Both the position numbers and the translations under genes were made by a program. Under the pieces are notes generated by a model, which saw only the letters and a program-made list of their open reading frames with translations, searched no databases and was not told where the DNA came from. Source: an uncultured bacterium (GTDB lineage Bacteria > Bacteroidota > Bacteroidia > Chitinophagales > CAIODY01). Taken from it: a DNA stretch of 64,000 bases. The DNA lies in assembly GCA_903857255.1 (NCBI GenBank), contig CAIODY010000013.1, forward strand, positions 5,406-69,405, written 5' to 3'. Below, piece by piece: positions 1 through 64,000 of this stretch (position 1 is its first letter; every line of letters begins with the position of its first letter).

Positions 1-93
1 AAAACTATAAAAAAAATGGATAAAAGACAGATTGTTATCAATGCTTTGAATGGCAAAAAGCGGTTACCAAAATTTTTACCCCATTCTTTTATC

Positions 94-1050
94 TTACAAC
101 ACTACCAATGCCCAGCTTCCATCCAGCGTAGCCGATACATTATACACATTCAAATATTGCATCGTGTTTTCATCGCCCAAATCATTCAAGTTGCAAATAA
201 TGGTGTTGTGTGGTGCTACATGCACAAAACTTCCAGTAATTGCCCCATTATATGATGCTGCTAAATAAAATTTCAATTCATCATCGCCATTATTACTCAA
301 TTTTAATTGCGAATTCACATCCAATTTGCGCTTAATGATATTATGAATAGCCAATGGTTTTAAATTGCTACCTGTAAAATGTGTTTGTACTGCATTGCGA
401 AGCGTAGCTTCATCAAAATATTTTGCGCCTTGTTGGGGGTTGGTGCTGAAATGCGTTAATAGGCTACCATAATCAGCCAACATCAGTGCACACATATTAG
501 TAACGGCTGTTTTCATTGCCGCACTCATATTGGTGGTAGTAGTTTTTGAGATGCCTTTTGTACTAAAATTGGTAGTTAAAGTGTTATAATAAGTTTGAAT
601 TGTACCTTTTAAAGTAGTCAAAGCAGCATCAGAGCCTATGGCTGCTAATAAAGCACCCACAGCAGTCATTCGGGCTTGCTGACTGCCTTGTAAAAAAGGC
701 GAATGCCCATTAGGGAATAAAGCTTTATAACGAGCTGTGCCTTTAGCATAATGTATTTGTGCATTAGCATCCCAAGCGTTTACATTAGTTGTCATATCAG
801 CCAATGCCAAATTAAAAGCTTCTACATCACCCTGCTGCAATTGGTCTTGCCCTTTATTGGCATCATTAGCTGTTAATAATGCTTGATGCACCACATTAAA
901 TGGCGTATAAAGCCCTAATATAAACGGATTACCTACGCTATCAGCAAATAAAGCATCATGATGAAAAGTGCTGATTTGAATAGCCTTGGGTGCGCTATTT
1001 TCTACTGCATTAAAAAAAATGTTTTCAAACAAACTCCATGGTTGGCTCAT
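94..1050 (-). CDS. Uncharacterised 318-aa protein; predicted helical N-terminal/central region (Y-x-x-LFPNG motif) and beta-rich C-terminal ~100 aa
   Basis: Long ORF with an A-rich leader and a Bacteroidota -33/-7 promoter upstream; no recognisable catalytic motif or signal peptide. Confidence 0.8.
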   Translation of the reverse strand: MSQPWSLFENIFFNAVENSAPKAIQISTFHHDALFADSVGNPFILGLYTPFNVVHQALLTANDANKGQDQLQQGDVEAFNLALADMTTNVNAWDANAQIHYAKGTARYKALFPNGHSPFLQGSQQARMTAVGALLAAIGSDAALTTLKGTIQTYYNTLTTNFSTKGISKTTTTNMSAAMKTAVTNMCALMLADYGSLLTHFSTNPQQGAKYFDEATLRNAVQTHFTGSNLKPLAIHNIIKRKLDVNSQLKLSNNGDDELKFYLAASYNGAITGSFVHVAPHNTIICNLNDLGDENTMQYLNVYNVSATLDGSWALVVL

Positions 1051-1125
1051 AAAAAAAAGATTTAAAGATGAATAAAAATAATTAGTATAAAGGTATCATG
1101 GCATTATCTCAACGCTATGTTATTA

Positions 1126-1157
1126 CAAAAATAAAAAACAGTTTTTAAATTTCCAAA
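1126..1157 (-). promoter_or_regulatory. Bacteroidota sigma70-type promoter for the 318-aa gene
   Basis: Minus strand TTTG (1157-1154), 20-nt spacer, TATTTTTG (1133-1126); matches the -33/-7 consensus. Confidence 0.6.
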
Positions 1158-1236
1158 AAATATTTTTTAATTTATTTTTTACCCAAATTAGCCATCCTGA
1201 TTCAATGCCTTTAGTTTTAGAAATTCTAATTTTTAT

Positions 1237-1478
1237 AAATGTTTACGGAAGCAATTTTTTTTAAGAATTACCTCCGTAATGTTTTACGGGTGTAGTTTTT
1301 TTTAAAAATTGCTTCCGTAATGTTTTACGGGTGTAGTTTTTTTTAAAAAGTCTGCCAATAATGTTTTACGGGAGCAATTTTTTTTAAAAAGTCTGCCAAT
1401 AATGTTTTACGGGAGCAATTTTTTTTAAAAATTGCTTCCGTAATGTTTTACGAGAGTAGTTTTTTTAAAAAATTGGAT
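1237..1478. repeat. Tandem array of six ~41-bp palindromic units
   Basis: Units start at 1237, 1277, 1318, 1359, 1400 and 1441; consensus TAATGTTTTACG-(7 variable)-T8A5-(9 variable); unit 5 forms a hairpin ACGGGAGCAATTTTT/AAAAATTGCTTCCGT. Confidence 0.95.
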
Positions 1479-1540
1479 AAATGAAGAATAGATGGGCGGA
1501 TTTTTTTGCAGATGAAAGAAAAGTAATCCTCAAAATTTAA

Positions 1541-2269
1541 TTATTTTTTTCCCATCGCAAAAATAGAAGAGCCGATAAATGATTTGGGCAATAAATAATA
1601 TTCAGCCACAAATAACCAAGCTAATAGTTTATGAACATGAATCATTTTGCCCTTAGGGGCTTTTACTTGTACATTTCTTTTGAGCGAAAGTTTGTTAAAT
1701 AATAAAGCAGGAAAATAAAGCGAATGAAAAAAGTATTGGTTTTGAATTACTGTGATGCCAGCAGCAGTTAAAGTATCATGCAATGTTTTTAAATCGTAGC
1801 GGCGATAATGCCCAAAAAATTCATCGTAATTGCTCCAAATTTCTTGCCTTGCAGGCACAGTGATGATAATATTTTTTAGATTAGGATATTTATTTAAGAT
1901 AGATTGAACAAACTCAATAGGTTGTTCAATATGTTCAATTACATCTAATAAAAGCAAAGTGGTGAAATGTTCACGAAAATAAATGGGCATATTTAAAGCA
2001 TCTTGCCCAATGATGATTTGATGAGGGGCAATGCCTTCAACCGTTTGTACATTCGATAGCTCAACGCCCTTGCATTCCATTCCATGTTGGTTTAAATATT
2101 TTACTACAATGCCCCTGCCGCAGCCAATTTCAAGAATGGCATCTGTAATGCCCAATTGCTTCAATTTTTTATACAGCAAAAAGTTTCGAGCCTTGGTCCA
2201 ATAAAAATTTTCTAAACCAATTGGGTAATTGGCATCAAATTGTTCGGTAGTGTAGTTAGTAGTTACCAT
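1541..2269 (-). CDS. Class I SAM-dependent methyltransferase (surface-glycan locus type)
   Basis: ILEIGCGRG motif I, LLDVIEHI, ITVPA...WSNYDEFFGHYRRY. Confidence 0.85.
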   Translation of the reverse strand: MVTTNYTTEQFDANYPIGLENFYWTKARNFLLYKKLKQLGITDAILEIGCGRGIVVKYLNQHGMECKGVELSNVQTVEGIAPHQIIIGQDALNMPIYFREHFTTLLLLDVIEHIEQPIEFVQSILNKYPNLKNIIITVPARQEIWSNYDEFFGHYRRYDLKTLHDTLTAAGITVIQNQYFFHSLYFPALLFNKLSLKRNVQVKAPKGKMIHVHKLLAWLFVAEYYLLPKSFIGSSIFAMGKK

Positions 2270-2327
2270 TTTGTTTCAGACTTCAAAGTAAATGAAAAGT
2301 TATAATTCAGTGATGAAAAAAAACCAA

Positions 2328-3914
2328 CTATTTTAATTGCAAATGTATCAATTGGGTTTGCGATTGGTGGCATACTGATTGAATGAAAATAAAACTGTAT
2401 GCTGGTTTTTGCACGGAAGGCAAAATTTGAATAAAATTAGTAGCATCGTTTTCATACACATAGTTAGTCATGTAAAAATGAAATTTCATAGGCTCAATTT
2501 TATCCAAAGTATGTTTTAAATCAGTGGTCATTTTATCACGAGTGTTCATACAGCAATATACCTCTTTGCCAGTAATTTGTTTCATGAAATAATTGTATTC
2601 GTAGCTGGTAAAATAATTATTGCCAATCGGTTTAGTTTGGTCATCAAATACTAATGTTTTGTGCATGGTATTCAAAGGCAATTGTTTCAATGCGGTCATC
2701 AATTGCTTGCTTTTTTCAAACCGATAGTTCCAAATAAAATAATTGTAAGTAGAGCAAATACAAAACACCACCAATATTATTTTTAAAACCAAAACAGGCT
2801 TTCCGAGCCTTAAAAATTTTGAAAGGCTTACTAATAATATAGCCACAGGCAAGCTGACTAAAATAGCATTTCGGGCATCATAATTTAAAGCACTGGCTGG
2901 TTTGTTCACCAAGCAATAGGGGAATAAGGCAGCCAATAATATTAACACTGCCACAATCACTTGCCCAATCACAACAGTAATTTTAAATGTAGCAGTCGGC
3001 GTAGTTAATTTATCATGGTCAATTTTAAATCGGCTCATCAACCCTATCATGCCTGCACCGATTATTATAATGGTCATCAATGCCCCTACCCTATCGCCCA
3101 TCATAGCTTTTATAAACAATAAAGGCAAGCTGATAAATAATTTAAAAAATGAAAAGCCAAAATTATAAGCCAACATTTTGATGGTGGCAAAACCTTCAAA
3201 TTTTATTTGATTGTATTGCTTAAAATAAGGGTCAATTGGAAAAAAACGATTCCACAACACATAAATAATTACGGGAAAAATAAAAAGAACAATATTTTTT
3301 TTGATAAAAGATACAAGCTGTTCAAAAATAGAAATTTGATGGCTATAATTTTTCAAAAACAAAACACCTAAAAAAACATACACAAAAATGTAAAACGATT
3401 GCAACTCAAATGAAATAGCAAACAACATCAAAGCTGCTATCAGCCACAAATCAATTACCCTTGTTTGCTTTATATAGTTAATGTAGCAAACACAAGCTAA
3501 TAGAAATAATAAATAACTAAATGGGGCAGTAATGGCAATCATTTCAAACCAAATACCATAAAAAGGTGCTGCAATAGTTAAAGCAGCAATAAAAAAATTA
3601 TCAGTTGAAGAAAAGAAATTGAAATAGTTTAAAAGTTTGTAAACAAGGCTTGCAATACCCCAAATGATAAAAACAGAAATAATTTTAAACGTAATAATGT
3701 AGTTTGGCAGCGATGCTAAAAATTCAAGCACATAAATGGTTACTCTGCGCCCAGTAACATAGTAGCAATCTTTCATCATATCAAAACTACCTGTCTGCAC
3801 AGCATTTACAACCAAATACGAATCCCACATCAGCATTTTTGAAAAAATCATCACGCCGTGCGCCAGCAAAGTGATAAGAAAAAGATGGAAGTAGATTCTT
3901 TGGTGCTTAGGCAT
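2328..3914 (-). CDS. Polytopic membrane protein, probable GT-C-fold glycosyltransferase
   Basis: About 11-13 hydrophobic segments, an early loop with WD...GR and a C-terminal soluble domain; adjacent to the methyltransferase. Confidence 0.6.
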   Translation of the reverse strand: MPKHQRIYFHLFLITLLAHGVMIFSKMLMWDSYLVVNAVQTGSFDMMKDCYYVTGRRVTIYVLEFLASLPNYIITFKIISVFIIWGIASLVYKLLNYFNFFSSTDNFFIAALTIAAPFYGIWFEMIAITAPFSYLLFLLACVCYINYIKQTRVIDLWLIAALMLFAISFELQSFYIFVYVFLGVLFLKNYSHQISIFEQLVSFIKKNIVLFIFPVIIYVLWNRFFPIDPYFKQYNQIKFEGFATIKMLAYNFGFSFFKLFISLPLLFIKAMMGDRVGALMTIIIIGAGMIGLMSRFKIDHDKLTTPTATFKITVVIGQVIVAVLILLAALFPYCLVNKPASALNYDARNAILVSLPVAILLVSLSKFLRLGKPVLVLKIILVVFCICSTYNYFIWNYRFEKSKQLMTALKQLPLNTMHKTLVFDDQTKPIGNNYFTSYEYNYFMKQITGKEVYCCMNTRDKMTTDLKHTLDKIEPMKFHFYMTNYVYENDATNFIQILPSVQKPAYSFIFIQSVCHQSQTQLIHLQLK

Positions 3915-3929
3915 AAGGAAATCGTATAA

Positions 3930-4934
3930 CTAATTGTGCATCATCAACATTTGCTCTACCATATTTTTCGAGCCGCAATAAATAGGTGTCCGCTCATGAA
4001 AACTGGTAGGGTCCATTTCTAAAATTCGTTGTTTGCCATTAGTTGAAGCGCCACCAGCTTGTTCGATGATGAATGAAATAGGATTGCATTCATAAAGCAA
4101 TCGCAATTTACCTTTTGGCGAATCGGTGGTTGGCGGATATAAAAATATGCCCCCTTTTAATAAAGTACGATGAATATCAGCCACCATACTGCCTACATAA
4201 CGCAAGTTATAAGGGCGTTGGGAAGCTTTATCGTGTTCAAAGCTATAATCTACATAGCGTTGAATAAAATCAGGAAATTCAGATTTGTAACTTAAATTAC
4301 ACGAAACAATTTTTCCATCAGCAGGCATTTGCATATTGGGGTGCGATAAACAAAACTCTCCAATCGCAGGGTCGAGCGTAAAGCCATTCACCCCATCACC
4401 AGTGGTGTAAACAATCATCGTACTTGAACTATAAATCACATAACCAGCCGCAATTTGTTTAGTGCCGGGCTGCAAAAAATCTTCTTTCGTTACTAAGCAA
4501 TCTTTTGAAATTCTTTTATAAATACTGAATATAGTTCCTACCGGAATATTTACATCAATGTTTGATGAACCATCTAATGGGTCGATGCACACTAAATATT
4601 GTGCTCCTTCTTCATCAATCACCACCATATCATCTTGTTCTTCACTCACAATGCCACAGCATCTTCTTCCTCTTTTAAAAGCAGCAATAAAATGTTCGTT
4701 GGCAAATACATCCATGTGTTTCACATTTTCGCCTTGCACATTGGTTTCACCCGTTTCACCCATCATATCTTCAGCCAAGCCTGCCATAGTTAATTCACGA
4801 TTCACAATTTTTGCTGCCAAACCCACACTACGCAACAAGCCTGAAAGATTACCAGTTGCTGCAGGATATTTTCGTTCTTGAATATTGATAAAACCATTGA
4901 GTGTGGTAAGATTGGTATTGATAACTGTTGCCAT
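3930..4934 (-). CDS. fbp: Fructose-1,6-bisphosphatase class I
   Basis: NVQGE, DPLDGSSNID, RYVGSMVAD and GKLRLLYE motifs. Confidence 0.97.
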   Translation of the reverse strand: MATVINTNLTTLNGFINIQERKYPAATGNLSGLLRSVGLAAKIVNRELTMAGLAEDMMGETGETNVQGENVKHMDVFANEHFIAAFKRGRRCCGIVSEEQDDMVVIDEEGAQYLVCIDPLDGSSNIDVNIPVGTIFSIYKRISKDCLVTKEDFLQPGTKQIAAGYVIYSSSTMIVYTTGDGVNGFTLDPAIGEFCLSHPNMQMPADGKIVSCNLSYKSEFPDFIQRYVDYSFEHDKASQRPYNLRYVGSMVADIHRTLLKGGIFLYPPTTDSPKGKLRLLYECNPISFIIEQAGGASTNGKQRILEMDPTSFHERTPIYCGSKNMVEQMLMMHN

Positions 4935-5005
4935 TGAATTTCTTGTAAATTAATTATTGCGTAAAAATAACTTCCCAATTCGGTTTATTCAACTAATCTG
5001 AAAGT

Positions 5006-8000
5006 CTATTTCACTACCACAAATATTCCGTTCTGAATTTTAGTATCGGTTTTGATTTGATAAAAATAATCACCAGCAGCAAAGCCGTTGGTGTTCAATG
5101 TTCCAAATCCTTCAAATGAAAAGTGTTGTAATTTTTTTCCTGCTGAATTATAAATAGTGCAGTCAGCTTTTTCATTTGCGTTTTCATCTTTTAAATAAAT
5201 ATTTCCACCACTCATCACCAGTGATGGATATAATTTTATAAATGAAGTGGAAGATGTTGTTAAATTACTTTCGCCAACAAATGAGCCGCTGCTACGGCTT
5301 GTAACCACTATTTGCGCTGATTGATTGAGAGGAACTGTGTTTGCAAAACTCAAACTTCCATTTGTTGAAGCATTAGCAGTTGTGGCTGAATCAATTGCAT
5401 TGCTCCAGGTGTTGCCATCAGCATTCCAGTTGCGTTTGAACAAATTAAACTGATTAGGATGTGCTGCATCATTTGCATTTATTCCGCCCACTTTATTCAA
5501 ATCCATTCCATTCAAATTTGCAAATGAAGCGTTGCTGCCATAATTATCAATTATCCAATAACATTTGGAAGCATTGCTAGTATTGGGTTCTTGGTCAGGG
5601 TGTAAATTAATTCTGCTCACTACCACTTCGCCATTTGGATTTGGATTGGCGAAATTTAATGTGCAACCGGTGTTGCCAAACAAAATATTTCCCGCTGAAT
5701 TTACACTCAATCGGCTACTGTTGCCGCCGCCCAAAGGTGCTGTAGAACTGATTCTCACTGCTGAATTAGAAGGCGAAGCATGATTGATTCCAACCTTATC
5801 TAAAATCAAACCATTCGGTTCGTTGAATTGATAATAAGCTATCAAGCCGTTGGTGCTGGCTGGTTTTGTTAAGTGCATTTGTTCACGTATTTCATTTTGC
5901 GAAAGCGAACGATTATAAATACAAACTTCATCCATGATGCCACCAAAATTTCTGTTTGTTCCGTTGCTTCCATCTACACCCAACATGAATGCATCATTCA
6001 AAGCATCAACAGGATGTGATGTGGTGTTAGTGGCTGCAATACCATTCAGATAAAGCGTTGCGGCTGTTGGTGTAATCACCAATGCAATATGATTCCATTG
6101 ATTAGCAGTTAAATATAAGCCGCTGCTCCACCACCAATTATTGTTCTGCCAATGATAACGCAATTCTAAATCGTGCATCAATGTTAATCCATCTGCCGTA
6201 TTATTTCCTCTCATAAAAACCAATCCTTCATAATCGTTTTGTGTAGCATTTGGTTTCACCCATGCTGTTAAGGTTAAAGTATTGGTAGAAAAATTAAATG
6301 GTTCAATAGCTGCGGAAGCATCATTACCATTAAGTTGTAGCGAATTTCCAGGAATAGTATCAGGCTGACAATTATCGCTGATGCTGATAAAGTTATTGAT
6401 AGTTTGTGCATTCGTTCCATTCACATCACTCACCGTTAAACTCACATTGTATTTGCCTGGATTGTGATAAACAACCTTTGGTGAACGCAAGGTTGATGAT
6501 GATGGCGTACCACCCGGAAAACTCCAATTCCAAGTTGGGTTTTGATTGCTTAATGATGAATGGTCAACAAAATAAAATGTATCACGAAGACATTCGGATA
6601 TTTGTTTGTCAACAGAGATTTGAGCAACGGGCGCAAAGCCACTTTCGTACAAGTCGCAGCCATACACACTTCTGTTCGTGCCTTCATACACTTTTTGATT
6701 TTTGTAATTGATGATTAATTGCGTTGAAAAAGTTACGGCAGGCAAACTATCATTAAACAATTGCCAATCATTCATCGTATTATTACGATAATAAACTGCT
6801 CTTCGTGTTCCTAAATAAACGCCGCCATTGCTACCTTTTTGATAAATAATATTGGTTGGATATTCACCATTCAAAGTTGGTGTGGTGTAGTTGGTCCAAG
6901 TGTTTCCACCATCGTTCGATTTGTAAATTTTATACCCATTTAAGTTCGGATAAGTTGAACTCATAATCGTTCGAGCAATCCAAACTTGGTTAGCACTATC
7001 GCCCACAGCAATATCAAATGGCGCATAAAAAGTATTGTTGAGTAAAGTGTTTGATGGGGTAATGTTTACCCATGTAATGCCCGTATCTATTGATTTGTAG
7101 AGATGTTTGTTGCTCCACCAACTGGAGAAAGTGCAAGCATAAATTGTTTTTCTATCCGATGCAATTTCGATGGAAGCAACTGTTCCATCTGTGAATTTAT
7201 GCAATGCAGAAAAGTTGGCGCCACCATCAGTTGATTTCCAAATCATGCTATCATTTCCCATAAAAATTGTGTTGTAACAAGCTGGGTCATATTCCATTTC
7301 AGCATCTTCGCCTACCACATACGATGAAGATGGCTGCATACCATTAGGTAGTTGAAAGTAGCTGATAGTGCGGTTTCCACTCAATTTAAATTTTCCGTAA
7401 TCACAAAATATTTGTCGCTCATTACCATAATTTACATTGCCTAAAATATTATCGCCACCCATCGCACTCACCCAACCATTGTTATAAACATTGTTGTCTT
7501 TAATCAAAGTTCCGTTGTGATAAGCACCGCCGATGAAAACGTCAGAGCCGTTCCAGTAGCCCATTCCAAAGCCCCAAAAATCAGAGCCAGCAATGCCATA
7601 CATGTGTCGTTGAATAGTATCGCCATAATCATTGGAATAAAAAACACCACCATCGCAAGCCAACCAAAAATCATTGCCATAAAAATTCATGTCATGAATA
7701 TCAGCATGCACATAATTTGCATTTTGCGATTCACTCCAATTAGATGGGCAAGTAAAAGTGTTGCCACCATCTTTGCTCACCCAATGATTCACTGCGCCAC
7801 AATGCACTTCATTACTATCAATCGGCGAAACTGCTAAAGCCAAATCGTAATAATATTGTCCGCCATCATCGCTGCCATCTTTTGCCCAAGCACAAATGTT
7901 GATGTTGGTTGAAGCGTTAGGAACGCCGCCAGGACTACCTCCGCAGCATTTGAAAGTCCATGATTCACCTGCATCATGACTTACATAAATGCCATACAAA

Positions 8001-9082
8001 CCACTTCCGCCATTCGCAGAGCCAGTTGCATAAGCATACACGATATTAGGCGCAGCAGGTGTTACAGCAATTTCTGCTCGTTTGTTTTCATCACTTCCAG
8101 TTGGTAAAGGCCAGCCATTTGTTCTGATGGTAAATGTTCTTCCGCCATCTGTTGATTTGAAAAATTGAGTAACAGAGCCTGTTTGCAGCACTGCATACCA
8201 AATTAAAGTATCATTGGTTTTCACTTCTAATTCTTGCCATGCGCCACTTTGAATTAAATTCCAATTTTGACCAGCATCATCAGTTCGCCACAAACCATCA
8301 TCACAAGCGGCTAACAACACCTGATTATTTTGCGGATTCATTTTTAAATCACGGGTATAATGTGCTGCATTCTGAAAAGCTGTGCTGCCAGTGGCATTGA
8401 AGGTTAAACCACCATCAGGTGTTTTATAAATTTTTTGTCCATCACTAAAATAAACCACATTACTATTACTAAAATCAATTTCCAAAGCATACACTTCGGC
8501 AATCAAATCGTTGAGGTTGCAACCTGTCCAATGTGCGCCTTTATCAATGGTTTTCCAAAGCCCTGCATTGGCACTGCCAGCATACAAAATATTTGGATTG
8601 CTGATGGATTGCTCCACTGTGTAAACATGGGCTGCACCTGCTGCGTAGCTTGCACTGGCAGATTCTTTATCAAAATCAAATGGACCTAAGCATCGCCAAT
8701 TTGATGTGGCTGATTTTTTTCTTTGTGCAGAATTATTTTGAGTTGTAGCATTTCTGTTTTTGATTTTTTGCAAATAGTCCTCTTGATTTTTTTTCATTTC
8801 TTCTGTTATCGGCTCTCCGAAAACTGTTCCGTTGTAATCACGAGAAATGCGTTGTAAAAAATGTTTGTAGTATTGTGTGTAGCCTGTTTTTTTAAACGGA
8901 TGTGTTTTGTAATAAACATCGTGAGATGCAACTACATCGCCAATGTTAGGTTTGGGCGCATACATCATTTTCGCCCATTGCGGAATGGTAGAATCGTTTG
9001 CAAATTCCTTTAATCGCTGTGGTTGACCGAAAATGGTTGCTGAAAAAAAACACAACATCAACACCAAAATATATTGCTTCAT
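5006..9082 (-). CDS. Secreted BNR/Asp-box (sortilin/GH74-like) beta-propeller protein with PKD and LamG domains and a T9SS type A CTD
   Basis: Signal peptide; many SxDGGxTW Asp-boxes; WSFPGGTP PKD; W-x-HIALV...MDEVCIYNRSLS LamG; C-terminal KLYPS...IYNSAGK...GDYFYQI...FVVVK. Confidence 0.85.
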   Translation of the reverse strand: MKQYILVLMLCFFSATIFGQPQRLKEFANDSTIPQWAKMMYAPKPNIGDVVASHDVYYKTHPFKKTGYTQYYKHFLQRISRDYNGTVFGEPITEEMKKNQEDYLQKIKNRNATTQNNSAQRKKSATSNWRCLGPFDFDKESASASYAAGAAHVYTVEQSISNPNILYAGSANAGLWKTIDKGAHWTGCNLNDLIAEVYALEIDFSNSNVVYFSDGQKIYKTPDGGLTFNATGSTAFQNAAHYTRDLKMNPQNNQVLLAACDDGLWRTDDAGQNWNLIQSGAWQELEVKTNDTLIWYAVLQTGSVTQFFKSTDGGRTFTIRTNGWPLPTGSDENKRAEIAVTPAAPNIVYAYATGSANGGSGLYGIYVSHDAGESWTFKCCGGSPGGVPNASTNINICAWAKDGSDDGGQYYYDLALAVSPIDSNEVHCGAVNHWVSKDGGNTFTCPSNWSESQNANYVHADIHDMNFYGNDFWLACDGGVFYSNDYGDTIQRHMYGIAGSDFWGFGMGYWNGSDVFIGGAYHNGTLIKDNNVYNNGWVSAMGGDNILGNVNYGNERQIFCDYGKFKLSGNRTISYFQLPNGMQPSSSYVVGEDAEMEYDPACYNTIFMGNDSMIWKSTDGGANFSALHKFTDGTVASIEIASDRKTIYACTFSSWWSNKHLYKSIDTGITWVNITPSNTLLNNTFYAPFDIAVGDSANQVWIARTIMSSTYPNLNGYKIYKSNDGGNTWTNYTTPTLNGEYPTNIIYQKGSNGGVYLGTRRAVYYRNNTMNDWQLFNDSLPAVTFSTQLIINYKNQKVYEGTNRSVYGCDLYESGFAPVAQISVDKQISECLRDTFYFVDHSSLSNQNPTWNWSFPGGTPSSSTLRSPKVVYHNPGKYNVSLTVSDVNGTNAQTINNFISISDNCQPDTIPGNSLQLNGNDASAAIEPFNFSTNTLTLTAWVKPNATQNDYEGLVFMRGNNTADGLTLMHDLELRYHWQNNNWWWSSGLYLTANQWNHIALVITPTAATLYLNGIAATNTTSHPVDALNDAFMLGVDGSNGTNRNFGGIMDEVCIYNRSLSQNEIREQMHLTKPASTNGLIAYYQFNEPNGLILDKVGINHASPSNSAVRISSTAPLGGGNSSRLSVNSAGNILFGNTGCTLNFANPNPNGEVVVSRINLHPDQEPNTSNASKCYWIIDNYGSNASFANLNGMDLNKVGGINANDAAHPNQFNLFKRNWNADGNTWSNAIDSATTANASTNGSLSFANTVPLNQSAQIVVTSRSSGSFVGESNLTTSSTSFIKLYPSLVMSGGNIYLKDENANEKADCTIYNSAGKKLQHFSFEGFGTLNTNGFAAGDYFYQIKTDTKIQNGIFVVVK

Positions 9083-9258
9083 ACTTTTTATTTTTCTTCA
9101 AATATAATTAGAATGGCTTTGCAATTATTCACGATTATATTTGCAACAATGGCTGCAACAATTCTTTCAATATAACGATTGGCTTGAAAAAACTAATTCA
9201 CACGATTCATCGCTACTTAAATAATAAACTCTAATAAACAATAAACGCTGATAAAATT

Positions 9259-10801
9259 ATGTCTCAGTTGGTCTTAAATTTTATTTCCAAAAAAAATATT
9301 TTAGTGCTGATTGTAACAGCCATCATTTGCATTTTATTAGCACCAATTCTTGTTTCAAATTTGTACTCCGATGATTTGATGAATTATCAATTACTAAAAT
9401 CAATTCCTGATTTTAATTTTGAAAAAATGTTGCAATGTTCATCAGACCAAATAGCTGTAACGCTTCAGGGTGGCAGATATTCGCCCATTGCATTTTATCT
9501 TTTGAATTTTATGTTTTGGCTACCCAATAGCATTGCACAATATAAAGCGTTGATTTATTGCAGTAATTTATTTGCACTTTTTTCCTTTATTTTTTTTCTA
9601 AAAAAATCAGGCATGAATCACTTAGCTGGCTTTGCAATTTTGTTTTATGCTTTGTTGATTCAATTTCAAATAGCCTATCACGACCCGTTCACATCGCTGC
9701 ATGCAATGTATCCGTTGGCAATGGCACTCACATTTTTTGCCATCGGGTTGTTTTTAGATTTCATAAAACAAGGTTCCATCATCAAGTTACTCATTTCTTT
9801 TGTACTCACTTGTACCACTCTATTAATCACCGAAATTGGGGTGGTTACCTTTTTGATAATTTATTGTTTGGCAATTTTCAATTTCAAAAAAATAAAACCG
9901 AAAAGTTGGATAGTGATTCCGTATTTAATCATGCCGATAATTTATTTTGGATGGTTAAAAACAGTTCGTGATAATCTCAACGGAATGTATCCTGGCGTTC
10001 AATCAAGTTTTGATTTTAACGGCATGCTCAATGTGCTGCAATGCCAATTGTTTGGCATGCTTCCGATGACCAACTTCTATCACGTGAGAGCAATTATTTA
10101 TGCAGTTCAGTCAAGTTTTTGTTGCGATAAGTGTGCTGTTATTGGTCGGCTTACTTTTCTTATTTCAACGATATGCGAAACATCAAAAAATTGTTTTCCA
10201 AAAATTTAATTTCAATATCGGAATGATTGGATTTTTATTGATGCTGATTCCGCCAATGATTTTAATGTTTTCGGCAAAATATCAAAATGAATTAGAATTG
10301 GGCAGAGCTTATTTGCCTATCTATTTTCAAGATTTTGGTTTTGCAATTTTGTTAGCAATTTTATTTGAAAGAATTATCCAACTTTCTTTTCTTAAAAATA
10401 TTTTTTTCCGAAACACAATTTTTGTGATTTTGAGCTTAATAATTGTAAGTTCATTTTTACTGAATTATCATAGTGTGAAAGAAAAAAATCGTGCTTTAAG
10501 TATTCCTGCTAATAATTTTTATTTAGCATTGAGAAATGGATTATTAAACCCTGCACAATCAGGCGCAATAATGATTTTGGGAAAAGATTTTTTCTATCAA
10601 CAACCAGAAAAATACAAGCAAATATTTCACAACCTATCCGCTAAAGATTTTGATGTGGTTGAAAAAGAAGAATTCAATTTATCAAATGCCAACACTCAAA
10701 AAATTGTTTACAAAGTAGATTACGATTTTGGGAACAATAAATCACAACTTTTTGAATGGAATAATGAATCGAAAGAATTTAAAAAAATGGTTGAGAAATA
10801 A
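9259..10801 (+). pseudogene. Frameshifted polytopic membrane protein (GT-C-like), split into ORFs 9259-10209 and 10100-10801
   Basis: N-terminal YSDD...GRYSP loop. ORF1 degenerates after ~10100 while the +1 frame continues the hydrophobic pattern; an upstream TGA at 10085-10087 bounds the shift. Could be a sequencing error. Confidence 0.6.
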
Positions 10802-10856
10802 GCAACTGCGATAACTCTCTTTTCACTTTAAAAACTTGATGAACTTTACAAGCTGA

Positions 10857-12083
10857 CTAATCCTCCAAATGCAATTTCCACAATTTCGGGGCTAATTTTA
10901 TCGTACTCAAACACACACCAATATTGATAGTTGCACCTGCAATTACCGAAGGTACTAAACCCAGCAAACGAGCAGCCATGCCTGATTCGAAGCTGCCGAT
11001 TTCATTACTGCTGCCAATGAAAATAAAATTAATTGCCATCACTCTGCCCCTCATTTCATTGGGCGCATAAATCTGATAAATCACACTTCTCACAATCACA
11101 CTCACATTATCAAATGCGCCGCTCAACAATAAAAATGCAAGGCTCAAGTAAAAAATTTTCGACAGCGCAAAGCCAATCATACAAACACCAAACAGCAACA
11201 CATTTATCACAAACCATTTGCCAGCATGGCGTTTGATAGGATGATAAGCCACCCACAAACTGCATAAAACAGCACCTAAAGATGGCGCAGCTCTCATCAA
11301 ACCAATTTCAATTTTGCCTACATGCAATGTTTCATAAGCAAACACAGGAATCAGCGCAACTGCGCCACCAAACAGCACTGCTAGCATATCCATTGACATT
11401 GCCGACAACATAATTTGATGATTGAAAACAAAATGAATTCCTTCTTTCAATCGTTGCAAAGTAGTTTCCATAGGCTTCTTCACTTCGATATGTTTGTAGC
11501 GAACGCTGATAAAAAAGATGAAACCAATGATGACTAATGCTACTACAATGAGCATCGAAATTTTTTCGCCAATGATGCCATACAACAATCCGCCCAACGC
11601 CGGACCGCCTACTGTAGCTGAATTCCACACGATACTTCCCCAAGTTGCTGATTGACCGTACATTTCTTTTGGAACAATTTGCGCCATCATCGCACTTTGC
11701 GCTGGTGCAAAAAATCCACGAGCAATGCCAGTTAAAAAGATAACACCATAAAAATATTTTACCAGCAAATCGGGTGATGAAAGCGGATTCCAAATTAATG
11801 CAGCAAATAAAATGGCACAGAATAAATAACCACCAACCGAGGCTAAAATTATTTTTTTTCGATTGTATAAATCAGCCACATTACCCGAAAACAATGCAAC
11901 AATCATAAATGGAATTGCTTCTGCTAAACCTGTAAAACCTAATGCCAATGGGCTTTTGGTAATTTCGTAAACAAAAATACTGATGATGACACTTTGCATT
12001 TGCAATCCTAAAATGAACAAAAATCTGCCCAATTGATAATTGCGATAATCTCTGATTTTTAAAATGTTGAAAGCTGTTGGCAA
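10857..12083 (-). CDS. MFS transporter (EntS/MFS_3-like)
   Basis: 12-TM pattern, GNVADLYNRKKI motif A, MRGRVMA, SNEIGSFESG. Confidence 0.9.
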   Translation of the reverse strand: MPTAFNILKIRDYRNYQLGRFLFILGLQMQSVIISIFVYEITKSPLALGFTGLAEAIPFMIVALFSGNVADLYNRKKIILASVGGYLFCAILFAALIWNPLSSPDLLVKYFYGVIFLTGIARGFFAPAQSAMMAQIVPKEMYGQSATWGSIVWNSATVGGPALGGLLYGIIGEKISMLIVVALVIIGFIFFISVRYKHIEVKKPMETTLQRLKEGIHFVFNHQIMLSAMSMDMLAVLFGGAVALIPVFAYETLHVGKIEIGLMRAAPSLGAVLCSLWVAYHPIKRHAGKWFVINVLLFGVCMIGFALSKIFYLSLAFLLLSGAFDNVSVIVRSVIYQIYAPNEMRGRVMAINFIFIGSSNEIGSFESGMAARLLGLVPSVIAGATINIGVCLSTIKLAPKLWKLHLED

Positions 12084-12136
12084 GTAGATTTAATTTAAAA
12101 ATGGAAAAATATTTTTCACTTCTTTGCTTCGTGATA

Positions 12137-12185
12137 ATGGTTCGACAAGCTCACCATGACGGTCATAGTGAGCTTGTCGAACTAT
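12137..12185. repeat. REP-like palindrome (TTCGACAAGCTCA/TGAGCTTGTCGAA type)
   Basis: 24-bp arms ATGGTTCGACAAGCTCACCATGAC / GTCATAGTGAGCTTGTCGAACTAT with 2 mismatches. Confidence 0.85.
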
Positions 12186-12323
12186 AATTTACTTTTCAAA
12201 GAAATTCTAATTGCATTGAAACGAAAAATATTGACCTGATATTTTTTGCACAATGAATTTTTAACAACACTATCCTAAATAAAAAGTTTGATTTACTATT
12301 TTTGAACTCTTTAAAAACCAGCA

Positions 12324-13550
12324 ATGCCAAGAGTTTTACGTATCATTAATCGATTGAATTTAGGTGGACCAACTTACAATGCCGCTTATCTCACTAAATA
12401 TTTAGCACCCGAATTTGAAACGCTTTTAATTGCTGGCAACAAGGATGAAACCGAAGCCAGTAGCGAATTTATTGTGGATAGTTTAGGTTTGAAAGCTCAA
12501 TATGTAAATGCTATGTATCGCAGTTTGAATCCGTTGAAAGACAGAAAAGCATTTGCCGAAATCAAACAAATCATTCGTGAATTTAAACCCGATATTGTGC
12601 ATACGCATGCTGCAAAGGCAGGCGCACTGGGGCGTTTGGCAGCAGCGCAATGTAAAGTGCCAGTGATTGTGCATACTTTTCATGGGCATGTTTTCCATTC
12701 GTATTTCAATTCGATGGTGAACAATGTGTTCATTAATATCGAAAGATATTTGGCGAAAAAATCAACAGCCATCATTGCTATCAGCGATTTACAAAAAAAA
12801 GAATTGACAAAAGATTTTAGAATTTGTGCGCCAGAAAAAGTTACTGTAGTTCCACTCGGATTTGATTTACATCGTTTTCAAAATAATCAAGCAGAACAGC
12901 GAAAACAATTTCGTGAGTTTTATGGATTAGATGAAAACACAGTGGCAGTGGGCATTATCGGGCGACTGGTGCCAATCAAAAATCACGACATGTTTTTGCA
13001 AATGGTAAAAAACGTAAAAGATTCAGTTACACAAAACGTGAAATTTTTCATCATTGGTGATGGCGAAGACAGAATTAGAATCGAACAAAAATGTGTTGAA
13101 TTGAACATCAAATTTTCATCGCATCATTGGATTGAAAATGATTTGGAACGAAATAAAATTTCAACAAAACCAAATTCTGAAAGCGAAATCATTTTTTGCA
13201 GTTGGATGCAAAATATCCCAACGGCCTTGGCTGGCTTGGATTTGGTAACGATGACCTCTTTCAATGAAGGCACACCTGTAAGTTTGATTGAATCATTAGC
13301 AGCCAACAAACCAGTGGTTTCAACCAAAGTTGGTGGCGTTGCAAATGTAGTGCAGGACAATGTTACAGGCTTTTTAACTAAAACTTCTGAACTCGAAATT
13401 TTCTCACAACACGTGAAAAATTTGGTAAGCAATCGTGGGCTTCGTGAGCAAATGGGGCGCAAAGGTTTTGACAGTGTGAACCAAAAATTTGGTTACGAAA
13501 GATTGGTGGAAGATGTGCGAAAGTTGTATTGGGAACTGCTCCAAAAATAA
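12324..13550 (+). CDS. Glycosyltransferase family 4 (GT-B)
   Basis: NLGGP, PDIVHTHAAKAG, HTFHGH, NEGTPVSLIE. Confidence 0.92.
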   Translation: MPRVLRIINRLNLGGPTYNAAYLTKYLAPEFETLLIAGNKDETEASSEFIVDSLGLKAQYVNAMYRSLNPLKDRKAFAEIKQIIREFKPDIVHTHAAKAGALGRLAAAQCKVPVIVHTFHGHVFHSYFNSMVNNVFINIERYLAKKSTAIIAISDLQKKELTKDFRICAPEKVTVVPLGFDLHRFQNNQAEQRKQFREFYGLDENTVAVGIIGRLVPIKNHDMFLQMVKNVKDSVTQNVKFFIIGDGEDRIRIEQKCVELNIKFSSHHWIENDLERNKISTKPNSESEIIFCSWMQNIPTALAGLDLVTMTSFNEGTPVSLIESLAANKPVVSTKVGGVANVVQDNVTGFLTKTSELEIFSQHVKNLVSNRGLREQMGRKGFDSVNQKFGYERLVEDVRKLYWELLQK

Positions 13551-13752
13551 AGTTTCTATTCTACGATTTTTTACTTAGCAACACTTCATTTTTCCCTTAT
13601 TTACTAAGCATTTCAGCAAATCGATTTTGCGTAAATACGCAGCAATTATAAGTGTTGATATGGACAAATTTTTGCTAAAAATGACTACATTTTTGTAGCG
13701 TTCTTTTTGAGCCCCAATCTTAAAAAGAGCAACACACAAACACTACACCCAG

Positions 13753-15912
13753 ATGAAAACACGTTCAAACAAAGTACTTAATAGTACTATTAAAATCGTT
13801 GCGATTCTGCTGCTACAATTAGTAGTGGTAGTTTATGCAACCAAAGCAGCTACTCAAGCTGCAGGCTATAGTCATGCTTTAATTTTGAATAATGGCAATG
13901 TTTACGCATGGGGAAACAATGACCATGGGCAATTAGGCAATGGCACAAAAACAAATAGCACTTCACCCATTCAAATAAAAAACTTGACGAACGTAATTTC
14001 GGTTGCGGCTGGTTATTATTTTTCAGTAGCATTAACAGTTGAAGGGAAAGTTTATACTTGGGGAGCCAATACCACAGGGCAATTGGGCACCGATATTATG
14101 TTTGAATCTTTATCACCCGTTGAAGTAGAAGGTTTGAGAAATATTAAATCAATTGCTGCTAATGGTGACCATGTTTTAGCATTGAGCACCAAAGGCGAAG
14201 TATTTGCTTGGGGCGGAAATGATGATGGCGAAGTTGGTATCAACAGTTTAGATAATCAATACAAACCAGTAGAATTGCAAGGCTTAGAAAAAATAAACAA
14301 TGTTTTTTGTGGCGTTGGTAATTCATTTGCCATTGATGCCAAAGGAAATGTATTTGCTTGGGGCAATAATGAACAAAGTCAGTTAGGCATTGGAAACTCC
14401 ATCAATCAATTGAAACCCACAATGGTAGCTGCTTTGAAAAATATCACTCAAATTGCTGCTGGAAAATTTCACACTTTGGCATTGGATAGCCGAGGAAATA
14501 TTTTTGCATTTGGCAGAAATGATAAAGGTCAGTTAGGCTTAGAAGATTTGATGAATCGAACAACACCAACTTTAGTAAATTCATTATCGCTCATTAAAAA
14601 TATTGCTAGCGGCGATGACCATTGTGTTGCTATTTCAAGCGAAGGACAATTATTTGTTTGGGGCGATAACGAACAATTTCAATGCGGTTTTATTGGTGCA
14701 ACATTTCCTAAACCGACCTTAATAAATGAATCAACCAATTTCTTAAACATCGCTTGCGGTGCTAACTTCAGCTTAGTTTCAAAATCAAACGGTAATGTGT
14801 TTGTTTGGGGAAGCAACAGTGATGGACAATTAGCCACCACTTATGCCAACGTAAAAAACAGCATTGTTACTGTTCGTAATTTAAAACTGAATAGCCCCGT
14901 TGTTATCTCTTCAAAATTATTACATAGCATAGTGGTAACTGCTGATGGAAAAATCACTACAAGCGGTAATAATGAATATGGTCAATTAGGCGAAGGCGAT
15001 ATGAGCAACATAAATTTAAGCGAATTAAAAAACGTGATTTATGCTGCCAGCGGCTCGTATCATTCAGTTGCATTAACAGCTGAAGGAAAAATTTATTGCT
15101 GGGGTGTGAATGGCTATGGTCAAGTTGGCGATACAGATGCGTTGCAAGTGAATCATCCTTTTTTGATAAATGAATTAACCAACATCAAACAAGTGGCTGC
15201 TGGCGCACATCACACTTTAGCCTTGTGTGCTGATGGAACAGTGTGGTCATGGGGTTCAAATAAATATGGTCAGTTGGGGATTGCAGGCATAACAATAAGC
15301 CGCAAACCCATTCAAATCAAAGGATTGAAAGATGTTGTGAAAATTGTAGCTGGCGAAAAACATAGTTTGGCAATCACCTCCAATGGTAGTGTGTATGCTT
15401 GGGGTGCGAATGATGTAGCACAATTAGGTGTTGGCAGAATTGCAAATTCGAGCAAGCCAGTAAAAGTTGAAATGCCTGCTGTGGTTGATATTGCCTGCGA
15501 ATTCAATCACACCATTGCTATTTCAGCCGATGGAAATGTATATGCTTGGGGTTATAACGACCAAGGTCAAATTGGTGATGGCACCATCACTAATAAATTT
15601 TATCCAACCATTGTAAACGGCATCAGCAATGTGAAGAAAGCCGCTGTGGGAGCTAATCATAGCATTGCATTGTTGGGTGATGGCACCATTGAAACATGGG
15701 GAAATAATTCAAAAGGACAGTTTGGAAATAGCGAAATCAGAATTTCTAAAACACCAATTTTACAAAGTGATGTAAAAGATGTTTCTGCTTTATCATGTGG
15801 TTATAACAAAACTATTTTAACCAATGGTCAAGGAAATACTAACAACTTCGGGCAAGTTGATGTGAAAGATATTAGCAACACTGCAAGTGCTTCACCTGCT
15901 GGTATTCAATAA
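13753..15912 (+). CDS. Secreted RCC1/BLIP-II repeat protein (~13-14 repeats)
   Basis: Repeated AAG-x-x-HS/T...G-x-V-x-x-WG-x-N-x-x-GQLG; N-terminal signal-like segment. Confidence 0.92.
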   Translation: MKTRSNKVLNSTIKIVAILLLQLVVVVYATKAATQAAGYSHALILNNGNVYAWGNNDHGQLGNGTKTNSTSPIQIKNLTNVISVAAGYYFSVALTVEGKVYTWGANTTGQLGTDIMFESLSPVEVEGLRNIKSIAANGDHVLALSTKGEVFAWGGNDDGEVGINSLDNQYKPVELQGLEKINNVFCGVGNSFAIDAKGNVFAWGNNEQSQLGIGNSINQLKPTMVAALKNITQIAAGKFHTLALDSRGNIFAFGRNDKGQLGLEDLMNRTTPTLVNSLSLIKNIASGDDHCVAISSEGQLFVWGDNEQFQCGFIGATFPKPTLINESTNFLNIACGANFSLVSKSNGNVFVWGSNSDGQLATTYANVKNSIVTVRNLKLNSPVVISSKLLHSIVVTADGKITTSGNNEYGQLGEGDMSNINLSELKNVIYAASGSYHSVALTAEGKIYCWGVNGYGQVGDTDALQVNHPFLINELTNIKQVAAGAHHTLALCADGTVWSWGSNKYGQLGIAGITISRKPIQIKGLKDVVKIVAGEKHSLAITSNGSVYAWGANDVAQLGVGRIANSSKPVKVEMPAVVDIACEFNHTIAISADGNVYAWGYNDQGQIGDGTITNKFYPTIVNGISNVKKAAVGANHSIALLGDGTIETWGNNSKGQFGNSEIRISKTPILQSDVKDVSALSCGYNKTILTNGQGNTNNFGQVDVKDISNTASASPAGIQ

Positions 15913-15916
15913 ATTT

Positions 15917-16753
15917 TTAAACAAAAATTTCATCTGCCATCATAATCGCTTCGGCTAATTTTTCACCGTTCAATTTTAAATTTTCTTGTCCGAAAAATTG
16001 AATCATATTTTCAGTAGGCATGTTTCCTGTTAATTTATCTGTTGCCATTGGGCAGCCACCAAAACCTTTGAGTGCACCGTCAAACCGCTTGCAGCCTGCG
16101 TTGTAAGCCGCATCAATTTTTTCTTTCCAAGTATCTGGCGTAGTGTGTAAGTGTGCGCCAATTTCCATTTGCGGATAAAGCGGTATTAAATGCTTAAATA
16201 AATAAGAAATATTTTCAGGATTGCTTACACCTATTGTATCGCTCAATGCAACAATTTTGACGCCAAGCGAATTCATTTTTGCTACCCAATTCGCAGCAAT
16301 TTCAGGCGAATATTCATCGCCATACGGATTGCCAAAACCCATGGAAATATAAATAACGAGTTGCTTATTTTTTTGCAAGCAGATTTTTTGAATGGCTTCA
16401 ACGCTGCTTAAACTCTGCTCAATCGAGCTGTTGGTGTTTCGTTGTTGGAAGGTTTCGGAAATTGAAAATGGGAAACCAACAAAACTAATTTCATCATATT
16501 GCGCTGCTTCTTCAGCCCCACGAACATTAGCAACAATGGCTAATAATTTAGTGTTGGTTAATTTCAATTTTGGTAACACATCTTTCGTATCAGCCAATTG
16601 CGGAATTGCTTTTGCCGAAACAAAACTTCCAAAATCTAACGTGTCAAAACCCACTTGCAATAAGGTGTTGAGGTAATTTATTTTTTTTTCGGTAGGAATA
16701 AAATGTTCCCAACCTTGCATGGCATCACGTGGGCATTCAATTATTTTTATCAT
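15917..16753 (-). CDS. Hydroxymethylglutaryl-CoA lyase
   Basis: ECPRDAMQG, LSDTIG, GAHLH, GGCPMA motifs. Confidence 0.92.
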   Translation of the reverse strand: MIKIIECPRDAMQGWEHFIPTEKKINYLNTLLQVGFDTLDFGSFVSAKAIPQLADTKDVLPKLKLTNTKLLAIVANVRGAEEAAQYDEISFVGFPFSISETFQQRNTNSSIEQSLSSVEAIQKICLQKNKQLVIYISMGFGNPYGDEYSPEIAANWVAKMNSLGVKIVALSDTIGVSNPENISYLFKHLIPLYPQMEIGAHLHTTPDTWKEKIDAAYNAGCKRFDGALKGFGGCPMATDKLTGNMPTENMIQFFGQENLKLNGEKLAEAIMMADEIFV

Positions 16754-16798
16754 GTTGTAAAATTAAACAACCAAAATTATTTTTTGTTTTTTTGTAAA

Positions 16799-16832
16799 TG
16801 TAAAGTATGTTTGACGTAAGATATACTTTACA
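16799..16832. promoter_or_regulatory. Inverted-repeat operator candidate for the XRE regulator
   Basis: TGTAAAGTAT-N14-ATACTTTACA immediately before ATG 16833. Confidence 0.55.
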
Positions 16833-17240
16833 ATGAATCGAAAACCATTTTTATTACCCAATTATTTTAAGTGGATTGGTCCTGCAATATTAGTATTGAC
16901 AGTGGCTACAATCATTATTGCGAATGTTGCTTTTGATTTTAATTTCGTTAAAATTATTTGGCTAAAATTGATTGTAAAAATATTGATTGCTTTATCATTC
17001 ATGCTATTCATTTTAGCAAAAGAAAAAGTAGAAGATGAATTTATTATGCAATGCAGATTACGAGCCATGGCAGGAATTTTTATTCTAAATTTTTTCTGCT
17101 CCATTTTTAGCGAACTTACCAAAACTTATTGCCCAACATTTTTCACACCCATTTTTGGTTCACTTTTCGGTGTAGGTGTTTTTCAAGCCATGATGTATAT
17201 CACTACTTTTTATTCTTTGAAAAAAGGCTACGCTCAATAA
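16833..17240 (+). CDS. Small 4-TM membrane protein
   Basis: LLPNYFKWIG...KEKVEDEFI...RL-x-A pattern; abuts an XRE gene. Confidence 0.75.
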   Translation: MNRKPFLLPNYFKWIGPAILVLTVATIIIANVAFDFNFVKIIWLKLIVKILIALSFMLFILAKEKVEDEFIMQCRLRAMAGIFILNFFCSIFSELTKTYCPTFFTPIFGSLFGVGVFQAMMYITTFYSLKKGYAQ

Positions 17241-17441
17241 ATGCAAAACAACTTAAAAGAATATCGTGATGCTGCTGAATTGACTCAAGAACAATTAGCT
17301 GATAAAGTGGGCGTAAGCCGCCAAAGTATTATCTCTATTGAGAAAGGGCAATATATTCCGACCACAGTTTTAGCATTGAAATTGGCTAAGGCTTTAAAAT
17401 TAAAAGTGGAAGATTTATTCGTGTTGGAAAAAGGCGATTGA
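17241..17441 (+). CDS. XRE/HTH_3 transcriptional regulator
   Basis: LTQEQLADKVGVSRQSIISIEKGQYIP. Confidence 0.93.
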   Translation: MQNNLKEYRDAAELTQEQLADKVGVSRQSIISIEKGQYIPTTVLALKLAKALKLKVEDLFVLEKGD

Positions 17442-17511
17442 TTTTCATTTGAAAATCTTTCAATTTTTACTCTTCATAAAAATTTATCTTTGCTTCCATC
17501 GTTAATTCATT

Positions 17512-19536
17512 ATGCAAAGAATTTTCATTTTCATTTTATTGATTTCATCCAGTTTATGCTTGATTAAATGTTCGGGCGAAAAAGATGTAGAACTAACTGG
17601 CGATAGGGCTTTTGAGCAAAAACAATTTTTGGTATCGGCAAAATTATTGCAAGATGAAATGCAAACCGATGATGTAAAAACTGCTCACGAAAAAACTTTG
17701 AAAGTGGCGCAATGTTACGATTATGCCAACAAAACCAAAGAGGCAGCCGATTGGTACGAAAAATATTATACCATCACCAAAGAACCAGCCTATTTTTATA
17801 AGCACATCGAAAAGTTGAAAGCCACTAACAATTATGAAAAGTGTGAGGAGGAATTAAAAGATTTTATCAAAATAAATCCAGCAGAAAAAATAAAAGCCGC
17901 TTATGAAATTCAACAATGCCAAAACGCTGATGAATGGCTCACTTTGCCTTCGATGTATTTGATAAAAAAAATTGACAGCGTAAATACTTTCAGAAATGAA
18001 TATGCGCCAGTTGCTTTTGAAAAAAATAAATTAGTTTTTACTTCGGATAGAAGTGCAGCGACAGGCGATGAAAAATATGGTTGGACGGGCGAAAAATTTA
18101 GCGACTTATTTATTGCAGAAATGAAAGATGGGAAATTTCAACGCCCACGAAAATTCAGTCAAATCCTTAATACGCCTGCACACGAAGGCACATGCACGTT
18201 TACAAGAAATTTTAACGGAATAATTTTCACAAGATGTGGAAGTGCCAACAGCACCGACGATTTTTGCCAACTCTTCATCAGCGAACGCCAACCCGATGGC
18301 GAATGGAGTGAAGGCACAAAATTATTATTGTTTGGCAATGAGGATACTTTGCAAAATGTTGGTCAGCCTTTTTTAACTGAAGATGGCAAAAGCCTTTATT
18401 TCAGTAGTGATGCGGCTGGTGGATTTGGCGGAAAAGATTTGTATGTGTGCAGCAAAACTGCGAATGGCTGGAGCAAGCCACGAAATTTAGGCGGCACTGT
18501 AAATAGCAGTGGTGATGATGTTTTTCCGTATGTACGCAAAGATGGTACTTTGTTTTTTTCATCCAATGGGCACGGTGGAATGGGCGGCTTGGATATTTTT
18601 ATGTGCATGAAAAATGGCAGCAAATTCAGTCAGCCATTTAATTTGAAATCACCGCTAAATAGTGGTGCTGATGATTTCGGATTCACATTTGTGCAATACA
18701 ACGAAAAAGGAATCAACGATACTTTGATGGGCTGGGGCTATATTTCATCGCCCAGAACTGGCGGCAAAGGCGGCGATGATATTTATAAATTTGAATTGAA
18801 AAAAGAAAAAGTTTATACTTTTTGGTTGAGCGGAAATATTTCATCTAATAAATATGAAGACCCGAAAGACCCAAAAAGCAAGGTGATTGATACGTTGCCA
18901 ATTCAACATGCGTTTGTACAATTATTTGAAGTAAATAAAACAACTGGCATGCAACACTTGGTGGATGCGGATTCTACGGATAAAGATGGTGCTTATACTT
19001 TTCAAATTGAAAAAGGAAAGGATTATAAATTAGCAGTAGCGAAGAAAAATTATTTCAATAAATCCGATGTGGTTTCTTCTAAAAATTTAGAAGCCAAAGG
19101 TGAAGACTCACGAATTTTTGTTTACAAAGATTTGCGATTAGAGCACATCATCAAAAACAAAATGATTGAGATTCCGAACATTTTTTATGATTTGGATAAA
19201 TGGAATATTCGTCCAGATGCCGCAGCAGTATTGGATTCGCTGGTTGTGCCATTAATGGAAGAAAATCCAACTTTAAAATTTGAGTTAGGCTCACATACCG
19301 ATTCACGAGGCAATGATGAATACAATATGACTTTGAGTCAAAAACGTGCTGATGCCGTTGTGGAATATTTAATTCAAAAAGGAATCAACGCCGAACGCTT
19401 GATAGCAAAGGGTTATGGCGAAACCCAAATTATTAATCGCTGTACAAATGGTGTTGATTGTAGTGAAGAAGAACATCAACAAAACCGCCGAACAACATTT
19501 AAGGTGTTGGATGAAAAAGTGGAAGAGCAAAAATAA
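17512..19536 (+). CDS. PorE-family lipoprotein (TPR, PD40 repeats, carboxypeptidase-regulatory-like domain, OmpA peptidoglycan-binding domain)
   Basis: Lipobox-like Cys; FSS-x-x-x-GG-x-GG-x-D-x-Y repeats; SHTDSRG...NMTLSQKRA...GYGE...NRRT. Confidence 0.88.
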   Translation: MQRIFIFILLISSSLCLIKCSGEKDVELTGDRAFEQKQFLVSAKLLQDEMQTDDVKTAHEKTLKVAQCYDYANKTKEAADWYEKYYTITKEPAYFYKHIEKLKATNNYEKCEEELKDFIKINPAEKIKAAYEIQQCQNADEWLTLPSMYLIKKIDSVNTFRNEYAPVAFEKNKLVFTSDRSAATGDEKYGWTGEKFSDLFIAEMKDGKFQRPRKFSQILNTPAHEGTCTFTRNFNGIIFTRCGSANSTDDFCQLFISERQPDGEWSEGTKLLLFGNEDTLQNVGQPFLTEDGKSLYFSSDAAGGFGGKDLYVCSKTANGWSKPRNLGGTVNSSGDDVFPYVRKDGTLFFSSNGHGGMGGLDIFMCMKNGSKFSQPFNLKSPLNSGADDFGFTFVQYNEKGINDTLMGWGYISSPRTGGKGGDDIYKFELKKEKVYTFWLSGNISSNKYEDPKDPKSKVIDTLPIQHAFVQLFEVNKTTGMQHLVDADSTDKDGAYTFQIEKGKDYKLAVAKKNYFNKSDVVSSKNLEAKGEDSRIFVYKDLRLEHIIKNKMIEIPNIFYDLDKWNIRPDAAAVLDSLVVPLMEENPTLKFELGSHTDSRGNDEYNMTLSQKRADAVVEYLIQKGINAERLIAKGYGETQIINRCTNGVDCSEEEHQQNRRTTFKVLDEKVEEQK

Positions 19537-19552
19537 TTCTTGCTATTTTTTT

Positions 19553-22500
19553 TTATCTAATCAAAGTAACATTACCTGCAATAGGGAATAAAGTGCCGTC
19601 AACACATTCTACTTGTAATTGGTACATGTAAACACCACTCATCATTGGTTTCCCGTTAAAAGTACCATCCCATCCAGCTTCAGGCTTTCCTATTTGCACA
19701 TGCTCGGCTTTGAAAATTTCATTTCCCCATCTATCGTAGATTCTTAAAAATTGCAATTCCTTTATACCACTTCCTAATACGTAGAAAAATCTGTTTTCAA
19801 ATTTAGCAGTTGGTTTTGGTTCAAAAGCATTTGGAATATAGAGCGATTTATTTTTATCGCACAAAACAATGAATGTAATTTGTGAGGTGTCCAAGCAACC
19901 ATATTCATCCGTAAATTTCACTTGGTAAGTGGTATTGACATCTGGGAAAACTGTTGGGGAATAACAATTCAAACAACTGATATTATAGTCGGGCAGCCAC
20001 TGCAAAGTACCGTTGTTAGTGGTATCTGGCTTAATGTTATATTGCTGACCAGCATAAATATTTACTGATGAAGGTGAGATAGAAATTTTTGGTGGCGGAA
20101 AAACATGTACATGAATATCAACGCTATCTTGATTACAATTGCCTGTGATAACCACCCTATAGGTTTCATTGCCAGTAACTCTAACTTTAATTTTGGGTAG
20201 CGTTGAAATAATTTGGTGGGTACTCATTTGAATCCATTGATAACTCAAGCCACCATTAGCAAACAAATGAATACTATCACCCACACACACCAGTGTATCA
20301 TGCCCTGCATCAGGAACAATAAAATTGCGGACAGTTAAAACTATTTTGTTGGTGTCTTTGCAGCCCCATTGATTTACAACAGCCAGAGAAAAACTATCTT
20401 TCTGGAAAATGGTAATTGTAGGTTGAGCAATAAAATTATTGGGATGAAAAATGTTGGTACCTGTAGGTAAAAACCAGTTGTAATTCGACCCAACTTGCGG
20501 CGGGCAGCCTAATTTGAAAGGTATTCCGGGGCAAATAGAATCGTTAGCACCAGCGCATGCCAATGGAATTGGATTGACAGTAAAAGTATCTTGCAACGAA
20601 GATGAACAATTGTATTTGTTGGTGATGGTATAAGTTGCAGTATAATCTGCTGGCGTTGTTCGGCTGGTGTTGTAATATGTTTTCAAGAAATGATTAGGTG
20701 CAATATTCGATTGATAATTTGCCGAACCATCACCAAAATTAATTTGATAATTCACGATGCCGATGTTAGCGTTATTATCAGTAAAAAAAGTTTGCAACGG
20801 ATTGCAACTTTGTGTAGAACCTTTAGAAATGGCTACTGGCGGCAGTTTAGAGATACACACTTGTTTTGTTAAACTATCAAAACATCCCGAAATATTTTTT
20901 GCATAAAACTTAGTTGTGAAACAAGTATCGCTTACACCATTTGGTAAATTATAGTTGTGTGAAACAATTGTGTTGGTGGTAGAAAAATTAGTTGTATTGC
21001 CATCGCCAAAATCCCATTTACAAATTAATCCAGTAGATGGTAATGAAGTGCTTTGAAAATAAGTTGTACCACTATTTCCGCAAATAGTATCATGAATAAT
21101 ATTGAACGACATAATAAAATTGCTTAGCACCACTACCACTTTTATCTGGCTAGTATCAATGCAATTGTAAATGGAACTATCTACCAAAACAATTTGATAA
21201 GTGCCAATTGAAGTATAGCAATATTGAGGGTTTCGGGCTGTATCAACAGGGGTTAAACTATTCCAATTAAAATACCAGTGGTAGTTTTTTACAGGGTCAG
21301 GATTGATAGATAAGTTGGTGAAATGCACACAACCATTGGTACAAATTGTATCAGGAATTGAACTGAATTGTGCGATTGGATAAGCATGAACTCTTACAAA
21401 TGGTTTCAAAATTGTATCAAAACAACCATGCAATGATTCGATAATCAATTTCATCGAATAAGAGCCTGGTGTGGTGATAATCACATGCGGAATGTGATGA
21501 AAATAAGAAGCGAATAAATTGTTGTTGGCATCATAAATATACCATTGATAATGCGCCGTATCAATAGGATACAAGCTGGCTATGGATGAATCAATCATGG
21601 TTACATCAGCTTTGCCACAAAAATCTTTGAGGTAAGGTGTCCAACTAAAATTGGCAATTGGTCCATCAATATGCACTGTATCAGCTACTGGATAACTACA
21701 TCCGATGCCATCATCAATAAATGCTTGCACCAATTGATGACCAATAACAAAATAACGATGACAAAAATTATAAACTCCAGAACCATTGTGTGGCAATACA
21801 TCAAACGAACCATCAGGATATTTGATGATTGGATTTTGAGTTGAGTTGGTTACTAATGTGCAGCAAATTGAATCGCCTACACAACCATATACATTGCTGC
21901 ATTGCAAATGTCCGATTGGTCCTGATACATGCAATGGTTTACAAATTGAATCGCTGCAACCAAACAAACTTGTCACTTTCCAGCAAATCGTATAATCGCC
22001 TGGATAACCAACAGGAATGCCCACTTTGTGAGGAATGCCAATGGGCGAATTTCTACTGTAATTAAATGTTGCGTAAAAATTTAGCGGTGCTGATGACATC
22101 GAAACGGTGAGTTGGTCGTAAGCACCAGTTGTGATATTAAGCAACGAATCAAAAGAACCCGGACATGAAATGGTATCTGCGCCTGAAAAATTTGCAATAG
22201 GATTTGACACATGAATTTTTACACAAGTATCTGCCGAACAACCATAAATATTGGTCAAATGCAAATTGATATAATGATAACCTGCTGTGTTGAAGGTTTG
22301 CGAAAAAGTTGAAGTGCTTGAAACACAAGTGCCAACAGTGGTACAAGCTGTGTTGCTCATAGTCCAACATCGTGTTGAAATTATGCCTGTTGAGCAATCA
22401 GATAAATTTATTGTAGCACCAATGCACACGGCTGTATCGGTGTAACCGCTGATGCATGGCGTGATTCCGTTGATTGAATTAATAGTAATAGTGCCAGTTT

Positions 22501-25486
22501 TTGTGCAACCAAAATTATCTTTCACTACAAAATTGCAAGAAGAAGTAATGGGCGAATTATAACAAAAAGTATCTTTCAGCCAATTGCCATAAAGTGTATC
22601 GGAAATACCATTTCCAAAATTGATGATGGTGTAATTCGCAGCACTCATGCAATAGTTGGTTGCATTGTTGAACACCACACAATTTCCGCAATTAGCATTT
22701 AATGGCGTTGCTGTAATTTTCGGAAAAATATCATGAATGATGATGGTTGTAGATGCAGTATCGGCACATGTTGCACCACTTACAATCAATTTTACATGAT
22801 GAATGCCGCAATGCGAAAAAGTATGACATGGGCGAATTAAAGTTGAATCAACATTTGCATTTCCGCTTAATGTTGTTGAATCGCCAAACAACCATTTTAC
22901 ATTGTAATTATAAGGTCTGCCAGGTGTTGAATTTTCAGCAGTAAAACACCAATTGTATTTTGAACACTGCTCTGAATCAGTATTTGAAGGGTATAAATTT
23001 ATTTTGCCTAAATAATTTGTTACATAAATTGATTTAGTAACCGTATCTGCTGGGCAACCCAATGAATCATTTTTAAAAATCATCATCACTTGATAATTGC
23101 CAGCACTACAAAAGCAATGTGTGAAACTTGGTGCTTTGTTTCCGTTGATAGATTTTAAATGATAAACAGTTGGCGCACCGCAAGCCGCAGCAGTGATGAT
23201 AACTGTGATGGATGTAGAATCCAACGTATCAGTAATAGTTGGATAGATGATGTATTTCGGATTAAACTTTACACAAAAACTATTTGCGGCACCTGATTTA
23301 TTGCACAACACCGTATCATTGAATGAACCCAAAATTCCTTTCACAGTTACAGCATTTAAAAATGTAGTTGTATCAGGGCAACCATGATTCGTGATTGAAA
23401 AATTAGCATTGAATATTCCTAAATCGCTGATGCAAACCATTGCTGTATCACAACTAAATAAATCGCCATCGGGTTTGTTGGAATGAGGCGCAGTAAAAAA
23501 CCAATGACATCCTTCACCACATTTAGTGTTATTATTTGTTGAAGGAAGATGCGGAGTGGTGGGTGTAAATTGAAAACAAGCTGTACCATTTATCAAACAT
23601 TGTTCGGGTGGTGAAACCGTGAACTGTGCATGCAGCTTATGTCCTACGGGTACAGCTTTAGTTAGCGTCATCGTATCTTCACATACAACACCAGCAATGG
23701 CATGTGTAATGTGAACCACTTTTACTGTAAAACAAGTATCTAACAAACTGGTGTAGCAATGCGACATGTAACTACTGCTTGACGAAACATTCGGTGTGCC
23801 GTCACCAAAAATATAAACATACGCTGAATCAGTGCGATGATAAAAAACATCAACAGCCAATGAATCAACATGAATGGTTACGCAATTTGTATCGCAAGTT
23901 TTTGCGCCCGGGAAAATTATAAAACTTCCGCTTTGATGAATTTGTGAAACCCAAAATGAATCAACAGCGCAACAACCGCCATTGGTAACTGTTTGACAAA
24001 CTTTTAAATACACTTTAAATCTGCCATAGCCTGCAAATGTTGCACAAAATGAAGTACCAGTTGCAGCAGCATTGCCACTCATGTTGCCACTCCACCATTG
24101 AAAAATTGCATTGGTGTTAGAAGCATTTTGTTGCGCTTTAAAACAAAATGGATGATTAGTTGAACACCGCACTGTATCAGGATTTTGCTGATAAATATGG
24201 GCTAATGGCGAAGCATAAATTGTTATAGGAACACAACCCGAAAAAGTACCGACACAACTGTTGCAAGTGTTCGTTACTTGATTATTCAGCAAGCAAATAT
24301 TGTAGGTAGTTGCGGTTGAAATATTGCATGGCAAACTATAAAATGAATTTGTCGAATTAGTCACATTGCCCAATGTTATTGATGTTCCACCGCCTTGAGG
24401 TGTAGCAATTAATGTCGCATTATTGTAACAATTTTGTCCTGCGATGACAGGATTCATGTGAGAAGAAAGATTGACTTGAAAAGGCAATCCGCAACACAAA
24501 GCATGCGTTGAAAGGTGTAAACTATCTACCACAATATTTTGAATACAAATAGCTTGATTGACTGAATCCATTGATTTGCAGCCCGTCAGCGAATCTTGAA
24601 TAGCAACAATTATTTTTTTGCAACCAGGTGTAGTGAATGTAAACGAAGTATTCGAATTTCTTGTTGGTCCTGCTGATGGCGTATTTGGTGGCGATGAGGT
24701 AGGCGGAAACCAAAAACTATAAATCCCCGAACCAATTAACAAATTGCCTGTGGCTTGCACTGAAACGGTGGAAGGCACTGTGCAAGTACTACCACCATTC
24801 ACAGATAGTGAAACTGTTGGCAAACAAGGAACTGTTATGTAGCAAGGCTTTGTAACAACTTTTGAACAACCATGTGCATCAGTAACCGATAAACTAACTG
24901 TATAGCAAGGCGGATTTGTTGATTTGCAATTATAAGTGTGTGACACAGTATTTGCATTTGCCGTAGGCGTTGTTGTATTATCGCCCCAATACCATGTCAA
25001 AGGTCCGTACGGCGGTGAGCCTTGTGAAATATTTGGTGTAAATGTGGTGGTTAAATTTCCACAACTAAAAGTATCTGTGGCTGAAAAATCAGGTGCAGGA
25101 AATGGATACACAATTGCCACACATTGACAAAAGGAATCCACTTGATGGGTTGTACGATTGAATACATACAAACACACTTTGTATGAACCATCAACAGTGA
25201 GCGAATAACTATTGTTGTTGGTTGCCAAGCCACCCGTTTTTGATGCAATAAATGTTAATCCCCACGGACCAGTGCAATTGTGATTGGAACTAATTTGCTC
25301 TTTCCAAACTGCTGAATCGTAAGTACCTGTTGAGCAATTGACCAATGGCAAAAAAAATGGACCACATTGCGAAATCGGAAAACTACCGCCACCAACCGCA
25401 CTAAAACAAGCATGTAATGTTTGTGCTTGAATTTCGTTGCATGTAATGGAAAACAGCAGTAAAAAAATTAAGGTTTTTTTCATCAC
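19553..25486 (-). CDS. Giant Cys-rich PKD-repeat surface protein with T9SS type B (gliding-motility-associated) CTD
   Basis: Signal peptide; W-x-FGDG repeats; C-terminal YIPNAFEP...IYDRWG...GWDGTFNG...GVYMY...GNVTLIR. Confidence 0.9.
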   Translation of the reverse strand: MMKKTLIFLLLFSITCNEIQAQTLHACFSAVGGGSFPISQCGPFFLPLVNCSTGTYDSAVWKEQISSNHNCTGPWGLTFIASKTGGLATNNNSYSLTVDGSYKVCLYVFNRTTHQVDSFCQCVAIVYPFPAPDFSATDTFSCGNLTTTFTPNISQGSPPYGPLTWYWGDNTTTPTANANTVSHTYNCKSTNPPCYTVSLSVTDAHGCSKVVTKPCYITVPCLPTVSLSVNGGSTCTVPSTVSVQATGNLLIGSGIYSFWFPPTSSPPNTPSAGPTRNSNTSFTFTTPGCKKIIVAIQDSLTGCKSMDSVNQAICIQNIVVDSLHLSTHALCCGLPFQVNLSSHMNPVIAGQNCYNNATLIATPQGGGTSITLGNVTNSTNSFYSLPCNISTATTYNICLLNNQVTNTCNSCVGTFSGCVPITIYASPLAHIYQQNPDTVRCSTNHPFCFKAQQNASNTNAIFQWWSGNMSGNAAATGTSFCATFAGYGRFKVYLKVCQTVTNGGCCAVDSFWVSQIHQSGSFIIFPGAKTCDTNCVTIHVDSLAVDVFYHRTDSAYVYIFGDGTPNVSSSSSYMSHCYTSLLDTCFTVKVVHITHAIAGVVCEDTMTLTKAVPVGHKLHAQFTVSPPEQCLINGTACFQFTPTTPHLPSTNNNTKCGEGCHWFFTAPHSNKPDGDLFSCDTAMVCISDLGIFNANFSITNHGCPDTTTFLNAVTVKGILGSFNDTVLCNKSGAANSFCVKFNPKYIIYPTITDTLDSTSITVIITAAACGAPTVYHLKSINGNKAPSFTHCFCSAGNYQVMMIFKNDSLGCPADTVTKSIYVTNYLGKINLYPSNTDSEQCSKYNWCFTAENSTPGRPYNYNVKWLFGDSTTLSGNANVDSTLIRPCHTFSHCGIHHVKLIVSGATCADTASTTIIIHDIFPKITATPLNANCGNCVVFNNATNYCMSAANYTIINFGNGISDTLYGNWLKDTFCYNSPITSSCNFVVKDNFGCTKTGTITINSINGITPCISGYTDTAVCIGATINLSDCSTGIISTRCWTMSNTACTTVGTCVSSTSTFSQTFNTAGYHYINLHLTNIYGCSADTCVKIHVSNPIANFSGADTISCPGSFDSLLNITTGAYDQLTVSMSSAPLNFYATFNYSRNSPIGIPHKVGIPVGYPGDYTICWKVTSLFGCSDSICKPLHVSGPIGHLQCSNVYGCVGDSICCTLVTNSTQNPIIKYPDGSFDVLPHNGSGVYNFCHRYFVIGHQLVQAFIDDGIGCSYPVADTVHIDGPIANFSWTPYLKDFCGKADVTMIDSSIASLYPIDTAHYQWYIYDANNNLFASYFHHIPHVIITTPGSYSMKLIIESLHGCFDTILKPFVRVHAYPIAQFSSIPDTICTNGCVHFTNLSINPDPVKNYHWYFNWNSLTPVDTARNPQYCYTSIGTYQIVLVDSSIYNCIDTSQIKVVVVLSNFIMSFNIIHDTICGNSGTTYFQSTSLPSTGLICKWDFGDGNTTNFSTTNTIVSHNYNLPNGVSDTCFTTKFYAKNISGCFDSLTKQVCISKLPPVAISKGSTQSCNPLQTFFTDNNANIGIVNYQINFGDGSANYQSNIAPNHFLKTYYNTSRTTPADYTATYTITNKYNCSSSLQDTFTVNPIPLACAGANDSICPGIPFKLGCPPQVGSNYNWFLPTGTNIFHPNNFIAQPTITIFQKDSFSLAVVNQWGCKDTNKIVLTVRNFIVPDAGHDTLVCVGDSIHLFANGGLSYQWIQMSTHQIISTLPKIKVRVTGNETYRVVITGNCNQDSVDIHVHVFPPPKISISPSSVNIYAGQQYNIKPDTTNNGTLQWLPDYNISCLNCYSPTVFPDVNTTYQVKFTDEYGCLDTSQITFIVLCDKNKSLYIPNAFEPKPTAKFENRFFYVLGSGIKELQFLRIYDRWGNEIFKAEHVQIGKPEAGWDGTFNGKPMMSGVYMYQLQVECVDGTLFPIAGNVTLIR

Positions 25487-25614
25487 AATTTGGAGTAAAT
25501 GTAGGGATTACATTTTATTCCCTTTATAAAGACCATTTGCATTTATAAAATGTTGCTTAGCAATAAATTTAATTTTATGAAGTGCGATGGAAATTGTTTT
25601 CTCGACACAGAAAA

Positions 25615-26298
25615 TTATTTCTTGATTTCCAAATCATAATTCAATTTCAACACTAATGAAAGTCCTGAAATTTTAAAAGCGCCAATGCTTTCAAATGGTT
25701 GATAATTAGGCATTGTGGCAGCAATTGTTCCTCGGCTTAAATAAGCTTTATAGTTGTAATCATTTTGCAAAACAGAAGCAATGATGTTATAGCCAATACC
25801 AAATTGCACACTCATTTTGTTGCTGACTTTTGTTTCTAAGCAAGTGTTCCATTCAATGGTTTGATAAGTGTTTGAGAACTTTAAAGTAGTTTGATAATTG
25901 CCATAATAATTTGGGATAATCACATCATCCTTCCTATTCATTTTTGCAAAGCCTAACAACAAATAATTTTTCCAGAACCAATATTTTTTGATTCTACTTT
26001 TCGTTACCAAACCTGCATAAAACCTAAATCCTTCGATAGATGGATTGCTTACATTGTTAGGGCGATTGATTAGATTAGAAAGCGAATTGAAATCGTATTC
26101 AGCTTTTATCAGCATCCCGATATTGCGATGAGGATAATATGCAAAACCCAGATTGGGCGCAAGATTTACTAATTGAAAAGCATTCATTTCTATTGTTGCG
26201 GCTTGCTTACAATCGCAATCGGTTGAATCAATTTTTGTGGAAGCGAAAGTGGAATTGAACAGGAATAGAAATAAAAAAAGGAAGTAATAATGTTTCAT
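25615..26298 (-). CDS. Exported hypothetical protein, probable small outer-membrane beta-barrel
   Basis: Signal peptide, alternating amphipathic strands, C-terminal LKLNYDL. Confidence 0.6.
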   Translation of the reverse strand: MKHYYFLFLFLFLFNSTFASTKIDSTDCDCKQAATIEMNAFQLVNLAPNLGFAYYPHRNIGMLIKAEYDFNSLSNLINRPNNVSNPSIEGFRFYAGLVTKSRIKKYWFWKNYLLLGFAKMNRKDDVIIPNYYGNYQTTLKFSNTYQTIEWNTCLETKVSNKMSVQFGIGYNIIASVLQNDYNYKAYLSRGTIAATMPNYQPFESIGAFKISGLSLVLKLNYDLEIKK

Positions 26299-26312
26299 TG
26301 TTAAGGTAAGAT

Positions 26313-26354
26313 AAAAACAAAATGCGGCTCAAAAAATTCTTCAAACATTTTTGT
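26313..26354. repeat. Degenerate copy of the dnaK terminator (direct repeat of 27973-28014)
   Basis: 26/28 identity over the first 28 nt, plus terminal TTTTGT at the same spacing. Confidence 0.7.
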
Positions 26355-26486
26355 TCTGTCAGAAGAAAAGAAATAAATGATTTACGAAACATTCTTTGGA
26401 ATATAGGGTGGTTGTGGCTTTTAACTTTTCCAATGAAATATTCAGAAGCTATAAAAATATTAAAGAGTAGTTGATAACTATACCGA

Positions 26487-27908
26487 TTATCTAAAATTTA
26501 CATTAGTTAAATCCATCTTTTTCTTTCTTGGTAAACCATCCATTACTTCCTTTTTTGAAATTGTTAGCTCTCCATGTTCTCCTTTTGGATACCCCCAAGG
26601 TTGAGGTTTTGTTTCCAAGTCATAATTCCAATTTGCGTATAAAGTATCAAACATCAAGTTCTTATATTCACAAAACATTTCGGTTTTTAAATCATAGGTA
26701 AGACGACTATCATCTAAAGTCATAATTTTACCATCAAATTTTTTTGAAAAAATAATATCGTTTCCATGTTTCACAATTTTTACAGTATCTACTTTTTTAA
26801 AACTGAAATCCAGAATACTAATATTGCTATCAGTAAATTCTACAATCATTTTTCTTTTTATGTCCTCTTTAGAAGTAGGGGCTGGTTCCGTGAGTCTCAT
26901 GAGACTATAGTTTAATGAGATTTTGCTAATAGATTTATTAGTGTATTCTATTTCTAATTTAGCGGAATCACCAAATTTCTTCTCATAATCAAGTTCAGGA
27001 TAATCTGCAAAAGTCATTCCTGGCAAACTATCATATGAAAAACAAGTGAAAAAAATTGTTTTATTCTCATCAACTTTTGTTGAATAAAATTTTTGATTAC
27101 CAATAAAAAAAATACTTTTAGAGGTAGTATTTATACGATTGGCTAAATTAAACTTAATATTTTTGATATAAGAAAGGCAATGAGCATATTTGTAATCCAT
27201 TGATGTTTTACGACCCAAATCAAAAGCTATATAACTTTGTAATAAAAAAACAAAATCACTTAATGGCAAATCTTCACCATTTGTATATATTATTTTAAGA
27301 TTGGGCATTTTTATTACTTTTTTAGCGTCAAACAAATAAAATCGGGTGCTATGAAATTCGTACAGTTGATGGAGCTTATAAAAAGATTCGGGAATTGCTA
27401 AACAAATTGGTAAAGGATAAGAAGATAATTCATTAGTTGTTATTGTATAAATTTTTTGAACTGAAGTAAAATTTCCAATATTGTTAGGCAAGCCCAACTC
27501 TGAGTAAACATATATATGCTTTACACTTTCCAGGTTTTTAGCACTTAAAGGAACATTATTCTTGCTGTCAAACGACTTTTCAAATAAAACCAATTTTGAA
27601 ATTTTTTCTTTGCCGATATACTCATACTCACCTTTTTTATTTTTTCTAAAATTTTTATAATACTGTGGGTTTGTTCTCGGAGAGAAAGAATAAAAAGTTG
27701 AATCATATCCAGAATACAGGCACTTCGGATTCTGATAATCAGCGTTTTCACAATTGATAATGAAATTATAAACTGTTGAATCAGGCATGAATAACATTTC
27801 TTTTCCTTCATCTATGGTGCTTCCTTGGTCTGCATTTTTTAATGCAGTAGTATCTCCAGTTTTGAAAAAAAGAGAAAGCAATAACGATATTTTGATAAGC
27901 AGAGTCAT
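26487..27908 (-). CDS. AT-rich exported hypothetical protein with a few LRR-like segments
   Basis: 473-aa ORF, hydrophobic N-terminus, LPNNIGNFTSVQKI and IPESFYKLHQL. Confidence 0.65.
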   Translation of the reverse strand: MTLLIKISLLLSLFFKTGDTTALKNADQGSTIDEGKEMLFMPDSTVYNFIINCENADYQNPKCLYSGYDSTFYSFSPRTNPQYYKNFRKNKKGEYEYIGKEKISKLVLFEKSFDSKNNVPLSAKNLESVKHIYVYSELGLPNNIGNFTSVQKIYTITTNELSSYPLPICLAIPESFYKLHQLYEFHSTRFYLFDAKKVIKMPNLKIIYTNGEDLPLSDFVFLLQSYIAFDLGRKTSMDYKYAHCLSYIKNIKFNLANRINTTSKSIFFIGNQKFYSTKVDENKTIFFTCFSYDSLPGMTFADYPELDYEKKFGDSAKLEIEYTNKSISKISLNYSLMRLTEPAPTSKEDIKRKMIVEFTDSNISILDFSFKKVDTVKIVKHGNDIIFSKKFDGKIMTLDDSRLTYDLKTEMFCEYKNLMFDTLYANWNYDLETKPQPWGYPKGEHGELTISKKEVMDGLPRKKKMDLTNVNFR

Positions 27909-27976
27909 TGGAAAGAAACAATTTAGAATCGAATTATACGAAGGTAACTGATTTTAGTTTTAGCATTTCCCCAAAA

Positions 27977-28014
27977 ACAAAAAGCGGCTCAGAAAATTCT
28001 GAACCGCCTTTTGT
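27977..28014 (-). terminator. Rho-independent terminator of dnaK
   Basis: CAAAAAGCGGCTCAGAA/TTCTGAACCGCCTTTTG hairpin followed by a T-run on the minus strand. Confidence 0.75.
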
Positions 28015-28044
28015 ACCTAAAAAACACTCTATAAACCTCTCTTT

Positions 28045-28122
28045 AGTTATTGGTTATTGAGTTACTAAGTTATTAGTAAGAAAAATGTATTTACTAATAA
28101 CCAATAACAAGTAACTAATAAC
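28045..28122. repeat. Inverted array of 7-8-nt repeats (GTTATTG/A ... C/TAATAAC)
   Basis: AGTTATTGGTTATTGAGTTACTAAGTTATTAGTAA ... TTACTAATAACCAATAACAAGTAACTAATAAC right after the dnaK stop. Confidence 0.75.
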
Positions 28123-30039
28123 TTACTTTTTTTCGTCTTTCACTTCTTCAAAAGCTACATCTTCTACATTGTCGCTTTTGTTTTCAGCCGATGGATTGCC
28201 TTCAGCATTTGGTTGTGCACCAGCAGCTTGTTGTTCGTTCATCGCTTTGTATAATTCTTCTGAAGCAGCCATCCAAGCATCATTCAAAGTTTTCAAATTA
28301 GTTTCGATAGCAGCGATGTCTTGTGCTGTGTGTGCTATTTTTAATTCAGCTAAAGCTGCTTCAATAGCCGCTTTTTTATCAGCACTTAATTTTTCGCCGT
28401 ATTCTTTCAACTGTTTTTCAGTTTGGAAAATATTGCTATCTGCTTCGTTTAATTTTTCAACTCTTTCTTTTTCTTTTTTATCTGATTCTTCGTTGGCTTT
28501 AGCTTCAGCTTTCATTTTTTCAACTTCTTCTTTGCTCAAACCTGTTGAAGATTCAATGCGGATTGATTGAGATTTGTTAGTGCCTTTATCCAAAGCGCTG
28601 ATGCTCATGATACCATTTGCATCAATATCAAAACTCACTTCAATTTGTGGCAAACCACGTGGAGCAGGTGGAATTCCATCTAAATGGAAACGACCTAATG
28701 TTCTGTTATCCTTTGCCATGGCTCGTTCGCCTTGTAACACATGAATTTCAACACTTGGTTGTCCATCGCTGGCAGTTGAAAAAGTTTGCGATTTTTTTGT
28801 AGGAATAGTAGTGTTCGATTCAATTAATCGAGTCATTACACCGCCCATTGTTTCGATGCCCACTGATAAAGGTGTAACATCCAACAACAATACATCTTTC
28901 ACTTCGCCAGTTAAAACACCACCTTGAATAGCAGCACCAATCGCAACCACTTCATCAGGATTAACACCTTTTGATGGTTTTTTTCCGAAGAATTTTTCAA
29001 CCATTTCTACCACTTTTGGGATACGAGTTGAACCACCTACTAATAATATTTCGTCAATTTGTGAAGTGCTGTAACCTGCATCAGCAATAGCTTTTTTGCA
29101 AGGTTCCATCATTCTTGAAAATAAATCATCGCACAATTGTTCAAATTTTGCACGAGTTAATTTTTTAACCAAATGCTTAGGCACACCATCAACAGCAGTG
29201 ATATAAGGCAAGTTGATTTCAGTTTCGTTAGAAGATGATAATTCAACTTTAGCTTTTTCAGCAGCTTCTTTCAAGCGTTGTAAAGCCATTGGGTCTTTTC
29301 TCAAATCCATTCTTTCTTCAGCTTGAAATTCATCAGCTAACCAAGTGATAATTTTTTGGTCGAAGTCATCACCACCTAAGTGTGTATCACCATTTGTTGA
29401 TTTTACTTCGAATACGCCATCACCCAAATCCAATACTGAAATATCGAAAGTGCCACCACCTAAGTCGAACACAGCCACTTTCATGTCTTTATGTGCTTTA
29501 TCCAAGCCATAAGCCAAAGCCGCAGCAGTAGGTTCGTTGATGATACGCATTACTTTCAAACCAGCAATTTCGCCAGCTTCTTTAGTAGCCTGACGTTGAC
29601 TATCATTAAAGTAAGCAGGTACTGTGATTACAGCTTCTGTTACTGTAGTTCCTAAATAATCTTCAGCAGTTTTTTTCATTTTTTGCAAAACGATAGCTGA
29701 AATTTCTTGCGGTGAATATTTTCTGTCGCCAATTTCGATTCTGCAAGAATCGCCATCACCAGCCACCACTTTGTATGGCATTTTAGCAGCTTCACCTTTT
29801 GATTCGCTGAAACGTGCACCCATAAAACGTTTTACTGATGCTACAGTGTTTGTTGGATTGGTAATAGCCTGACGTTTTGCAGGGTCACCCACTTTACGTT
29901 CGCCATTAGCCAAGAAACCAATGATAGAAGGTGTTGTTCTTCTGCCTTCGTCATTAGCAATTACAACAGGCTCGTTGCCTTCCATTACGGATACGCAGCT
30001 GTTGGTTGTTCCTAAATCGATTCCGATAATTTTTCCCAT
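28123..30039 (-). CDS. dnaK: Chaperone DnaK
   Basis: [25 protein letters not shown]. Confidence 0.99.
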
Positions 30040-30094
30040 GATAATTTGTGTTTTAATTTTTTTTGAAAATGTTTTTCAGTGTGATGGGCTATAG

Positions 30095-30109
30095 TCAAGC
30101 ATAGTGCCA
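30095..30109 (-). promoter_or_regulatory. sigma54-like -24/-12 box upstream of dnaK
   Basis: Minus strand TGGCAC-TATGC-TTGA. Confidence 0.5.
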
Positions 30110-30289
30110 TTGCTGAATTTGGTCTTTTTTTGAAAATAATAATTCATTTTGGCAGAGAAACGGAAGAACGAACTGACAAAGGCGCAAAATTGCTGACAAT
30201 ATTTTGGCACAATTACTGCCTACTTACAATCGCAAATCTTTATTTAGCTTTGCATCGTAAATTCAAAATCAAAAAACAATTTTAAATTA

Positions 30290-30829
30290 ATGAAAAAGAT
30301 TTTCTTTTTAGCTGCAATAGTTGTGGCTGCTGCATCGGTAGTGAGCATTGCTGCTTTCAACAAAACAAAAGTAATGATGTATGCTTCGCCTGTGAATGGT
30401 GAAAAAGCGCCCAATTTAATTTATAAAAATCCTGAAGATAAAGTGATGGCTTTAAGTGAATTGAAAGGTAAAATGGTGTTGATTGATTTTTGGGCAAGCT
30501 GGTGTGGCCCATGCCGAATGACAAATCCGTATATCGTTCAGATTTATAATAAATATCATGATAAAAAATTCAAAAACGGAAAAGGCTTTGAAGTGTTCAG
30601 CGTTTCATTAGACCAAGATAAAGGGAAGTGGATGGCAGCAATTAAAAATGATGGATTGGTTTGGCCTTATCATGTGAGCGACTTAGGCGGCTGGAATAGT
30701 GCAGCAGCAAGAGCTTACGGCGTTAATTCTATTCCGCATGGTTTTTTAATAAATGGAGATGGTGTAATTATTGGCGCCAATGTTCATCCTGATGAAATTG
30801 TGAAATTACTGGATGAGAATTTGAAATAA
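30290..30829 (+). CDS. TlpA/ResA-family thiol-disulfide oxidoreductase
   Basis: DFWASWCGPCR; signal peptide; TAGCTTTG -7 box at 30245. Confidence 0.92.
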   Translation: MKKIFFLAAIVVAAASVVSIAAFNKTKVMMYASPVNGEKAPNLIYKNPEDKVMALSELKGKMVLIDFWASWCGPCRMTNPYIVQIYNKYHDKKFKNGKGFEVFSVSLDQDKGKWMAAIKNDGLVWPYHVSDLGGWNSAAARAYGVNSIPHGFLINGDGVIIGANVHPDEIVKLLDENLK

Positions 30830-30855
30830 ATTCTGTCAAATTGTCGAAAATATTG

Positions 30856-30884
30856 CAATGGCAAGCCGTTTGAGCTTGCCATTG
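30856..30884 (+). terminator. Hairpin after tlpA, overlapping a sigma54-like box for grpE
   Basis: CAATGGCAAGC/GCTTGCCATTG stem; TGGCAA-GCCGT-TTGA at 30859-30873. Confidence 0.5.
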
Positions 30885-30928
30885 TTGTTTATAAAATATT
30901 ACATTTGCACCCCGAAAAAAATTGAATA

Positions 30929-31471
30929 ATGGAAGAGAATAAAAATGTTGACCAAATGGAGAATACTGCATCCGCGGTTGAAACGAGCGTAGAAGAACAG
31001 GCAATTCCTGAGCAAACGAAATCAGAGTTGGAAAAAGCACAGGAAGAATTATCTGCCGAAAAGGACAGATATATCCGCCTTTTTGCCGAATTTGATAATT
31101 TCAAAAAACGCACTTCAAAAGAGCGTTTGGAATTGATTCAAACGGCTGGAAAAGAAGTGGTGGTAAGCATGTTGCCTGTGTTAGATGATTTTGAAAGAGC
31201 ATTGAAACAAATGGAAACAGCACAAGATTTGGCTGCCGTGAAAGAAGGTGTGCAAATGATTCACAACAAATTCAAAGCAACTTTAGAGCAAAAAGGATTG
31301 AAAGAAATGCAAGCTATTCAGCAGGAATTTAATGCTGATGTGCACGAAGCGATTACAGAAATTCCTGCACCCACAGCCGATTTGAAAGGCAAAGTAATTG
31401 ACCAAGTGGAGAAAGGTTATTATCTGTTTGATAAAATAATTCGCTTCGCAAAGGTGGTTGTTGGAAAGTGA
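30929..31471 (+). CDS. grpE: Nucleotide exchange factor GrpE
   Basis: RLFAEFDNFKKR, LPVLDDFERA, HEAI, KGY...RFAKVVV. Confidence 0.97.
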   Translation: MEENKNVDQMENTASAVETSVEEQAIPEQTKSELEKAQEELSAEKDRYIRLFAEFDNFKKRTSKERLELIQTAGKEVVVSMLPVLDDFERALKQMETAQDLAAVKEGVQMIHNKFKATLEQKGLKEMQAIQQEFNADVHEAITEIPAPTADLKGKVIDQVEKGYYLFDKIIRFAKVVVGK

Positions 31472-31557
31472 TAGAACACGGATAACACTGATTGGTAATG
31501 ATTTTCACGGATTAAATCTTTCCAATCATAAAAAATCATTTCAAATCCGTGTGCTAT
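31471..31557. repeat. REP/MITE-like inverted repeat (CACGGAT type) between grpE and dnaJ
   Basis: ATAGAACACGGAT ... ATCCGTGTGCTAT with 1 mismatch and an inner CACGGAT copy. Confidence 0.7.
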
Positions 31558-31570
31558 AAAAAAAATAAAA

Positions 31571-32743
31571 ATGGCAAAAAGAGATTACTACGAAATTTTA
31601 GGTGTAACAAAATCATCCACAGCTGATGAGATAAAAAAGGCGTATCGCAAAGTGGCGATGCAGTTTCATCCTGACAGAAATCCAGGCGATAAAGCAGCGG
31701 AAGATAAATTTAAAGAAGCAGCCGAAGCTTATGAAGTGTTGAGTGATGAAACTAAAAAACGTCAGTATGACCAATTTGGTCATGCAGGTGCAAATGGTGG
31801 ATACGGCGGTGGTGGCGGTTATCAAAGCCACGATATGAATATGGATGACATCTTCCGAAATTTCGGTGATGTGTTTGGCGATGAAAGTCCGTTTGGAAGT
31901 TTTTTTGGCGGCGGCGGAAGAAGCCGTGGTGGCAGCTCTCGAGGCAGAGGCGTTCGTGGCAGCAATTTAAGAGTGAAAGTAAAACTCACTTTGCAAGAAG
32001 TGGCAGAAGGCGTTCAGAAAAAAATAAAAGTTAAAAAGTTTGTGCCATGCAACACTTGTAGTGGCAGCGGCGCAAAAGATAAATCATCATTCAGTAATTG
32101 CTCAACCTGCGGCGGACGTGGCGTTGTAACCCGTGTGATGAACACCATGTTGGGGCAAATGCAAACGCAAACCACTTGCCCAACTTGTCATGGTGAAGGC
32201 ACAACGATTGCTCATAAATGTGGCAGTTGTCATGGCGAAGGCAGAGTGAGTGGCGAAGAAACGATTACAATTGATATTCCAAAAGGCGCAACTGATGGCA
32301 TTCAGTTAAGTATGAATGGCAAAGGCAATGCTGGCGAACGTGGCGGTGCTGCTGGTGATTTGGTGATTAATGTGGAAGAAGAAGCGCATGAATTTTTACA
32401 ACGTGAAGGCTTGAATGTGATTTATGAATTGCATTTGAATTTTGTGGATGCTTGCTTGGGAACTAGCGTTGAAGTACCAACAATTTCAGGTAAAGCTAAA
32501 ATTAATATTGCCGAAGGAACACAATCAGGAAAAGTTTTCAGATTGAAAGGCAAAGGCATTCCAAGTTTGCAATCCTACGAACATGGCGACCAATTGATTC
32601 ATGTCAACGTATGGACACCAAAAGCCTTATCAGCAGAGGAAAAGAAGATTTTAGAAAAATTAAAAACTTCTCCTAATTTCAAACCACAACCTGGCAAAGA
32701 AGAAAAAGGTTTCTTCAACAAAGTGAGGGATATGTTTAATTAA
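31571..32743 (+). CDS. dnaJ: Chaperone DnaJ
   Basis: J domain with HPD, G/F region, four CxxCxGxG repeats. Confidence 0.99.
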
Positions 32744-32765
32744 GAAGCATGATTAAAATTAAAAA

Positions 32766-33395
32766 ATGCTAAAAAATATTTTTATGAAAAAGTGGGTGTT
32801 GGTTTTATTATCAGCACTCATTTTTTTTATTGCGTTGTTTGTCTTTCGTAATTCTATTTTACGAGGCATGGGCAATTTTTTAATCAAAGAAGATGCTGTT
32901 GAAAAATGCGATGCTATTGTTGTATTGAGTGGAAATGCTTTGGACAGAGCCACCGAAGCGGCTTTGTTGTATAAACAAGGAATTGCCAAACAAATTATTT
33001 GCACAGGCAATAATCAAAGTGGTGATTTTGAAGTGTTGCATTTAAAAGAAAAAGAATCGGATGTTTCTAAATTTAGAATGATAGAAATGGGCGTTCCTGA
33101 TTCAGCAATTATTGTCATTCATGAAGGAACAAGCACTTTGGAAGAAGGCGAAGCAATGCTGAAATTTTGCCAAACTCATCAATTAAAATCATGCATGATT
33201 TTGAGCAGCAAATTTCATACAAGGCGCATCAACTATGTGTCTGACAAGAAGTTCAAAAACTCAGCAGTGAAAATTTTAGTACATGGCGCACCACCTTCAA
33301 AATACAAAATTGAAACTTGGTGGAAGGGCGAAGAAGGTTTGTTATTCGTTTACGATGAATACATCAAACTGATTTATTACCACTTGAAATATTAA
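32766..33395 (+). CDS. YdcF/DUF218-family protein (start may be 32784)
   Basis: DAIVVLSG, STLEE, SSKFHTRR. Confidence 0.85.
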   Translation: MLKNIFMKKWVLVLLSALIFFIALFVFRNSILRGMGNFLIKEDAVEKCDAIVVLSGNALDRATEAALLYKQGIAKQIICTGNNQSGDFEVLHLKEKESDVSKFRMIEMGVPDSAIIVIHEGTSTLEEGEAMLKFCQTHQLKSCMILSSKFHTRRINYVSDKKFKNSAVKILVHGAPPSKYKIETWWKGEEGLLFVYDEYIKLIYYHLKY

Positions 33396-33421
33396 TTCAC
33401 AAGGTGTGTGAATTAATATTT
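33387..33421. terminator. Hairpin between convergent ydcF-like gene and hflX
   Basis: AAATATTAATTCACA/TGTGAATTAATATTT 15-bp perfect stem. Confidence 0.65.
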
Positions 33422-33426
33422 CTTCC

Positions 33427-34623
33427 TCAAAATTTTTGAGCAATGAATGGATAACGTTCTTCGTACAATACTTTTACTTTTTCTAAAATCGTGTTGCGTA
33501 AGCCATCCACATTTCTTTTTTCTAAAGCGCTTACAAAAACACATTGCCCGTGAAGCCTTGTCAGCCAAGCATTTTCAAGCTCATTTATAATTTCTTTGCG
33601 AACAGCAACAGGTGTTAATTCATCGAAATGATTTTTTTCGTACAAATCAATTTTGTTGAAAATTACTAAAGTTGGTTTGTCTGCTACTTTTAATTCTAAC
33701 AAAGTTTCATTCACAGTTTTCATTTGGTCTTCAAATTGCGGATGCGAAATATCAACCACATGAATTAAAATATCGCTTTCTCTCACCTCATCCAAAGTTG
33801 ATTTAAAACTTTCGACCAAAGTGTGTGGGAGCTTGCGAATAAAGCCCACGGTATCGCTCAACAAAAATGGAATTCTGTCAATCACCACTTTACGAACAGT
33901 TGTATCCAATGTTGCGAACAATTTATTTTCGGCAAATACTTCGCTTTTGCTCAACAAATTCATGGTGGTGCTTTTGCCAACATTAGTGTAACCGACCAAT
34001 GCTACACGAATCACTTCGCCACGGCTTTTGCGTTGGGTGATAAATTGTTTATCAATTTGCGTTAAATCGTGTTTGAGTTTTGAAATATTTTCTTTCACCA
34101 ATCGGCGGTCGGTTTCAATTTCTTTTTCGCCTGGCCCTCTCATGCCGATGCCACCTTTTTGTCGCTCTAAGTGGCTCCACAAGCCTTTTAGCCGAGGTAA
34201 GAGATATTGCAACTGCGCCAATTCTACTTGCGTCTTTGCATGAGCAGTTCGGGCTCGTGATGCAAAAATATCCAAGATTAATCCTGTTCTATCCAACACT
34301 TTGCATTTTACAACGGCTTCAATATTTGTTTGCTGACGACCGCTTAATTCATCATCAAAAATCACCAAACTCACATCATTTTGCTCAATGTAATTTCTGA
34401 TTTCTTCCAATTTTCCACTGCCGATAAAGGTGTTGGAATCTAACTTTTGCATACGTTGTGTAAATCGTTTCAATGCCACAGCACCAGCTGTTTCAGCCAA
34501 AAAAGTAAGTTCGTCTAAATATTCTTTTACTTGTTCTTCTTTTTGATTTTGTTGTATAACGGCTACCAGCACTGCTTTTTCGATGCCTAAGTTTTTTTGA
34601 AAAGTATCTAAGTGATTAATCAT
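33427..34623 (-). CDS. hflX: GTPase HflX
   Basis: GPGEKEIETDRR, GYTNVGKST, LFATLD, DTVGFI, NKID. Confidence 0.98.
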   Translation of the reverse strand: MINHLDTFQKNLGIEKAVLVAVIQQNQKEEQVKEYLDELTFLAETAGAVALKRFTQRMQKLDSNTFIGSGKLEEIRNYIEQNDVSLVIFDDELSGRQQTNIEAVVKCKVLDRTGLILDIFASRARTAHAKTQVELAQLQYLLPRLKGLWSHLERQKGGIGMRGPGEKEIETDRRLVKENISKLKHDLTQIDKQFITQRKSRGEVIRVALVGYTNVGKSTTMNLLSKSEVFAENKLFATLDTTVRKVVIDRIPFLLSDTVGFIRKLPHTLVESFKSTLDEVRESDILIHVVDISHPQFEDQMKTVNETLLELKVADKPTLVIFNKIDLYEKNHFDELTPVAVRKEIINELENAWLTRLHGQCVFVSALEKRNVDGLRNTILEKVKVLYEERYPFIAQKF

Positions 34624-34807
34624 TGTTGCAAAAATAGTCGGAAAAGAACAAGAATTTGAAAATTTGAAGATGAGAAAATTTGAGAATTAAAATACAAAAT
34701 ACTCAACCACATAGGTTCATAGAAATCATAGAATACAAGATTAAAATTCAAAGCGAACATAGATTTCGCAAGCGAAAAAATAGAAAAATGAAAAAGTAGA
34801 CTGTTGC

Positions 34808-34880
34808 TGCGGCAGGGATTGCAGCGAAAATCCTTTTGTGAGGAACGAGCAAAAGATTGTAGCGAAAAGCCCGAAGCCGC
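34808..34880. repeat. GC-rich structured intergenic repeat element
   Basis: Terminal GCGGC/GCCGC, internal direct repeat GATTG(C/T)AGCGAAAA x2 and a CTTTTG/CAAAAG stem; from recall, resembles a dispersed Bacteroidota repeat. Confidence 0.6.
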
Positions 34881-34980
34881 CCAAAAATATTTTTGTTTTC
34901 GGAATAAAAAATTCGACACTTTTTTTTGTGTTGTTCAGAAACAAAGTTTTTTCAAAAAATATTTCGACTTAATTTTAGGT

Positions 34981-35682
34981 ATGAAAAAAAATATGCTGTT
35001 CATGATTTTAATGGTTTTCATTTTTGCTGCTTGCAAAAAGAAAACTGCAACAGTGGATATGAAAACTGATTATTTCCCTTTGAAAGTGGGCTCGTGGATT
35101 ATTTATGATGTAGATTCAACTTACTACGATGATTTTTTATTGACGCATCACATGCATCATTTTCAGTTGAAAGAATTGATTGCAGAAGCATTCACCGATT
35201 TGCAAGGCAACGCTGCTTATCGCATTGAGCGATACGAACGCGATAGCACTTCGCAAACTTTCCAAATCAAAAATGTTTGTTCAGAAAATGTTGTGAATAA
35301 TCAAGCGCAACGAGTAGAAAATAATTTGCGATTTGTGAAAATGATTTTTCCACCACAAACTACAATTTCATGGAAAGGCAATGTTTACATTCAGTCCGAT
35401 TTGACCAGCATCTACACCAAATTTTTAGGCGATTGGGATTATCAATATTCTTTTGTTGATGCACCAAATTCCTTTGGTGGCAATAGTTTCAGTGCAACTG
35501 CAACTGTGGTCGCTGATGATGAATTAGTGCCAGGCTTACAGCAAACTACATTTGTTGAAACTTATGCCAGAAATGTCGGGCTGGTTTATTACCATCACAA
35601 ATTTGTTGAGAAACAACCATCAGATACCACTTGGGTTTCGGGGTTTGATGTAACTGCAACTGTTAATTCTTTTGGCAATTAA
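34981..35682 (+). CDS. Hypothetical lipoprotein (true start probably ATG 34981, not 34804)
   Basis: MKKNMLFMILMVFIFAAC lipobox; DYFPLKVG...Y-x-VDS and YARNVGLVY motifs. Confidence 0.8.
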   Translation: MKKNMLFMILMVFIFAACKKKTATVDMKTDYFPLKVGSWIIYDVDSTYYDDFLLTHHMHHFQLKELIAEAFTDLQGNAAYRIERYERDSTSQTFQIKNVCSENVVNNQAQRVENNLRFVKMIFPPQTTISWKGNVYIQSDLTSIYTKFLGDWDYQYSFVDAPNSFGGNSFSATATVVADDELVPGLQQTTFVETYARNVGLVYYHHKFVEKQPSDTTWVSGFDVTATVNSFGN

Positions 35683-36272
35683 ATTCCATTTTTTAAAAAG
35701 TTTGATTCAAAAATTTTGATGGCGATGGCAATTAGAATTACGCCGAAGAATTTTTTCAAAACTAAAATTCCAGCTTTGCCCAATTTTCGTTCAATCCAAT
35801 CAACTGATTTCAAAACAATAAACATGACTATCAAATTAATAAGGATAGCAATGATGATATTGTAAATGTTGTAGACTGCTTTTAGCGAAAGAATTGTGGT
35901 TAATGTACCCGAACCAGCTAACACAGGAAATGCAAGCGGAACAAGGCTTCCTGCGCTACCCACGTCTTTTTCGGATTTGAAAAAATTTCTTCCTGAAATT
36001 AATTCTAAGCCTAAAATAAAAACTACAAACGAACCTGCTAAAGCAAACGAACGCAAATCAATGCCAATAATATTGAGCAATTGTTCGCCAATGAATAAAA
36101 ATATAATCATCAAAGTGCCAGCGAAAACCGTTGTCCCCATTGGGTTAAACTCGGGATGTTGTTTTTTGATATTGATAACGATGGGTACTGAACCAACCAC
36201 ATCAATAATGGCAAACAAAGTGAAAGTGATGGTGAGAATGTCGTTGATTTTTATTCCGCTAAGTGGTGGCAT
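35679..36272 (-). CDS. marC: MarC-family membrane protein
   Basis: LFAIIDVVGSVP, VPLAFPVLAGSG, KFFGVILIAI. Confidence 0.9.
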   Translation of the reverse strand: MPPLSGIKINDILTITFTLFAIIDVVGSVPIVINIKKQHPEFNPMGTTVFAGTLMIIFLFIGEQLLNIIGIDLRSFALAGSFVVFILGLELISGRNFFKSEKDVGSAGSLVPLAFPVLAGSGTLTTILSLKAVYNIYNIIIAILINLIVMFIVLKSVDWIERKLGKAGILVLKKFFGVILIAIAIKIFESNFLKNGI

Positions 36273-36314
36273 AAAAATAAATTGTTGGTTTTGAGTAACT
36301 GGTTATTTGTAAAA

Positions 36315-37034
36315 TCACACTAACAAACTTACCGCAAATCCGATTATCAAACACAAAATTTTGTACCATTTAATTTGATGTTTGTTGTTGGTAGTTTCAA
36401 AAATAATCGTGGTACTAATATGCAACAATGTGCCGCAAATTAAACCGATAACGATGCCAAAAATGTTTTGCGAAAATAAATTTGACTGCTGATAACTCAC
36501 AAACAAGATGATTGAAATAGGTGTAATCATGGCGAAAAAGAATATCCATAGAAACCGCTGTGTGGCTGTTTTTACGCTGTGCGATACTAAACAGGCTAAC
36601 GCAAAACATTCAGGAATTTTATGCAAAATCAAACCAACCAACAAGCCCGAAAAAATCTTTTTTGTTGCGTATGATTCAACCAATGGAGCTGCTTCAAAAA
36701 AAGCATGAATACCCAAACCAAGAATAATGTAAACCAATTTATGCAAAGGCAAATGCTCATGAATATGGGTATGCCCATGTTCAACACCTTGTGAAAATTG
36801 TTGGATAATATGTTGCAGAAAAAAACCTGCTAAAACCCACACTAAAATATTTTCGCCATAATGAATTACAGCATGAGGAATAATGTGTCGCAGTAAAACT
36901 GAAAATAAATAAGCGCCTGTTGCAATCAACAAATAATTAATCAAGTTTTGTTTTTCGTGTGGGATAACAAAACTCAACAAGCCGCCAACAAAGCCAGCTG
37001 TGAAGATTAATGATATGATAATCAGCCAACTCAA
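36315..37034 (-). CDS. ZIP-family metal transporter
   Basis: GVEHGHTHIHEH His-loop, HAFFE, LHKIPE. Confidence 0.88.
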   Translation of the reverse strand: MSWLIIISLIFTAGFVGGLLSFVIPHEKQNLINYLLIATGAYLFSVLLRHIIPHAVIHYGENILVWVLAGFFLQHIIQQFSQGVEHGHTHIHEHLPLHKLVYIILGLGIHAFFEAAPLVESYATKKIFSGLLVGLILHKIPECFALACLVSHSVKTATQRFLWIFFFAMITPISIILFVSYQQSNLFSQNIFGIVIGLICGTLLHISTTIIFETTNNKHQIKWYKILCLIIGFAVSLLV

Positions 37035-37612
37035 CTGTTTTTTATGTTTTGATTTTCGGGCATTAATTTTTCATACACCCAATACATAATCACACTGCAA
37101 AATGCACCTGTAATAAATCCACCTAAAACATCGAACGGATAATGAACACCCACATAAATTTGTGAGTAGCCAACTAATATTGGAACCAACAAAAAGAGAT
37201 AACTTTTTCTACCAATTACAGCTAAAAAAATCATTGCCAAAAACAAACACACACTTATGTTGTTTGCTGCATGACTGCTTGTAAAGCTGTATCCATGGCT
37301 GCCTCCAACCAAATCATTGATTTTGCATTGCCAGCTTCCATCAACGCATGGACGTAAGCGATGAAAATAGGGTTTGAAAAAATGACTGCTAATTAAATCG
37401 CTAAAACCCATGGTTGCGCCTGTGAAAAGTACCAACCAAAATCCTTTCAAGCGATATTTTATTATCAGTAATAATGCAAGTGAAATATAGAAAATTTGCA
37501 AATGAAATGGCTCACGAATAAATTTGAAAACTTCATTCAATGCTGGTACATTCCATTTTTGGTTGATGTACTCAAATACTTTGTAGTCAATATGTTTAAG
37601 CGTTTCTAACAA
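37031..37612 (-). CDS. PAP2-family phosphatase
   Basis: K-x6-RP, SFTSSHA, SQIYVGVHYPFD. Confidence 0.92.
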   Translation of the reverse strand: MLETLKHIDYKVFEYINQKWNVPALNEVFKFIREPFHLQIFYISLALLLIIKYRLKGFWLVLFTGATMGFSDLISSHFFKPYFHRLRPCVDGSWQCKINDLVGGSHGYSFTSSHAANNISVCLFLAMIFLAVIGRKSYLFLLVPILVGYSQIYVGVHYPFDVLGGFITGAFCSVIMYWVYEKLMPENQNIKNS

Positions 37613-37614
37613 TT

Positions 37615-38346
37615 TTATTTTTTAATGGCATGGATAATTAATCGGTCTGAATTTTGTTCATCAAAGTTATGCAAAGCATAATCGCCAAAAATATTTTTGA
37701 TGGAAAGATTTTGTTGCCTTAATAATTTTTCAAAATCATTTAGTGTAAAGGCTTTAACTTTTTCTCGAGCTGTCATTTTCAATTCATTATCCTCAAACAC
37801 TTTTGTTGATTTGCAAATAAATCCATTTTCTACAAAACGATGAATTTCAAACACACAATTTTCTTTTTCGATTTTTTCATGCGCCACTAAATTTTTCATC
37901 ACTTTTTTTGCGTTCATAAAATCAATCACCAAATTTCCGTTGAGCTTCAAAGCCGCTTGCATGGCTGCAAACTGATGTACATCATCAATTGGTTTTCGAA
38001 AATATCCCATGCTAGTAAAAAAGCTGCAAACCACATTAAAATAATTTACACGAAATATTTTTCGCATATCGTGTTCATAAAAATGCAAATTATCGCATTC
38101 CATTTTTTTTGCTTCGGCAATACTATTAGCGGCTAAATCAATGCCGCAAACATCAAAACCTTTGCTGGCTAAGTATTTTGAATGCCTGCCTTTTCCGCAA
38201 GCCATATCTAATACTTTTTCGCCTTGATTGGTTTTTAAATAATCAAATAAATTATCAATGAAATTTTTTGCTTCCTCATCATTCCTATTGTTGTACAACA
38301 AGTGATAATAATGACTATCAAACCACACCTCAAACCAATTATCCAT
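37615..38346 (-). CDS. Class I SAM-dependent methyltransferase
   Basis: VLDMACGKGRH, HDMR, FTSMGYF. Confidence 0.92.
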   Translation of the reverse strand: MDNWFEVWFDSHYYHLLYNNRNDEEAKNFIDNLFDYLKTNQGEKVLDMACGKGRHSKYLASKGFDVCGIDLAANSIAEAKKMECDNLHFYEHDMRKIFRVNYFNVVCSFFTSMGYFRKPIDDVHQFAAMQAALKLNGNLVIDFMNAKKVMKNLVAHEKIEKENCVFEIHRFVENGFICKSTKVFEDNELKMTAREKVKAFTLNDFEKLLRQQNLSIKNIFGDYALHNFDEQNSDRLIIHAIKK

Positions 38347-38480
38347 TTTAGAATTTTATTTTTTTTTAGCGTTGCAAATCTACCAAAATATGAATTGACA
38401 AATTGCAAACTGCTGAAGCTATTTCAAACTTACGTGTATATTTGAACGCAAAATATATTTAAACTTTTTAAAAATACCCC

Positions 38481-38996
38481 ATGCGTAAAAGTGTTATCCT
38501 CTTCATTTTTTTTAGCCTCGTTTTTGCAACAATAACAATTGCACAAACCACACAAAAAACAGAATCAAAAATCTACAATTCTGCGGCTGATGCCAAGGCT
38601 GATATAAAAGCAGCTGTTGAAAAAGCAAAGAAAGAAGGCAAGCATGTGTTGCTGCAAATTGGCGGCAACTGGTGCATCTGGTGTATGCGTTTTAATGAAA
38701 AAGCCACTACTAATGATACTTTAAAATCGGAATTAGAAAAAGATTTTGTGGTGTATCATTTGAATTATAGCAAAGAAAATAAAAATGAAGAAGTGCTTGC
38801 TCAACTTGGTTTTCCGCAACGATTTGGATTTCCAGTGTTTGTAATTTTAGATGCTAATGGAAACAGAATTCACACTCAAAACAGTGAGTATCTGGAAGAA
38901 GGAAAAGGATACAGCACTACCAAAGTTCTTAACTTTTTTAAGCAGTGGTCACCTGCTGCATTAGATGCAAAAACTTACCATGAAACAAAAAAGTAA
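38481..38996 (+). CDS. Exported thioredoxin-family protein
   Basis: Signal peptide, GGNWCIWC, FGFPVFVILD. Confidence 0.88.
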   Translation: MRKSVILFIFFSLVFATITIAQTTQKTESKIYNSAADAKADIKAAVEKAKKEGKHVLLQIGGNWCIWCMRFNEKATTNDTLKSELEKDFVVYHLNYSKENKNEEVLAQLGFPQRFGFPVFVILDANGNRIHTQNSEYLEEGKGYSTTKVLNFFKQWSPAALDAKTYHETKK

Positions 38997-39266
38997 ATGC
39001 GTATTCAATGCGTATGATTGCTTTTCACCCCTTCTACTAAATGGCGTTATTAGAGCATAAAAAAAAGTACTTCGGCTGCCAATATTCCACACCTCAATTT
39101 TATTTTTCGAGAGTATAAACTAAACTGTGTAAATGAAATTTAGAGTCGGCATCTGTTTGTAATAAAGCATACAAACAAGGAAAGTGACTAATTGTTTCAA
39201 AACGATAAAACCCTATTATCTTGCATTGGCGAAATACAGTTACTTGCTGTATTGCTAAATACCCTT

Positions 39267-39962
39267 ATGAACAATTTATCTGCTAATCATTCCATTCATT
39301 TGGTTACCAATTTTCAAAACCTTATTTCAACGCCTTTTCAAGCTGATAGAAATGCCATTTGTTGGCAACGTGAATTAAAAGGTGATTTTAGTGAGTTAGT
39401 AAAAAAGATTACTCCAACCGAAAACATTACTGTAATTAATGAAGAGGAACTTTTAACACTTCAGCTAAATGAACAAGGGCAATTGGCTCGTAACATTATT
39501 TTAAATGATTTAAAACTGTTGAAAGCGCATGGCGCATCACCTATTCTTAATCTCATTAAATGTTATGAAAGCGATAATACTTATTCCTTTTTCCCAACCG
39601 ATGTTTATTCATTTCATGTAGATAGTTCACCTATTGCAACCGATACTTTTTTATGTACGTATTATGGTTCGCCAAGTGAGCTATTACCCAATGCACAAGC
39701 CTTACAAAAAGTGCTTGTACCAGAAATACGTGATGAACTAAAAAAACAATATCGTGGCGCAGATGCAGAATTTGAATCGTATTTAAGCGAACATTTTTTT
39801 GATTTGCACTATCAGGGTAAACCTGATGCAAGCCCTATTAGCTTGGGTTTGGGAAACTTATGGCGATTGGCAGTTGATTACCCAAAAAGTAAAGTGCTGC
39901 CTTGTATTCATCGTGCACCAAAAGAAAGAAATGGTCAACATCGGTTGTTGTTAATCTGCTAA
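39267..39962 (+). CDS. DUF1826-like 2OG/Fe-fold protein (start probably ATG 39267)
   Basis: FHVD, FLCTYYG, IHRAP, RLLLI motifs. Confidence 0.75.
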   Translation: MNNLSANHSIHLVTNFQNLISTPFQADRNAICWQRELKGDFSELVKKITPTENITVINEEELLTLQLNEQGQLARNIILNDLKLLKAHGASPILNLIKCYESDNTYSFFPTDVYSFHVDSSPIATDTFLCTYYGSPSELLPNAQALQKVLVPEIRDELKKQYRGADAEFESYLSEHFFDLHYQGKPDASPISLGLGNLWRLAVDYPKSKVLPCIHRAPKERNGQHRLLLIC

Positions 39963-40075
39963 ATACAAAGGAGTTAAGCAAGTACAATTTTTAAAAACTT
40001 ACTACAGTATTTTTTTGTACGATATTTGGAAAGCATTGCTTTAATTATTCACGTTCACTAACAAACAATTGCACC

Positions 40076-40257
40076 ATGTGGTCAGTATATGCTTTATTAT
40101 CAGCCTTGTTTGCTGCACTCACCGCCATATTAGCAAAAGTAGGCATTAAAAGGATTATATACTAATTTAGCTACTGCTATCAAAAGAAGTATTAATCCTG
40201 AAAACCCCTATTGGTGCAGCCTTGATAATTGCTGACACAGTTACTTTAATTTTATAA
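40076..40257 (+). pseudogene. EamA/DMT transporter remnant (frameshift plus internal deletion)
   Basis: MWSVYALLSALFAALTAILAKVGIK, shifted TNLATAI, then directly the C-terminus LKTPIGAALIIADTVTLIL*. Confidence 0.75.
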
Positions 40258-40333
40258 CAGCCGATAAGAAAGGGTTAATGCCTTTTTATCAACGCTTCTA
40301 TTTCTTTTTCATGCATTTGATACCCAAAAAATT

Positions 40334-41392
40334 TCACCTCAAATTATGCGCTATCCAATTATCTAAAGCAGCAAATAATTTTTTGTTGCCATTTTGTTGA
40401 TAGCTGTTTAGATTGCTTTCAAACTTAGTTAAATCGAATAAAAACGCTTTAATACTATCAGCAGTAAATTGATTGAAATGCCGACCGAAACCATATTTCT
40501 GAACATAAGCTGCATTCACAAATTGTTCAAATTGATTGGCAATAGGCACACTGCAAATTGGTTTGTGCAGATAAACTGCTTCGCTGATAAAGGAATAGCC
40601 ACCATTGCAAATCACAGCTTTTGCATCAGCTAATAATTTCACAAATTCGCTTTCACTAAATTTCTTCAATTGAACATTAGCATGAGTTTCTGCTTTATTA
40701 AAACCAAACACCAAAAATTGTTCGCTTTTTACTTTTTGCAATTGCGTTATCAAATCATTTTGTGAAGTAGAAGTTTGATAAACTAAAACATGATTCCCTT
40801 TTGACGTTTTTGATTTCAGAATTTCACCTCTGATAATTGGTGGAACAAAGCTGGTATTATTTTTCATAATTGGTGCCTCAAAAAAACTGCTGATAAAATA
40901 ATGCGATGCACCTGCAACCTTAGCTTTGGTAATACTTTTGGCAAGATTGAAATTATTTTTTTCAGTAGCTGGAATATCAATTTCCAATTTGCAACGATTC
41001 AGCATTTGAATATTATCAATGCTAATGAGTGGAATTTTTTGTGTCTTCGCAAAAAAATGAGTGAAAGATTCAAAATCGCTAATCACCAAATCGGGTGAAA
41101 AATTTTGCAATAAATTTTTGTACTGATTAAAATTAATCTGCAATTTTTTTGGTGCATCTTTTAATGTCTTGAAAAATGTTTTTACCATCGAAACTTTAGC
41201 ATTTTTATAAGCCAAATGATAGCCTTCAATTTCGTGTACACAATCAGGAAAATGATTTTGCAAAAAAGAAAAAGCTCTGCCACTGGTTACAATTTGTACA
41301 TCGTGTTTTTGATTCATCAGATGTTCAATCACCACCTTGCTTCGTGTTGCATGCCCCATGCCTTCGCTGGGAACACCATACAATATTTTCAT
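40334..41392 (-). CDS. MJ1255/VC2487-family GT-B glycosyltransferase
   Basis: MKILYGV-x-x-EG-x-GHATRS, PDLVISDFE, NGGY...SEA, NQFEQ-x-x-NA. Confidence 0.88.
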   Translation of the reverse strand: MKILYGVPSEGMGHATRSKVVIEHLMNQKHDVQIVTSGRAFSFLQNHFPDCVHEIEGYHLAYKNAKVSMVKTFFKTLKDAPKKLQINFNQYKNLLQNFSPDLVISDFESFTHFFAKTQKIPLISIDNIQMLNRCKLEIDIPATEKNNFNLAKSITKAKVAGASHYFISSFFEAPIMKNNTSFVPPIIRGEILKSKTSKGNHVLVYQTSTSQNDLITQLQKVKSEQFLVFGFNKAETHANVQLKKFSESEFVKLLADAKAVICNGGYSFISEAVYLHKPICSVPIANQFEQFVNAAYVQKYGFGRHFNQFTADSIKAFLFDLTKFESNLNSYQQNGNKKLFAALDNWIAHNLR

Positions 41393-41491
41393 CAGTAAAA
41401 AATTTGTTTAAAAATAAAAAGGAAATTCTATTGCCAATTCATGATTATTAAACAATAGTTTTAATTTTGTTTTCTTACCTAATATTTTTTA

Positions 41492-41992
41492 ATGAACGCA
41501 ATCAATTTCAAAACCTGCAATAATGACGATTTGCCAATTATTCAACAATTGGCTGAAAAAATTTGGCGCAGCCATTATACTTCGATTATCACCGCCGAGC
41601 AAATTGATTACATGTTGGGTAAAATGTATAGCATCAAAAGTTTGCAACAGCAAATGAAGGAAGATGGATGCCATTTTATTTTAGAACTTGTAAATAAAAA
41701 ACCTGTTGGTTTTATTTCTATTAGCGAAAAAAACAAAGACCATTTTTTCATTCATAAATTATATGTAGATACTTCACAACATCGCAGTGGCTTAGGAAAA
41801 GCTTTACTGAATGAGGCTTTGAGCAGATGCAGAAATTGGAAAACAATTCGATTAACAGTGAACCGTCAAAATTTTAAAGCCATCAATTTTTATTTTAAAA
41901 ATGGTTTTACGATTGAAGAAGTAGCTAATTTTGAAATTGGAAATGGTTTTGTGATGAATGATTTTGTGATGGTGAAAGTGATAGGTAAATGA
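41492..41992 (+). CDS. GNAT acetyltransferase
   Basis: KLYV...HRSGLGK...LTVNRQN-x-x-AINFY-x-x-x-GF. Confidence 0.92.
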   Translation: MNAINFKTCNNDDLPIIQQLAEKIWRSHYTSIITAEQIDYMLGKMYSIKSLQQQMKEDGCHFILELVNKKPVGFISISEKNKDHFFIHKLYVDTSQHRSGLGKALLNEALSRCRNWKTIRLTVNRQNFKAINFYFKNGFTIEEVANFEIGNGFVMNDFVMVKVIGK

Positions 41993-42217
41993 TAAACTTT
42001 TCAAGTTTTAAAAACCGGGAAAGTTTTGCTGCTTCTTCACTTAAAAAATATTTCCACCACAATTTTTAATTGTCAGTAAACCTTTTTCAAAAAATCTCGT
42101 CTATGTAAATGGGTTTCTTCTCATTTTAAAACAATAAAAAAGTTTGGAGTTTAATTCTATTCTGTTTAGTTTTAAACTCTTTTCTTTTTTTGACGAAAGC
42201 TAAAATCTAAAACAACC

Positions 42218-45200
42218 TTGAAATTCGGCTTTGTAAAATATTGGCTGTTGTTGCTTATTTTGTTCGCAACAAACATTGGCTCCTATGCTTCGCACATTGT
42301 AGGTGGCGAATTAACTTATGCTTATCTTGGGAATAACCAATATAAATTTACACTTCACCTTTATCGCGATTGTACTTCAAGCACACAGTTTCAAACTACT
42401 TCAACTATTTATTTTTATAAGACAACCGGCTATACTGATGCAAATTTGGGAACTGCGGCTTCACCATCATCAGTTACACTAAACAATATTTCAGGAGGAA
42501 CAAATGGAACAACTATTGCGCCTTATTATTATAGCCCTTGTTTAACTTATCCATCTGGGCTTTGTGTTTCAGAAGCTATTTTCACAGGCACTGCAACACT
42601 TCCTCCAATTGCAGGCGGTTATACAATTATTTACCAAAATTGTTGCAGAAATGCCGGCATCACCAACTTTACAGTTAACTCTGGAGGAGGCGGTGGTGGC
42701 GGCACTGGGTCAACTTACAAATGTATTTTACCTGGCATTGGCAACTCGGCAGATAGTAGCCCAGTTTTTACACAATTACCCCCAACAGCTATTTGTCAAA
42801 ACCAGCCATTTGCTTTTCCATGTGGTGCAGTGGACGGTGATGGGGATTCTTTATCTTATTCGCTTTATACACCTTTTGATGGTAGTCAAACAACACCATC
42901 AGGATACACTACATTAAGTTGGGTATCGCCTTATTCATTAACTAATTTTATTGGTGGCACACCTGCCCTTTCCGTTGACCCAAAGACAGGTGTACTCACT
43001 TGCTACCCATCTACTGCTGGCAGATTTGTAGTGGGCATTAGAGTGGATGAATATCGCAATGGTGTTTATATTGGCTCTGTTTATCGCGATTTTCAATTTA
43101 ATGTAACGGCATGCTCTGCAAATGTTATTGCTCAAGTTCCAAACTCAACAATAACAACGCCTACTGGTACTTATGATACTGTTGTGTTATCTTGCAAATA
43201 CACAACACCAACTGTAAAATTTACAAATAATAGTACGCCCCAAAATACGCTTTCTACATACTATTGGAATTTTGGTGACCCTACTACGAATGCTGATACC
43301 AGCAATATTGCATCACCAACTTATACCTATTCGGATACTGGTTCATACCGAGCTTTTTTAGTAATGAACCCAGGACAGTTGGGCACTTGCACCGATACAA
43401 TTTGGTTTAATGTAAGAGTTTATTACGATAATAAAAAAGGGTTCAGAGTTGCAACTGCTGGAACTTTATACACTTGCCAACTGATTCAATTTACTGATAC
43501 AACAAGGGGTGGTCCTAACCCAATGAGTTATTATTGGACATTTGGTGATGGTGATACATCTCATCATCAGAACCCAGGCCATGTGTATATCAATAGCGGA
43601 GGTTATACGGTTACAGAAATTGTGCAAAATGCTGGCGGATGCAAAGACACAACAAAAAAATCGTTGACTATTATTTCAAAATACCCAACAGCAGCTATTT
43701 TGAATCCTTTGATTGATTGCTCAAGTGATACCATCAACTTTTTAACGCCAACCGTTTCAGCAAATTATTTGTGGAATTTTGGAGACCCAAGTACAAATGC
43801 GGATACAAGTTTATTGGCTAACCCAACTTACGTTTATCCTGCTGATTCAGGTATGTACACTGTTTCGTTAATTATTAACAAAGGCTACCCGAAAACCTGT
43901 ATGGATACTGCTTATGCAACACTCAAAGTTTATCCACCATTCAAAGCAAAATTTGTTTATTCGCCTTCGATGATTTGTATAAATATGCCTTTTCAATTTA
44001 CTGATTCGACTAAAGGAATTGTTATGCCTAATAGTTGGAATTGGACATTTGGTGATGGTGATACCTCACATCATCAGAATCCAACCCACACCTACACTTC
44101 ACCTGGAACGTACACAGTGAAATTAATTTCACAAAACGCAAAAGGTTGCACTGATTCAATGAGTATTACTAAAACCATTTATCCGGTAGCGATAGCAAAT
44201 ATCATTGCACCATCATTAAATTGCCATACTAACACAGTTCAATTCCAAACAACTGGTATTGCACAAACTTACTTTTGGAATTTTGGGGTAAAAAATATTT
44301 CAACCGATACCAGTTATCATATCAACCCAATTTATGCATATACTGATACAGGCACTTATTTCGATACACTCATCTTAAACCCAGGCGCAACAGGCACTTG
44401 CACTGATACAGCCACAGCAACAATAAAAGTTTATTCGCCTTTTACCATTGGCTACACTTATACGCCGCCCTACATTTGCCGAAAGAATTTAGTTCATTTT
44501 TTAGATACTACAATTTCAATTGCAAAGCCATTAACTTGGTGGTGGAATTTGGATGATAATAATACAATTTCAACGGTTCAAAACCCTTTCCACACCTATA
44601 ATGATTCAGGTCGTTATCACATTAAATTAGTGGTGCAAAATCGTGTAGGTTGTGAAGATAGTGTTACCAAATTGATTGGTGTATTTGCGCCGCCAACAGC
44701 TCGAATCAGCGTTGCGCCGCTTACATGCAGTGGTCTAACGGTTAATTTTCAATCGCTCACTTATAGTGGTGGCTATTTTTGGAAATTTAATGATGCAGGC
44801 AAATCGCCCAATGATACCAGTTGGCAATTTGCACCCAACTATACTTTTTCTGATACAGGTACATTCACCACCATGTTTGTTGTAAACCCTGGCGCACAAG
44901 ATTCATGCAGCGATACAGCTTATGCAACAGTAAGAGTGTACGGACCATTTGTGCCAAAGTTTGGTTATTTCCATGCCTATAATTGCCCTAATCACAATGT
45001 GCAATTTACTGATTCATCAACGGGAAAAGAATTTCCAAATCAATGGAGTTGGAATTTTGGCGATACTACTTTTTCAGCATCACAAAATCCAATTCATGTT
45101 TATAAACATGCTGGTACTTATCAGGTGAAATTAATTATTCAAAACCCCAAAGGATGCATGGATAGTATTGTTCACACAATTGTGATAGATACGCAAACGC

Positions 45201-46885
45201 ATAGCAATATCATTGTCCCCAATTTAAGTTGTGATAGTGTTATACATTTTCAAACCACAGCACATGCCACTTATTGGTGGAATTTTGGCGAAACTGCATC
45301 CACAAAAAACACAGATACTATTCAAAAACCAACTCACATTTATAAATCAGCAGGCACTTATACTGCTACTTTAATTGTGTATCCAAACACAGGCTGCGCC
45401 GATACTTCACACAAAACCATACAAGTTGAATTTGGTATAAAAGCCAATTTTATTCCTATCAACGTTTGTGTGTATGATTCGGCTGAATTCTTCAACACTG
45501 CTAATGGTGGACCTTCGGCTTTGGTGCCAACACTTTGGTATTTCGGCGATGCAGATTCCATTTACAGTTCAAGCAATATTGTGAAACACAAATACGCAGT
45601 TGCCAACACTTATCAAGTTACGCAAATTACTACTAATACTTTTGGTTGCAAGGATACTTTGAAACAGAATATAACTATTTATCCAATTCCGATTATCAAC
45701 GCTGGAAGAGACACTTCCATTTGCGATTTAGATACCATCTCTTTGCAAGCCTTTGGTGGTGCTAATTACGTGTGGACACCCAATTATGCGATGGACGATT
45801 CTACTTTGCAATTCCCAACTGTAACGCCTGATGTTACCACAAAATATTTTGTAGAAGTTACTACTACCGAAGGTTGCAGCGCAATGGATAGCGTAATCAT
45901 TACCAATGTAAATCCAAAAAGCGATGGCATTATCAAAGACACAACCATGTGTTATGGCGATACGATTCAATTGAAAGCACCGATTGCTGCTGGCAATTTA
46001 TATGTTTGGTCGCCAAGCCTAACATTGAGCAATGATACAGCTTCCAAGCCATTAGCATTTCCGTTGCAAAAAACAATTTATCAAGTTTATATCCGCAATG
46101 GCAATTGTATTCGCTACGATACTGCTATTGTAAAAGTGAAAATTTTAGCAACGCCAAATGCTGGCAACGATGTAACAATTTGCAACAATCTTTCCACCAC
46201 TTTGCATGCTACACATGGCACAACTTATAGTTGGTCGCCGACTACAAACATGCTTTACAGCAATACGCCCGACCCAGTTGTAGATCCAAAAGTTACCACC
46301 ACTTATTATGTTACTGTAGTTGATACAACAGTTTGTTTGAAGCCTGAAACCGACAGTCTTACTGTGTTTGTTGACCATTTTAAAAATGGCGAAGTGCAAA
46401 ATGATACCAACATTGTTAAAAATATTCCTTCCACTTTATATGCTTATGGCGGCAATCAATACTTGTGGAAACCTTCAACAGGCTTAGATGACAGCACTTC
46501 GGCAACACCAACTTGCACTCTGCAAAACGACCAAGTGTACATCATCAAAATATCCGATGGTAATGGCTGTTTCAATTATGATACTTTGAAAGTGTTTGTA
46601 TTCCCCAACCCAATTGCATTGATGCCGAATGCGTTTTCGCCTAATGGTGATGGCTTAGATGATGTGATAATGCCTGTGTATGCTGGCATCCGAATACTTA
46701 ATCATTTCAATATTTATAATCGTTGGGGGCAATGTGTTTTCTCTACTACCGAAATGAATCAAGGCTGGGATGGCACTTTTCATGGTGTTCAACAACCTAT
46801 GGATACTTATGTTTACCTTTTGGATGGTGTTGATGTGGAAGGCAATGGATTCAATTACAAAGGTGATATCACTTTGATTCGATAA
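42218..46885 (+). CDS. PKD-repeat surface protein with T9SS type B CTD
   Basis: ASHIVGGELTY...YRDC...CCRN N-terminal domain; ~9-10 PKD repeats; MPNAFSPNGDG...IYNRWG...GWDG...GDITLIR. Confidence 0.92.
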   Translation: MKFGFVKYWLLLLILFATNIGSYASHIVGGELTYAYLGNNQYKFTLHLYRDCTSSTQFQTTSTIYFYKTTGYTDANLGTAASPSSVTLNNISGGTNGTTIAPYYYSPCLTYPSGLCVSEAIFTGTATLPPIAGGYTIIYQNCCRNAGITNFTVNSGGGGGGGTGSTYKCILPGIGNSADSSPVFTQLPPTAICQNQPFAFPCGAVDGDGDSLSYSLYTPFDGSQTTPSGYTTLSWVSPYSLTNFIGGTPALSVDPKTGVLTCYPSTAGRFVVGIRVDEYRNGVYIGSVYRDFQFNVTACSANVIAQVPNSTITTPTGTYDTVVLSCKYTTPTVKFTNNSTPQNTLSTYYWNFGDPTTNADTSNIASPTYTYSDTGSYRAFLVMNPGQLGTCTDTIWFNVRVYYDNKKGFRVATAGTLYTCQLIQFTDTTRGGPNPMSYYWTFGDGDTSHHQNPGHVYINSGGYTVTEIVQNAGGCKDTTKKSLTIISKYPTAAILNPLIDCSSDTINFLTPTVSANYLWNFGDPSTNADTSLLANPTYVYPADSGMYTVSLIINKGYPKTCMDTAYATLKVYPPFKAKFVYSPSMICINMPFQFTDSTKGIVMPNSWNWTFGDGDTSHHQNPTHTYTSPGTYTVKLISQNAKGCTDSMSITKTIYPVAIANIIAPSLNCHTNTVQFQTTGIAQTYFWNFGVKNISTDTSYHINPIYAYTDTGTYFDTLILNPGATGTCTDTATATIKVYSPFTIGYTYTPPYICRKNLVHFLDTTISIAKPLTWWWNLDDNNTISTVQNPFHTYNDSGRYHIKLVVQNRVGCEDSVTKLIGVFAPPTARISVAPLTCSGLTVNFQSLTYSGGYFWKFNDAGKSPNDTSWQFAPNYTFSDTGTFTTMFVVNPGAQDSCSDTAYATVRVYGPFVPKFGYFHAYNCPNHNVQFTDSSTGKEFPNQWSWNFGDTTFSASQNPIHVYKHAGTYQVKLIIQNPKGCMDSIVHTIVIDTQTHSNIIVPNLSCDSVIHFQTTAHATYWWNFGETASTKNTDTIQKPTHIYKSAGTYTATLIVYPNTGCADTSHKTIQVEFGIKANFIPINVCVYDSAEFFNTANGGPSALVPTLWYFGDADSIYSSSNIVKHKYAVANTYQVTQITTNTFGCKDTLKQNITIYPIPIINAGRDTSICDLDTISLQAFGGANYVWTPNYAMDDSTLQFPTVTPDVTTKYFVEVTTTEGCSAMDSVIITNVNPKSDGIIKDTTMCYGDTIQLKAPIAAGNLYVWSPSLTLSNDTASKPLAFPLQKTIYQVYIRNGNCIRYDTAIVKVKILATPNAGNDVTICNNLSTTLHATHGTTYSWSPTTNMLYSNTPDPVVDPKVTTTYYVTVVDTTVCLKPETDSLTVFVDHFKNGEVQNDTNIVKNIPSTLYAYGGNQYLWKPSTGLDDSTSATPTCTLQNDQVYIIKISDGNGCFNYDTLKVFVFPNPIALMPNAFSPNGDGLDDVIMPVYAGIRILNHFNIYNRWGQCVFSTTEMNQGWDGTFHGVQQPMDTYVYLLDGVDVEGNGFNYKGDITLIR

Positions 46886-47037
46886 TCTTATCACTGGCTA
46901 TCAATTCCAATAATTTGTACTTGCATTATCTTGAAAAGTGATTCAACTTTGTAACAAGAAATAGTTGTGTTATAAAATGAATAGACGCTATTGAAGCATT
47001 AATTTTGCGTTCCCTTTTTTCAAAATAAATAATCATA

Positions 47038-47191
47038 AACACATAGGTACATAGATTTTTTTTTGACAGTTGTTGATGTAACAAACTATGTTGAAAATTT
47101 ATTTTCCTAAGTAAGCCTTGTTGTTTAATGAGATTGGTTTAGTAGAGCAATAGTCAATGCTACGCATTGAATTCTATTGTGCCTATGTGTT
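47038..47191. repeat. MITE/REP-like element with ~18-bp terminal inverted repeats (CACATAGG type)
   Basis: AACACATAGGTACATAGA ... TCTATTGTGCCTATGTGTT; a lone similar arm lies at 34705-34723. Confidence 0.65.
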
Positions 47192-47250
47192 AAAAAAATG
47201 GGGAAAACAGAACAATCATTCGAAAAACAAATCGAGTTAATTCATCAAAA

Positions 47251-48528
47251 ATGAACATTCTAATTTTAGGTTCGGGCGGAAGAGAACATGCATTTGCATG
47301 GAAAATTGCACAAAGCAAATGGTGTGATAAATTATTTGTTGCACCCGGAAATGCTGGCACAGCAAGTGTTGCAACTAATGTGAATATGCAAGTGAGTGAT
47401 TTTGCAGCCATTGAAAAATTTTGTTTAGAAAATAAAATTGAAATGGTTTTGCCAGCTGGTGAAGAATCTTTGGTAAAAGGTATTTACGATTATTTTTTGA
47501 ACAATAAATTGCTGAAACATATTCCAGTCATCGGTCCATCGATGAATGGTGCACAAATGGAAGGCAGCAAAGCATTTGCAAAAGCATTTATGTTGCGACA
47601 CAATATTCCAACTGCGGCTTACAAAGAAATTACGCAGCAAAATTTTGAAGAAGGGAAAAAATATTTGCTCAATTCGCCATTGCCCATTGTTCTAAAAGCT
47701 GATGGATTAGCTGCTGGCAAAGGTGTATTGATTTGTACATCACACGAAGAAGCGATGGATGAATTATCGCAAATGATTCAATCAGCCAAGTTTGGTGATG
47801 CTTCATCGAAAGTGGTGATTGAACAGTTTTTAAAAGGAATTGAATTGAGTGTGTTTGTATTGACTGATGGAAAAAATTATTTGCTGTTGCCTAATGCTAA
47901 AGATTACAAACGCATTGGCGAAGGTGATACAGGCTTGAATACAGGCGGCATGGGCGCAATTTCACCAGTGCCATTTGCAACTAAAGAATTGATGCAAAAA
48001 GTGGAAGAAAAAATTATTCGCCCAACCATTGAGGGTTTGCAAAAAGATAAAATTGTTTACAAAGGATTTATTTATTTCGGATTGATAAATGTGGCTGGCG
48101 AGCCTTTTGTAATTGAATACAATTGCCGAATGGGCGACCCAGAAACCGAAGCTGTATTGCCCCGAATTGAAAATGATTTAATTGGTTTGTTTAAAGCAGT
48201 AGCTGATGAAAAATTAGCCGAGCAAACTTTGCACGAATCGCCAAAAGTTGCATGTACAGTGGTGTTAGCAAGTGGTGGGTATCCGAACGAATTTGAAAAA
48301 GGTTTTGAAATAGAAATTGCTGAACTGAAAACAGATACAATTGTTTTTCATGCAGGCACAAAATTTAATGAACAAAATAAAATGGTTACCGCAGGTGGCA
48401 GAGTAATGATGGTAACCGCATTGGATGATAATTTGAAGCGTGCCTTAAATAAAGCAATGGCAGCAGTTTCGGGCATTGCATTTCAAAAAAAATATTACCG
48501 AAAAGATATTGGATTAGATGTTTGTTGA
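47251..48528 (+). CDS. purD: Phosphoribosylamine-glycine ligase
   Basis: GSGGREHA, APGNAG, EGSKAFAK, KADGLAAGKGV, GLNTGGMG, GDPE. Confidence 0.99.
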   Translation: MNILILGSGGREHAFAWKIAQSKWCDKLFVAPGNAGTASVATNVNMQVSDFAAIEKFCLENKIEMVLPAGEESLVKGIYDYFLNNKLLKHIPVIGPSMNGAQMEGSKAFAKAFMLRHNIPTAAYKEITQQNFEEGKKYLLNSPLPIVLKADGLAAGKGVLICTSHEEAMDELSQMIQSAKFGDASSKVVIEQFLKGIELSVFVLTDGKNYLLLPNAKDYKRIGEGDTGLNTGGMGAISPVPFATKELMQKVEEKIIRPTIEGLQKDKIVYKGFIYFGLINVAGEPFVIEYNCRMGDPETEAVLPRIENDLIGLFKAVADEKLAEQTLHESPKVACTVVLASGGYPNEFEKGFEIEIAELKTDTIVFHAGTKFNEQNKMVTAGGRVMMVTALDDNLKRALNKAMAAVSGIAFQKKYYRKDIGLDVC

Positions 48529-48652
48529 TGAGCAACAAATAGACTAATTTTGTACTAAATAAAAAAATATTAACCCCAAAAGCAACATTTTTCGTTTATT
48601 TATTATCTTGTAATAGTAGATAACCTTGAATAACAACTTTATTAAACTAATC

Positions 48653-51600
48653 ATGAAAAAAAATTTCTTTCTTTTTTTTCTTCTCTTTTTAAATCTTAGT
48701 CTTTTAATCACTCATTCGTTAAAAGCGCAAGCACCTGTTGCCAACTTTAGTTGTACGGCATCTTTCGCATTGCCGAAGGATAGTTGCTATCCGATGCAGC
48801 TAACATTTAACAACACCACAACTGGTGTTTACGATTCAGCCAATTGGTATTTGGATGTGAGCAGCACAGGCTGTAACGGACCATGGACAGGCTATTTGCA
48901 TCAAACTAAATCAGGCGTAAATTCACACCAAGATTATACAGCTTTGCTGGTTACACCCAATTTTTACCGCTTGTGTTTAAGAGTTGCGAATAGTGCTACT
49001 GGGCAGGTAAACACTTATTGCCAGTGTATTGGGCGAATTTTCCCGACAGTACAACCTGGGTTTGTAGTAGGGACACCTATTGGCTGCGGACAGGTAACTA
49101 CAAACATTTATGCCACTAATCCTGGAACTGTACCACCTTATACTTTTATTTGGTATTTAGGTGCATGCGGTAGCACAATAACAACAACATGCAATGGCAT
49201 TCCGAGTGCAACATCTGGTAATGTTTCTGCATCGTGCCCATGCCTTAATACTACCAAACCATGCTATGGTATTTTTTGTTTGATAACAGATGCCAATGGC
49301 TGCCAGGCAGTTGCCTCTGATTCATGTGCTGTAAAAGCATATTGTAACCCTACTGCTTCTATTTCAGTAGCCGCTAGTGCAAGCACTTGTGTAACAGGAC
49401 AACCAGTAACCATGACCGCTTCGCCAACAGGCATGACAAAATATAGTTGGTGGGTTCCTGCTGCTTCAGGAGCACCTACAAACGGACCATTACGAACAAA
49501 TACCTTGACAACAAGTTTTCCCAGTTTTGGATGTTATGATGTTAAACTCTTAGTGTATGATTCATTAACCCCATCCATTGGTTGTGTTGATTCAGCCATA
49601 CTACCTAATGCAGTTTGTTTACAAGGTATTCAAACCACTTCGCCAGTTCCAAGTTTTTCAGTATCGCCTAATTTAGTATGTTGTGGTTCACCATTTCAAG
49701 TATCGTTTACTGCACAAACCAACCCAACCAGCAGTTGCTGCATTCAAGCCAGTTTTAGTGCTGTACCAGTTGCTGGTTCGCCAGCTTGTGCTACAACGGT
49801 GAATTTAGGTACAGTTCAATCGTGTAATGGATTACCAGGCACACAGTTTTTTTCAATTCCATGTCGTTGCAGCAGTGCAGTAACTTATAAAATTGTGATG
49901 GACCCAGTAATTACAAATATGTGTAGCAACTGTACAGCAACAGTAAGTTCAAACCCAATTAATGTTGTTGTAAACCCAGCACCAGTTGCAAGCATATCAT
50001 TGATGAATGGCTATGTTTCCAGCTATTGTGCACCCTGCCATAAATTTGGTTTTCAAGCTGGTACTAATGTTTCAAATTTACCTGGATATACTTGGGAATG
50101 GCATAACAACTCAACTTGTTCGCCACCCAATGCTTCAACAACTTCAACAGATACAGTAACCTTTTGCGGAAATGGCACTGTGGCATCACCTTCGCAACAA
50201 CATTTTGTATGTTTGAAAATTTGCCAAAGTGTTGCTAATGGCGGCTGCTGCTCTTATGCTAATGATACTGTAACTTTAACCAAACCTTATGGCGATTTTA
50301 CTTACAATGCTCCATTGGGTTGCGGAATAGTTTGCGATTCATTTAAAGCAACTGTTAAAACTGATAGTTTATATAAATGGATAGTGTGGGATGCTAACGG
50401 CGTAACCGCAACTATTCAGACTGGCGTAAATGCTTACAAATTTGCACATTGCTTTACAGGCTTTCCTAATAAGGATACCTGCTACAATGTGATGTTGGTA
50501 CATACCACATATTCCAATGGTGGCGTGGCTTGTTTCGATACCATCTTGAAAAAGAAAATTATCCGCGTTGGGCATCATGTAACAGCAGCAGCGACTTTAT
50601 CAAAAACACAGCTTTGTTTGAAACATGCCACAGTGTACACTTATCCAACTGCTTGTTTGAAATTTATTCCCGACAATCAAAGCATGCAAATTATTCCAAG
50701 CCCAACTGTGCAATTAAGCCAGTGTTCTAATATTTCGTGCAATTATTATTTTACCAAGCAGGTGGGTAATACGCAACAAATAGTTGCGCAATCCTACAAT
50801 TGTGATACGCCTACTGTTTGCTTTACTCAAACAGGTAATTATACAGCTCATTTCATAGTAACTGATAATGCTTGTACCGATACACTTACTTTGCCTACAC
50901 AAGTTTGTGTAAGTGGTATAATTGCCGATATTGTTGATTCAGTACATTGTGCCAATCAGGGTAATTATACACCAATAGTTACTTACAAACCATCATTGAA
51001 ATTTTATGCTTGCAATGGCTTGCCTAATTTGGATTCTTTTAAAGTACACATTTGGAATAAAAGCACTAATACAAATATCTTAGACACCACTATTGATACA
51101 ATGGGTAAGCTTCCGCCCCGAATCAATTATACCTATTCAAGTGGTGGTACATATTTAGTTTGTATGTCAGTATATGATAAGTTCCATGCCATTTGCGATA
51201 CAGATACTATTTGTAAAAACGTATTGGTATTTCCATTTACCGCTGTTATTAATTTAGTGAATAGTCAGCCTACTATTGCATGTCGTGATTTTAATAGCAA
51301 TCGTTGGGTATTTACTGCCAACCAATCATCGCCTGCCAATCCACCCATTTCGAAATGGGTTTGGGGCGACGGCACACCCAATACTCTAAATACCGACCCA
51401 GCAACACACACATTTGATACTTGTGGTATTTTTCAAGTCAAGCTTACCATTTCAAGTGCGTCAGGTGCTTGCCAAGATTCGGCACACTTCACAGTGCAAG
51501 TGCATGATATACAAGATTCGAGTGGGAAACACAATAATTTATTCAGTATAAAACCTTTAAGCGGTAGCTGTAATCGTTGTTTAACATTTAAGAACAAAGC

Positions 51601-54600
51601 TGTTTATTGCCATACAGCACTCGATTCGGTAGTCATTGATTTTGGTGATGGCTCTCCAAAAGCAGTAATACATGGTTCGTGGGATTCAACTGTGCATTGC
51701 TATACAAAAACCACCAATATTTATCCAACAGTTACTTACCACGATATTTATGGCTGCGTTGTTTCAAAAACAGTAGCAGCACCACAAATGACGGGCATTA
51801 CAGCCAATTTTACTGGCTTGCCCGATACTGTATTGTGTGTAGGTACGTGTGTAACTTTAACTGATGCATCAGCAGGGTATGTATATTATTATAAATGGAG
51901 TTTGAGTAGTGCTGGTTGTGCTACTCATCCATATGTTGATAGTAGCAATGTTAGTACATTCCCCCCACCTGCTCAATCGTATTGCTATACTTTTAGTCAG
52001 CCTGGTGTTTATTATTTAGATTTTAACCCAAGCAATTTTTATACCGACCCAACCACTGGTCATCATTGTCAATCGGATACTTGTGTAAGAATTGATGTTA
52101 AAAATACGGTTGCTGATTTTTATATTGCTGATACATTTCCATGCCCAGGCAATGTTGTTAATGTTCCCAATTTAACTACTGGTGCTTATGACCATTTGGT
52201 AGTAACGTTAACCTTACCTAATAGTTCTGTCGTAACTTATACCTATGATAAATATGTTCCACCAAGTTTACCGCCTTATGTTTCAATCCCATTGGGTTAT
52301 CCAGGTAATTATAGTTTGAGTTTTTACGCAAGCAGTACATTAGGATGTAATTCTACTAAATCTAAAACATTTGTAGTGCAAGGTCCGTTAGGTGCATTTC
52401 ATGCTTTATCTCGGCATATATGTTTGGGTGGTACAATAAATTTTGTAGATACTACCAATTCATCAAATGGCGTATTGGTAGATTGGGATGGTGATGGCAC
52501 TGACCAATATCCTTATGATTCAACACATGTTTATAATTTTTCGCACCAGTTTATGTCGTGTGGGAAAAAACAAGTTTTGGCATATATTTCTGATGGTAAT
52601 TGTATTTATCCAATTTCAGATACCGTGAATGTTGATTGCCCAAAAGCGCAATTTGCAAAGGCTTTATCAACTACTGATTTTTGCGGTTCGGCATCAGTGC
52701 AATTGAATGATTTATCATTAAGCTCATCGCCACACGTTTATGGAACAACAATTACATCGCATTTGTGGCAATTGATAGATACCAATAATTTAGTAGTGCA
52801 AACTTCTGTTGCAGTGAATCCTGTGTTTAATATTCATCAAGATGGTTCGTATGCAGTGAAACTGACTATTCAAACTAACTGGGGATGCATTGATAGTACC
52901 ATTCAGCGCAGCATCATTCATATTTACAAATACGCAACGCCACAATTTACTATTTCGCCTGATACTATTTGTATCAACGGTTGTATCAATTTTGCCAACA
53001 CTTCTATCAATCCAGATACAGGTGCATTGCATAGCCGATGGTATTTTAATTGGTCAACAAATACATTAACAAGCAACTTAAATACACCGCAACAATGTTA
53101 TACAACTGCTGGTACTTTTAATGTTGTATTGATTGATACCACCATGCATGGTTGTGTGGATACCAGTGCTGCAAAAACGGTGTTGGTATTGCCTTCTATT
53201 ACACCCAACTTCAGCATTAGCGATACCATGCTGTGCGGCTCAAACAAAAAAGTTGTTGCATTTACAAATACATCAATTCCGTTGGCAGGATTAAATTATT
53301 GTTGGAATTTCGGTGATTCATTGCAAGGCGTTTGTCAATCAACTGCTGTGAATCCATCACACACTTTCCAATTACCAACAGGCGTTGCCAGCGCATGTTA
53401 TACAATTAAATTGATTGTAAAAAATAGTGTTGGTTGTGAAGATAGTATTTCAAAAAGAATTTGCTTGTACAGCAATCCGATAGCAAAATTAATTCCTGAC
53501 CATAGCGAAGCTTGTCATCCATTAAAAGTTGAGGTAAACGATTCTTCATCAAGTTTAAACCCTATAACCGCATACGATTTGCATTGGGGTGATGGTTCGG
53601 ATACGACCATATTCCCAAGCGGAATAACACATGCTTATGCAGATACTGGTACTTACTTTATTCATTATAAAATTACGACACAACAAGGCTGTAGCGATTC
53701 GGTTACAATTGCTGTTATTGACCATGCTTATCCAATTCCATGTGCTGGTAAAGATGATACAATCTGTGCACAACAACAATTGACATTAGGTTGTCCCTCA
53801 TTACCAATGAGTGGATACAATTATAGCTGGAGTACCTTGACAAATGTAGGAACACCATTTAGTTTTATAGCGCATCCTGTCATTACTGCATTCAATAATG
53901 AAAGTTATATTTTAACAATGGTAAGTACAGGTTATGCTTGCCCAGCTTGGGATACAATGAATGTTACCGTTATTCCATTAGTAGTTCCAAGCACCAGCAA
54001 TGATGCCGCAGTTTGTTTAGGCTATTGTGCTACACTTTCAGCATCGGGTGGTTTAACCTATTCATGGACTGATTCTTCCAATCATGTGATTTCAACTGAT
54101 TCTGTAATCACTGTTTGTCCATCATCACCAACTAAATACAATGTAACAATTTGCGGAAAATGCGATTGCCAAACTTTATCCATCAATGTTGATGTGTTTA
54201 CACCACCAGCAATTATTTTAGAGCATAGCATTAGTGGCGACAATATCATTGCTGGGCATGATATTACCATTCCGCCTGTCATCAGCCCTGGTACTGGTTC
54301 GGTAGTTTGGAGACCAAATTATAATTTCAACAATAATGATACGACTAACGCAAGCCCAACAGTTCATCCTGATGTAACTACCACTTATCATGTGTATGTG
54401 ACGGATGGTCATGGTTGTGTTGATTCATCGGATGTAACTATTCATGTGTTGTGTAATTCATCAAATGCTATTTATGTTCCAAATGCGTTTACACCAGAAA
54501 CTCCTGGCGCACAAGGCGGACACAATGATAGATTTTATGTACAAGGAAAAGGTGTAAAAGAGATTAACTACTTTAGAATTTACGACCGTTGGGGTGGAAT

Positions 54601-54769
54601 AGTTTATAGTGCCGAACATATTCAAATCAATGACCCATCGGTTGGTTGGGACGGTACTTCAACCAATGGAAAACCTTTGAGCAGCGATGTGTTTATGTAT
54701 CAAATGCAAGTGCAGTGCTCCGAAGGAACGGTGTTTCCATTAACTGGCACATTCACTTTGATAAGATAA
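48653..54769 (+). CDS. Giant Cys-rich PKD-repeat surface protein with T9SS type B CTD; paralogue of 19553-25486 (start probably ATG 48653)
   Basis: Signal peptide; PKD repeats; YVPNAFTP...IYDRWG...GWDG...GTFTLIR; colinear motifs with the 1977-aa protein. Confidence 0.9.
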   Translation: MKKNFFLFFLLFLNLSLLITHSLKAQAPVANFSCTASFALPKDSCYPMQLTFNNTTTGVYDSANWYLDVSSTGCNGPWTGYLHQTKSGVNSHQDYTALLVTPNFYRLCLRVANSATGQVNTYCQCIGRIFPTVQPGFVVGTPIGCGQVTTNIYATNPGTVPPYTFIWYLGACGSTITTTCNGIPSATSGNVSASCPCLNTTKPCYGIFCLITDANGCQAVASDSCAVKAYCNPTASISVAASASTCVTGQPVTMTASPTGMTKYSWWVPAASGAPTNGPLRTNTLTTSFPSFGCYDVKLLVYDSLTPSIGCVDSAILPNAVCLQGIQTTSPVPSFSVSPNLVCCGSPFQVSFTAQTNPTSSCCIQASFSAVPVAGSPACATTVNLGTVQSCNGLPGTQFFSIPCRCSSAVTYKIVMDPVITNMCSNCTATVSSNPINVVVNPAPVASISLMNGYVSSYCAPCHKFGFQAGTNVSNLPGYTWEWHNNSTCSPPNASTTSTDTVTFCGNGTVASPSQQHFVCLKICQSVANGGCCSYANDTVTLTKPYGDFTYNAPLGCGIVCDSFKATVKTDSLYKWIVWDANGVTATIQTGVNAYKFAHCFTGFPNKDTCYNVMLVHTTYSNGGVACFDTILKKKIIRVGHHVTAAATLSKTQLCLKHATVYTYPTACLKFIPDNQSMQIIPSPTVQLSQCSNISCNYYFTKQVGNTQQIVAQSYNCDTPTVCFTQTGNYTAHFIVTDNACTDTLTLPTQVCVSGIIADIVDSVHCANQGNYTPIVTYKPSLKFYACNGLPNLDSFKVHIWNKSTNTNILDTTIDTMGKLPPRINYTYSSGGTYLVCMSVYDKFHAICDTDTICKNVLVFPFTAVINLVNSQPTIACRDFNSNRWVFTANQSSPANPPISKWVWGDGTPNTLNTDPATHTFDTCGIFQVKLTISSASGACQDSAHFTVQVHDIQDSSGKHNNLFSIKPLSGSCNRCLTFKNKAVYCHTALDSVVIDFGDGSPKAVIHGSWDSTVHCYTKTTNIYPTVTYHDIYGCVVSKTVAAPQMTGITANFTGLPDTVLCVGTCVTLTDASAGYVYYYKWSLSSAGCATHPYVDSSNVSTFPPPAQSYCYTFSQPGVYYLDFNPSNFYTDPTTGHHCQSDTCVRIDVKNTVADFYIADTFPCPGNVVNVPNLTTGAYDHLVVTLTLPNSSVVTYTYDKYVPPSLPPYVSIPLGYPGNYSLSFYASSTLGCNSTKSKTFVVQGPLGAFHALSRHICLGGTINFVDTTNSSNGVLVDWDGDGTDQYPYDSTHVYNFSHQFMSCGKKQVLAYISDGNCIYPISDTVNVDCPKAQFAKALSTTDFCGSASVQLNDLSLSSSPHVYGTTITSHLWQLIDTNNLVVQTSVAVNPVFNIHQDGSYAVKLTIQTNWGCIDSTIQRSIIHIYKYATPQFTISPDTICINGCINFANTSINPDTGALHSRWYFNWSTNTLTSNLNTPQQCYTTAGTFNVVLIDTTMHGCVDTSAAKTVLVLPSITPNFSISDTMLCGSNKKVVAFTNTSIPLAGLNYCWNFGDSLQGVCQSTAVNPSHTFQLPTGVASACYTIKLIVKNSVGCEDSISKRICLYSNPIAKLIPDHSEACHPLKVEVNDSSSSLNPITAYDLHWGDGSDTTIFPSGITHAYADTGTYFIHYKITTQQGCSDSVTIAVIDHAYPIPCAGKDDTICAQQQLTLGCPSLPMSGYNYSWSTLTNVGTPFSFIAHPVITAFNNESYILTMVSTGYACPAWDTMNVTVIPLVVPSTSNDAAVCLGYCATLSASGGLTYSWTDSSNHVISTDSVITVCPSSPTKYNVTICGKCDCQTLSINVDVFTPPAIILEHSISGDNIIAGHDITIPPVISPGTGSVVWRPNYNFNNNDTTNASPTVHPDVTTTYHVYVTDGHGCVDSSDVTIHVLCNSSNAIYVPNAFTPETPGAQGGHNDRFYVQGKGVKEINYFRIYDRWGGIVYSAEHIQINDPSVGWDGTSTNGKPLSSDVFMYQMQVQCSEGTVFPLTGTFTLIR

Positions 54770-54812
54770 ACTGAGTAGATTAAACTTTTAAAAAAGCGGC
54801 AGCGGAAATCAA

Positions 54813-55736
54813 CTAATCATTGACCAACCCTCTGCCGCTTTTTTGTATTTTTCCATCGCGTTGCAATTCATTTTTGATTTTGTCAACCATACCATTTACG
54901 AAATCTTTGCTTTTTGGTGTGCTGTATAATTTCGAAATATCGATGTATTCATTGATGGAAACTTTCACAGGAATATTTTCAAAATAAAGAATTTCGCTCA
55001 AAGCCAATTTAATCAAAATCAAGTCTATGGCTGCTAAGCGGTCGGCATCCCAGTTTTTTAATTTTGGTTTAATCAATTCCATCAATTCATTTTCGCAATC
55101 AAAAGTTTTTTCCAATAATTGAAAACTAAATTTCACGGCATCATCTTCTTTATCATCCAAACCAATTTCACCTGTCTTCAAAGCTGTATCCACTTGCTTG
55201 TGCACAAACGTGTGCTCATCTGCCCAAATAGGATATAAATCTTCCATCCATGAATCAAAAGTTTCGCTTTGGTAAATCATTTCGCCATATAAAAATTGAA
55301 AAATCTTCGACAAACTTTTATCATCAGCAGAATTTTCAGCAACAAATTTTTTGTACTCTTCTGATTTTTTTAATTCTAAATAAAATTTACGAACTAAATC
55401 TTCATCTGTTTTTAAATGCGGTTTTTGCTTTTCAACAAAACCTCTGTAATACTCATCATTAGTGAGTTTTTGAATCAAAGCATTTTTATAAATTAAGGTG
55501 CTTACATTTTTTTCATCAGCAGTTGACAAATGTTTTTCTGATTGCACTTGCAAATCGTCAATGCTAAATTCAGCTACTCGAATCAAAAAGTAAATGTTGA
55601 ACAAAAAAAGTTTGTCGGTTTCGCCAATGCTTTGTTGTAGCGATTTTCGCAACGACAAAAAATCACGAGATGGATTTTGTTGATGCGCATACAACGCTTG
55701 CATCACTTTGATTCTAAGATTTCTACGACTGTGCAT
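54813..55736 (-). CDS. nusB: Transcription antitermination factor NusB (long Bacteroidota form)
   Basis: SRRNLRIKVMQALY, KNWDADRLA, IPVKVSINEYIDISK-x-YSTPKS-x-x-FVNG. Confidence 0.95.
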   Translation of the reverse strand: MHSRRNLRIKVMQALYAHQQNPSRDFLSLRKSLQQSIGETDKLFLFNIYFLIRVAEFSIDDLQVQSEKHLSTADEKNVSTLIYKNALIQKLTNDEYYRGFVEKQKPHLKTDEDLVRKFYLELKKSEEYKKFVAENSADDKSLSKIFQFLYGEMIYQSETFDSWMEDLYPIWADEHTFVHKQVDTALKTGEIGLDDKEDDAVKFSFQLLEKTFDCENELMELIKPKLKNWDADRLAAIDLILIKLALSEILYFENIPVKVSINEYIDISKLYSTPKSKDFVNGMVDKIKNELQRDGKIQKSGRGLVND

Positions 55737-55867
55737 TTTGGCTAAAAATTTGGAGTGCAAAGGTGCAATTTTTATCTGTGAATTTTAGCATCGGTTACTT
55801 AAAAGTTGCAACCTTTCACAGGCTTCATGCCTTATATTTGCTCACTAATTTTTGAAAAAACACGAGT

Positions 55868-57259
55868 ATGAATTTTACGCTAAAAAATAAAGTGCGAATT
55901 GTAACAGCCGCTTCATTGTTTGATGGGCATGATGCTGCCATAAATATTATGCGCCGAATTATGCAAGCCAAAGGTGCTGAAGTAATTCATTTGGGACATA
56001 ATAGAAGTGCCGCTGATATTGTGGATTGCGCCATACAAGAGGATGCACAGGGCATTGCGATTACTTCGTATCAAGGTGGACATGTTGAATTTTTCAAGTA
56101 CATTTTTGATTTGTTGAAAGAAAAAAATTGCAGCCACATCAAAATATTTGGTGGCGGCGGCGGAACAATTTTACCAACCGAAATTGAAGAACTGCATCAA
56201 TACGGCATTTGCAGAATTTATTCGCCTGATGATGGGCGAAAAATGGGCTTGGAAGGCATGATTGAAGATGTGGTGAAGCAATGCGATTTTTCAACAATTG
56301 ACAATTTGCAATTAGCAAATATCAATGAAACGTTGCAAAAAAAAGATGAAAAAACGATTGCTCAATTAATTACTGCTGCTGAAAATGGTAAATCAATAAA
56401 TCTTCAAATCAACAAATCAACAATTCCTGTTCTCGGCATCACAGGCACTGGCGGTGCAGGAAAATCAAGCGTTACAGACGAAATTGTGAGGAGATTTTTA
56501 AATCGTTTTTCAGATAAAACCATAGCTGTTATTTCTGTTGACCCATCGAAAAAGAAAACCGGTGGTGCATTGTTGGGTGATAGAATCAGAATGAATTCGA
56601 TTCACAATCCACGAGCATATATGCGTTCGTTAGCTACTCGTGATAGCGAAGTGGCTTTAAGTGCTCATGTGCAGGAAGCGATTGATGTTTGCAAAGCTGC
56701 CGCATTTGATTTCGTAATTTTAGAAAGTGCTGGCGTTGGGCAAAGCGATGCTTCGATTTTAGAATATGTAAATGTGAGCTTGTATGTAATGACGCCTGAA
56801 TACGGCGCTGCATCACAATTAGAGAAAATCAACATGCTAGATTATGCCGATGTAATTGCTATCAATAAATTTGATAAAGCTGGTGCATTAGATTCATTGC
56901 ACGATGTAAAAAAACAATACAAACGCAACCATAATTTATTCACCGCTAAAGATGAAGACTTGCCAATTGTGGGCACCATTGCTTCTCAGTTTAATGACAC
57001 TGGCGTAAACCAATTGTTTGAATTATTGGTGGATGCGGTTGAGAAAAAATGCAGTGTTGATTGGGGACGAACTGATACTCATCACGAAAAAAACACCGCA
57101 ACAAAATCACAAATTATTCCACCAGCAAGAGTTCGTTATTTGGCTGAAATAGCTGAAACTATTGAACGCTACGATGATTGGGCGAAAGAACAAACCGACA
57201 TTGCTACGAAAATGTATCAATTGAATGGTGCAATTAACATCATGAACTCTAAACATTAA
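55868..57259 (+). CDS. icmF: IcmF N-terminal half: cobalamin-binding domain, MeaI/MeaB GTPase and start of linker
   Basis: [27 protein letters not shown]...[20 protein letters not shown]-x-RVRYLAEI. Confidence 0.92.
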
Positions 57260-57264
57260 TTCAA

Positions 57265-58389
57265 ATGGAAAATCAAATCAAAAACTTGCACATTGAAAAT
57301 TTTAAATCCATTAAGAATATGGATTTGGAATGCAGTAGAATTAATATTTTTATTGGTGAGCCCAATGTTGGGAAGAGCAATATTTTAGAGGCTATGGCTT
57401 TGCTTTCGCCACTTTATTCCAACCAAAATCAAATAACGAACGAAAAATTCTTGAGTGAATTTATTAGGTATGAATCAATAAGAAATATTTTCTACGACAT
57501 GGATGTTCAACAAAAAATTGTTGTAGAAACTGATAAGTCATTTGCCTTAGTAAGATACCAAACCAATAATATTAATTCAGCAGAATTTTTTGTTGGTTTC
57601 CAAAACTGGGTAAAAGAATTATTCAATGAATCCTTATCGGAAAACCTTCAAAATGTGCAACATCGATTTGAAGATTTGCAACGTGAAAATTTTAGTTTAT
57701 TGCTTGATAGTAAAAACGTTTCGCCATTTGAACAGCTTTATTTTTCTACATCTACTGACGGAAAACTTCATCAACACAATCTTTCATTGAATTCAAACAA
57801 CCCAATTAAAAAATATCATTTTGTAAAAAACATTTCAACCCAAAATCAATTTCCACTATTTCTAACTCCGAATGGAGATAATCTTTATAGAATTGTTAGG
57901 TATAATGAATCAGTACAAGAATTTGCGATTGACTTTTTTGAAAGACAAAAACTTGATTTTTTATTCAATGATGAGAAACTAAGTTTTGAACCATCAAAAG
58001 TTTTAAAAAGAATTAAGACAGTTCTGCCATATACATTAATGGCGGATACTTTTCAAAGAATGCTTTTTTATATGGCTGCAATAAAATCCAATAAAAATTC
58101 TGTTTTAATTTTTGAAGAACCAGAAGTGCATTCGTTTCCTGAATATGTTTCTATGCTTTCAAAGGAAATTTCAAAAGATTTATCCAATCAATATTTTATT
58201 GCAACACATAGCCCATTCTTGTTAAATGGAATTTTGGAAAATGCTTCAATGGATGATGTAAATGTCTTTGTATGCTATTATGAAAACTATGAAACAAAAC
58301 AACGTTTACTTTCAAAGGAACAACTTTCAGAATTACTAAATTATGGGGTAAATATTTTCACAAACATCAATTCTTATTTGAATGATTAG
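57265..58389 (+). CDS. ABC-type/AAA ATPase (AAA_15/AAA_21, OLD/AriA-like)
   Basis: IENFKSI, Walker A GEPNVGKS, degenerate signature ADTFQR, Walker B LIFEEPE, H-loop IATHSPF. Confidence 0.9.
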   Translation: MENQIKNLHIENFKSIKNMDLECSRINIFIGEPNVGKSNILEAMALLSPLYSNQNQITNEKFLSEFIRYESIRNIFYDMDVQQKIVVETDKSFALVRYQTNNINSAEFFVGFQNWVKELFNESLSENLQNVQHRFEDLQRENFSLLLDSKNVSPFEQLYFSTSTDGKLHQHNLSLNSNNPIKKYHFVKNISTQNQFPLFLTPNGDNLYRIVRYNESVQEFAIDFFERQKLDFLFNDEKLSFEPSKVLKRIKTVLPYTLMADTFQRMLFYMAAIKSNKNSVLIFEEPEVHSFPEYVSMLSKEISKDLSNQYFIATHSPFLLNGILENASMDDVNVFVCYYENYETKQRLLSKEQLSELLNYGVNIFTNINSYLND

Positions 58390-58930
58390 TCTGCTTAACA
58401 TTCTACCTGAATGTGAGGCAGATACTCGGGTAGTAAATATAATAATGGAAATTAAACAAAGCGTTCGACATCGTGGAGGAATTAATGAAGTCGTAGAACC
58501 TTTGAAAAATCAAAAATCATTTTTGTTCAATGATTCTGCTTTGGCAATTGTGGATGAAGATAAACTTCCAAACAACAAGCGTAAATCAAATTATCCAAAC
58601 TACTTTTTAGAATTTGTTGATATAAAATCAACAGAAAGACTAAGTTTAAAAAAGCATAAAATCAAAGCACATTATTTGATTGAGATAAAGCCAGCAATTG
58701 AAGTTTGGTTATTAAATGAAGCGATTGCAGTCAATGTCAACCCAACTGAATATAATTTATCAGCGAATTTAAAAGAGCTAATTATCGAAACTAAAAAGAA
58801 AGAAATTGAAAGAAATGAGGACTTTACAAGATTCATTAAAGCACTAAAAAGAAATAATGCTCCATCCATAACTCTTTTAAAAGAATGGATTGATGCATTT
58901 AGAAATAATCAAATTAACAACATCAACTGA
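58382..58930 (+). CDS. TOPRIM-like partner protein of the ATPase (putative nuclease/toxin)
   Basis: Overlaps the ATPase stop by 8 nt; ILPECEAD (TOPRIM Glu), GG, IVDED (DxD), AIEVWLL. Confidence 0.65.
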   Translation: MISLLNILPECEADTRVVNIIMEIKQSVRHRGGINEVVEPLKNQKSFLFNDSALAIVDEDKLPNNKRKSNYPNYFLEFVDIKSTERLSLKKHKIKAHYLIEIKPAIEVWLLNEAIAVNVNPTEYNLSANLKELIIETKKKEIERNEDFTRFIKALKRNNAPSITLLKEWIDAFRNNQINNIN

Positions 58931-58936
58931 AAATAA

Positions 58937-60865
58937 ATGGCAACATTACTCGACGAATTGAAAACCGAATACGAAAAACTCGGCAAAAAATTAAGCATTG
59001 ACAACAAAGCATTGTTGGATAATTGGGAAAAATTGAAACAAGTTTACGCCGCTGAATTTTACGAATACAAAGTTCGTGATAAAGTTATAAAACAGCAACT
59101 GACAAGTATTTCACTGAGTGGAACGAAAATCAAAAAAGTAGTATTGCCTAAATACAAAGATTGGGGCGATATTTTGCGTTGGCAATTGCAGGAAAATGTA
59201 CCAGGAGAATTTCCTTACACTGCTGGTGTATTTGAATTGAAGCGTCAAGGCGAAGACCCAACACGAATGTTTGCCGGCGAAGGCGGACCAGAAAGAACCA
59301 ACAAACGTTTCCATTATGTTTCTTTAGGTCAGCCTGCAAAGCGCTTGAGTACAGCGTTTGACAGTGTTACGTTGTATGGTGAAGACCCAGCGGTTCGACC
59401 AGATATTTATGGAAAAATTGGTAACAGTGGTGTGAGCATTGCAACAGTTGATGATGCAAAAAAATTGTACAGCGGTTTCGATTTATGCGACCCAAAAACA
59501 TCGGTGAGTATGACCATCAACGGGCCAGCACCAATGGTTTTAGCATTTTTTATGAATGCTGCTATTGACCAGGAATGTGAAAAATACATCAAAGAAAATA
59601 AGATTGAAATTCCTAAAGAAAAATTAAAGAAAGCGCCACAATATAACGGTGCATTACCTGAAGGAAATGATGGGTTGGGATTAGGATTGTTAGGATTAAG
59701 TGGTGAAGATGTTTTACCAAAAGATGTGTACGAACAATTAAAAGCAAAAGCTTTGCAATCCGTTCGTGGTACGGTTCAAGCAGATATTTTGAAAGAAGAC
59801 CAAGCACAAAACACTTGCATTTTCTCAACAGAATTTGCGTTAAAACTAATGGGTGATGTGCAACAATATTTCATCGAACAAAAAGTTCGTAATTTTTATT
59901 CTGTTTCAATCAGCGGTTATCATATTGCTGAAGCTGGCGCCAATCCTATCACACAGCTTGCTTTCACTTTAGCAAATGGATTTACTTATGTAGAATATTA
60001 TTTGAGCCGAGGCATGCACATTGATGATTTTGCGCCAAATCTTTCTTTCTTTTTTAGCAATGGAATGGACCCTGAATATTCAGTGATTGGTCGTGTGGCT
60101 CGTAGAATCTGGGCAAAAGCAATGAAGTTGAAATACAAAGGCAACGACCGTTCGCAGAAATTAAAATACCACATTCAAACCAGCGGACGCAGCTTGCATG
60201 CGCAGGAAATTGATTTCAATGATATTCGTACCACATTGCAAGCTTTGTATGCGATTTATGATAATTGCAATTCGCTGCACACCAATGCTTATGACGAAGC
60301 GATTACAACGCCAACCGAAGAAAGCGTTCGCCGTGCAATGGCAATTCAGTTAATTATTAATCGTGAGTTGGGCACAGCAAAAAATGAAAACCCAAATCAA
60401 GGTTCTTTTTTAATTGAAGAATTAACCGACTTGGTGGAGAAGGCTGTGTTGGATGAATTCAAGCGTATCACCGAACGTGGCGGAGTGTTAGGTGCGATGG
60501 AACGCATGTATCAACGCAATAAAATTCAGGAAGAATCTATGTTTTACGAGCATCAAAAACATACGGGAGAATTTCCGATTGTAGGTGTAAATACTTTCTT
60601 GAACTCGAAAGGCTCACCAACAGTGATTCCTGCGGAAGTAATCAGAAGTACAACAGAGGAAAAAGATTTTCAAATCAACGCTGTGCAAGCATTTCAAAAA
60701 CGTAATGAAGCCAAAAGTGAAGCGGCATTAAAACGATTAAAAGATGTTGCCATAGCCAACGGAAACTTATTTGCCGAACTGATGGAAACCGTAAAATATT
60801 GTTCATTAGGACAAATCAGCAAAGCCTTGTATGAAGTGGGTGGGCAATATAGAAGGAGTATGTAA
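58937..60865 (+). CDS. icmF: IcmF C-terminal half: rest of linker plus acyl-CoA (isobutyryl-CoA) mutase TIM barrel
   Basis: [25 protein letters not shown] (Phe specificity residue), [37 protein letters not shown]-terminus. Confidence 0.93.
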
Positions 60866-60876
60866 AACATAAAAAC

Positions 60877-61581
60877 ATGGAAAATAAAATTCAGGTCAAC
60901 TTAATGTATTACGGAATTGGATTGAATAAAAACTTCGATGAAGATTTTAAAAATTCCAGTGAATTTATTAGTTCTCTTTCCAGTGACTTTGATATTAAAA
61001 TTGAAAGAAAACAAGGTGGGCTTGGCGGCGGCATCTATAATTTTATTATCGAATTTTATATTAATCATCCAATTCTTTCATCAATTGTAATAAATGTCGG
61101 AAGCAATTTTTTATACTCATTACTCAAGAATCAATTCAAAGCGTTTATTGAAAGTCTAAAAAAATTGGAAAATGAAAATAAAGGTTGGAATAGTTTAGAT
61201 GTTTGTAGAATTAAACTTGAGTTTGAAGATGTTGGTATATTTATTTACATTAATGACTTTCAAACTTTAGATTCTAAAATTTATTTTCTAGTTCAAGAAA
61301 TAATCAATGCTATTCCAGTTATTGCATTATTATCGAAAAATAAAATCAAAGAAATACATGTTCCTGTTGTTAGAAATTCTTTATTATCGTCTGAAATGGG
61401 ATTTAATACGACATATACATTGCCTACAATGGTTGGTTATCAAGAGATTGACCCAACAATTGATTTTTACTGTGATTGGGGAATTATTTTTAGAGCCGAA
61501 AGAGATAAATCAGTATATAATAGCGAAACAAAAACTCTTTTGAAATTCGATTGGATAAACTTTTCAGAAACGTATTCATGA
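60877..61581 (+). CDS. AT-rich hypothetical protein
   Basis: 234-aa ORF starting 11 nt after the mutase stop; GGLGGG followed by a hydrophobic helix. Confidence 0.65.
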   Translation: MENKIQVNLMYYGIGLNKNFDEDFKNSSEFISSLSSDFDIKIERKQGGLGGGIYNFIIEFYINHPILSSIVINVGSNFLYSLLKNQFKAFIESLKKLENENKGWNSLDVCRIKLEFEDVGIFIYINDFQTLDSKIYFLVQEIINAIPVIALLSKNKIKEIHVPVVRNSLLSSEMGFNTTYTLPTMVGYQEIDPTIDFYCDWGIIFRAERDKSVYNSETKTLLKFDWINFSETYS

Positions 61582-61693
61582 AAAATTTCTTTATCCAACC
61601 TTTCTACTCGTTTTTATTTCAATCCGTTTCTTTCAATATCATCTCAATGTAAGATAATGCAAAAAAGATTTTCAAAGACTATATGATTGAGTA

Positions 61694-61774
61694 ATGAAAA
61701 AGAAACCAACCGATTTAGTTTTAGCCGATGAAAGTATGACGAATAAAATCTTCATCATTTGTAATGAAAAGTGA
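61694..61774 (+). pseudogene. 5' remnant of an ORF6N-domain gene
   Basis: MKKKPTDLVLADESMTNKIFIICNEK* resembles ORF6N N-termini (DE-x-x-x-NKI-x-x-IR-x-x-KVMLD) but stops before the core. Confidence 0.45.
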
Positions 61775-61780
61775 GTTATT

Positions 61781-61825
61781 CCAACCCCATAAACCCAAAA
61801 TATGATTTTGGATTTACGGGGTTGG
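61781..61825. terminator. Long hairpin (terminator-like)
   Basis: CCAACCCCATAAACCCAAAAT-ATG-ATTTTGGATTTACGGGGTTGG followed by TGTTTT. Confidence 0.6.
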
Positions 61826-61892
61826 TGTTTTAAAAAAGAAGAACAATTTTTCAATTCTTGTTTTTATTTTTGAGTAAATAAAACAGCATTCC

Positions 61893-62270
61893 ATGACTAC
61901 TTCCAATCCGCAACATAATCGTGAAATTGGCGCTGCTGGCGAAAATGCAGCTGTTGACTATTTAAAAACAAAAGGTTTTATTATTTTAGAAACCAATTGG
62001 CGATTTGGTCAGAACGAAGTAGATATTATTGCAAAAGATAAAACTGATTTGGTTTTTGTGGAAGTGAAAACACGAAGCAGCAATAAATTTGGTGAACCCG
62101 AAATGGCTGTGAATAAAACCAAACAAAAGATGTATCAACGCTTGGCAACAGGTTATATTGAAAAGCATCACATCAATATGGATGTACGATTTGACATTAT
62201 TGCTATCGTGAATAAAATCCCCGAGCCTGAAATTTTTCACATCAAAGATGCATTCTATCCTTACAATTAA
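61893..62270 (+). CDS. yraN: YraN/UPF0102 family protein
   Basis: GAAGE-x-x-A, NWR...EVDII, VFVEVKTR, RFDIIAI. Confidence 0.93.
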   Translation: MTTSNPQHNREIGAAGENAAVDYLKTKGFIILETNWRFGQNEVDIIAKDKTDLVFVEVKTRSSNKFGEPEMAVNKTKQKMYQRLATGYIEKHHINMDVRFDIIAIVNKIPEPEIFHIKDAFYPYN

Positions 62271-63176
62271 TTAGGCTTGTTTGAAAAGCGAATTATGTTC
62301 ATTCACTTCCAATTCAGCCACCATGCCCAATTTCACGGCTCTGTTATCAAGTTGATGACCAACAGGAAAATTAAAACAAACTGGGTAATCAAATTCTTGA
62401 ACATGCTCGGCTATAATTTCTTCGGCAGTTTTTCCAAATGGAGTAGTATTATCTTTCATTTCGCTCATGCCGCCAACAATAAGCCCAGCCAAGTTTTCAA
62501 GCTTTCCGCTTCGTTTTAATTGCATCATCATTCTATCAACGTGGTATAAATATTCATCCAAATCTTCGAGCAATAAAATTTTTCCGTTGGTATCCATATC
62601 ACTTTGCGAAGCTGCTAAAGAATAAAGGATAGACAAATTGCCGCCAACAATTTCGGCTTTAGCTTTTCCTGTTTTATTCAATTGATGTGATTCAAATTGA
62701 TATCTTATTCGTTCGCCAAATAAACATTTTCTAAATGATTCAACCGTCTCACTTTCTTTGGTATTTTCATTTACATTGATGGGCATCAAGCTATGAATGG
62801 AGGCAGTGTTGAACAAAGTTTGCAAGTGGCTGTGCAACACAGTTACATCGCTAAATCCACAAATCCATTTGGGATGTTTTTTGAATTTTCTGAAATCAAT
62901 TTCATCAATAATTCTAACAGTGCCATAGCCACCACGAGCACACCAAATTGCTTTAATGCTATCATCATCTAATGCTTGTTGGAAATCGTGCAAACGAAAA
63001 TTATCATCGCCTGCGAATTGATTTTGTTGTTCATTGATGGTTTTGCCAACTACCACTTGCAAACCCCAACTTTCCGCTAACTCAATAGCCATCGCTATTT
63101 CAGCAGATGAAATTTTTCGGGCAGTGCTTAAAATGGAAATTTTGTCACCTTTTTTTAAATAAACTGGTTGTGGCAT
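62271..63176 (-). CDS. ldcA: LD-carboxypeptidase (peptidase S66)
   Basis: ARGGYG, GFSDVT, GGNLS, LEDLDE, FPVGH. Confidence 0.93.
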   Translation of the reverse strand: MPQPVYLKKGDKISILSTARKISSAEIAMAIELAESWGLQVVVGKTINEQQNQFAGDDNFRLHDFQQALDDDSIKAIWCARGGYGTVRIIDEIDFRKFKKHPKWICGFSDVTVLHSHLQTLFNTASIHSLMPINVNENTKESETVESFRKCLFGERIRYQFESHQLNKTGKAKAEIVGGNLSILYSLAASQSDMDTNGKILLLEDLDEYLYHVDRMMMQLKRSGKLENLAGLIVGGMSEMKDNTTPFGKTAEEIIAEHVQEFDYPVCFNFPVGHQLDNRAVKLGMVAELEVNEHNSLFKQA

Positions 63177-63246
63177 TGAAATGGATTGTGATGTGGAATC
63201 AAAATTATATTTTTAACTTCACAAAAAAATTAAAATCTCAAATTTT

Positions 63247-63837
63247 ATGAATCGTTCAACAATCACATTAATAGTAGTAGGCGTAATTGTTCTTATCCTC
63301 GGCTTCACTGGCTGCGGTGGTTACAATGGCATGGTGAGCAAAGACCAAGATGTAAAAAGTGCTTGGGCAAAAGTGCAAAGTTCTTATCAGCTTAGGATGG
63401 ATAAAATTCCTAATTTGGTTGAAACAGTAAAAGGGTATGCTAATTTTGAAAAAAGCACGTTAACAGCAGTCATCGAAGCTCGTGCAAGTGCTACGAAATT
63501 GACAGTAAATACTGATGATTTATCACCTGAAAAAATCAAACAATTTCAAGCGTCTCAAGGTCAGTTGAGTCAAGCATTGGGCAGATTGATGATGGTTTCA
63601 GAGCAATATCCTGATTTGAAAGCCAACGACCAATTCATAATTTTACAAGGCGAAATAAGTGGTACTGAAAATAGAATTAAAAAGGCACGTGACGATTTTA
63701 ATGATGCTGTGAATATTTATAACACTGCCATCAAAACTTTTCCAGCAGCCATGTTCAGCGGCATGTTTGGTTTTAAAGAAAAAGGATATTTCGAAGCAGA
63801 AGCTGCTGCAGAAAAAGCACCAACTGTAAAATTTTAA
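63247..63837 (+). CDS. lemA: LemA family protein
   Basis: YQLRMDKIPNLVETVKGYA, EQYPDLKAN, GTENRI. Confidence 0.95.
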   Translation: MNRSTITLIVVGVIVLILGFTGCGGYNGMVSKDQDVKSAWAKVQSSYQLRMDKIPNLVETVKGYANFEKSTLTAVIEARASATKLTVNTDDLSPEKIKQFQASQGQLSQALGRLMMVSEQYPDLKANDQFIILQGEISGTENRIKKARDDFNDAVNIYNTAIKTFPAAMFSGMFGFKEKGYFEAEAAAEKAPTVKF

Positions 63838-63860
63838 AAAAAATATTGGTTTAGAAAACT

Positions 63861-63899
63861 AAAAAACTCCTGAAGTAATCAATACTTCAGGAGTTTTTT
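63861..63899. terminator. Bidirectional rho-independent terminator
   Basis: AAAAAACTCCTGAAGTA/TACTTCAGGAGTTTTTT. Confidence 0.9.
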
Positions 63900-63917
63900 G
63901 TTTTAATGAAATAGATT

Positions 63918-64000
63918 TTATTCTGCCACTTTTTCTGGCGCACGATTCACTCTGTTTGTTTTTACAAAATTGCACCACTGACATTTTTCTTCGTTGCAAC
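63918..64000 (-). CDS. 3' end of a gene running off the window; probably a UvrD/AddA-like helicase with a Cys-cluster C-terminus
   Basis: ...CNEEKCQWCNFVKTNRVNRAPEKVAE*; the C-x4-C-x-WCNFVK end is recalled from Bacteroidota UvrD-PD-(D/E)XK proteins. Confidence 0.5.
   Translation of the reverse strand, partial: CNEEKCQWCNFVKTNRVNRAPEKVAE

Follow-up and report, generated by a model that had tools for sequence, protein, structure and literature searches.

Introduction

REP/BIME elements are alternately inverted intergenic palindromes that expand by duplication, and REPs occur as hundreds of dispersed copies of one family which are mobilised by RAYT transposases. The array that we describe here likewise consists of alternately inverted palindromic units in intergenic DNA. 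A second kind of comparison is offered by phased operators: ARG boxes are 18-bp palindromes at a 21-bp step, LytTR sites are 9-bp repeats at a 21-bp step, and tandem pho boxes belong to the same group. With these our array shares the two-turn step, the dyad-symmetric sites and the location upstream of or at a promoter. It differs from them in having 12 half-sites over ~240 bp where they have 2-4, in a sequence that differs completely between loci at fixed period, and in that no regulator is linked to the array. Third, the centromere sopC of the F plasmid comprises 12 x 43 bp with an inverted repeat in each. The ~42-bp period with an internal dyad and the unit number are similar, whereas the array studied here lies on the chromosome, as one among dozens of different arrays in a genome, and partition genes are absent from its vicinity.

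Two further systems are closer in layout or in host. TIGR arrays (PMC12045711) have 5-15 units of 36 nt, each with two 8-12-nt repeats and two diverse ~9-nt spacers, and adjoin a Nop-domain Tas gene; the repeats of TasR arrays begin with UG, end with CCA and are box C/D-like. The likeness to our array lies in two constant blocks that alternate with two short variable blocks. BrickBuilt of Porphyromonas gingivalis (PMC4596501) is one sequence family of 23 nt that has a leader, a tail and terminal inverted repeats; it is found at many loci, often beside T9SS-cargo genes, and has reported promoter activity. Our arrays, too, are intergenic Bacteroidota minisatellites with a unit of ~20 nt; in contrast to BrickBuilt as described there, they have periods of 21, 41 and 42 bp, many unrelated unit sequences and no common flanks.

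For period-locked arrays of 21, 41 or 42 bp in Bacteroidota we found no published account among the papers that our searches listed, judged by title or abstract. In the following we describe one such array in genome G000 (2.97 Mb, 35% G+C, 96.9% complete), which probably represents a form of gene-control DNA that has not been described before, rather than an array of guide RNAs.

Anatomy of the 41-bp array

The window, i.e., the whole stretch of 64 kb that was analysed, corresponds to G000:C13:5406-69405, and positions without a contig name refer to it. The features needed first are:

1236..1478, no strand assigned, tandem array of six 41-bp units, seen in the sequence, by TRF and as inverted repeats
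94..1050, minus strand, 318-aa orphan gene downstream of the array, an ORF with a predicted N-terminal long-helix bundle and C-terminal jelly-roll
1126..1157, minus strand, promoter-like element TTTG-N20-TATTTTTG, a motif match between the array and the 318-aa gene

The six units follow each other head-to-tail, with starts at 1236, 1277, 1318, 1359, 1400 and 1441, and TRF reports a period of 41, 5.8 copies, 87% matches and a score of 297. Every unit comes close to a palindrome, with two inverted halves of ~20.5 bp. Of its dyad centres, A falls inside CCGTAA-TGTT-TTACGG and B inside the T8A5 block, 20.5 bp apart, and 7/8 and 6/8 pairs are formed at the two centres. The blocks of the 41-nt unit measure 12, 7, 13 and 9 nt, those of 7 and 9 nt being the variable ones. 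Unit 1 deviates by a block displaced by 1 nt and by AAGAA, unit 6 by T7A6 and a degenerate right arm.

Most of what a preliminary description had read from the letters is in good agreement with these data. The palindromic 41-bp array is real; the variants given for the left and right arms all match the sequence exactly, as do its constant blocks (TAATGTTTTACG and T8A5), the left variants GAAGCAA, GGTGTAG, GGTGTAG, GGAGCAA, GGAGCAA and AGAGTAG are correct, and units 2-5 do present the four combinations of two left with two right variants. That unit 5 alone can form a full hairpin is correct for Watson-Crick pairs, but no longer once G-T/G-U pairs are allowed on the + strand: by hand pairing, unit 2 then pairs at 8/9 arm positions, and the unit 5 hairpin itself includes one G-T. 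As regards the alternative reading as ~12 alternately inverted half-sites AAAAA-N9-TAA, the lattice exists, although ten of the sites are exact (1243 to 1464) and the other two are degenerate. Strands alternate from 1284 onward; the first two half-sites, at 1243 and 1284, share the minus strand, since unit 1 has no plus-strand site. The 64-kb window as a whole contains this motif 39 times, compared with 29.9 expected. No ORF of at least 40 aa spans the array, which was rightly called non-coding, and the view that it is no CRISPR is upheld as well.

The resemblance to TIGR arrays that had been pointed out does not carry over to the details. A TIGR-like dual-spacer guide-RNA array would account for the superficial match in layout, constant/variable/constant/variable in six units. 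However, the unit is 41 nt and not 36 nt, and each variable block comes in 3-4 alleles that are mutually complementary and exactly duplicated. The constant blocks are without the UG...CCA motifs of TasR arrays (PMC12045711). Furthermore, the Nop domain PF01798 gave no match in the 96.9%-complete genome G000, with a positive control in four archaea. We therefore give this explanation next to no credence.

Origin of the arm combinations

Two stretches of the array are perfectly 41-periodic:

1273..1349, no strand assigned, block I with arms a-b-a, offset-41 exact identity over 1273-1308 (36 nt)
1337..1431, no strand assigned, block II with arms c-d-c-d, offset-41 exact identity over 1337-1390 (54 nt)

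They are two recent exact duplications in different registers. The central arm order of the array is a-b-a-c-d-c-d-b, and the boundaries of the c-d-c-d duplication fall in the T8A5 block, half a unit off the 41-bp unit frame used above. With slippage between the constant blocks, or unequal exchange between them, in two registers, all four left/right combinations arise, and no extra shuffling process is needed. The independent shuffling of left and right arms which had been proposed is dispensable, as the two overlapping 41-bp duplications explain the arm combinations, and this speaks against the more exotic readings.

Such duplications are also what one expects of a functionless or selfish minisatellite with a locked period, which would arise by slippage and unequal crossing-over, be copied occasionally to new intergenic sites and be tolerated upstream of genes, in the manner of BIME clusters or of the BrickBuilt minisatellite-MITE. 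We consider this explanation unlikely, and return to it wherever the evidence bears on it. A first point against it is that the period is locked at 21, 41 or 42 bp across unrelated sequences; 41 is not a codon multiple, so that a coding constraint on the period is excluded. The more specific suggestion of a slippage-expanded REP is not supported, since the constant block is not dispersed: it is exact only in the focal array, and matches with one mismatch are fewer than in a reversed-pattern control. The RAYT-like genes of the genome, at C64 and C134, are flanked by different hairpins that are unrelated to the array, which argues against the minisatellite explanation, too.

Position upstream of a predicted promoter

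The array is flanked by two minus-strand genes, one SAM-methyltransferase-like (1541-2269) and the other the 318-aa ORF (94-1050), and ends ~185 bp upstream of the ATG of the latter at window position 1050. Neighbours at the locus are the methyltransferase, a membrane protein and an FBPase. This setting bears on the possibility of a centromere-like or iteron array (sopC, parC or Rep-iteron type) that serves partition or replication, for which the geometry, with dyads every ~41-43 bp and 6-12 units, would be similar to that of sopC. None of the adjacent genes is a Par or Rep gene. ParB-, CBP- or Rep-type genes were found neither at the focal locus nor among 20 neighbouring proteins scanned at related loci, where the neighbours are heterogeneous. 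As 43 arrays of different sequence lie on many chromosomal contigs of this genome (see below), we hold a role in partition or replication to be very improbable.

The element at 1126-1157 on the minus strand fits the Bacteroidota -33/-7 promoter consensus. Seven matches to this motif occur in the window and 7.05 are expected, so that the match by itself is weak evidence. The block 1126-1157 is, however, the best-conserved stretch in an alignment of the upstream regions of the focal gene and its same-genus relative G404:C7. A conserved promoter-like block between array and gene puts the array upstream of the predicted promoter and, on this evidence, outside the predicted mRNA of the 318-aa gene.

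This conserved block is the first of several points that weigh against an element acting at the RNA level. According to this explanation the array would be transcribed, by read-through from the methyltransferase gene or divergently, and the chain of hairpins would be an insulator or terminator, a stabiliser or a small-RNA precursor. Both strands indeed fold far better than dinucleotide shuffles (z of -8.7 and -8.0), and three terminator-like sites (hairpin plus T-run) are found on the + strand, compared with 0.6 expected. By hand pairing, G-T wobbles favour the gene-antisense strand in the focal, C134 and G404:C6 arrays, and in 8 out of 13 arrays the fold of the antisense strand is the more stable one by over 10 kcal/mol. 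On the other hand, the z-scores are alike on both strands and the folding gap of 18 kcal/mol between the strands of the focal array is seen in shuffles as well, so that it is compositional. The sense strand is strongly favoured in two of the 13 arrays and three are neutral, hence there is no consistent preference.

Further observations point in the same direction. A promoter-like element for the + strand was not seen by eye in the sequence of the array region, and no Rfam family matches; all matches remain far below the gathering score, and those below threshold are miRNA-precursor families, as expected for any long hairpin. Conservation of the upstream neighbour, on the methyltransferase side of the array, does not extend to G404:C7. 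A dyad is lacking altogether in some arrays of the class described below (L046), and neither a Piwi nor a Nop gene was found in G000. With the Piwi domain not found there, a link to Argonaute that had been under consideration was dropped. All in all, we regard an RNA-level element as rather improbable.

The 318-aa protein family

The 318-aa protein has no significant match in Pfam, PHROGs or NCBIfam, and nothing in Pfam at E<=1. Among 41 family members no Pfam family is matched except for three isolated weak cases; DUF6261 was considered as identity and rejected, as 0 of the 41 match it at E<=0.01. Judging from these sequence comparisons, it is a separate family for which the searched libraries contain no model. 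With a profile built from the protein and its first relatives, 1146 cluster representatives are collected at E<=1e-3, nearly all of ~316 aa, and the neighbours in the ESM Atlas are hypothetical Bacteroidota clusters only. Twelve contigs carry a protein identical to the focal one. The distribution is patchy: 5 of 401 genomes sampled across the phylum carry the family and 13 of 151 sampled within the order. It is a multi-copy family with up to 14 copies per genome.

In a confident AlphaFold2 model based on the 41-sequence alignment (pLDDT 94.6), residues 11-218 form a bundle of very long helices and residues 224-317 an eight-stranded jelly-roll. The modelled jelly-roll resembles PirA and Ena pilus subunits with Z of 9.4 and 8.5. 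For the helical part the matches are generic folds only (chemoreceptor sensor domains, SipB, BAR domains) at Z of 8-9, which is too low to indicate anything beyond a common arrangement. Foldseek with the model returned nothing at E<=0.001, and the best E-value in a sequence search of solved structures was 0.061.

Among the fold matches of the model no DNA-binding fold was seen, and related array sequences precede unrelated genes (see below). The 318-aa product is thus, as far as the model goes, unlikely to be the reader of its own array.

Linkage of arrays to the family

From the phylum sample 18 family loci were available; three begin at a contig end and were left out, so that 15 could be judged. 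Upstream of ten of these 15, TRF finds an array with a period of 41 or 42 bp, once of 21 bp. The third paralogue in G000 has a decayed 42-bp array that TRF missed, with autocorrelations of 0.471 at offset 42 and 0.448 at offset 84, the 95% value of the null being 0.367. The remaining four loci (L030, L043, L033 and L038) are without an upstream array; at three of them a 41- or 84-bp array is located just downstream instead. All three further loci from the same genus have an upstream array. Taken together, 14 out of 18 evaluable family loci carry an upstream array of 41/42 bp (once 21 bp). For comparison, the genome-wide rate in G000 is ~43 arrays per 2397 crude ORF calls. This linkage speaks against a functionless minisatellite, whereas the decay at the third paralogue is in keeping with one.

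Unit sequences of distant family loci are unrelated, and what stays is the period of 41-42 bp. The arrays comprise 3.1 to 7.3 units of 41/42 bp, or 12.4 units of 21 bp, and extend over ~130-300 bp, typically ~240 bp.

Conservation in congeners and reuse at other loci

Homologous arrays do exist elsewhere, in G000 itself as well as in a genome of the same genus. At G404:C7, where the homologue shares 49% identity with the focal gene, a related 41-bp array (7.3 units) is located 206 bp upstream of it. Six units each make up the array of the C134 paralogue (G000:C134) and its counterpart at the corresponding locus G406:C26, with an identity of 84% between the two. In this pair every unit shows the substitutions specific to its species, which points to concerted evolution. 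One of the differences is symmetric within the dyad, from CGGAA..TTCCG to CGTAA..TTACG; since both half-sites have changed alike, the dyad symmetry is maintained while the sequence moves. Orthologous arrays in congeners thus retain their position, and in this pair the unit number is kept. Equal unit number at corresponding loci, together with the symmetric dyad change, is a further argument against a functionless minisatellite.

Array sequence families are present at several loci, as a minisatellite copied to new sites would be. A three-unit relic of the focal type, now decayed, is found at G000:C23:8025-8165 upstream of a TPR-PD40-OmpA gene. At G404:C6 a gap of 1.3 kb is filled by ~13 units related to the focal and G404:C7 arrays; ~7 of them share 74% identity with the focal array, and next to these lies a second sub-array with a 41-bp period. 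Downstream of this array field come a small ORF and an arsC-like gene, and the 318-aa family is not represented there. Arrays of the C134 type are found again at C27/C84, before a different secreted protein. Both the relic and the field without a family gene count in favour of the minisatellite explanation. For its BrickBuilt-like form one would expect ends of its own; homology between arrays of one family, in contrast, ends at the array edges (C13/C23, C134/C27, C37/C67/C98, C62/C70), and the copies at different loci have no shared leader, tail or terminal inverted repeats of the kind reported for BrickBuilt (PMC4596501). According to our own reading of the gene contexts, the array has one and the same polarity towards its downstream gene within C13/C23, C134/C27 and C37/C98, the partner gene at C67 being ambiguous. 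This pattern of reuse, as far as sequence comparison goes, looks more like shared cis elements of regulons than like a MITE with its own ends.

Beyond these genomes, a metagenome scan for the two constant blocks 41 bp apart returned one locus (L047), an unrelated 21-bp satellite. Scanning the genome collection with a degenerate constant-block pattern returned four loci, one of them an array of the same 41-bp type and three chance or REP-like.

A genome-wide class of period-locked arrays

A census by TRF on G000 (at least 2.8 copies, period of at least 10 bp) yields 69 arrays. The period is 21 bp in 34 of them, 42 bp in six, 41 bp in one and 20 bp in two, which makes 43 arrays of the class. Their unit sequences are many (at least 20 different ones), some dyad-symmetric and some not, and a k-mer search for a motif common to all arrays returned only motifs shared by subsets. 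The focal array is almost certainly a local member of this period-locked class, which has a step of ~20.5-21 bp and periods of 21, 41 and 42 bp: its period is 41, it is non-coding, it lies upstream of an orphan family, and its units are unrelated between distant loci.

Among the genes next to the arrays in G000 are those of T9SS cargo proteins and of several small orphan families, in which a helical N-terminal part is combined with a tail that is FN3-like or CarboxypepD_reg-like; on the far side there are also housekeeping genes. T9SS sorting domains are numerous in this genome and, together with the ESM Atlas neighbours, mark it as Bacteroidota. Comparison by hhalign of 11 other array-adjacent proteins of G000 with the 318-aa family revealed no similarity, all probabilities being below 1%. 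Another array-associated protein (L026) matched in 3 of 401 genomes phylum-wide, by a search that is too insensitive to give a profile.

By context, 17 of the 43 arrays are in tandem, eight in divergent and two in convergent gaps, seven at contig ends and nine inside ORFs that are probably spurious. The many arrays at contig ends (7/43) would suit a minisatellite. Convergent contexts make up 2 of the 27 classifiable arrays compared with 70 of 659 background intergenic regions, which is no difference.

For comparison, 400 kb from each of three other genomes were sampled:

G167, same order, complete genome, 318-aa family found, period-21/42 arrays 6 of 21
G407, same family, 318-aa family not found, period-21/42 arrays 2 of 10
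G039, same order, 318-aa family not found, period-21/42 arrays 1 of 8, weak

The class is thus abundant in G000 and in some relatives. Four of the six G167 arrays are in apparently convergent gaps, according to crude ORF calls; two of these four were checked down to ORFs of 35 aa. Some arrays of the class are accordingly not upstream of any evident gene, and these gaps are a further point for the minisatellite explanation.

Proposed function

Among the possibilities raised by the preliminary description, a multi-site protein-binding array is the one that we retain as the best reading. We propose that the array is a helically phased, protein-binding cis-regulatory platform which is located upstream of the promoter and acts on double-stranded DNA, and we give this proposal about an even chance of being right. 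The twelve alternately inverted half-units form a ~240-bp lattice of dyad-symmetric sites, all of which lie on one face of the helix, with two turns per half-unit. This lattice is positioned upstream of the predicted -33/-7 promoter of the 318-aa gene. A putative, probably dimeric DNA-binding factor may load cooperatively onto the phased lattice and would in this way tune the adjacent promoter. Binding by a protein, its cooperativity and the effect on regulation are what we infer.

Several observations favour the phased platform, among them the genome-wide excess of such periods and the reuse of array sequences in front of other genes. A first one is the position upstream of the conserved promoter-like block, together with the tight linkage of gene and array. 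Others are a fixed helical step, a symmetric dyad change and a conserved polarity. Finally, folding carries no strand-specific signal, with equal z-scores and a mixed preference for sense and antisense. The proposal is weakened by the presence of only two LytTR genes and by those arrays that have no downstream gene. We also count against it that the gene context of the arrays is like the background, that the promoter motif occurs at chance frequency, and that arrays without a dyad belong to the class.

A wider version of this proposal, which we put forward tentatively and at clearly less than even chances, concerns the class as a whole. The conserved cis information might be the helical step (~20.5-21 bp) and the total length (~240 bp) and not the sequence. 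It could be read by a factor that measures phase, or by the mechanics of the DNA itself, with cruciform or supercoil sensing at the alternating dyads. The genes under such control would be the helix-bundle plus jelly-roll/FN3 orphan genes and the T9SS-cargo genes, and the array sequence families would be regulons.

If they are functional, the arrays would mark a widespread, unstudied layer of gene control in Bacteroidota, with dozens of arrays per genome that are tied to large protein families of unknown function. To this class the present locus adds a fully palindromic 41-bp variant and a new associated protein family. Two more additions are a conserved promoter-like block, according to which the predicted transcript does not include the array lying upstream of it, and a dyad that has changed symmetrically between congeners. 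The period of 21, 41 or 42 bp is a simple signature by which linked genes and regulators can be searched for. In practical terms, arrays of this kind break short-read assemblies and can be mistaken for CRISPR- or TIGR-like arrays; as 21 and 42 are codon multiples, they also create spurious ORFs.

As regards candidate regulators, a model with one LytTR regulator per array would be difficult to uphold, since G000 has two LytTR genes for 43 arrays with at least 20 different sequences. The units of the focal array are moreover inverted, whereas LytTR repeats are direct. At one family locus (L032), a LytTR response regulator is located just downstream of the family gene.

Arrays at related loci and their neighbouring genes

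Two adjoining sub-arrays with different relatives are found in a genome of the same genus (G404), on a contig (C6) other than the one that carries the homologue of the 318-aa focal gene (C7).

L049:1195-1725 (G404:C6), two adjoining 41-bp sub-arrays, approximately 13 units in total

The sub-arrays lie within a 1.3-kb gap that holds few ORFs. Of the two, one is a relative of the focal array, and the other is an inverted-orientation relative of the array at the focal-gene homologue on C7. These sequence relationships suggest mosaic exchange between arrays.

Two further loci outside the focal genome link arrays with genes.

L032:430-1182 (G089:C29), LytTR response-regulator gene, directly downstream of a member of the 318-aa family
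L046:509-766 (G167, same order), 21-bp x 12.4 array lacking dyad symmetry, located 47 bp 5' of the gene for a 324-aa protein

The family member at L032 carries a 42-bp x 6.6 array, and among the related loci a LytTR response regulator directly 3' of the family gene was seen here alone. The 324-aa protein at L046 has only the C-terminal jelly-roll in common with the 318-aa family, and thus this tail domain may be the common feature of array-linked genes.

Downstream of the 318-aa gene itself, a second gene follows after a gap of 147 bp.

G000:C13:2713-5352, same strand as the 318-aa gene, gene of an 879-aa protein, just left of the window

The two genes may be co-transcribed. By eye, the C-terminus of the 879-aa protein has the appearance of a T9SS type-B (CHU_C-like) domain, and its C47 paralogue has a 21-bp array upstream as well.

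RAYT-like transposase genes

Two IS200-like (RAYT-like) tyrosine-transposase genes were found in the focal genome.

L019:346-900 (G000:C64), weak Pfam Y1_Tnp match, HUH and Y motifs visible in the translation
G000:C134:9876-10427, second gene of this type

Each is bracketed by its own inverted hairpins, one on either side, and in this respect resembles a REPtron. These hairpins are not related to the 21/42-bp arrays; nevertheless, the C64 gene lies 154 bp from one of these arrays.

Other short-period repeats

L047:980-1545, 20-21-bp satellite of approximately 28 units on an unrelated metagenome contig
Window 1133-1173, two-copy repeat with a unit of approximately 21-22 bp (TRF period 21 x 1.9)
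Window 28437-28490, short period-21 array (2.6 copies, 66% matches)

The satellite units contain the focal constant block by coincidence, and the flanking DNA holds no long ORFs. The two-copy repeat overlaps the promoter-like block that separates the focal array from the 318-aa gene.
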